A stretch of DNA of 64,000 nucleotides, taken from Eledone cirrhosa. Its lineage: Eukaryota. Below the pieces are notes generated by a model, which ran no database searches, had not been told where the DNA came from, and saw only the letters and a list, made by a program, of their open reading frames with translations. Location of the stretch: contig CAXHJY010000976.1 of the NCBI GenBank assembly GCA_964016885.1, positions 29,921 to 93,920 on the forward strand. The letters are read 5' to 3'. Position 1 is the stretch's first letter, and each line of letters begins with the position of its first letter. This document shows positions 1 through 64,000 of this stretch, piece after piece. The translations under genes and the position numbers were made by a program.

Positions 1-202
1 ACTATAACAATTGTCATTTACCTGCTTAAGTAATTAAGTTAATAATTAGTAAAACCAATTAAAAATATCAATAAAATCAGTATTTACCTGGGTATATTTA
101 TTTGACTTCCAAATAAATTTCGGTATTTGAATCCAAATATTTTCATATTCTTTTAAAACAGCTGAGTTTTAACATAGTTTTAACTCTGAGGTTCAGTTTA
201 TT

Positions 203-700
203 TGTGTGTAGGTGTGTATATTTATGTATGAACGGCTATATTATGTGTGCGTTTATGTATGAAAGGCTATACTATGTGTGTGTTTATGTACAAAAGGTTA
301 TAATGTGTGTGTATTTATGTAAAGGTTACTGTATGCATGTGTTTGTGTATGAAAGGCTACTGTATGTGTGTTTTAATGCAGTCTGTTCTGAGGATCATCT
401 TAACTTCAGTTAGGTTTATCTTCTTTAGAAAATTCTGTAGATGTATGTTTGTGTATGAAGGACTATTGTATGTGTGTTTGTGTATGAAGGACTATTGTAT
501 GTGTGTTTGTGTATGTGTTTGTACAGATGGTTTCACAATGTAATTCTGTGTGTTTTTATATGGAACGTTACTTATATGTGTGTATGTTAGCATATGAAAG
601 GCACATGTGTTTGTGTGTGTATATGAAGGGCTATTTATATGTGATTCTGTGTGTTTATATATGAAGGTCTTCTCAATGTGATTATGTATGTATATATATA
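203..700. repeat. Degenerate ~30-bp GT-rich minisatellite
   Basis: Recurrent GTGTGTTTGTGTATGAAGGACTATTGTAT-like units. Confidence 0.7.
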
Positions 701-715
701 TATATCAAAAACTTT

Positions 716-749
<34 letters not shown>

Positions 750-1839
750 AACAACTATATTACAACTACACCAAAACAGCATCAAAGCAAGTCATGTCTA
801 AAGTTCACAAATTCCAATAACAGAGAATTCCAGAATGTTGAAACTCAGTAACATTAACACTAGAAAGTTTGGACAACTTTTTTAAATAATGACAAAATTC
901 CATAAGTCTGAAAGTTCGAAGTCCAACTTGTTAGAATTGCAGTCTGACTGACAACTCATAAAAATTTAAACATGGAAAATGTTTTTGGTTTTGTTTTAAT
1001 TTTATTTCTCATTGACATAATTGTTTTATTTATTTTATCTGGTCTTTTCTATTTTTTCTGATGATTTATGATTTTATCTTCTTTATTTTGTATGGGTTCT
1101 CTTCAACTTCTCTAAATCTTCTCTCTTCATCTTTCTCTCTCTCTGTATTTCTCTCCTTCCTGCCTCTTCCTCACTCTAATCTGTCTGTTCTGTAGTAGTG
1201 TGTACTAAAGGGTCTTTTTTTTAACAAAGGGAGTTGCACAGATAAAAAAGGATGTATGTGTGTGATCATAATAGATAGCTGTGCTATATGTGTGTGTGTG
1301 TGTGTGTGTGTAATGTATTGCCAAAGGGCATGCTGTGTGGGCTGGGAGGAATGTGATGTGTGTTTGTGAACATCATACCAATAGCAAGGTAAACCTCAAC
1401 TTTGCTTTGTTATATGTATATATATTATTTGTGTACAGACACATATATTTACAGTAGAGAATTCAGCCCCTAGCCACAGGTTTAAATGAAATATTTTAAT
1501 TCTGTCTTGTGACCCCTGTCATGCAGTGTGTGTATGTGAGAAGATGTATGTATGTGTGCATGTGTTTGAATGTGTGTGTTATCAAACCCCCCCTCCTTTC
1601 TCTCTCTCTCTCTCTCTCTGTATGTTTGAAGGTGTATGTGTGTGTGAGAATGTTTAAAGGTGTATGTATATATATATATGTTCTCTTCTCTTTTTCCCTC
1701 ACTATGCACACATATGTATGCCATTTTATTCTTTTATTGTATTCAAACTTTAGCGAGTGTTCATGTTGAGGCATTGCCTTGATTTACTCAATCATATCAT
1801 TCCAAGTATCTAATGTTTCATGTCTGCTGCTCATTTTAT

Positions 1840-1995
1840 TGATCTGTAGTTTCCATCTATGAAATTCCACTCACAAATCATTAGTCAGTCTTAGAGTACA
1901 GTAGAAAACACTTGCCTAAGGTGCCATGCATTGGGACGGAACCTAGAATGATATGGTTGTACAGCAAACTCCTTAACCACTTGGCCATGTCTGCA
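1840..1995 (-). mobile_element. Degenerate tRNA-derived SINE
   Basis: Minus strand reads GCAGACATGGCCAAGTGGTTAAGGAGTTTGC ... GGTTCCGTCCCAATGCATGGCACCTTAGGCAAGTG (A/B-box-like head plus core). Confidence 0.55.
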
Positions 1996-2039
1996 CCCAT
2001 CTAGATGTTCAGGGTCAATTGATAGTAAGAGTGCCAATT

Positions 2040-2200
2040 ATGAAATAAATATATAAACCAAATGCACAGCACACAGCTCACAAAAACAAGATGGTGTAGG
2101 ACATAACAAAGAAAAGACAAAAATATCAAATTAGTCACTGAGGAGGTCACAGAATTTGTGATGAAAGAGCTTTGACAGTAAACAAACAACCATCTGGTTA
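2040..2200 (+). mobile_element. Old copy of hammerhead-bearing non-coding element (family C)
   Basis: AGTCA CTGAGGA G GTCACA gaatt TGTGAT GAAA GAGC TT TGAC at 2133-2176; homologous to 58970-59014 and to 23710-23800. Confidence 0.6.
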
Positions 2201-2236
2201 TTTAATTTTCCATGCTCACATAGGTTATTACATTTT

Positions 2237-2500
2237 GTTTTGGCTTGGTTTCTACAGCTGGATGCCCTTCCTAATGCCAACCACTTTACAGCGTGTACTG
2301 GGAGCATGTTTTCTATGGTTGGATGCCCTTCATAATGCCAACCACTTTACAACATGTACTGGGAGTATGGTTTCTATGGCTGGGTGCCTTTCCTAACACC
2401 AATCACTTTACAGCATGTACTGGCAGCATTTTATCATGACTCTGGCACTAGCACTTTTAAAGCGTAGACTGGCTGCTTTTCATTGTGGTACCAGCACATA
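2237..2500 (-). mobile_element. RTE LINE 3' UTR fragments, internally repeated
   Basis: TTTCTACAGCTGGATGCCCTTCCTAATGCCAACCACTTTACAG units match the 3' UTR of the RTE at 4024-5066. Confidence 0.6.
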
Positions 2501-3761
2501 TAAATAAATATATATATATGTATATATCAATCTGAAAATATATTCTAGAATGCTCTTTTGAAGATTTTTCTCAAAGATTTTGTCTTCTTGGTTGTGTGAT
2601 GCTGTTGGAGGATGAGTAAATGAATAAAACTATTTGCATGAGTTGGTGAAAGAGCAACCCTGTAGAATGCATGATGTTGATTTAAGAAACCATAATTCTT
2701 TTAATACCTAGCCTCATGAAATCTATTATGGTTTTATATATCTAAAACTCATCCAACATGATGTCATATAAGAACATTTTTTAAGTTATGCTCTAAACAC
2801 TAACCTAATAATGAGAAAATTAGTTATATTACAAAATCACTCCAACTTCTTTATTATTTTCAAGATGTTTTGAAAATTGCAGGCACTATCTTTCATTTAA
2901 AGTATGGTAACAAAAATATTAAAGTTTTTATATTTATCTGCAGACCTTCTATCATAATTTTATATAAGAACATTTATGTTATGCTCTAGACACTAACTTG
3001 ATAATAAGAAAGCTATAATACAAAATCCCTCCAAAATCTTGATTATTTTCAAAATTATTTGAAAATCATAGACTGTGACTTTCAATAGAAACATGATAAC
3101 AAAAGGGTTATATTAATTTTCTTCTGAGTCAACATACAGCACTGATTCAAGTTCATATAGATTTAGTAATACAACTGTTTTTAATTGTTATGACAAACTC
3201 ATGAGTTATGATGTTGTAGCTAGTGTCTTAGTTATTTCTCATATTTGTCTGTAGACCATTCAGTTAGTATTTAGGTAATTTAAATATAATTAATATTTCT
3301 TATTCAAGCATTGGTGTGAACCATTTTCTAAGTTGGAGTCAGTTAAGAAACACTTCCACAGTTCATTTCCTCACTCATATTTTCTATGGAACAAATTTTG
3401 ATTTAAAGCTGGTAAATGTCTCAGATGAATTTCAGAAAACTTAGCATCTCACTTACATACAAACATACATATAACTACTACATTACTGCTTTCACTCATT
3501 GTCAGGTATGGCTTTGTAGTATGTAACAAACTTTCGCTAAGGTTTTTAGGTGCCCATTCAGCTGAGCATCCAGGATGTGACAGCTGAAAGGCAAGAGGGC
3601 TGCACCACCACCAGGACTGGTACCTCCTTTATTGACATCAGAAGGATGAAAAGCACATTGAACCATAGTGGGATTTGAACTCAGAATGCAGAGATTTGGA
3701 ATAAATATTGAATTCCCAAATACTCTGTCTAACCAATTCTAGCATGGAAAATGCTTATATA

Positions 3762-4012
3762 GGACTGGTTTGGATTTCTACGGCTGGATGCCCTTCCTAA
3801 CACCAACCACATTTACAGTGTGTGCTGGATGCTTTTTGTCGTGACACCTACATAACCACTTTACAGTGTGGGCTGGGCGTTTTTTGTTGTGACACCTACA
3901 CGACCACTTTACAGAGTGGGCTGAACGATTTTTGCCTTGATACCTACACAGCCACTTTACAGTTTGGACTAGGCGCTTATTGTCATGACACCTACTCGAC
4001 CACTTTACAGTG
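3762..4012 (-). mobile_element. RTE 3' UTR fragment with ~39-bp internal tandem repeats
   Basis: Repeats of GTGACACCTACACGACCACTTTACAGTGTGGGCTG, same family as 4024-5066. Confidence 0.65.
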
Positions 4013-4023
4013 TATATATGTAT

Positions 4024-5066
4024 GTCATCATCATCATCATCATCATCACCGTTTTACGTCCGTTCTTCCACGCTAGCATGGGTTAGACGGGTTGTCCTGT
4101 TGTGGGCAGTGTCTGGTCGGCTGACCATGCCTTGCTCATACAGGAACTGATCTGGCTTGATTTCTACAGCTGGATGCCCTTCCTAACACCAACCTCATTT
4201 ACAGTGAGTGCTGGGTGCTTTTTCGTGGCGCCTACACGTCCACTTTACAGTGTGGGCTGGGTGCTTTTTTGCCGTGGCACCTCCACGGCCACCTTGCGGT
4301 GGGGGGGGGGGGGCATATTGTTTATATGCTTCAGCATGTACCCATGGGAGGTCGGGTACCCTGTATTACTGCGTGACGCCAGAAGTCACGGTCGTGTGTC
4401 ATTGACTTTGAGAGGTGTAGTTGGGTAAGGTCGGCTTTTATCACCTCATCCCAAGTCATCTTGGGTCTCCCCACTCCGCGGTTTCCATCAACTTCTAGTG
4501 CTCTGCACCTTTTTATGCAGCTGTCATCCTTCATACGCATCACATGTCCATACCAGCGTAACCGCCTCTCCTGCACGCAGCATTTGATTCCTCTTATGCT
4601 CAGTCTCTCTCTCAATTCCTTTATGCTTTGTCGTTCACGTATATTACTGTTACACATCCATCGGAGCATGCAGGCTTCGTTTCTCTCTAATCTACGTAAG
4701 TCTTCCACCTTCAGCGCCCAGGTCTCACTACCATGCAACATCGATGTTCGGATACACGCATCATACAGTCTGCCTTTCATTCTGAGGGAGAAGCCTTTTG
4801 CAGCTAGCAGTGGTAGTAGTTCCCTAAACTTCTTCCATCCCGTTCTTACCCTAGTTATTGTACTTTCTGAGCACCCACCTCCGTTGCTAATTCGGTCACC
4901 TAGGTAGCAGAAGCTGTCTACTGTTTCTACAGGGCCCTCCCAGAGATTGGTGGTACTTGTTTCCTGTGGCTGTTTGCTTGCTGTTTCAGCACAGCTGCTG
5001 CATGTGAATCCTACATTCTTAATTAAGCTTCCTGAGATCCCGCTACATCTCTTGTGTACCCATTGT
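4024..5066 (-). mobile_element. 5'-truncated RTE-clade LINE (C-terminal ORF + 3' UTR + (GAT)n tail)
   Basis: Minus ORF ...VDSFCYLGD...GWKKFRELLP...MLHGSETW...RLRWYGHVMR...GRPKMTW; (CAT)n at 4026-4048 on +. Confidence 0.9.
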
Positions 5067-5331
5067 ATATATGTATATATATGTATGATATGTATATATA
5101 TATATATGTATGATATGTATATATATATATATATATTTTATATATACTCTGATGTTGCATATATAACATATACTAATGTTGTCTTTTATTTTTTTATTGC
5201 TTCTTTAATTTCAGGAACTTGTGCATTACATTAATATGACAGCTGTGAATCACAGCAATATTATGACAGCAGGAATAATGCATTGAAATATCGCAACACA
5301 TTGTCTGGGCAACGGCATTTCAGATGCAGTG

Positions 5332-15457
<10,126 letters not shown>

Positions 15458-15459
15458 GT

Positions 15460-16000
15460 ATATATACACACATACATACCTCAACATCGATATACACATC
15501 CTATATCCATAACCATGCACCTACATACCTATGCTTATACATCTACATTTAGATCTATGCACCTACATTTATGCATATATCTATATCTACATCCACGTAC
15601 CTACATCCATGCTACTACACATCTACAATTACCTATTTTTATACCTACACAGACCTGCATCTATACCCATATCCATGCACCTATATATCTACACACCTAC
15701 ATCAACACCAACACACATACATACAAACATACATCAACATACATACACACCCACATACCTATAGATACACTTACATCTACATACCTACATTTACCCAACC
15801 CTACACTGTCACACATACCCATCTATATACCTACACATCAACGCATCTACACCTACATTTACGCACATGCATCTACATATCTACAAACCTGCATCTTTAC
15901 ATACACATACACCCCTATTCACACCTACACTGTTCCCCATTTTACATACATACACCTTTTATACCCCTATATAGCCAGCTACCCTTCACCCACCAATATA
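15460..16000. repeat. Degenerate CA/TAC low-complexity repeat
   Basis: ACACATACATACCTACATCT-type degenerate units between exon 8 and the 16022 acceptor. Confidence 0.8.
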
Positions 16001-16021
16001 TTCTCCATTGTCTATTTTCAG

Positions 16022-16043
16022 GAGGAAACCCAAACAGTCATGA
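16022..16043 (+). CDS. TMEM68: Probable alternative/true terminal TMEM68 exon encoding (K)RKPKQS*
   Basis: Donor AA|GTGAGT (15453/15454) and acceptor tctattttcag|G (16021/16022) join in frame to give a C-terminal KxKxx motif. Confidence 0.6.
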
Positions 16044-16106
16044 CAGAACTACACACATTTTAATGGAGATTTACTAAATTCCTGGGACCCTGCTTACTGC
16101 TGTTCT

Positions 16107-16328
16107 ATGATGATGATGATGGTGATAAGATTGATGGTAGTGATGGCGATGATAATGAGGGCAATGTTGATGCTGGTAGTGGCAATGGTGATGATCAAGG
16201 TGGTGGTGGTGACAATTGTGATGACAATGATGACAGATGATGAGAACAATGGTGATGGTGGTGATGGTGACAGTAGTGAGGATGGTGCTGATATTGGTGA
16301 TGGTGATGATGATGGTAGTGATGATGGC
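16107..16328. repeat. (GAT/GGT)n trinucleotide repeat, probably in 3' UTR
   Basis: Degenerate GATGATGGT repeats. Confidence 0.85.
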
Positions 16329-16576
16329 CAACACATTTCTGTACTGCTGCTACATTCATTTAAAATTTGTTTCTCCCTACCCATCCCCTCTTGCCTCCCT
16401 CTCCCTCTCTCCCCTCATCTTGCTGCATTCTACCTGAGATGTGTATAGGATGTTTGTGTATGATATCTGTGTGTGTAGACATACTAAACAACTAACCACA
16501 ATGTCCAATCCTTTCTTCCCAGAACATTATTCTTCTGAAACTCCTGTACATCTTGCAGTTATCAACTTGTGAACAT

Positions 16577-18140
16577 TAACCCTTTTGATACCATATTTCT
16601 AATAAGAGACTGTCTGTAACTTTCAGTTATTGAAAGTAATCAAGAATATAGAAAGATTTAGTAAAATAATTTTCTTTTTGTTAACCCTTTCATTACTATA
16701 TTTCTAATGAGAGACAGAACCTAAGATTTTCTAATGATTTTGAAAATAATCAAGAGTTCTAAGAGATTTAAATAATATAACCTACTTTTTCGATATTAAG
16801 TTGGTGTTTAAAACATAACTTCACAAAGGTTTCTTAAATAAAGTTATAACAGAATCCTTTTAATATAAGTATGAACATTTTGAAATGGGCAGTGTTTTTA
16901 TAAAAATCAAGTATGATTTCATGTAGTTTGGTATCAAAACAATTAAGGGCATCAATTTAAATGGTTTCTGAGCTCCTCCAGACCAACCATGTAAAATATC
17001 TTTCTATTTCTCTCTCACTCATTTACCCTCTCTTTCATTCACTTTGTTTCTCTCTCTCTCTCTTTATTAATTACCATATTTCTATTGAAATACTTCCGCT
17101 ATGATTTTCAAGTAATCTAGACAAAGGAGAGATTTAATAATATAACTAATGAACTAACTTTCTCATTACTAATTTGGTGCTTGGAACATAACTTAGCAAA
17201 TACTCTCACATAGAATAATGATAGAATGGTTTTAGATAAATAAACAGATTTGTATAATAAAATTAAGGGTAGTTTTAAGCAGTTTGGAACATAAAATGTT
17301 TCTCATATAAAATTATGATGGAAGGTTTTTAGCTAGATATAAACAATTTCCAATAAACAGGTTTTTTATCATAGAAATGGGACAAACCCATCTAACCCAT
17401 GCTAGTGTCGAAGATGGAAGTTAAACGATGATGATGATGATGAAACAGAGGCAGTTTCAGTTGGTTTGGTATCCAAATGGTTAAGCTAGTATTTGGCACA
17501 TGACTTAATAAAGGTTCTTACATAAAATTATGCTGGAAGGTGTTTCAGATAAACACTTTAAAATAAAAAAGCTTTGTATCATATAACAAGCAGTGGTTTA
17601 GTATCAAAGGGGTGTTGGGAACATAACTAAGGTTCTTACTTAAAATCATGCTGGAAGGCTTTTAGATATACTTTAAAATGAACATCTTTGTATCATAGAA
17701 CTAGGGTGCATTTAAGGGGTTTGGTATTAAAAGGGTTAAGCTAGTGTTTGGAACATAACTCAACAAAAGGTATTTTTAAAAATAAATATTAATACTCTAA
17801 GTTAAACAGCTTTGTATCATAGGACCAGGGACAGCTTCAGGTGATTTGTTATCAAAAATGTTAAGTTAGTGTATGGAACATAACTTAACAAAGGTTCTTA
17901 CTTCAAATTATGATACAAGGTTTTTAGATAAATATAAACACTTTAAAATAAAATGTTTTGAATTATAGAATGGGTGTGGGGGTCATATCAAAAAGGTTAT
18001 GTTGTTGTTTGGAACCGAACTTAACAAAAGTTCTTACTTAAAATTATGATGGAAAGTTTTTAGATAAAAATAAACACTTTAATATATACAGTTTTGTATC
18101 ATAGAACCAGGGGTGGTTTGGTATCAAAATAATTAAGGGC
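16577..18140. repeat. Degenerate MITE-like/tandem ~120-bp repeat family with TTAA-CCCTTT ends (piggyBac-like)
   Basis: TTAACCCTTTTGATACC (16577), TTAACCCTTTC (16681), GGTATTAAAAGGGTTAA (~17723-17739); repeated GTTTGGAACATAACTTAACAAAGGTTCTTAC units; related sequence at 2690-3110. Confidence 0.5.
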
Positions 18141-19299
18141 ATCAACCTCAGTGGTCTCCAAGTTCTGCCAAAAAAATCTCTTAATTTCCTCTTGTTTTCA
18201 TTTACTCTCTCTCTTGCACTCATTTCTTATCACTTTCTCTCATACACACAACACACACTGCCTCACAAACTCACCATTCCTGTTTCTCAAGCATTCTGTC
18301 TCATAACTCATCCACCATCTCTCATTTTCCCACCATCCTTCAACATTCTCACCCTTTTGTTCCTCTCAATACCACTCAAGTTGATCCCCAATCAATCAGT
18401 CCCAGCCCATCTTCCTCAGAATAAAAAGACTTAATACAATACCCTAACAATCAACCAAACTTTTTATGTGAGATAAACCAGTCTATATTATATTTATTGG
18501 GGAGGTGGTGGACTGATACATTTTATCTATATTGGTAGTGGTGCTGGGAGGGGGACGATGACCAATTTAGTCCAATTTATTTTTACTTTTGTTTTGTGTT
18601 TTTTAAATTAAATTTGTTTATCCCCCCCACCTGATGCTTTTTTTTTTCCGCCTTTCTTTGCTGCCGTTGGAATCTTCTTTTGTTTCATTCTTCCCTCTAT
18701 ATAGTCTTCCTCTCCACTTTTCCCATCCCTCTAATTCTCGTTCTCCTCCAACCATTATTCCCTCTCCACCATATTCTATTTAAATATTAAATTACGAAAA
18801 TATGTAACCAAAAATTTATTTTCAGGATAAAAGAAATTACCAAAGATGAAATTTATGAACTTATGTCTGTCTGTCTACCTGTATCTCTCTCTGTGTCAGG
18901 AGTCTCTGTCCCTCATCACTCTCAGCTTTTCTTCTCTCTCTCTCTCTCTTTCGTATATATATATATATATAATGTCTCTGTAAACATGCACACTCAAATG
19001 TGTATGCCATTTGTCATTGTCTCTCATTCTCTGTTTCTTGTGTATCTGCAAATCAAGCTTATATGATGGTGGTACTCCAACAAGGCTACAGCCGGATACT
19101 GGAACTAATAAAATCATAAAAAGCAAAACAGTACATACATATTTAATGTCTCTGGTAGTTTTAATATTCTTCTTTGATGCTAAACTCCGCCAGTTGCAGA
19201 CTGCGCATCAACATGAGATATTTTTCTCCACAAAGTTTGCTCACCAACAGCAGACTTCAAAGAGCAAAGATCAAGTCCAGTCCATAGGTTGACATTATC

Positions 19300-19745
19300 A
19301 AGCCATCATTCTGGCTGCCAGCCTCTGTTTCTCTTACCAGCCAACCTTCCTTCTAGGCATAACCTACTCACACCATGAGTTGATCTTTTTATGACTGTAT
19401 AGTTTGAGTACTTTTGACTTGACAATTGATGTAATTGGTCTAAGTCTGGTAATATTGAGCAGCTCACTGATACAGATATGGTCGCTGAGCTGCTTGCCAG
19501 TCATAAGGCTCATGATGTGGTTCTGGAATGTAGAAAGCTTCTGAAGTGACCTTGACGTCCAATTAACACAGTCAATGAAATGGTCATTGCGCAGTATCAC
19601 ATCATTCTAGGTTGGGCAGCTTTCAACAAGAACAAGGAAGTACTAACATCAAAACGAGTTTCCTATCATTTGAAAGCTAAGAGCTTCGATACTTACATCC
19701 TACCAGTTGTGTTATATGGTCTTGACTGTTTTAATTGGACAAGTT
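19300..19745. mobile_element. Degenerate RTE-like LINE fragment with 5' inversion
   Basis: + strand GWAAFNKNKEVL...ILPVVLYGLDCFNWT; minus strand continues DCVNWTSRSLQKLSTFQNHIM. Confidence 0.6.
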
Positions 19746-20119
19746 TTTATATATATATGTATGGATGAGTTATATATCTTCTCTCTCACCTCTCTTTACA
19801 TTATTATGGTTCATACACGTAACATTCATTACGCTATCTTACGTCTCAAGGTATAAAGGCAGCAAACGCCTGTGGACTGTATACAACAATACAAAATGCA
19901 TATAACAGATCCACGGTCCTAATCTTTCATCAGTCGTAGAGCCATGTTGTCTGAACGATATTTCGGGGTGATATCCCTTGTGAAAAGGAAACAAAACCAG
20001 GCCACTATATTAATTCATAGTCCAAGGGAGGCGACTCTGAACTCTACAGAGGAAGCCAATTTACTCGGGTCATTCTCGCAACATTCACCCACCTCTTAAC
20101 AAATATACTGGGAGGGGAG

Positions 20120-20940
20120 CAGCACTTACATCCCCATCTTCACTTTCCTTTCTAACTTGAACTTGAAGAAGGCTTGGCCGAAGAGGAATACATCTATTCT
20201 TTCAGTCGTGTCCACCACACAACCTCTTTCGCAGAGGAAAACTGTCTGCACTTCTTGGCAAAAAGAAAGCAGCGAGGCGATCTTTACGATGGAGTCAGTC
20301 GATCCACCCCACGGGCAACAATAGCTGTTCGACAAAACTCCCTAAGTCAGCAATGCTCGGAGACTGGACGATTGTATGCAGAGGGTTTCATCGCAGTGCG
20401 TGCATATCGGTTAGGTCTGATAGCCCTTCCAGCCAGTAGAGTTTATTTCGAGCCGGCCTATAGAAATTATCTATAGGCCCGGGTGTTTGTAGTCGTTTAG
20501 GGCTGTTATCGCGCTTTTGCAGCACATGGCAGGAGATCGAAATAGGAACTATAGTCTGCCACCATCTCCGTACCCCGCTTTCTCCGAACAATTTTACAAA
20601 AGTTCCGCTGGAAAAACCGCATACATCTGCTTGTAATCGAGATTCACGTGCCTATTTTGGTCCGTCAAAAACTGAATCGAGGCTTTATTCCCACGCTGCG
20701 CCTTTGCCACACGTGCCCTTCGAACAGCTTTCATTCCTTCGAGCCTTGGTGCAGACAACGCGACCTTCGTGTTTCGCATTGAGGAAATGGGCTAGAGCCG
20801 TTCTTGCAGCCTCCGGTTGCTGTTGGAGATCGGGTGGTTCGACGTCCATATCTGGCTGGAGTTCCTTTGGGAATCCCCTTTAAAAGCCTACTCGTGACTT
20901 TTATATTAAGGGTTCCCACATCGTGGGAGGAAGCTCTCCC
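20120..20940 (-). mobile_element. Decayed, internally deleted L1/Tx1-like ORF2 remnant
   Basis: Frameshifted pieces: QRGNKASIQFLTDQN...DYKQMYAVF (post-endonuclease region) and PICTHCDETL...EVVWWTRLK (C-terminal Cys-rich region). Confidence 0.5.
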
Positions 20941-21819
20941 TAATGTTTTTTTGTAATTTTATAGTGACATAGTACCATTATTAACAGTTTGTGGCACTTT
21001 AAAAATGCTTGTGCCGAAAATCTCCTCCCCCTTCAATATCTTTACTTTGAGCTACGAGAACCCTCAATTCTTTGTTGTCCTTCCTCACTAGCACGAAGTT
21101 TGGTGTGTGTGTGGTTGGTTGTTGTGTATGTTTTAGTTTTCTGGGTAATTGTAGTTATGGTAGTGTTGGTGGTTCTGGTGATTGCATTGACGGTTGTGGT
21201 GTTGGTGGGTTTGGTGTTGTAGATGTATCTGAATTTGTTGTGGGTGTGTTTTCTGAAGTCTGTGTTGGTGTGAAACAAGATGGGTTTTCGTGTTTACTTT
21301 TTTTGAGGTGTGTGGGGAGGCACCCTCATCTTCACTTCGAGATGAGGCGATACCAGTGTCTGCGGAAGCTAATCCCTGATATGGGTGAGAGTGTGTTTGT
21401 GTAAGTGTTTATGAGTGTGTCTGTGTTTAGAGGTGGAGAGTTTTGTTGGAAGACACCCTGCGTGTTTTTCACGTCTGGTGTTGGTGCTTCTACTGCTACA
21501 GGTGTTCGTGCTTAGGGATTAGAATTGTGAACAATAACAAAGTGACACAACTGCAAGGTATCTTTCATCTAGTGTTCTAATGATTTGTAGCCTATAGGCT
21601 TCTACAACATCACCAGTAATAACAACAACAACAGTGTTCATAATATTTTCACAACTTTATTATATCACAATAGATTGGACCAGTGAAATGCCATGAGTGT
21701 TGTAGTTAGTTATCGTTTGGCGTTCGTTTATCTATTTTTACAAGAAGCTCGAAGTGAACTCCATTTCTAAGATGTTAACCGACAGATATTACAATACTTT
21801 CTCCTGAATAGGGTACCAT

Positions 21820-21995
21820 TCTGTCGCAGAGATAGCCCCTAGTCGCTGTTGTTGTTGGTACTCATTTGTTTCAGCTTAGTAAACTGGAGCAACTTGAAAT
21901 GATGTTTTGCTAAAACACGTCACCCTGTCTGAGAATCAAACGCATGGCCACTCAATCGTGAGTCCGACAATGTAACCACTAGGACAGACGGCTTC
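21820..21995 (-). mobile_element. tRNA-derived SINE
   Basis: Minus strand GCCGTCTGTCCTAGTGGTTACATTGTCGGACTCACGATTGAG...TTGCTCCAGTTTACTAAGCTG...AAATGAGTACC. Confidence 0.55.
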
Positions 21996-22344
21996 ACAAT
22001 TTTTGGAATAATTAAGGGATAGATCAGCTGTTTGTCGTGGAAATCTCTGGCGAGTAGGGCGAGACGATATTTCAAGTGTTGACTTAACGCCGTTTAATAT
22101 TAATTCTTTTGTTTGTACACCAGGACGCACGCGCACACATATATATACATGTGTGTTTATATGTGTATGTATATGTACATATATATACACATATTTTTCT
22201 TTTTTAATAGAATATAAGTTTTAGCTCAGAATCACTGCTCTCACTTTCTTCATGGATGTTCGGAAACTGAGATATTCTAAAATCTGTGTACGCAGATATA
22301 AACATTTCAAAGTACTACAGACAAACATCATATTCGAAACTGCG

Positions 22345-22600
22345 AAGGGTAACTATCGACGATCGTTTCTAACTCTGGTCGTTATCAAGACAGTGCTCCC
22401 CTTACTCTGCTCTCTGCTTGGAATTCAATATAGGCGAAACCATATATGAGGGTATTCAGACCATGTACATAGGCGACAAAACTATATGTTTTTCGCGTAT
22501 ATTGAATTCCAGCGGTGTCTCTGGTCTTTATCAAGACAGTGAACAGGGCACTGTCTTGATAAAGACCAGAGTCAGAAACGATTGTCGGTATTTACCCTCC
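22345..22600. repeat. Nested inverted repeats with decayed hammerhead-like motif (Penelope pLTR-type remnant)
   Basis: 22346-22398 pairs with 22546-22598; ACTGTC TTGATAA..GACCAGAGT GAAAC GATC GTC GATAGT on minus; inner hairpin GGAATTCAATATA/TATATTGAATTCC. Confidence 0.5.
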
Positions 22601-22730
22601 CTTGCTTCTCTTGGAATTCGCTTGATGGCGGTATGTCATCAGCTCCCGAAATTGGTTAACATATTGTATCTCATTAGATATACAAAATACACTTATTTGT
22701 ATAGAATTATGTTGGAGCAAACACCTTAAT

Positions 22731-22763
<33 letters not shown>

Positions 22764-22855
22764 ATTGGAAAAGAGACAGGAGCCCGATGGCTGAGTTCCG
22801 GCAGCTAGATCCGAACTAAGCCAGCTGTTTCTTACCACAATTCCTTTGGTTTATA

Positions 22856-23333
<478 letters not shown>

Positions 23334-23334
23334 C

Positions 23335-23523
<189 letters not shown>

Positions 23524-23578
23524 GCGGCGATGAATTAGTTTTGCGAGGTTTTTTATATGAAATCGTGTGTCGAAACAG

Positions 23579-24015
23579 ATATTGTTATATTTGGGGAGGG
23601 TCATATTTGCGTAATATTGCCAGAATTAATAACAGAACACACTCACTGTTTGGTTGGTTTTCGCTTCTCGCTGTCTTTTATATATATATATCTGCGATCT
23701 AACTTACTCAAAAAAAAAAATGGCGTAGACATACAACACAACAGGAGGAACAATGAATATAACACCACTGACGATGTTGCAGATGTGCAACGAAAGATTT
23801 ATGTAAACTATATATATATGTGTTTGTCTATATTGTATCTGTATTATTTTTGACCGCCGGTCAGTCAATGGCAACATTGAGGACCGAGTAAGTTAGATCG
23901 CAGATATATATATATAAAAGACAGCGAGAAGCGAAAACCAACCAAACAGTGAGTGTGTTCTGTTATTAATTCTGGCAATATTACGCAAATATGACCCTCC
24001 CCAAATATAACAATA
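23579..24015 (+). mobile_element. Family C hammerhead element with inverted copy of its 3' end
   Basis: 23579-23709 is the reverse complement of 23886-24015; the interior has CTGACGA T GTTGCA gatg TGCAAC GAAA (23768-23795); terminus ATGACCCTCCCCAAATATAACAATA is shared with ~59157-59180. Confidence 0.7.
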
Positions 24016-24023
24016 TATATACA

Positions 24024-24213
<190 letters not shown>

Positions 24214-24219
24214 TATACA

Positions 24220-24253
<34 letters not shown>

Positions 24254-24624
24254 CATATATATACATATATATACATATATATATATAACATATATATATA
24301 TACATATATATATATACATATATATACATATATATATATACATATATATACATATATATATATATACATATATACATATACATATATATATACATATACA
24401 TATATATATATATATATGTATATATATATGTATATGTATATATATATATGTATATATATATGTATATATATATATGTATATATATATGTATATATATATA
24501 TGTATATATATATGTATATATATATATGTATATATATATGTATATATATATATGTATATATATGTATATATATATGTATATATATATGTATATATATATG
24601 TATATATATATGTATATATATATG

Positions 24625-24703
<79 letters not shown>

Positions 24704-24704
24704 G

Positions 24705-24779
<75 letters not shown>

Positions 24780-24932
24780 GTATATATATATGTATATATA
24801 TATGTATATGTATATATATATGTATATATATATGTATATATATGTATATATATATATATATGTATATATATATGTATATATATGTATATATATATATATG
24901 TATATATATGTATATATATATGTATATATATG

Positions 24933-24968
<36 letters not shown>

Positions 24969-25021
24969 TATGTATATGTATATGTATATATATATATATA
25001 TGTATATATATGTATATATAT

Positions 25022-25053
<32 letters not shown>

Positions 25054-25184
25054 GTATATATATGTATATATATATGTATATATATGTATATATATATATA
25101 TATGTATATATATGTATATATAATATATATATATGTATATGTATATGTATATATATATATATATGTATATATATGTATATATAT

Positions 25185-25215
<31 letters not shown>

Positions 25216-25216
25216 C

Positions 25217-25509
<293 letters not shown>

Positions 25510-25560
25510 ATATATATATATATATAATATATACTATATATATATAATATATATATACTC

Positions 25561-25663
<103 letters not shown>

Positions 25664-25664
25664 C

Positions 25665-25812
<148 letters not shown>

Positions 25813-25817
25813 CATAC

Positions 25818-25853
<36 letters not shown>

Positions 25854-25867
25854 ATACATATATATAC

Positions 25868-25909
<42 letters not shown>

Positions 25910-25915
25910 TATACA

Positions 25916-25947
<32 letters not shown>

Positions 25948-26246
25948 CATATATATACATATATATATATATATATACATAAATATATATACATATATAT
26001 ACATATATATACATATATATATATACATATATATATATACATATATATACATATATATACATATATATATATACATATATATACATATATATACATATAT
26101 ATATATACATATATATATACATATATATATATATACATATATACATATACATATATATATACATATACATATATATATATATATATGTATATATATATGT
26201 ATATATATATGTATATATATATATGTATATATATATGTATATATAT

Positions 26247-26339
<93 letters not shown>

Positions 26340-26400
26340 GTATATATATATATATATGTATATATATATGTATATATATATATATATGTATATATATATG

Positions 26401-26431
<31 letters not shown>

Positions 26432-26468
26432 GTATATATATATGTATATATATATATATATGTATATA

Positions 26469-26515
<47 letters not shown>

Positions 26516-26632
26516 GTATATATATATGTATATATATGTATATATATATGTATATATATGTATATATATATATATATGTATATATATGTATATATATATA
26601 TATGTATATGTATATATATATATGTATATGTA

Positions 26633-26669
<37 letters not shown>

Positions 26670-26718
26670 GTATATATGTAATATATATATATATGTATAT
26701 ATATGTATATATATATAT

Positions 26719-26752
<34 letters not shown>

Positions 26753-26791
26753 GTATATATATGTATATATATATATATATGTATATATATG

Positions 26792-27145
<354 letters not shown>

Positions 27146-27230
27146 CTATATATATATATATATATATACATATCTATATATATACATATCTATATATATA
27201 TATATATATATACATATCTATATATATACA

Positions 27231-27264
<34 letters not shown>

Positions 27265-27308
27265 ACATATATATATATATATATACATATATATATACAT
27301 ATATATAC

Positions 27309-27450
<142 letters not shown>

Positions 27451-27455
27451 CATTA

Positions 27456-27492
<37 letters not shown>

Positions 27493-27500
27493 TATACATA

Positions 27501-27731
<231 letters not shown>

Positions 27732-27736
27732 TAATA

Positions 27737-27996
<260 letters not shown>

Positions 27997-28011
27997 CTAC
28001 ATATATACATA

Positions 28012-28099
<88 letters not shown>

Positions 28100-28106
28100 C
28101 ATATAC

Positions 28107-28697
<591 letters not shown>

Positions 28698-28774
28698 CAC
28701 ATATATATATACATATATATATATATACACATATATATATATATATATATATACGTATATATATATATATATAT

Positions 28775-29179
28775 GTAAAGTTATATTTAAAATTGTTGGG
28801 TTACAACTAGTAAATATTTATAACTGATATAAAAGCACTCGACAAATATTTGGAGTATATTTACAATATTAAATAAATGGAAAACTATATTTATAAAACC
28901 ATATTTATTTCATTATATATATTTCGGGGATATCATATTAACAATATGCTATGCCTTCATCAGACAAAATACAATATAAACAGTTTTATAGATAAATATA
29001 TTCGACATGCCGTAATAAACATCAACTTCATTTGAAGAGGTTTACGCTAGCAGTCCTATAAAACTATAAAACTATTTATCTATAAAACTGTTTATATTGT
29101 ATTTTGTCTGATGAAGGCATAGCATATTGTTAATATGATATCCCCGAAATAAATATAGTTTTCCATTTATTTAATATTG

Positions 29180-29180
<1 letters not shown>
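28775..29180. mobile_element. Inverted-repeat pLTR-like element with hammerhead core
   Basis: 28919-28998 pairs with 29073-29152; CTGATGA AG ...stem II... C GAAA at 29108-29149; outer arms ~28862-28893 / ~29148-29180. Confidence 0.65.
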
Positions 29181-29252
<72 letters not shown>

Positions 29253-29284
29253 GTATGTATATATATGTATATATATATATATAT

Positions 29285-32200
29285 GTGCATGCTACTGTAC
29301 GTCTGTATACATATATGTATGTACGTATACATGCATACTTACATTTAAGTAAGTGCCATACTAAGAGTGAGAAATGAAATTTCGTTTTCATTTTGTTTCA
29401 ATTTATCGTTTTCGGTATGCCTTACCGATTTAACTCACTCAATATGCAAATTAGGCTGCTCAGCCGTTAATTTTCATAAGGAAAGTATATACTTTCGAAC
29501 GTTCAAATATCTGGCAGATGGGTAAACGGTGCTGATGATAGCTAACAAGCTTGAAACTAGTACATCGTTCCTGTGTCAGTGTTGAACAAAAAGGTGACGT
29601 GGTTGCCTTAACACCGTATGGCATAAATTCAGGCTGTTCAGTTTGTTTACAAACGAACAAAGCGACGTTATAATAAGCGCCGCTAAACTGATACGTGCAT
29701 ATATGTATGTGTACCTGTATGCATATGTATATATATATATATATGTGCATGCTACTGTACGTCTGTATACATATATGTATGTACGTATACATGCATACTT
29801 ACATTTAAGTAAGTGCCATACTAAGAGTGAGAAATGAAATTTCGTTTTCATTTTGTTTCAATTTATCGTTTTCGGTATGCCTGACCGATTTAACTCACTC
29901 AATATGCAAATTAGGCTGCTCAGCCGTTAATTTTCATAAGGAAAGTATATACTTTCGAACGTTCAACTATCTGGCAGATGGGTAAACGGTGCTGATGATA
30001 GCTAACAAGCTTGAAACTAGTACATCGTTCCTGTGTCAGTGTTGAACAAAAAGGTGACGTGGTTGCCTTAACACCGTATGGCATAAATTCAGGCTGTTCA
30101 GTTTGTTTACAAGCGAACAAAGCGACGTTATAATAAGCGCCGCTAAACTGATACGTGCATATATGTATGTGTACCTGTATGCATATGTATGTATATATAT
30201 GTATATATATATATATATGTGCATGCTACTGTACGTCTGTATACATATATGTATGTACGTATACATGCATACTTACATTTAAGTAAGTGCCATACTAAGA
30301 GTGAGAAATGAAATTTCGTTTTCATTTTGTTTCAATTTATCGTTTTCGGTTTGCCTTACCGATTTAACTCACTCAATATGCAAATTAGGCTGCTCAGCCG
30401 TTAATTTTCATAAGGAGAGTATATACTTTCGAACGTTCAACTATCTGGCAGATGGGTAAACGGTGCTGATGATAGCTAACAAGCTTGAAACTAGTACATC
30501 GTTCCTGTGTCAGTGTTGAACAAAAAGGTGACGTGGTTGCCTTAACACCGTATGGCATAAATTCAGGCTGTTCAGTTTGTTTACAAACGAACAAAGCGAC
30601 GTTATAATAAGCGCCGCTAAACTGATACGTGCATATATGTATGTGTACCTGTATGCATATGTATATATATATGTATATATATATATATATGTGCATGCTA
30701 CTGTACGTCTGTATACATATATGTATGTACGTATACATGCATACTTACATTTAAGTAAGTGCCATACTAAGAGTGAGAAATGAAATTTCGTTTTCATTTT
30801 GTTTCAATTTATCGTTTTCGGTATGCCTGACCGATTTAACTCACTCAATATGCAAATTAGGCTGCTCAGCCGTTAATTTTCATAAGGAAAGTATATACTT
30901 TCGAACGTTCAACTATCTGGCAGATGGGTAAACGGTGCTGATGATAGCTAACAAGCTTGAAACTAGTACATCGTTCCTGTGTCAGTGTTGAACAAAAAGG
31001 TGACGTGGTTGCCTTAACACCGTATGGCATAAATTCAGGCTGTTCAGTTTGTTTACAAGCGAACAAAGCGACGTTATAATAAGCGCCGCTAAACTGATAC
31101 GTGCATATATGTATGTGTACCTGTATGCATATGTATGTATATATATGTATATATATATATATATGTGCATGCTACTGTACGTCTGTATACATATATGTAT
31201 GTACGTATACATGCATACTTACATTTAAGTAAGTGCCATACTAAGAGTGAGAAATGAAATTTCGTTTTCATTTTGTTTCAATTTATCGTTTTCGGTTTGC
31301 CTTACCGATTTAACTCACTCAATATGCAAATTAGGCTGCTCAGCCGTTAATTTTCATAAGGAGAGTATATACTTTCGAACGTTCAACTATCTGGCAGATG
31401 GGTAAACGGTGCTGATGATAGCTAACAAGCTTGAAACTAGTACATCGTTCCTGTGTCAGTGTTGAACAAAAAGGTGACGTGGTTGCCTTAACACCGTATG
31501 GCATAAATTCAGGCTGTTCAGTTTGTTTACAAACGAACAAAGCGACGTTATAATAAGCGCCGCTAAACTGATACGTGCATATATGTATGTGTACCTGTAT
31601 GCATATGTATATATATATGTATATATATATATATATGTGCATGCTACTGTACGTCTGTATACATATATGTATGTACGTATACATGCATACTTACATTTAA
31701 GTAAGTGCCATACTAAGAGTGAGAAATGAAATTTCGTTTTCATTTTGTTTCAATTTATCGTTTTCGGTATGCCTGACCGATTTAACTCACTCAATATGCA
31801 AATTAGGCTGCTCAGCCGTTAATTTTCATAAGGAAAGTATATACTTTCGAACGTTCAACTATCTGGCAGATGGGTAAACGGTGCTGATGATAGCTAACAA
31901 GCTTGAAACTAGTACATCGTTCCTGTGTCAGTGTTGAACAAAAAGGTGACGTGGTTGCCTTAACACCGTATGGCATAAATTCAGGCTGTTCAGTTTGTTT
32001 ACAAGCGAACAAAGCGACGTTATAATAAGCGCCGCTAAACTGATACGTGCATATATGTATGTGTACCTGTATGCATATGTATGTATATATATATATATAT
32101 ATGTGCATGCTACTGTACGTCTGTATACATATATGTATGTACGTATACATGCATACTTACATTTAAGTAAGTGCCATACTAAGAGTGAGAAATGAAATTT

Positions 32201-32693
32201 CGTTTTCATTTTGTTTCAATTTATCGTTTTCGGTATGCCTTACCGATTTAACTCACTCAATATGCAAATTAGGCTGCTCAGCCGTTAATTTTCATAAGGA
32301 AAGTATATACTTTCGAACGTTCAACTATCTGGCAGATGGGTAAACGGTGCTGATGATAGCTAACAAGCTTGAAACTAGTACATCGTTCCTGTGTCAGTGT
32401 TGAACAAAAAGGTGACGTGGTTGCCTTAACACCGTATGGCATAAATTCAGGCTGTTCAGTTTGTTTACAAACGAACAAAGCGACGTTATAATAAGCGCCG
32501 CTAAACTGATACGTGCATATATGTATGTGTACCTGTATGCATATGTATATATATATGTATATATATATATATATGTGCATGCTACTGTACGTCTGTATAC
32601 ATATATGTATGTACGTATACATGCATACTTACATTTAAGTAAGTGCCATACTAAGAGTGAGAAATGAAATTTCGTTTTCATTTTGTTTCAATT

Positions 32694-32694
<1 letters not shown>
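29285..32694 (+). repeat. Tandem array of seven ~460-474-bp non-coding units, each with one hammerhead ribozyme (retrozyme-like family A)
   Basis: CTGATGA cores at 29532, 29992, 30466, 30938, 31412, 31884 and 32350; units near-identical; flanked by (TA)n. Confidence 0.92.
29525..29569 (+). ncRNA. Type I minimal hammerhead ribozyme (family A, repeated in each unit)
   Basis: AACGGTG CTGATGA T AGCT AACA AGCT T GAAA C TA G TA CATCGTT: stem I AACGGTG/CATCGTT, stem II AGCT/AGCT, palindromic stem III ACTAGT, cleavage triplet GUA. Confidence 0.8.
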
Positions 32695-32737
<43 letters not shown>

Positions 32738-32738
32738 G

Positions 32739-32773
<35 letters not shown>

Positions 32774-32774
32774 C

Positions 32775-32805
<31 letters not shown>

Positions 32806-32892
32806 CATATATATATACATATATATATATATACGTATATACATATATATATATATACGTATATACATATATATATATATATACGTATATAC

Positions 32893-32923
<31 letters not shown>

Positions 32924-32926
32924 CAT

Positions 32927-35102
32927 AAAATACGTATTTAAGAAAGCCACAACAATGCAGAGGGAAATCTCGAGGTAGGAAGTGAAAGATAGATAGGAAA
33001 AACAGGTGAAAGTGAAAATTGAGAGAGACAAAGATGAAAACAAAACAAAGGTAGAAGGGTTACCGTAGTAGAGATTTAATCCCAATATTTCGGGCTCACG
33101 CCCATCAACGGGGGAAAGTTCCAAAAGGGGGGGAACAGGCCAAGCGGAGAAAGTTGTGATGTCGTTAAGACAGGAATGCCGTTATGGGGAGAAAATTATT
33201 TAAAATTTAAACGAGGGAAAGAATGCGCGTGCGCGTGATAGGCTGTGGCAAAAGCTACTGACCAAATGGGTTAAATCAAGAGGGTGCGCTAGCGTGTGAA
33301 AGCCGTAAGATATGTGTGTGTAAATATATATGTGTGTGTAACTGTGTGTGTATAGGTGTGTGTATATGTGTGAGTGCGTTTGTGTGTGAAAGATAGTGGG
33401 CTGTAGAAGCTGGAAATCAAAGGGTGTGAAAGGTGGTAGGTTGTAAAAACATGTGTGCGTGTATAAATAGATGTGTGTGTATGCGTATGGGTATGCATAT
33501 ACGTGCGTGTGTGTGAAGATAGCAGGCCGTAGGCTGTGAATGGTCACTATGGTTAAGTTAGCCATGTCAGCTCATTTCTCTCAGCCCGGTTGTTAAGTGG
33601 GGGTCTGAGGTTCTTAATAACAAGTGCTTCCTTTATCCTTAAGGATCCGATGCTGCGTTCAGTCGCTAGGACTGTGACTAAGGGTCTACCCTGTGGGTTT
33701 CCGCATTTAAGGATGTGTTTACGGAAGGAAGTTGCGTTGGTGTTGATATATTCCTTGATACGAACATGTAGGGGTCGGATGGTGCTACCTATGTAAAACT
33801 TGTTACATTTATCGCATTGAATCTTATATACGACATAGGTGCGTAGGCAATCTGCCCCCCGTATCGGGCAGTTGCTGAGGGAACACGTCCCATCTGACTC
33901 GTCGGGTTTGTTGGAGAGGCATCTTCGCAGCGAAGGTCCTGTGTGGGCCAAATGTATGTCAAGTCCCTCCGTCCGTATGGCCCTGCGGATGGCGTTCGTG
34001 GTATATTCACTCAGGTGGGGGATTTTAAAGAAGCACCTGCTATTATTTAATTTTCTAGTGGGTGTCTGTCTATTGGGTCTGGGGTCTCTAATTCCGTTAA
34101 TCAGTCGCTTGGGATAACCATTAGATCTGAGTAGATTACGGAATTGCGTGGTATGAGTGAGACCACCCATCGGGTCGCTGCATCTGTTAGTGATCCGTGT
34201 CAGTTCATTTAGGACATAGCCTCTCCTAGCGTTGTTGGGGAGGGCTGAGTTATAATGCACAAATAAGTCCTTGCACGCTGCTTTGCGGTAGAAGGTGGTG
34301 TTTATGTCTCCTTCTTCCGAGATGTTGATACGGAAGTCGAGGAGGGCGAGTGACCCGTCTTCTCCTGGGTGTTCGATGGTGAAATCGACGTGATGGTCAG
34401 TATCGTTGAAGATTTGGTGAATTTCATTCGCCATCTCCCGGGAAGAAGTATCAGGATATCATCAACGTATCTGGAGTAGAAGGCGACGGTGTTGGGTTGG
34501 CAGGTATTGAGTGCCTTGCGTTCCAGGTGGTCCATGTACGAGATCGCAAGTATGCCGGACAGACTAGAGCCCATAGGTAGCCCAGAGATTTGTTTGTACG
34601 TGTGGCCGAGGAAATTGAAGAGTGCATTATCCACAACGAAGGAGAGGAGTTGGTGGATGTCCGTGTGTGTGAGTCCGAAGCAGTGTAAGTTAGATGCTCG
34701 GACTCGTTCGGTCAACAGGTCGACAGCTGGGGATGCTGGTACGGAGGTATAAAGGGCGACCACATCAAGACTGAAGGCATAACCGTTGTCCTTTCTGGTG
34801 TTGGGCGCCAGATGGTGTAGTCGCTCCAAGACTTCCTTTGAGCTGCAGACGTGGGCTGGTAGTGTGTGTAGAATAGGTTTCAGTAGTGTGGAGAGCAGCC
34901 ACGATATTTTGTAGAGTGGGCCCTCCACGCTAGAGACAATGGGCCTGATTTTCAAATCGGGTCCTTGTTTATGTGTTTTGACCAGGTTGTAGAAGGTGGG
35001 TAATTTGCTGTTTCGAGTCATTATGTTGTTTTTTACCTTCTTTGGCAGTTTTCGTTGGACACAGATGTTAGTCCATATGGTGTTAATGCCTTCCTCGATT
35101 AG
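32927..35102 (-). mobile_element. 5'-truncated Penelope-like element (RT + C-terminal GIY-YIG), one frameshift
   Basis: RT motifs LVKTHK, IRPIVS, SLDVVALYTSV, GLPMGSSLSGILA, RYVDDIL (34302-35102); frameshift ~34435 into thumb + Cys-rich linker + VVYKIQCDKCNKFYIGST...E...LN (33553-34434); flanked by (TA)n. Confidence 0.93.
33553..35102 (-). pseudogene. Penelope-like RT/GIY-YIG ORF, truncated and frameshifted
   Basis: ORFs 34302..35021 and 33553..34434 overlap in different frames. Confidence 0.88.
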
Positions 35103-35136
35103 AATATATACATATATATATATACATATATATATT

Positions 35137-35174
<38 letters not shown>

Positions 35175-35199
35175 CATATATATATACATATATATATAC

Positions 35200-35256
<57 letters not shown>

Positions 35257-35257
35257 C

Positions 35258-35319
<62 letters not shown>

Positions 35320-35327
35320 TTACATAC

Positions 35328-35360
<33 letters not shown>

Positions 35361-35429
35361 CATACATATATATATATACATATATATATACATACATATA
35401 TATATACATACATATATATATATACATAC

Positions 35430-35512
<83 letters not shown>

Positions 35513-35557
35513 CATACATATATATATATATATATATACATACATATATATATATAC

Positions 35558-35588
<31 letters not shown>

Positions 35589-35689
35589 CACATACATATA
35601 TATATATATACATACATATATATATATATACATACATATATATATACATACATATATATATATATATATACATACATATATATATATAT

Positions 35690-35952
<263 letters not shown>

Positions 35953-35973
35953 CATACATATATATATATATAT

Positions 35974-36042
<69 letters not shown>

Positions 36043-36143
36043 CACATACATATATATATATATACATACATATATATATATATACATACATATATATATA
36101 CATACATATATATATATATATATACATACATATATATATATAT

Positions 36144-36222
<79 letters not shown>

Positions 36223-36576
36223 CATACATATATATATATATATATACATACATATATATATATATATACATACATATATATATATATATATACATACATA
36301 TATATATACATACATATATATATATATATACATACATATATATATATATATATACATACATATATATATATATATACATACATATATATATATACATACA
36401 TATATATATATATATATACATACATATATATATATACATACATATATATGTATATATACATACATATATATATATATATATATACATACATATATATATA
36501 TATGCATATATATGTATATATATATATATACATATATATATATACATATATATGTATATATATACATATATATATG

Positions 36577-36626
<50 letters not shown>

Positions 36627-36628
36627 TA

Positions 36629-37242
36629 TGGTGGCTGCCAACTCGTTTTCGAGTACGGCCACTACTTTATATCCATGTAGGAGAACCCCTACCGATGCGC
36701 TGAACGAGTGTGACTTTTGAGTCCAGCCAGCGGCTTGAAAACTCTGGTACAAACACTACACCTGTGACAATTATTGACACACAGTGCTGGGCCCATGGTA
36801 CCATGTGATGACAAGTGCAGAGAGATCTCCAGATATAAAGCAATGCCTGTGCCGTGAAGCTTTTATAGTGAGCAAAGGCATTGCACAAAGCCAGTCCCAC
36901 TCTCTTAACCAAGATGATATTTACCAAAAAGAAGAACAAGTCAACATCATTGGATACCATCAGGGTTGCAGGTGTTATATCAGAGTTTTCCTTCTCCTAG
37001 AATTCTGCCTTGACAAAGGCTAAGGGGTCATCTCTCCCGGTGATTTTGGAAGGCCATTGACTCTTAAGAGCTCCTTTGCCCTTTGACAGGTTTTGTTTTT
37101 AGTCCTGCAGGATGTCCAAAGTCACCCTCCTCACCAAGAAACCTTGGTGGGGTTGCTAGTTTAGTCGCCAACGACCCGACCATGAGACAGGTTGTACTGG
37201 GATACATGTTACCAGTAGCACCAACTGGTGACCTGACACATT
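36629..37242 (-). mobile_element. 5' UTR region of an RTE-clade LINE
   Basis: Minus strand has CTAGGAGAAGGAAAACTCTGAT, a motif I recall from RTE 5' regions, plus several hairpins; bounded by (TA)n on both sides. Confidence 0.55.
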
Positions 37243-37281
37243 ATATATATATACATATATATATATATACATATATATATG

Positions 37282-37361
<80 letters not shown>

Positions 37362-37395
37362 CATATATATATGTATATATATACATATATATATG

Positions 37396-37487
<92 letters not shown>

Positions 37488-37521
37488 CATATATATATGT
37501 ATATATATACATATATATATG

Positions 37522-37657
<136 letters not shown>

Positions 37658-37886
37658 CTATATATATATATTGATGATGTTTGTTTTTGAAATGCGCATA
37701 ATAAAATATATGGAACTCCTTTAACCATCTTTTGATCTTATATATATATGTATATATATATATGTATATACATATATATATATGTATATATATATATGTA
37801 TATACATATATATATATGTATATACATATATATATATGTATATACATATATATATATGTATATACATATATATATATGTATATACA

Positions 37887-37940
<54 letters not shown>

Positions 37941-37969
37941 CATATATATATACATATATATATATATAC

Positions 37970-38026
<57 letters not shown>

Positions 38027-38032
38027 TGTATA

Positions 38033-38106
<74 letters not shown>

Positions 38107-38251
38107 CATATATATACATATATATATATGTATATATATACATATATACATATATATATACATATATATATATGTATATATATACATATATATATATATG
38201 TATATACATATATACATATATATATACATATATATATATGTATATATATAC

Positions 38252-38308
<57 letters not shown>

Positions 38309-38320
38309 CATATATATATA

Positions 38321-41300
38321 CCAACAGTCTTATAAACAGGAAACTTCTTCCTCTTTTTTAGCCATAATGAATCTGGCAAAAGAACTGGAAAAAAACATTC
38401 GAGCTATCACCCAGCACCACCCTCCACTATCACCCCACTGCACAAACTCCCATTGCTGCCATTAACAAACAAACAAATTAACAACACACCAAAACAATTA
38501 AAACCATCCACTCTCGCCTCTACATTTTTGCTTAACGCCCAAGGCATCAGCCCTTCCACCAATACTCAAAAATGGAAGATCAAATTCCTGGAGGACTGGA
38601 TTGATGTCCATCCAAACCACATCCCTTTCTTCATCCTCACTGAAACCCATCTCAGTAACCTCCACTTGGAAGCCGAGGTGAAAGTGAAAAATTTCAAAGC
38701 CATCCGTGCTGATCGCGCTGGCAGAAGAAAGGGCGGGACTGCCATTTATGTCCATAATTCTTTCTCAACAGAGGCTATGAACATATTCACTAAAGGATAC
38801 TGTGAAGCAGTCACTGTATTCAGTCAAACTAACAACCTAATAGTAGTTGGGCTCTATAGGCCACCCCAAACGCCTGTACCATGCTTCAAGGAATGCCTCA
38901 ACAGCATAAAGTGTTTCATCCAAGAGTGTCACCCTGACAACATCTTAATGATGGGGGACTTCAACCTCCCCGGAGTTGACTGGTCCACAAACAGCCTGCC
39001 ACCAGGTTCTTCTGCCTCAACCTCTGACAGGGAAGCAGTGGAATCGCTTCTTGACTTCATGGATGATTTCTTCCTATCCCAACTGGTGCTCGAACCAACG
39101 AGGTGCCACAAAAACGTCCTAGACTTAATTTTCAGCAATCACACTGACAATATCCACAATATTGCAGTGGAGAAAACTCTACTCTCTGATCATGACATGG
39201 TTCTCTGTGATCTGAGATTCCACCGTCCAATATACAAACCCAATGTCATCTCTCCTGTCCATCCGTTTGACGCTATGGATTTCCACAATGCAAACTGGGA
39301 AGCGATCAGTCATGATCTTGCACATGTCGACTGGTCCTTCACGCACACTCATACACCCACTAACATCAAAAAGTCCTGGCAGACATTTGTGGACACTGTT
39401 ACAAACATATGTGAAAAACACACCCCATTAAGGACTATAAACAAATCTAAGAGCAGAATCCCTAGAAATAGAAAAACGCTCATCAGAAAAATTAAGAGAA
39501 CGAACAAAAAAATCAACAAGCTGAAATACTGTCAGCAGCAACACATCAACTTGACTGCCATTTCATCATTAGAGATTAAAAAACATAACCTCCAAAACAA
39601 CATAATGTCCCTCATCAACAATCAGAGAAGAGCTGAAGAGGCCTGGGCCATTGAGAAGATCAAACTCAATCCCAAAGTGTTCTTTTCATTTGCAAAAAAA
39701 CACAAAATCACTGGCTCTACTGTTGGCCCTCTAATTGATGAAAATGGCACTCTTCAAGACAATGCTAAAACCATGGGTGAGATACTGCAGAAACAATACT
39801 GCTCTGTTTTCAGCAATCCTGATATGGCCGATCTGGGCTGTATCGGCGATGTTACTCCACATTACACCTTATCGGACATAACGTTTGGCGCCCCTGATGT
39901 CTTAGCGGCAATAAAGGAAATCAAGCATAATTCAGCAGTAGGTCCCGATAGGTTCCCTGCTTGTGTCTTGAAGGCGTGTCAACACCAACTTGCATCTCCT
40001 CTTGCCAATCTGTGGCGGAACTCACTGGATGCTGGATATGTGCCAGAAAACCTTCTATCCCAGTCTGTTGTCCCAGTTTTCAAAAAGGGAAACAAATCCC
40101 TTGCCGTGAATTACCGTCCAATCTCACTCACCTCTCATATCATTAAGGTATTTGAGAGAGTGGTGAGATCGCGAATGACCCACTTCCTTGAGAGTAACAA
40201 TATGCTGAACTCCAACCAGCATGGATTCCGTAATGGAAGGGATTGCCTGACGCAGCTACTGCATCACTTTGATGACATTTTGAGAGCCTTGGGAGAGGGT
40301 TCCAACACTGATGTTATCTACCTTGATATCAGCAAGGCCTTTGACAGGGTTGATCATAACATTCTACTGAGAAAGCTGTCCAATATTGGTGTCACTGGAA
40401 AGCTGCTGCAGTGGATCAAGAGCTTCCTGTCAAACAGAACCCAACATGTTGTAGTTGAAGGAGTCAAATCCAGCCCAGCCAAAGTCAGTAGTGGGGTCCC
40501 ACAAGGCACTGTGTTGGGCCCACTTCTCTTCATCATCTATATTAATGACATCACTGACATCATCAAACACAGCAACATTAAAATTTTCGCTGATGATTCC
40601 AAGCTCCAAAAGGTCATCAATGGCGTGGATGACCGGATAAGCCTTCAGTCAGACCTACTGGCTGTTACCCAATGGGCGGAAAAGAACAACATGTTACTGA
40701 ACGAAGACAAATTCGACCTGATCCACTTTGGAAAAGAGGATGCTCTGAAACTCCCGTACTCCCTTCCCTCCGGGGAAACTCTCGTGGCATCTAACAACAT
40801 CAGAGACTTGGGAGTAACCGTGGACAGCAACATAAGCTGGACCACGCATATAAGCAGCAAAGTTGACATGGCCCGCAGAATGTGTTCCTGGATCCTCAGA
40901 ACCTTCCAGTCGAGAGATTCCCACACCATTATCCTTCTCTTCTCTACTTGTGCCCGACCACACCTTGAATACTGTTGTCCACTGTGGTCTCCCCACACGA
41001 AACAAAGTATCATGAAACTTGAAGCTCCTCAAAGGGCAATCACGAAAAAGATAGATGGCATGTCAGACCTTGACTACTGGGGTCGACTAGAAAAGCTGAA
41101 ACTTTACTCATTCCAACGTCGCCGTGAGCGTTATATTATCTGCATGATGTGAAAAATGTTCCATCATCACTGCCCAAATGATGTTGGCATCGCGTTCAAG
41201 ATACACCCAAGGCTTGGGCCCCGTGCTATCCGTCCCATTCAAAAATCTAAATCGCAACTCATAACAACAATACGGCACAATTATTTCACCTCAATCGGCC

Positions 41301-41560
41301 CTGCTCTCTTCAACATCACACCAGGACACGTCAAAACAGAAACTGACCACACAAAATTCAAGAAGTCTTTGGACAAATTCCTCCAAGTAATCCCGGACAA
41401 ACCACCCACACCCGGATATGTCTCCGCAAACATTAATTCTCTTCTCGAATGGGCCATGGTGCCCAAATCCTGAATTGAAAGACTTCGCCAGGTGGTGCTA
41501 TTAAGTTAGACATGGCCTGGGCCAATACTGGCCAAAACATTTCAAAGTTATTCAAAGTTA
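38321..41560 (+). mobile_element. CR1-group LINE copy 1, 5'-truncated in ORF1
   Basis: APE endonuclease (LNAQG, LTETH, GDFN, LDL, SDHD) and RT (YRPISLT, KAFD, GVPQG, FADD); TGG>TGA stop at 41150-41152; 3' tail TTCAAAGTTA x2 then (TA)n. Confidence 0.95.
38453..41473 (+). pseudogene. CR1 ORF2 (EN+RT) with one premature stop
   Basis: 899-aa ORF + in-frame 105-aa continuation; the stop is Trp in copy 2. Confidence 0.9.
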
Positions 41561-41577
41561 TATATATACATATATAC

Positions 41578-41693
<116 letters not shown>

Positions 41694-41724
41694 TTATATA
41701 TATATATATATATATATATAAACA

Positions 41725-41759
<35 letters not shown>

Positions 41760-41776
41760 ATATTTATATATATACA

Positions 41777-41810
<34 letters not shown>

Positions 41811-41873
41811 CATATATACATATATATACATATATATATATATATACATATATACATATTTATACATATATAC

Positions 41874-41948
<75 letters not shown>

Positions 41949-41949
41949 G

Positions 41950-42470
41950 AAAGACCTAGAAAAACCTGGGATGAGCTGATAAACTCCGACATCACACACT
42001 TACACCTCTCCAAGACAATGTCACTGGACCGAGACCTTTGGCGGTACTCAGTAACAGAGAAGACCCGCCTTACCTAAATATATAGTAAAACCTACTCCAG
42101 CCAGTAGGCATCTCTAACAAAATACACCCCTTCCCACCACCACCACCACCACCCCATCCATACCACCCCGTTCTATGTAAAGTTATGTTGGTGCCGCGCC
42201 ATCCAGGCCGAAACAAATGAGATCGTGTAGGTGTCACGACAAAAAAACACACAGTCCACGCAGTAATGTGGCCGTGTAGGCAACACGGTAAAAACCTCCC
42301 AGACGCACACTGTAAATGTGGTTGGTGTTAGGAAGGACATCCAACTGTAGAAAACCTGACAGACAGTCCTATGCGAGCAAGACAATCACTCTTGCCTCAA
42401 GTGGGACTACGCCCGTCCAAACCCATGAAAGCGTGGAACACGGACGTTGAACGTTGATGATGATGATGAT
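41950..42470 (+). mobile_element. RTE LINE 3' end
   Basis: [13 protein letters not shown]..., 3' UTR matching 10550-11070, (GAT)n tail. Confidence 0.85.
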
Positions 42471-42492
42471 ATATATATATACATATATATAC

Positions 42493-42653
<161 letters not shown>

Positions 42654-42661
42654 CTCTTATA

Positions 42662-42845
<184 letters not shown>

Positions 42846-42890
42846 CATATATATATATACATATATATATATATACATATATATATATAC

Positions 42891-43303
<413 letters not shown>

Positions 43304-43338
43304 CATACATATATATATATACATATATATATATATAC

Positions 43339-43441
<103 letters not shown>

Positions 43442-43442
43442 C

Positions 43443-43475
<33 letters not shown>

Positions 43476-43507
43476 AATATATACATATATATATATAAAT
43501 ATATACA

Positions 43508-43539
<32 letters not shown>

Positions 43540-43551
43540 AATATATACATA

Positions 43552-43826
<275 letters not shown>

Positions 43827-43828
43827 GG

Positions 43829-44015
<187 letters not shown>

Positions 44016-44023
44016 TGTATATG

Positions 44024-44563
<540 letters not shown>

Positions 44564-44667
44564 CGTATATATATATATATATACGTGTATATATATATAT
44601 ATACGTATATATATATATATATACGTGTATATATATATATATACGTATATATATATATATATACGTG

Positions 44668-44732
<65 letters not shown>

Positions 44733-44746
44733 GTGTATATATATAT

Positions 44747-45267
<521 letters not shown>

Positions 45268-45282
45268 AATATATATATATAC

Positions 45283-45321
<39 letters not shown>

Positions 45322-45326
<5 letters not shown>

Positions 45327-46326
45327 AAATAACGAAACGAAATCAAATTTCGTTTCGTTTGTAACTCACTTTTGTATGACTGACGCTTAAACAATTAAGT
45401 TAAAAATGTACATCCACATATGTATACTGAAATACTAGTATGCATATGAATACACACACGTATACATATGTAGATGTACCGAGTTTTTCACTGGTCACTT
45501 TACTGTGAGTGTCCAGCTATTCTGTATGTAAACACACAGACAAACCGGTTTTTAGAGTCATACTGGTTTTTGAGGAAACACCTTTCCTCTATTCTCCAGA
45601 AAGCCAGGCAAGGAAGATAGGTAAATATTGCTGATGAGATGTAACAACATCGAAACTAGTTCAATATTCAAGGTGTTTCCTCAAAAACCAGTATGACTCT
45701 AAAAACCGGTTTGTCTGTGTGTTTACATACAGAATAGCTGGACACTCACAGTAAAGTGACCAGTGAAAAACTCGGTACATCTACATATGTATACGTGTGT
45801 GTATTCATATGCATACTAGTATTTCAGTATACATATGTGGATGTACATTTTTAACTTAATTGTTTAAGCGTCAGTCATACAAAAGTGAGTTACAAACGAA
45901 ACGAAATTTAATTTTGTTTCGTTATTTGTTTTTATCGTCTCCGTTGAACCGGTACGTACTCACGCTCTATGCAAATTAGTCTGCCCACTACTAATTTTCA
46001 TAGTAAAAGCATATAACGATATGTGCTTTTACGATTCTCTAGAGAGGCCGGAAGATAGGTAAATATTGCTGATGACATGTAACAACATCGAAACTAGTTC
46101 AATATTCCTTGCCTGGCTTTCTGGAGAATAGAGGAAAGGTGTTTCCTCAAAAACAGTATGACTCTAAAAACCGGTTTGTCTGTGTGTTTACATACAGAAT
46201 AGCTGGACACTCACAGTAAAGTGACCAGTGAAAAACTCGGTACATCTACATATGTATACGTGTGTGTATTCATATGCATACTAGTATTTCAGTATACATA
46301 TGTGGATGTACATTTTTAACTTAATT
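45322..46326 (+). mobile_element. Retrozyme-like family B: inverted partial unit + ~1.6 tandem units with two hammerheads
   Basis: 45322-45613 is an inverted copy of the unit body; hammerheads AATATTG CTGATGA GATGT AACA ACATC GAAA C TA G TT CAATATT at 45624-45668 and 46062-46106. Confidence 0.85.
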
Positions 46327-46327
46327 A

Positions 46328-46372
<45 letters not shown>

Positions 46373-46390
46373 ATAAATATATATATATAC

Positions 46391-46439
<49 letters not shown>

Positions 46440-46578
46440 CATATATATATATTTATATACATATATATATATATATACATATATCTATATATATATATAT
46501 ATTTATATACATATATATATATATACATATATATATACATATATATATATATATTTAAATATATATATATTTATATAC

Positions 46579-46683
<105 letters not shown>

Positions 46684-46734
46684 CATATATATACATATAT
46701 ATATATACATATACATATATATATATACATATAC

Positions 46735-46765
<31 letters not shown>

Positions 46766-46766
46766 G

Positions 46767-46797
<31 letters not shown>

Positions 46798-46836
46798 CAT
46801 GTATATATATATACATGTATATATATATACATGTAC

Positions 46837-46867
<31 letters not shown>

Positions 46868-46882
46868 CATATATATATATAC

Positions 46883-47851
<969 letters not shown>

Positions 47852-47962
47852 GTATATATATGTATATATATGTATATATATGTGTATATATATATATACA
47901 TATATATATATATGTATATATGTGTATATATATATATACATATATATATATATGTATATATA

Positions 47963-48122
<160 letters not shown>

Positions 48123-48248
48123 CATATACATATACATATATATATATACATATATACATATACATATATATATATATATACATATATATATATGTATATA
48201 TATATATGTACATATATATATGTATATATATATACATATATATATATG

Positions 48249-48279
<31 letters not shown>

Positions 48280-48318
48280 GTATATATGTTTCTGTATATA
48301 TGTATATACATATATATG

Positions 48319-48349
<31 letters not shown>

Positions 48350-48358
48350 GTATGTATG

Positions 48359-48389
<31 letters not shown>

Positions 48390-48394
48390 GTATG

Positions 48395-48427
<33 letters not shown>

Positions 48428-48431
48428 GTAT

Positions 48432-48469
<38 letters not shown>

Positions 48470-48470
48470 G

Positions 48471-48501
<31 letters not shown>

Positions 48502-48542
48502 GTATATATATATGTATATATATATATATGTATATATATATG

Positions 48543-48573
<31 letters not shown>

Positions 48574-48586
48574 GTATATATATATG

Positions 48587-48617
<31 letters not shown>

Positions 48618-48637
48618 GTATATATATATGTATATAT

Positions 48638-48689
<52 letters not shown>

Positions 48690-48716
48690 GTATATATATA
48701 TACAGAAACATATAGA

Positions 48717-49874
48717 ATGGCTAACCAGCAAAAATCCAAACAGAACTGGTCTGATAATGAAATCGACATTCTAATAAACACATGGCATTGCCTTTCCCAA
48801 ACAGAAAATATAGATGCTTCATCTCTGAACGACATTGCTAAACGTACAGTTCAATTTTTGAAAACTCGATCTGAACAACAGATTCAAAATAAATTAAAGC
48901 AAATCGAAATTGCTTTTAAATTAATCAATAAACATTTGGATAAACTACGGTGTGTTTTCTCTTCGAATGCTGTCCAGCAGCAGCAACAACAACAACAGCA
49001 GCTACAACAGCAACAACAACAACAGCTACAACAACAACATCAACAACAGCTACAACATCAACAACAGCAACAACAACAGTGTGAACCACTCCTTGATTCA
49101 TCAACAATGGCCGATCTACTAAATGAAACTATTGACCCCCCAGTAGCCTCTGTCTCACAGCATGAAACGCCACATCCTTTCTCTGGCCCAGCAGTCCAAT
49201 CATCACCACTGCCAACATCTCTGCCTACTACTACTACTACTACTACTACAACATTTTTGTCTACTGCTATGTCAAGGAATTTACCTTCTAATACCAGAAC
49301 AAGAACTCTCCCTCCCACAGTCCACAAAGGTCGTCAAATCCTACCCAAACCATCATCTACACCTCTCACAACACCCACACCCATATACCCACCCACTCGA
49401 AACCCCATCATTTGCCGCTACTCTCTACGCTATAGAATATGTACGGATAGTGGCTGCAAATTCACCCATTTACCTAGGACAAAACGATCTATCCCCACAA
49501 ACAGCCACCACCATAATACATACTCTAATTTAACACCAACACAACCACCAATAACTCAAACAAGGAATCCACAAATCTGCCGTTTTTCCCTGCCAGACAG
49601 ATTGTGTTTAGACCGGGATTGTCCCTTTACCCATCTCCCGGGGACCCGTCGGATAAATGAAAATAAAATTAAAAATAAAAGCAAAAACAAAAACCATAAC
49701 CTACATAAAAATAACCACTACCACAGTCACCAACAGTCTTCTAAACAGGAAACTTCTTCCTCTTTTTTAGCCATAATGAATCTGGCAAAAGAACTGGAAA
49801 AAAACATTCGAGCTATCACCCAGCACCACCCTCCACTATCACCCCACTGCACAAACTCCCATTGCTGCCATTAA
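48717..49874 (+). CDS. LINE ORF1, 385 aa: Myb/SANT-like N-terminus, polyQ, Thr/Pro linker, two CCCH fingers
   Basis: ATG 48717; [14 protein letters not shown]...[13 protein letters not shown]; [19 protein letters not shown] and [19 protein letters not shown]. Confidence 0.78.
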
Positions 49875-52836
49875 CAAACAAACAAATTAACAACACACCA
49901 AAACAATTAAAACCATCCACTCTCGCCTCTACATTTTTGCTTAACGCCCAAGGCATCAGCCCTTCCACCAATACTCAAAAATGGAAGATCAAATTCCTGG
50001 AGGACTGGATTGATGTCCATCCAAACCACATCCCTTTCTTCGTCCTCACTGAAACCCATCTCAGTAACCCCCACTTGGAAGCCGAGGTGAAAGTGAAAAA
50101 TTTCAAAGCCATCCGTGCTGATCGCGCTGGCAGAAGAAAGGGCGGAACTGCCATTTATGTCCATAATTCTTTCTCAACAGAGGCTATGAACATATTCACT
50201 AATGGATACTGTGAGGCAGTCACTGTATTCAGTCAAACCAACAACCTATTAGTAGTTGGGCTCTATAGGCCACCCCAAACGCCTGTACCATGCTTCAAGG
50301 AATGCCTCAACAGCATAAAGTGTTTCATCCAAGAGTGTCACCCTGACAACATCTTAATGATGGGGGACTTCAACCTCCCCGGAGTTGACTGGTCCACAAA
50401 CACCCTGCCACCAGGTTCTTCTGCCTCAATTTCTTCCTATCCCAACTAGTGCTCGAACCAACGAGGTGCCACAAAAACGTCCTAGACTTAATTTTCAGCA
50501 ATCACACTGACAATATCCACAATATTGCAGTGGAGAAAACTCTACTCTCTGATCATGACATGGTTCTCTGTGATCTGAGATTCCACCGTCCAATATACAA
50601 ACCCAATGTCATTTCTCCTGTCCATCCGTTTGACGCTATGGATTTCCACAATGCAAACTGGGAAGCGATCAGTCATGATCTTGCACATGTCGACTGGTCC
50701 TTCACGCACACTCATACACCCACTAACATCAAAAAGTCCTGGCAGACATTTGTGGACACTGTTACAAACATATGTGCTAAACACACCCCATTAAGAACTA
50801 TAAACAAATCTAAGAGCAGAATCCCTAGAAATAGAAAAACGCTCATCAGAAAAATTAAGAGAACGAACAAAAAAATCAACAATCTGAAATACTGTCAGCA
50901 GCAACACATCAACTTGACTGCCATTTCATCACTAGAGATTAAAAAACATAACCTCCAAAACAACATAATGTCTCTCATCAACAATCAGAGAAGAGCTGAA
51001 GAGGCCTGGGCCATTGAGAAGATCAAACTCAATCCCAAAGTGTTCTTTTCATTTGCAAAAAAACACAAAATCACTGGCTCTACTGTTGGCCCTCTAATTG
51101 ATGAAAATGGCACTCTTCAAGACAATGCTAAAACCATGGGTGAGATACTGCAGAAACAATACTGCTCTGTTTTCAGCAATCCTGATATGGCCGATCTGGG
51201 CTGTATCGGCGATGTTACTCCCCATTACACCTTATCGGACATAACGTTTGGCGCCCCTGATGTCTTGGCGGCAATAAAGGAAATCAAGCATAATTCAGCA
51301 GTAGGTCCCGATAGGTTCCCTGCTTGTGTCTTGAAGGCGTGTCAACACCAACTTGCTTCTCCTCTTGCCAATCTGTGGCGGAACTCACTGGATGCTGGAT
51401 ATGTGCCAGAAAACCTTCTATCCCAGTCTGTTGTCCCAGTTTTCAAAAAGGGAAACAAATCCCTTGCCGTGAATTACCGTCCAATCTCACTCACCTCTCA
51501 TATCATTAAGGTATTTGAGCGAGTGGTGAGATCGCGAATGACCCACTTCCTTGAGAGTAACAATATGCTGAACTCCAACCAGCATGGATTCCGTAATGGA
51601 AGGGATTGCCTGACGCAACTACTGCATCACTTTGATGACATTTTGAGAGCCTTGGGAGAGGGTTCCAACACTGATGTTATCTACCTTGATTTCAGCAAGG
51701 CCTTTGACAGGGTTGATCATAACATTCTACTGAGAAAGCTGTCCAATATTGGTGTCACTGGAAAGCTGCTGCAGTGGATCAAGAGCTTCCTGTCAAACAG
51801 AACCCAACATGTTGTAGTTGAGGGAGTCAAATCAAGCCCAGCCAAAGTCAGTAGTGGAGTCCCACAAGGCACTGTGTTGGGCCCACTTCTCTTCATCATC
51901 TATATTAATGACATCACTGACATCATCAAACACAGCAACATTAAAATTTTCGCTGATGATTCCAAGCTCCAAAAGGTCATCAATGGCGTGGATGACCGGA
52001 TAAGCCTTCAGTCAGACCTACTGGCTGTTACCCAATGGGCAGAAAAGAACAACATGTTACTGAACGAAGACAAATTCGAACTGATCCACTTTGGAAAAGA
52101 GGATGCTCTGAAACTCCCGTACTCCCTTCCCTCCGGGGAAACTCTCGTGGCATCTAACAACATCAGAGACTTGGGAGTAACCGTGGACAGCAACATAAGC
52201 TGGACCACGCATATAAGCAGCAAAGTTGACATGGCCCGCAGAATGTGTTCCTGGATCCTCAGAACCTTCCAGTCGAGAGATTCCCGCACCATTATCCTTC
52301 TCTTCTCTACTTTCGCCCGACCACACCTTGAATACTGTTGTCCACTGTGGTCTCCCCACACGAAACAAAGTATCATGAAACTTGAAGCTCCTCAAAGGGC
52401 AATCACGAAAAAGATAGATGGCATGTCAGACCTTGACTACTGGGGTCGATTGGAAAACCTGAAACTTTACTCACTCCAACGTCGCCGTGAGCGTTATATT
52501 ATCTGCATGATGTGGAAAATGTTCCATCATCACTGCCCAAATGATGTTGGCATCGCGTTCAAGATACACCCAAGGCTTGGGCCCCGTGCTATCCGTCCCA
52601 TTCAAAAATCTAAATCGCAACTCATAACAACAATACGGCACAATTATTTCACCTCAATCGGCCCTGCTCTCTTCAACATCACACCAGGACACGTCAAAAC
52701 AGAAACTGACCACACAAAATTCAAGAAGTCTTTGGACAAATTCCTCCAAGTAATCCCGGACAAACCACCCACACCCGGATATGTCTCCGCAAACAGTAAT
52801 TCTCTTCTCGAATGGGCCATGGTGCCCAAATCCTGA
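49862..52836 (+). pseudogene. CR1 ORF2 (EN+RT) broken by a 46-bp deletion
   Basis: ORFs 49862..50449 and 50449..52836; copy 1 sequence 39021-39066 is absent here. Confidence 0.9.
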
Positions 52837-52911
52837 ATTGAAAGACTTCGCCAGGTGGTGCTATTAAGTTAGACATGGCCTGGGCCAATACTGGCCAAAA
52901 CATTTCAAAGT

Positions 52912-52970
<59 letters not shown>

Positions 52971-52978
52971 GTATATGT

Positions 52979-53034
<56 letters not shown>

Positions 53035-53045
53035 ATATATATATG

Positions 53046-53076
<31 letters not shown>

Positions 53077-53314
53077 GTATATATATACATGTATATATAT
53101 ATATGTATATATATACATATATATGTATATATATACATATATATGTATATATATACATGTATATGTATATATATACATATATATATGTATATATATACAT
53201 ATATAGATGTATATATATACATATATATATGTACATATATACATATATATATGTACATATATATATATATATATATATACATATATATGTATATATATAC
53301 ATATATATATGTAC

Positions 53315-53348
<34 letters not shown>

Positions 53349-53401
53349 GTATATCTATATATATATACATATATATATGTATATATATATATATATATGT
53401 G

Positions 53402-53480
<79 letters not shown>

Positions 53481-53594
53481 GTATATATATATACATGTAT
53501 ATATATATATATATATGTATATATATACATATATATACATATATATATATACATGTATATATATATATATATGTATATATATACATATATATAC

Positions 53595-53633
<39 letters not shown>

Positions 53634-53636
53634 TGT

Positions 53637-53680
<44 letters not shown>

Positions 53681-53690
53681 ACATATATAC

Positions 53691-53751
<61 letters not shown>

Positions 53752-53821
53752 CATATATATATATGTATATATATATATATACATATATATATGTACATAT
53801 ATATATATGTATATATATATG

Positions 53822-53854
<33 letters not shown>

Positions 53855-53867
53855 GTATATATATATG

Positions 53868-53899
<32 letters not shown>

Positions 53900-53954
53900 C
53901 ATATATATATGTATATATATATATATGTAATATATATATATATATATATACATA

Positions 53955-53999
<45 letters not shown>

Positions 54000-54028
54000 G
54001 TATATATATATATGTGTATATATATACA

Positions 54029-54135
<107 letters not shown>

Positions 54136-54166
54136 GTATATATATGTATATGTATATATGTATATG

Positions 54167-54231
<65 letters not shown>

Positions 54232-54233
54232 GT

Positions 54234-54382
<149 letters not shown>

Positions 54383-54386
54383 TATG

Positions 54387-54545
<159 letters not shown>

Positions 54546-54558
54546 GTATATATATATG

Positions 54559-54631
<73 letters not shown>

Positions 54632-54644
54632 GTATATATATATG

Positions 54645-54675
<31 letters not shown>

Positions 54676-54676
54676 G

Positions 54677-54812
<136 letters not shown>

Positions 54813-54814
54813 TC

Positions 54815-54945
<131 letters not shown>

Positions 54946-54946
54946 G

Positions 54947-55001
<55 letters not shown>

Positions 55002-55020
55002 ATATATATATGTATATATG

Positions 55021-55061
<41 letters not shown>

Positions 55062-55074
55062 GTATATATGTATA

Positions 55075-55123
<49 letters not shown>

Positions 55124-55142
55124 GTATATATGTATATATATG

Positions 55143-55174
<32 letters not shown>

Positions 55175-55183
55175 ATATATATG

Positions 55184-55217
<34 letters not shown>

Positions 55218-55226
55218 ATATATATG

Positions 55227-55313
<87 letters not shown>

Positions 55314-55346
55314 GTATATATATGTATATATATATGTATATATATG

Positions 55347-55399
<53 letters not shown>

Positions 55400-55438
55400 A
55401 TATATATATATATATGTATATATATGTATATATATATG

Positions 55439-55601
<163 letters not shown>

Positions 55602-55634
55602 GTATATGTAAATATATATATATGTATATATATG

Positions 55635-55743
<109 letters not shown>

Positions 55744-55884
55744 GTATATGTATATATGTATATATATGTATATATACATATATATATGTATATATATATA
55801 CATATATATATGTATATATATATACATATATATATGTATATATATATACATATATATATGTATATATATATACATATATATATG

Positions 55885-56345
<461 letters not shown>

Positions 56346-56368
56346 ATATATATATATATATTTATACA

Positions 56369-56430
<62 letters not shown>

Positions 56431-56462
56431 CATATATATACATATATATACATATATATACA

Positions 56463-56872
<410 letters not shown>

Positions 56873-56910
56873 CATATATATATATATAATATATATATAT
56901 ATATACATAC

Positions 56911-56941
<31 letters not shown>

Positions 56942-57000
56942 CATATATATATATACATATATATGTACATATATATATATACATATACATATATATATAC

Positions 57001-57087
<87 letters not shown>

Positions 57088-57102
57088 CATATATATATAT
57101 AC

Positions 57103-57549
<447 letters not shown>

Positions 57550-57588
57550 AATATACATATATATATACATATATATATATAAATATAC

Positions 57589-58401
<813 letters not shown>

Positions 58402-58414
58402 CATATATATATAC

Positions 58415-58495
<81 letters not shown>

Positions 58496-58498
58496 CAC

Positions 58499-58550
<52 letters not shown>

Positions 58551-58565
58551 ATATATATATATGTA

Positions 58566-58841
<276 letters not shown>

Positions 58842-58852
58842 CATATATATAC

Positions 58853-58925
<73 letters not shown>

Positions 58926-58926
58926 C

Positions 58927-59861
<935 letters not shown>

Positions 59862-59888
59862 ATATATATGTATATATATATGTATATA

Positions 59889-64000
<4,112 letters not shown>

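Follow-up and report, generated by a model that had tools for sequence, protein, structure and literature searches.

An octamer-containing module of predicted hairpins beside the insertion end of two retrozyme-type families in Eledone cirrhosa, a possible docking site for a Penelope-like reverse transcriptase

The closest described relatives of the elements reported here are the non-LTR retrozymes of metazoans. These consist of tandem units without coding capacity, each bearing a single type I hammerhead; their GC content is low and their self-pairing strong, and they have been proposed to be moved by Penelope-like elements (PMC7229834; bioRxiv 10.64898/2026.07.22.740005). The accessible text of a preprint derives them from the pLTRs of Penelope-like elements (Li, Clavereau and Pollet 2026, bioRxiv 10.64898/2026.07.22.740005). 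In their accessible parts, both sources treat the recognition and copying of animal retrozymes as an open question (PMC7229834; bioRxiv 10.64898/2026.07.22.740005).

The second group is that of the Penelope-like elements themselves. As far as the available text of these papers goes, their insertions are described with an AT-rich or (TA)n target, a partial tandem, an inverted 5'-truncated arm, a tail at one end and a hammerhead upstream of the ends (PMC8557442, PMC3846280, PMC4209133, PMC11167929). The tail in print is 30-40 bp long (Craig et al. 2021, PMC8557442; PMC11167929). With a purified Penelope-like element from the anole, reverse transcription starts internally at two sites that bound the tail, and AT-rich DNA is cut or preferred (Frangieh et al. 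2024, PMC11167929). The anole element needs RNA to +172, with the upstream start at +111-118. Its ribozyme is dispensable for insertion in vitro, and its protein-binding motif is, in the accessible text, only bracketed by truncation (PMC11167929).

Another relevant system is newt satellite 2. Coats, Zhang and Epstein reportedly described octamer and PSE promoter elements for it in 1994. It is a tandem hammerhead repeat, and an snRNA-type internal promoter has been reported for it (PMC2220036).

The window analysed here is a stretch of 64,000 nt from Eledone cirrhosa (contig CAXHJY010000976.1). It holds two related families, A and B, with the following parts:

29244..32696, plus strand: family A tandem array; 7.3 units of 460-474 bp in (TA)n, with seven complete modules and seven hammerheads (TRF period 472)
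32575..32696, plus strand: terminal partial unit of family A; stops at TTTAT, continues into (TA)n and is without the module
45324..45615, minus strand: inverted arm of family B; the outer end is equivalent to TTTAT, and 45324-45393 is a 70-nt tail missing at the other end
45612..46325, plus strand: direct part of family B; about 1.5 units, two hammerhead motifs with cores at 45631 and 46069, GUU site
29511..29579, plus strand: type I hammerhead motif of family A; core 29532-29538 and 29553-29556, 7-bp helix I, predicted cut after 29562 (GUA)

Family B is a 1-kb head-to-head insert (45324-46325), and (TA)n flanks both families. Its direct part has a 28-nt deletion after the first hammerhead motif and ends on the right in the loop of a hairpin, H0. 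The window contains seven copies of the module from family A and one from family B. Both families are homologous across the whole unit, with 262 of 487 alignment columns identical. Since they are homologous from end to end, the sharing of the module reflects first of all common descent.

An intact hammerhead core is present in seven consecutive A units, and two cores are present in B. Helix III is minimal and palindromic (ACTAGT), a kind described as working in dimers in the accessible text of PMC4209133. Helix I carries three two-sided changes between A and B, with pairing kept. A search of the window with 4227 Rfam families gave no match at gathering score. No stop-free frame of at least 120 aa lies inside the A array or the B direct part, and the GC content of the units is about 0.34-0.36.

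Judged by sequence, A and B match the working definition of animal non-LTR retrozymes, with self-cleavage predicted. They also have the form of non-autonomous Penelope-like elements: a partial tandem (A) or an inverted 5'-truncated arm with a one-sided tail (B), in an AT-rich or microsatellite target. With metazoan retrozymes they share the non-coding tandem units, the hammerhead, the low GC content and the strong self-pairing, and with Penelope-like elements the target, the partial tandem, the inverted arm, the tail at one end and the place of the hammerhead upstream of the ends. The A units, at 460-474 nt, lie at the top of the 150-450 bp range given for metazoan non-LTR retrozymes. What could be mapped for A and B on the DNA is where insertions end, a tail bounded by two sites, and a conserved predicted junction around the end point. 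Compared with Penelope-like elements, they are without an ORF, the tail is 70 nt instead of 30-40, and hammerhead helices I and II are canonical instead of minimal. No homology was found to the pLTR of an autonomous RT/GIY-YIG element, the comparison being with the single Penelope-like remnant in the window.

The units of family A alternate along the array. From the first to the seventh copy, position 29653 is A, G, A, G, A, G, A in turn, position 29423 is G in copies 2, 4 and 6, and unit lengths run 474, 472, 474, 472, which makes a 946-bp two-unit repeat. This repeat could stem from a dimer template, from local duplication or from assembly.

The ends of the insertions give the module its place. 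The A array stops with TTTAT (32693-32696), which is the module's first block, and (TA)n follows. For the inverted arm of B, the end (45324) falls in the homologous T-tract, of which three Ts are present instead of the unit's five, and the right end of B lies 70 nt upstream of the TTTAT-equivalent end. Ending at TTTAT could partly reflect microhomology with (TA)n. Five inverted inserts of the window were compared (B, C, D, G and H), and in each of them one arm exceeds the other by 63-95 nt, which in sequence terms is the tail pattern of Penelope-like elements. The last element of the tail is hairpin H1, and the module starts where insertions of both families end. From the distal insertion end to the predicted ribozyme cut there are 157-165 nt. 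By analogy with the anole element, the module would fill this stretch, which the enzyme would hold without copying it into the last unit.

The inner end of the B arm lies 5-9 nt after the predicted cut, and the arms are joined by a 4-nt microhomology (45612-45615) in the paired part of helix I. The inversion junction looks as if the cDNA had reached a 5' end made by the ribozyme, and this single case is an indirect hint of self-cleavage.

Further copies may be seen in public sequencing runs, four of 24 of which were compared: X1, X18 (three low-depth contigs), X20 (five low-depth contigs) and X23 (raw reads). With about 1 in 100 of run X23 sampled, no reads aligned, which makes no test. The family is abundant in at least one run, with 5548 contigs of X1 aligning to one unit. 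Among the 13 of 133 loose ends shown for X1, one runs from a TTTAT variant into alternating A and T letters (45 contigs, median loose length 12, agreement 0.7). It fits further copies ending at the TTTAT variant, with fewer than 45 contigs and an agreement of 0.7 behind it. One X20 contig has another opposite-strand joint, 29352/29440.

The predicted fold of the unit contains the following elements:

29353..29361, plus strand: 5' arm of the long-range helix Q; partner 29616-29624, pair probability 0.90 in A and 0.98 in B (45873/46163), one compensatory change relative to B
29365..29371, plus strand: 5' arm of helix P1 (GAGTGAG); pairs with 29434-29440 at 0.97, and in B 45885-45890 pairs with 45958-45963 at 0.94
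29372..29393, plus strand: hairpin H1, the last tail element, inside the P1 junction; B equivalent 45895-45923
29394..29411, plus strand: U-rich linker with TTTATCGT, predicted unpaired (probability 0.82-0.99 in A); contains the TTTAT end point
29412..29428, plus strand: hairpin H2; pair probability 0.98 in A, weak in B (0.51-0.61)
29434..29440, plus strand: 3' arm of P1 (ACTCAC block); pairs with upstream GTGAG in both families
29443..29478, plus strand: stem H3, an imperfect hairpin with the octamer; ATGCAAAT at 29444-29451, C.U mismatch 29447/29474, pair probability 0.92-0.96
29481..29496, plus strand: hairpin H4; B equivalent 46003-46032
45885..46032, plus strand: family B module; P1, H1, TTTATCGT (45931), H2, H3 (45968-46002, octamer at 45969) and H4

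On the plus strand, the helices are predicted in the same order in A and B: Q, P1, H1, the linker, H2, H3, H4, the ribozyme and further hairpins. The ACTCAC block had been listed as conserved in the initial annotation, which did not notice its partner; it is predicted to pair with the upstream GTGAG. P1 would thereby close a three-way junction, and the end point would lie in the unpaired U-rich linker of that junction. In B the linker has an unpaired probability of 0.60-0.98 up to AT, and CGT is predicted to be paired. The octamer is predicted to be fully paired in H3 except for its C. Compared with shuffles, the domain enclosed by Q has z = -4.8 (A) and -7.9 (B) on the plus strand, and -3.2 and -4.5 on the minus strand.

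Between A and B, sequence has changed with pairs kept in Q, ribozyme helix I and H4. The changes in Q and helix I include two-sided ones, and one-sided natural changes keep G.U pairs on the plus strand. A29483G in H4 of array copies 3 and 5 gives a G.U pair. The hairpins that the initial annotation had placed after the octamer stem form at a pair probability of 0.97-0.98 in the whole-unit fold. Their description as covarying had been judged by eye; in a formal test, no covariation measure beat the shuffles (121/500) on a 4-row alignment with only two independent lineages. H3 and the core of P1 are invariant between A and B and therefore give no covariation evidence for pairing.

The conserved blocks quoted in the initial annotation are present in A and B with every letter in its place. 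The CTGATGA core follows the perfect octamer ATGCAAAT at a distance of 88 nt in A (octamer at 29444) and of 100 nt in B (octamer at 45969), just as had been noted. Six further A octamers are found at 29904, 30378, 30850, 31324, 31796 and 32262, and the octamer is perfect in all eight A and B copies. The arms of H3 are inverted repeats with a single C/T mismatch in the window copies of both families. Folded alone, H3 has z = -2.65 (A) and -4.34 (B).

H3 is the best-kept segment between A and B. It is identical at 30 of 36 positions. The ribozyme reaches 36/49, the module as a whole 72/132, and the sequence on either side of the stem about 50%. Its arms contain identical runs of 12/12 and 11/11. 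When match columns are permuted, a single run of 12 has P = 0.11 and the combination of a 12-run with an 11-run has P = 0.014, the two arms not being independent of each other. A looser null, which assumed ungapped identity of 69% and used a B stretch that lacked 28 nt of the unit, gives P = 0.76 and 0.58. The excess conservation of H3 over the background of the unit, as judged from sequence, is therefore modest. Other identical runs of 8-10 nt occur, for instance at 29390-29399 and 29644-29651. Shuffling the units produces a perfect octamer in 6.2% of cases for A and in 1.7% for B. Across the window there are 10 octamer matches against 5.6 expected, and 8 of the 10 are the homologous A and B copies.

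One of these runs, TGTTTACA at 29644-29651 (B equivalent near 46185-46192), is identical in A and B and lies at the top of a predicted hairpin. It presumably resembles a forkhead site, and is a reminder that factor-like words occur in these stems.

Variation in the public runs bears on the stem in two ways. Contigs were compared only if they were at least 82% alike to the unit, a selection that biases towards conservation. In X1, T29472A (662400/1215925) and T29474G (654285/1217787) each account for about 54% of depth. T29474G restores the C-G pair at the H3 mismatch, and T29472A breaks a nearby pair. If the two changes are linked, the mismatch would move two pairs up the stem. Because about 54% of X1 depth alters H3 pairing, the shared C/T mismatch named in the initial annotation holds for both window families but is not a fixed feature.

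The two arms of H3 also differ in X1. No difference is listed at 29442-29471 (which includes the octamer arm) or in either arm of P1, and the 3' arm of H3 varies; this is an asymmetry that a DNA site would also give. With no variant listed for it in X1 or X20, the octamer arm may still be recognised by its sequence. Two X20 contigs cover H3, with no change listed there. Another difference in X20, A29424G with C29425T on one contig, keeps the H2 pairs as U.G and G.U. One X18 contig of depth 2 reads ATGCAATT.

Outside the two families, the module was looked for in several collections. A scan of the window with a model of the module gave no copies beyond A and B. In metagenomes, 0 loci matched the ribozyme pattern and 13 matched the stem pattern; none of the 13 is followed by a hammerhead core within 300 nt or has homology beyond the pattern. 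Stem-pattern scans gave 6 loci in prokaryote genomes and 0 in viral contigs. The 19 metagenome and prokaryote loci picked by pattern were rejected as relatives and put down to chance; their best score with the module model was E 0.004 and 25.5 bits, compared with 92-185 bits for its source copies.

A single explanation that covers fold, ends and tail, and that has a somewhat better than even chance of being right, is that A and B are retrozyme-type elements mobilised by Penelope-like machinery. The module would be the RNA just 3' of the start of reverse transcription, held by the helper enzyme. The process would start with transcription of the plus strand as a multimer. The unit would then take the fold predicted in both families: P1 closes a three-way junction that contains H1, H2 and, between them, the unpaired U-rich linker, and after it come H3, H4 and the hammerhead. 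If the anole element is a guide, a Penelope-like RT/GIY-YIG protein provided in trans may bind P1, H2 and H3 and nick (TA)n DNA. The two ends and the tail are seen in the insertions; they would arise if cDNA were primed both at UUUAU and at another site, 70 nt upstream of it. The enzyme would run on through a multimeric or circular template, which would give the observed shape of the array, with the module in every unit but the last.

This docking explanation is favoured because insertions of both families end at the start of the module and the tail pattern appears in 5/5 inverted inserts. The anole element is a precedent, since its RNA 3' of the start sites is required; that RNA is ORF sequence in the anole element, in contrast to the non-coding hairpin module of A and B. 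If the explanation holds, the octamer would be mostly the 5' arm of an RNA stem. A DNA octamer by itself would not call for conservation of the two H3 arms (12/12 and 11/11); this favours an RNA stem, as does the kept partner of ACTCAC. Against docking, there are only two independent lineages, covariation is not significant, the excess conservation of H3 is modest (P between 0.014 and 0.11, and not significant under the looser null), and the tails are longer than those in print. The variation confined to the 3' arm in X1, the possible microhomology at TTTAT and the failure to find a related helper in the window weigh on the same side.

The window also contains a remnant of machinery of this kind:

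32930-35105, minus strand: Penelope-like remnant, 5'-truncated, with RT and, at the C terminus, GIY-YIG; frameshift near 34450; next to the A array in (TA)n; RVT_1 E 2.4e-09, GIY-YIG E 0.002, below the curated cut-off

DNA comparison of the remnant with A and B gave no similarity; its presence therefore tells no more than that such machinery has gone into the same tracts. In its 3' region, at about 33085-33110, GAAA follows a hairpin, with a non-canonical hammerhead-like core.

A more specific form of the docking explanation is put forward tentatively, as a possibility on the doubtful side. P1, H1, the unpaired UUUAU, H2 and H3 would form a dedicated domain by which a telomerase-related Penelope RT recognises the retrozyme and positions its template. 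A long-range helix would display a short single-stranded priming site complementary to a (TA)n primer, with a stem read by sequence beside it that possibly doubles as an octamer site in DNA. We take this layout to be reminiscent of telomerase RNA. If true, it would provide a defined cis-element for retrozyme mobilisation.

In either form, two diverged non-coding families keep a folded module between insertion end and ribozyme. This gives a candidate recognition element of about 120 nt, with exact bases to change. No description of this module or cis-element was found in the literature searched, which was mostly open-access. The kind of element is already known; what is new here is the conserved junction mapped onto the insertion end.

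The strongest rival, which is itself rather unlikely, gives the module no dedicated function. H3 would be one of many stems in a compact, self-paired retrozyme RNA, kept by descent and by general selection for stability or circularisation, and the octamer and the strong conservation would be incidental. Retrozyme RNAs are indeed described as highly self-paired (accessible text of PMC7229834), A and B align throughout, and identical runs of 8-10 nt occur elsewhere in the unit. A run of at least 12 has P = 0.11, a chance octamer appears in 2-6% of shuffled units, and the H3 mismatch is predicted to move in about half of X1 depth. Two observations go against this account. Q, helix I and H4 have changed with their pairs kept, yet H3 stays identical at 30/36, above the ribozyme at 36/49, and the module abuts the insertion end in both families. 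If the module is generic structure only, A and B are one more retrozyme family.

It is also conceivable, though improbable, that the octamer is the distal element of an internal snRNA-type promoter from which the following stretch of the array is transcribed, be it as its only role or in addition to that of RNA stem. The initial annotation had offered this reading beside that of a stem recognised by the RT. In vertebrate snRNA-type promoters, according to the accessible sources, the octamer lies near -200 to -245 and the PSE near -67 to -47, about 140-180 bp after the octamer. The octamer consensus used here is that printed in PMC1790723. A scan with human H1 and U6 PSEs, a weak test since those of the host may differ, covered 120-197 bp after the octamer and gave best matches of 10/15 and 9/19 in A and 9/15 and 9/19 in B (shuffles P 0.11-0.98). 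There is thus no match to human PSEs above chance at snRNA spacing, and the best matches are not at homologous places in A and B.

Other observations fit a promoter better. The octamer is perfect in all eight window copies, and X1 and X20 list no variant across 29442-29471, in contrast to the varying 3' arm. In the accessible text of the papers, newt satellite 2 is cited as having an snRNA promoter (PMC2220036), and the internal promoters of Penelope and of a Chlamys element lie at the boundary of pLTR and body, the place of this module (PMC8557442). Against this, the depth-2 contig of X18 reads ATGCAATT and the octamer is predicted to be fully paired except for its C. A promoter would also leave the second arm, P1 and the end point unexplained. 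In contrast to newt satellite 2, no PSE-like site was found in A and B, and their octamer lies in a predicted RNA stem beside the insertion end. Should that octamer act as a promoter after all, newt satellite 2 would have a counterpart here. Of the two readings first offered, the RT stem has gained, from the module's place at the insertion end, the whole-unit fold on the plus strand and the anole precedent, and the promoter is left unsupported by a PSE match above chance.

It is very improbable that A and B are SINE-like passengers of an APE-endonuclease LINE that also inserts in these (TA)n tracts (two copies, 38319-41560 and 48701-52912), with a module unrelated to Penelope machinery: LINEs are named as possible retrozyme helpers (PMC7229834), but no 3' end is common to A/B and the LINE (the only match is low-complexity, E 0.49), Penelope-like elements are the ones described with head-to-head inversions that carry a tail on one side (PMC8557442, PMC3846280), and the accessible text of PMC8557442 reports the tail as not seen in non-LTR insertion.

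The long ORFs at 38336 and 49745-52836 were considered as helpers and rejected; they belong to APE/RT LINE copies whose 3' end is not shared with A or B. These copies (38319-41560 and 48701-52912) lie in (TA)n and end in a short repeat, and the longer one has an upstream Gln/Thr-rich frame.

The (TA)n tracts of the window hold other insertions. Four more head-to-head inserts, without similarity to A or B, lie at 28775-29179, 23520-24012, 44794-44983 and 55985-56340, with one-sided tails of 89, 63, 80 and 95 nt, and three of the four show motifs like a hammerhead core. At 58925-59182 and 59653-59863, two arms of one element face apart across about 470 nt of (TA)n, and they have a 29-nt end in common with the insert at 23520-24012. 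A second copy of the family at 55985-56340 is found at 60287-60509 on the minus strand, with the same tail.

Follow-up and report, generated by a model that had tools for sequence, protein, structure and literature searches.

Animal retrozymes and Penelope-like elements

Non-LTR retrozymes have already been described in animals (PMC7229834, Cervera and de la Pena 2020). They are non-coding tandem units that bear one canonical type I hammerhead ribozyme each, have a GC content under 45% and a highly self-paired predicted fold, and coexist with Penelope-like elements; family B, the element studied here, resembles them in these features. Canonical metazoan type I hammerheads with a palindromic loop III need dimers (PMC4209133, PMC7229834), and one of nine Xenopus retrozyme dimers was cleaved in vitro (10.64898/2026.07.22.740005, Li, Clavereau and Pollet 2026 preprint). 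The same preprint links retrozymes to the pseudo-LTRs (pLTRs) of Penelope elements. The axolotl hammerhead HHR_Amex1 has one pair and a palindromic tetraloop in helix III, as in B; HHR_Amex2 shares its U.U at the helix II base with A, the sister family of B; and the mussel has two related hammerhead families, as does the host of A and B (PMC7229834). Helix III of B is of the weak amphibian type, though the host is a mollusc. The B unit of 466 nt is longer than the RNAs of 170-400 nt and the range of 150-450 bp given in PMC7229834 and lies within the 51-972 bp of the preprint (10.64898/2026.07.22.740005). Newt satellite 2, like A and B, is a hammerhead tandem repeat needing dimers (cited in PMC2220036, PMC7229834); an internal snRNA-type promoter has been reported for it (PMC2220036), and A and B share ATGCAAAT, a candidate promoter, the two being likened by description only. 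In the literature searched, in which subscription papers were thinly covered, no such octopus family was found, and the accessible text of PMC7229834 does not contain the word octopus.

Insertions of Penelope-like elements show partial tandems together with a 5' copy in inverted orientation, have a tail of 30-40 bp and favour (TA)n (PMC8557442). The Penelope protein of the anole cuts and extends both strands and begins at two internal sites, which define the tail; in that assay, hammerhead cutting was dispensable for insertion (PMC11167929). The pLTRs of endonuclease-bearing Penelope-like elements resemble B in the partial tandem and inverted 5' copy, the tail, the (TA)n targets and a type I hammerhead with a palindromic loop III (PMC4209133, PMC8557442, PMC11167929). 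Unlike them, B has no ORF, carries a canonical rather than a minimal hammerhead, and consists of a unit that closes on itself. B itself visibly has an inverted arm of Penelope type, a pair of end sites and a (TA)n target, features that we did not find described for retrozymes in the accessible text of the sources.

Layout of the family B element

The window, that is, the whole stretch of 64,000 nucleotides of Eledone cirrhosa DNA that was analysed, holds in its second half long (TA)n tracts carrying many insertions. The following features are needed for the description of B and A.

45322-46326: family B element, an inverted arm and then 1.6 head-to-tail copies, with (TA)n on both sides
45322-45615, minus strand: inverted arm of B, starting 5-9 nt past the predicted cut (unit position 46105-46108)
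45612-45615: microhomology GGAA of 4 nt at the inversion joint, equal to unit 46050-46053 on the plus strand and 46105-46108 on the minus strand
45612-46049, plus strand: B copy 1 of 438 nt, with 28 nt missing after 45669
46050-46326, plus strand: B copy 2, partial, which gives way to (TA)n at the proximal end site, the counterpart of 45861
29244-32696, plus strand: sister family A, an array of 7.3 units in tandem, each of about 472 nt; it has 7 hammerheads, with a GUA triplet and U.U at the base of helix II

The inverted arm runs out into (TA)n at the distal end site, which corresponds to 45931-45935 of the unit. Inverted partial and tandem copies in (TA)n are found at the coordinates at which a first-pass annotation, made from the sequence alone, had placed them. 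Its unit length of about 465, counted as 438 plus about 27, also stands at 465/466 nt, with a correction to the arithmetic: the segment absent from copy 1 is 28 nt long, the equivalent of 46108-46135 in the 3' strand of the extended helix I, and copy 2 is without one base near 46153, which leaves a net difference of 27. Neither copy in the window is intact, since copy 1 carries this deletion and copy 2 has C46076 in helix II. The 28-nt deletion, which lies next to the palindrome centre, and C46076 are decay of the B insertion, with a timing that we infer.

The B unit has a GC content of 36%, and its longest ATG-started frame is 32 codons. In A the longest such frame has 76 low-complexity codons on the minus strand, and there is no ORF common to A and B. 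No LTR pair flanks an internal region in the layout of B.

The hammerhead ribozyme

45624-45668, plus strand: type I hammerhead 1, with a helix I of 7 bp, an intact G-C pair at the base of helix II and a palindromic CUAG loop III
46036-46127, plus strand: extended helix I around hammerhead 2, with the core at 46062-46106 and a predicted cut after 46099

The hammerhead cores of B begin at 45631 and 46069, 438 apart. The core pattern matches nine times in the window (seven in A and two in B), against 0.00 expected from 100 shuffles; a canonical type I hammerhead is present in 7/7 units of A and 2/2 of B, one of the latter with a private mismatch in helix II. A pattern scan of the window found no hammerhead on the opposite strand of the A or B units; it occurs on one strand only. 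Helix I is paired at 7/7 positions in both families, as AATATTG/CAATATT in B and, with one G.U, as AACGGTG/CATCGTT in A, in agreement with the stem I of the first-pass annotation. Beyond it, both have a UA bulge and two further pairs, after which B alone has a long extension. The GUU triplet expected at about 45661 lies at 45659-45661, with the predicted cut after 45661.

Other parts of the earlier description need revision. Helix II of B, given as GATGT/ACATC, is formed in copy 1; in copy 2, C46076 stands opposite C46089, where A has U.U. This C breaks the pair at the base of helix II and is private to copy 2, as all contigs compared have G at that place. Loop II is kept in A and B as stated, but it and the UA bulge are partly generic, since they occupy the same places in the HH9 type I consensus. 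The GAAACTAGT segment taken for stem III amounts to a single A-U pair with the palindrome CUAG as its cap, or to two pairs around a 2-nt loop, and is therefore unlike the usual helix of a monomer. With a helix III of one pair and a palindromic loop, cleavage is likely to need dimers, and the duplex between two hammerhead copies is predicted at about -6.6 kcal/mol.

Rfam Hammerhead_HH9 (RF02275) has the same kind of core, a helix I with a UA bulge and a 4-bp helix II with a 6-nt loop. Hammerhead 1 scores 24.9 bits against it (E 0.0013), below the gathering score of 52; full-length matches are obtained with B copy 2 (E 0.00012) and with A (E 0.014), whose 25 and 18.5 bits are likewise far below gathering, and helix III is reduced by comparison with HH9. 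At gathering score, the Rfam scan of the whole window gave 0 matches. Rfam matches to miRNA and snoRNA families were rejected, as they are far below gathering scores and reflect hairpins. Two metagenome matches to a relaxed core were also set aside as chance: they are one sequence, with helices I and II unpaired, and likely a bacterial gene end, which we take to be that of acetate kinase. The hammerhead of family B is thus a predicted self-cutting, dimer-dependent type I ribozyme.

Fold, covariation and sequence variants

In a circular fold, 66-68% of the unit is predicted to be paired, with a z of about -9 (40 shuffles), and in both families the fold of the plus strand is the more stable one, by 32-45 kcal/mol over that of the minus strand. 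Covariation was examined by applying the structure from one family to the other, with an automatic alignment of only two lineages and a permutation null. Over the whole unit there are 16 double-sided compensations against a null of about 8 (reached by 21 and 13 of 5000 permutations). The hammerhead region holds 4 and 5 of them in 16 pairs, with null means of 0.7 and 0.4 (5 and 0 of 4000 permutations). For the body, defined as the unit minus the hammerhead and a TA-rich hairpin, double-sided compensation is near the null, at 10 against 6.3 (335/4000) and 6 against 5.5 (1903/4000), so the whole-unit value was rejected as a signal from the body, being non-significant once those two parts are removed. 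Total pairing of the body does exceed the null, at 61 against 50.6 (21/4000) and 58 against 45.3 (3/4000), and one-sided changes show little bias between G.U-type and A.C-type (11 against 10; 13 against 7). An RNAalifold result of 16/66 covarying pairs was set aside, as it came from two sequences in an alignment partly out of register. The proposal that covariation supports function is therefore upheld for the hammerhead (4-5 pairs against 0.4-0.7) and not for double-sided changes in the body. These comparisons support structural constraint on the hammerhead.

Variants of B were also compared in sequencing runs. Part of the B unit is contained in 20 of the 24 runs listed (17 studies), with no RNA run listed among its holders. 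Four runs were compared in detail, and the others, like those with a small share of the unit, were given no weight as to host range; the unit at 45854-46318 was set against 1,046 contigs of run X1, 1 of X5 and 10 of X14. In run X21, about 1 in 100 of the raw reads was sampled with 0 matching, which is too thin to count as a test. At a share of at least 5% there are 13 variant places. Eight are in predicted pairs, and 8/8 keep a canonical pair; the other five are unpaired in the predicted fold, including 46076, where the pair at the base of helix II is regained with G. Six of the paired-site variants are swaps between Watson-Crick and G.U pairs, an outcome with a chance of about 1 in 64 on the assumption that every second transition of this kind would break the pair. 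In helix II, 46077/46088 shows a double swap from A-U to U-A, the two changes standing together on one contig each in X5 and X14; in X1 the swap variants have near-equal depth. X5 and X14 are shallow, with a depth of 2-33, and all their variants are also present in X1, so that these runs are possibly non-independent or cross-contaminated, and X1 may be the source sample.

Homology of families A and B

The body of B had been called unalignable to that of A. This is contradicted by a global alignment in which 268/428 columns are identical (62.6%) and the hairpins are colinear, in identical order. The hammerhead-free stretch upstream aligns with a score of 108.5 against a shuffle mean of 41.5, and the downstream one with 113 against 57.9, a score that includes the TA-rich hairpin; both exceed all 300 shuffles. 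That the bodies can be aligned strengthens the earlier claim that A and B are sister lineages, which is now supported along their whole length by sequence comparison.

Two predicted structures of the body are common to both families.

45885-45963, plus strand: predicted three-way junction, closed by GTGAG/CTCAC, with the single-stranded linker TTTATCGT common with A
45968-46002, plus strand: hairpin with ATGCAAAT (45969-45976); its C.U mismatch recurs at the corresponding position of A (29903-29938)

ATGCAAAT has the form of an octamer element and may belong to an internal promoter. A multiloop stem with a T-A/C-G swap and the TGTTTACA hairpin tip are also common to A and B. Within A (29244-32696), the variants alternate (copies 2=4=6 and 3=5; spacings 460, 474, 472, 474, 472 and 466), which makes it a dimer higher-order repeat.

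Insertion ends and Penelope marks

The sense strand of B ends at the equivalent of 45861, and the inverted arm ends at about 45931-45935, which leaves a gap of about 70 nt. In X1, 11 contigs go over from 45935 into (TA)n, and this is also where the inverted arm and, in homologous terms, the 3' end of A stop. The 3' end of A lies at 32696, at a homologous TTTAT|CG site. The distal insertion end site TTTAT|CG is common to A and B, and the linker TTTATCGT contains it (about 45935). The layout was earlier read as the signature of Penelope-type integration, and it fits the description available in PMC8557442, with a tail of about 70 nt that is longer than the published 30-40 nt. We infer twin priming behind the B insertion; a fold-back of a single cDNA is an alternative for the inverted arm. 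A second cDNA that stopped near the cut site would fit a ribozyme-cut template, as a single event. The self-complementary helix I would favour a joint near the cut site anyway.

Two Penelope-like elements, both incomplete, lie in the same window: one with RT and GIY-YIG at 32931-35102, and a GIY-YIG fragment at 62433-62813.

32931-35102, minus strand: coding Penelope-like element, 5'-truncated and frameshifted, with RT plus, at the C terminus, GIY-YIG with a Cys linker; a helper-type element of the same (TA)n field

A protein search with a Penelope-type ORF of the window gave 5 matches among 554 candidates, of which the single one with a species name was from Octopus bimaculoides at 51% identity. 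Apart from low-complexity matches, a comparison of A and B with both coding fragments of the window revealed no sequence link. The 3' end of the element at 32931-35102 (32931-33553, minus strand) has a degenerate hammerhead-like motif, a short hairpin followed by GAAA, about 130 nt from the element end and unrelated to A or B. At 61457-64000, inverted arms of 981 bp that are 99.8% identical surround the GIY-YIG C-terminal fragment (62433-62813), whose CxxC and CxH motifs fit the Hydra clade as described in the accessible part of PMC8557442. A relaxed hammerhead scan of the element at 61457-64000 found none.

Other insertions in the window

Several further insertions were seen. Short (TA)n units with inverted arms and hammerhead-like cores lie at 23525-24011 (core at 23768) and at 58930-59177 / 59658-59860 (58975, 59860), and a related core is at 2138. 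The two units have the 3' end ATGACCCTCCC..TATAAC in common and differ in their bodies, which points to a possible common helper signal. A further family at 55986-56339 and 60288-60509 has a hammerhead-like core on both fold-back arms (56167 minus, 56253 plus; 60467 minus), and its copy at 60288-60509 adjoins an AT-rich tract, possibly the end of another element. An AT-rich inverted unit at 28775-29180, directly before A, has two hammerhead-like cores, one on the minus strand at 28963 and one on the plus strand at 29108.

LINE copies with AP endonuclease and RT lie within (TA)n at 38322-41553, 48718-52906 and 46921-47740; two of them are 97% identical, and one has a glutamine-rich, zinc-finger-like first ORF. 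An insert of 190 bp at 44795-44985, 340 bp before B, contains a fold-back of 110 bp; no hammerhead was found in it, and it has no similarity to A or B. One X14 contig leaves the unit behind 46036 into sequence beginning with ACTCGAAAGTCAT, 13 letters that recur at about 61464, where they lie in the inverted arm of the Hydra-like element; as this is a single contig, the match may be chance.

Origin of the family B element

On balance, we consider it probable that B is an animal non-LTR retrozyme with a predicted dimer-dependent hammerhead, copied in trans into (TA)n by a Penelope-like reverse transcriptase-endonuclease. An alternative is that B is the solo pLTR of a coding Penelope-like element, whose 5'-truncated insertions leave terminal repeats, inverted and tandem. 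The layout matches Penelope insertions (PMC8557442), most Penelope hammerheads are found as truncated pieces (PMC4209133), and 24/57 Xenopus retrozyme families match known elements, nearly all of them Penelope pLTRs (10.64898/2026.07.22.740005). Such an origin is nevertheless unlikely for B, as in the window and the contigs alike its unit leads from hammerhead through body to hammerhead again without an ORF, and seven such units stand in a row in A. The head-to-tail joint recurs with a period of 465 in X1, X5 and X14 (3/4 of the runs compared), and the share of X1 contigs passing into unlike sequence is 0. An RT-GIY-YIG ORF beside B was found neither in the window nor among 8 of 37 loose contig ends, where short contigs and a tangled graph could hide a rare copy. 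The hammerhead, with a 7-bp helix I, a 4-5-bp helix II and no extra base at 9/10.1, is canonical, and lacks the long helix II, short helix I and extra base at 9/10.1 of the minimal form of metazoan pLTRs (PMC4209133). However, canonical hammerheads have been reported in Hydra-clade Penelope elements (PMC8557442), so the canonical form would also fit that clade. The two coding fragments, which match A and B only by low-complexity sequence, speak against B being merely a terminal pLTR, an outcome that the first-pass annotation named as refuting its view; this holds for those two fragments and for the window. From the sequence evidence, a closed, independent non-coding unit is favoured. Vertebrate retrozymes have been argued to derive from pLTRs (10.64898/2026.07.22.740005); if retrozymes did so, as this preprint holds, the independent-unit and pLTR readings would differ mainly in time.

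A and B might instead be hammerhead-bearing satellite DNA that spreads mainly by DNA-level recombination in (TA)n, with the hammerhead as an inherited relic. The alternation of copies in A shows that a dimer was duplicated at the DNA level or copied from a dimer template, both B copies are damaged, and the body covariation is weak. Yet in both families, and again in 11 contigs, insertions end at one fixed internal position, an inverted arm with a microhomology joint is unexpected from unequal exchange, and the variants keep plus-strand pairing, with the double swap segregating within B; we regard simple satellite spread as improbable. Our doubts are greater still about viroid-like circles that replicate from RNA to RNA and integrate only occasionally, for which there is the highly self-paired circular fold, as predicted, and the possibility of RNA-RNA replication raised for mussel retrozymes (PMC7229834). 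The hammerhead is on one strand only, and the fold is branched and strand-asymmetric. Viral contigs gave 0 matches to either of two patterns, the hammerhead and the octamer-hairpin; prokaryote genomes likewise gave 0 matches to the octamer-hairpin pattern. The first-pass annotation had spoken of an RNA replicon; in the sense of RNA-to-RNA replication, the analysis holds no evidence for the term.

Proposed mechanism and meaning for animal retrozymes

For a retrozyme moved in trans, the following course of events may be proposed. The tandem copies would be transcribed from the plus strand, and two hammerheads are predicted to pair through the self-complementary ACUAGU and to cut after GUU (B) or GUA (A), giving monomers. 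These may be circularised by a host ligase, as in coral, mussel and axolotl retrozymes. A Penelope-like protein would then nick both (TA)n strands, and reverse transcription would begin within the RNA from two positions separated by about 70 nt, of which the distal one is the TTTAT|CG common to A and B. As the layout suggests, one cDNA would extend over 1.6 units, crossing two hammerhead junctions that were uncut or had been re-ligated. The other, of about 290 nt, would halt 5-9 nt short of the cut site, and the two would be joined within helix I, where the microhomology of 4 nt lies. That the unit is transcribed, circularised and copied by a Penelope-like protein is put forward as the probable background of the B insertion.

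A bolder version can be offered only tentatively, and we think it rather doubtful as a whole. It holds that A and B are long-separated retrozyme lineages without a cognate coding parent and that, over about 37% divergence, they have retained a full set of cis elements for parasitising Penelope, namely a structured docking domain whose three-way junction carries the fixed reverse-transcription start TTTAT|CG, an octamer promoter inside the unit and a hammerhead gated by dimer formation. The B insertion would then be the twin-primed product of an uncut (circular or multimeric) and a ribozyme-cut template.

The class itself is already known, and the finding likely extends animal non-LTR retrozymes to a cephalopod host, with no new system involved. 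The mover of animal retrozymes and the role of their hammerhead have so far been deduced from co-occurrence and sequence trees. The end site common to A and B names a short RNA domain for trial with purified Penelope protein. If the bolder version is true, the genome itself would bear witness, in the B insertion, that the template copied by Penelope is shaped in vivo by hammerhead cleavage.
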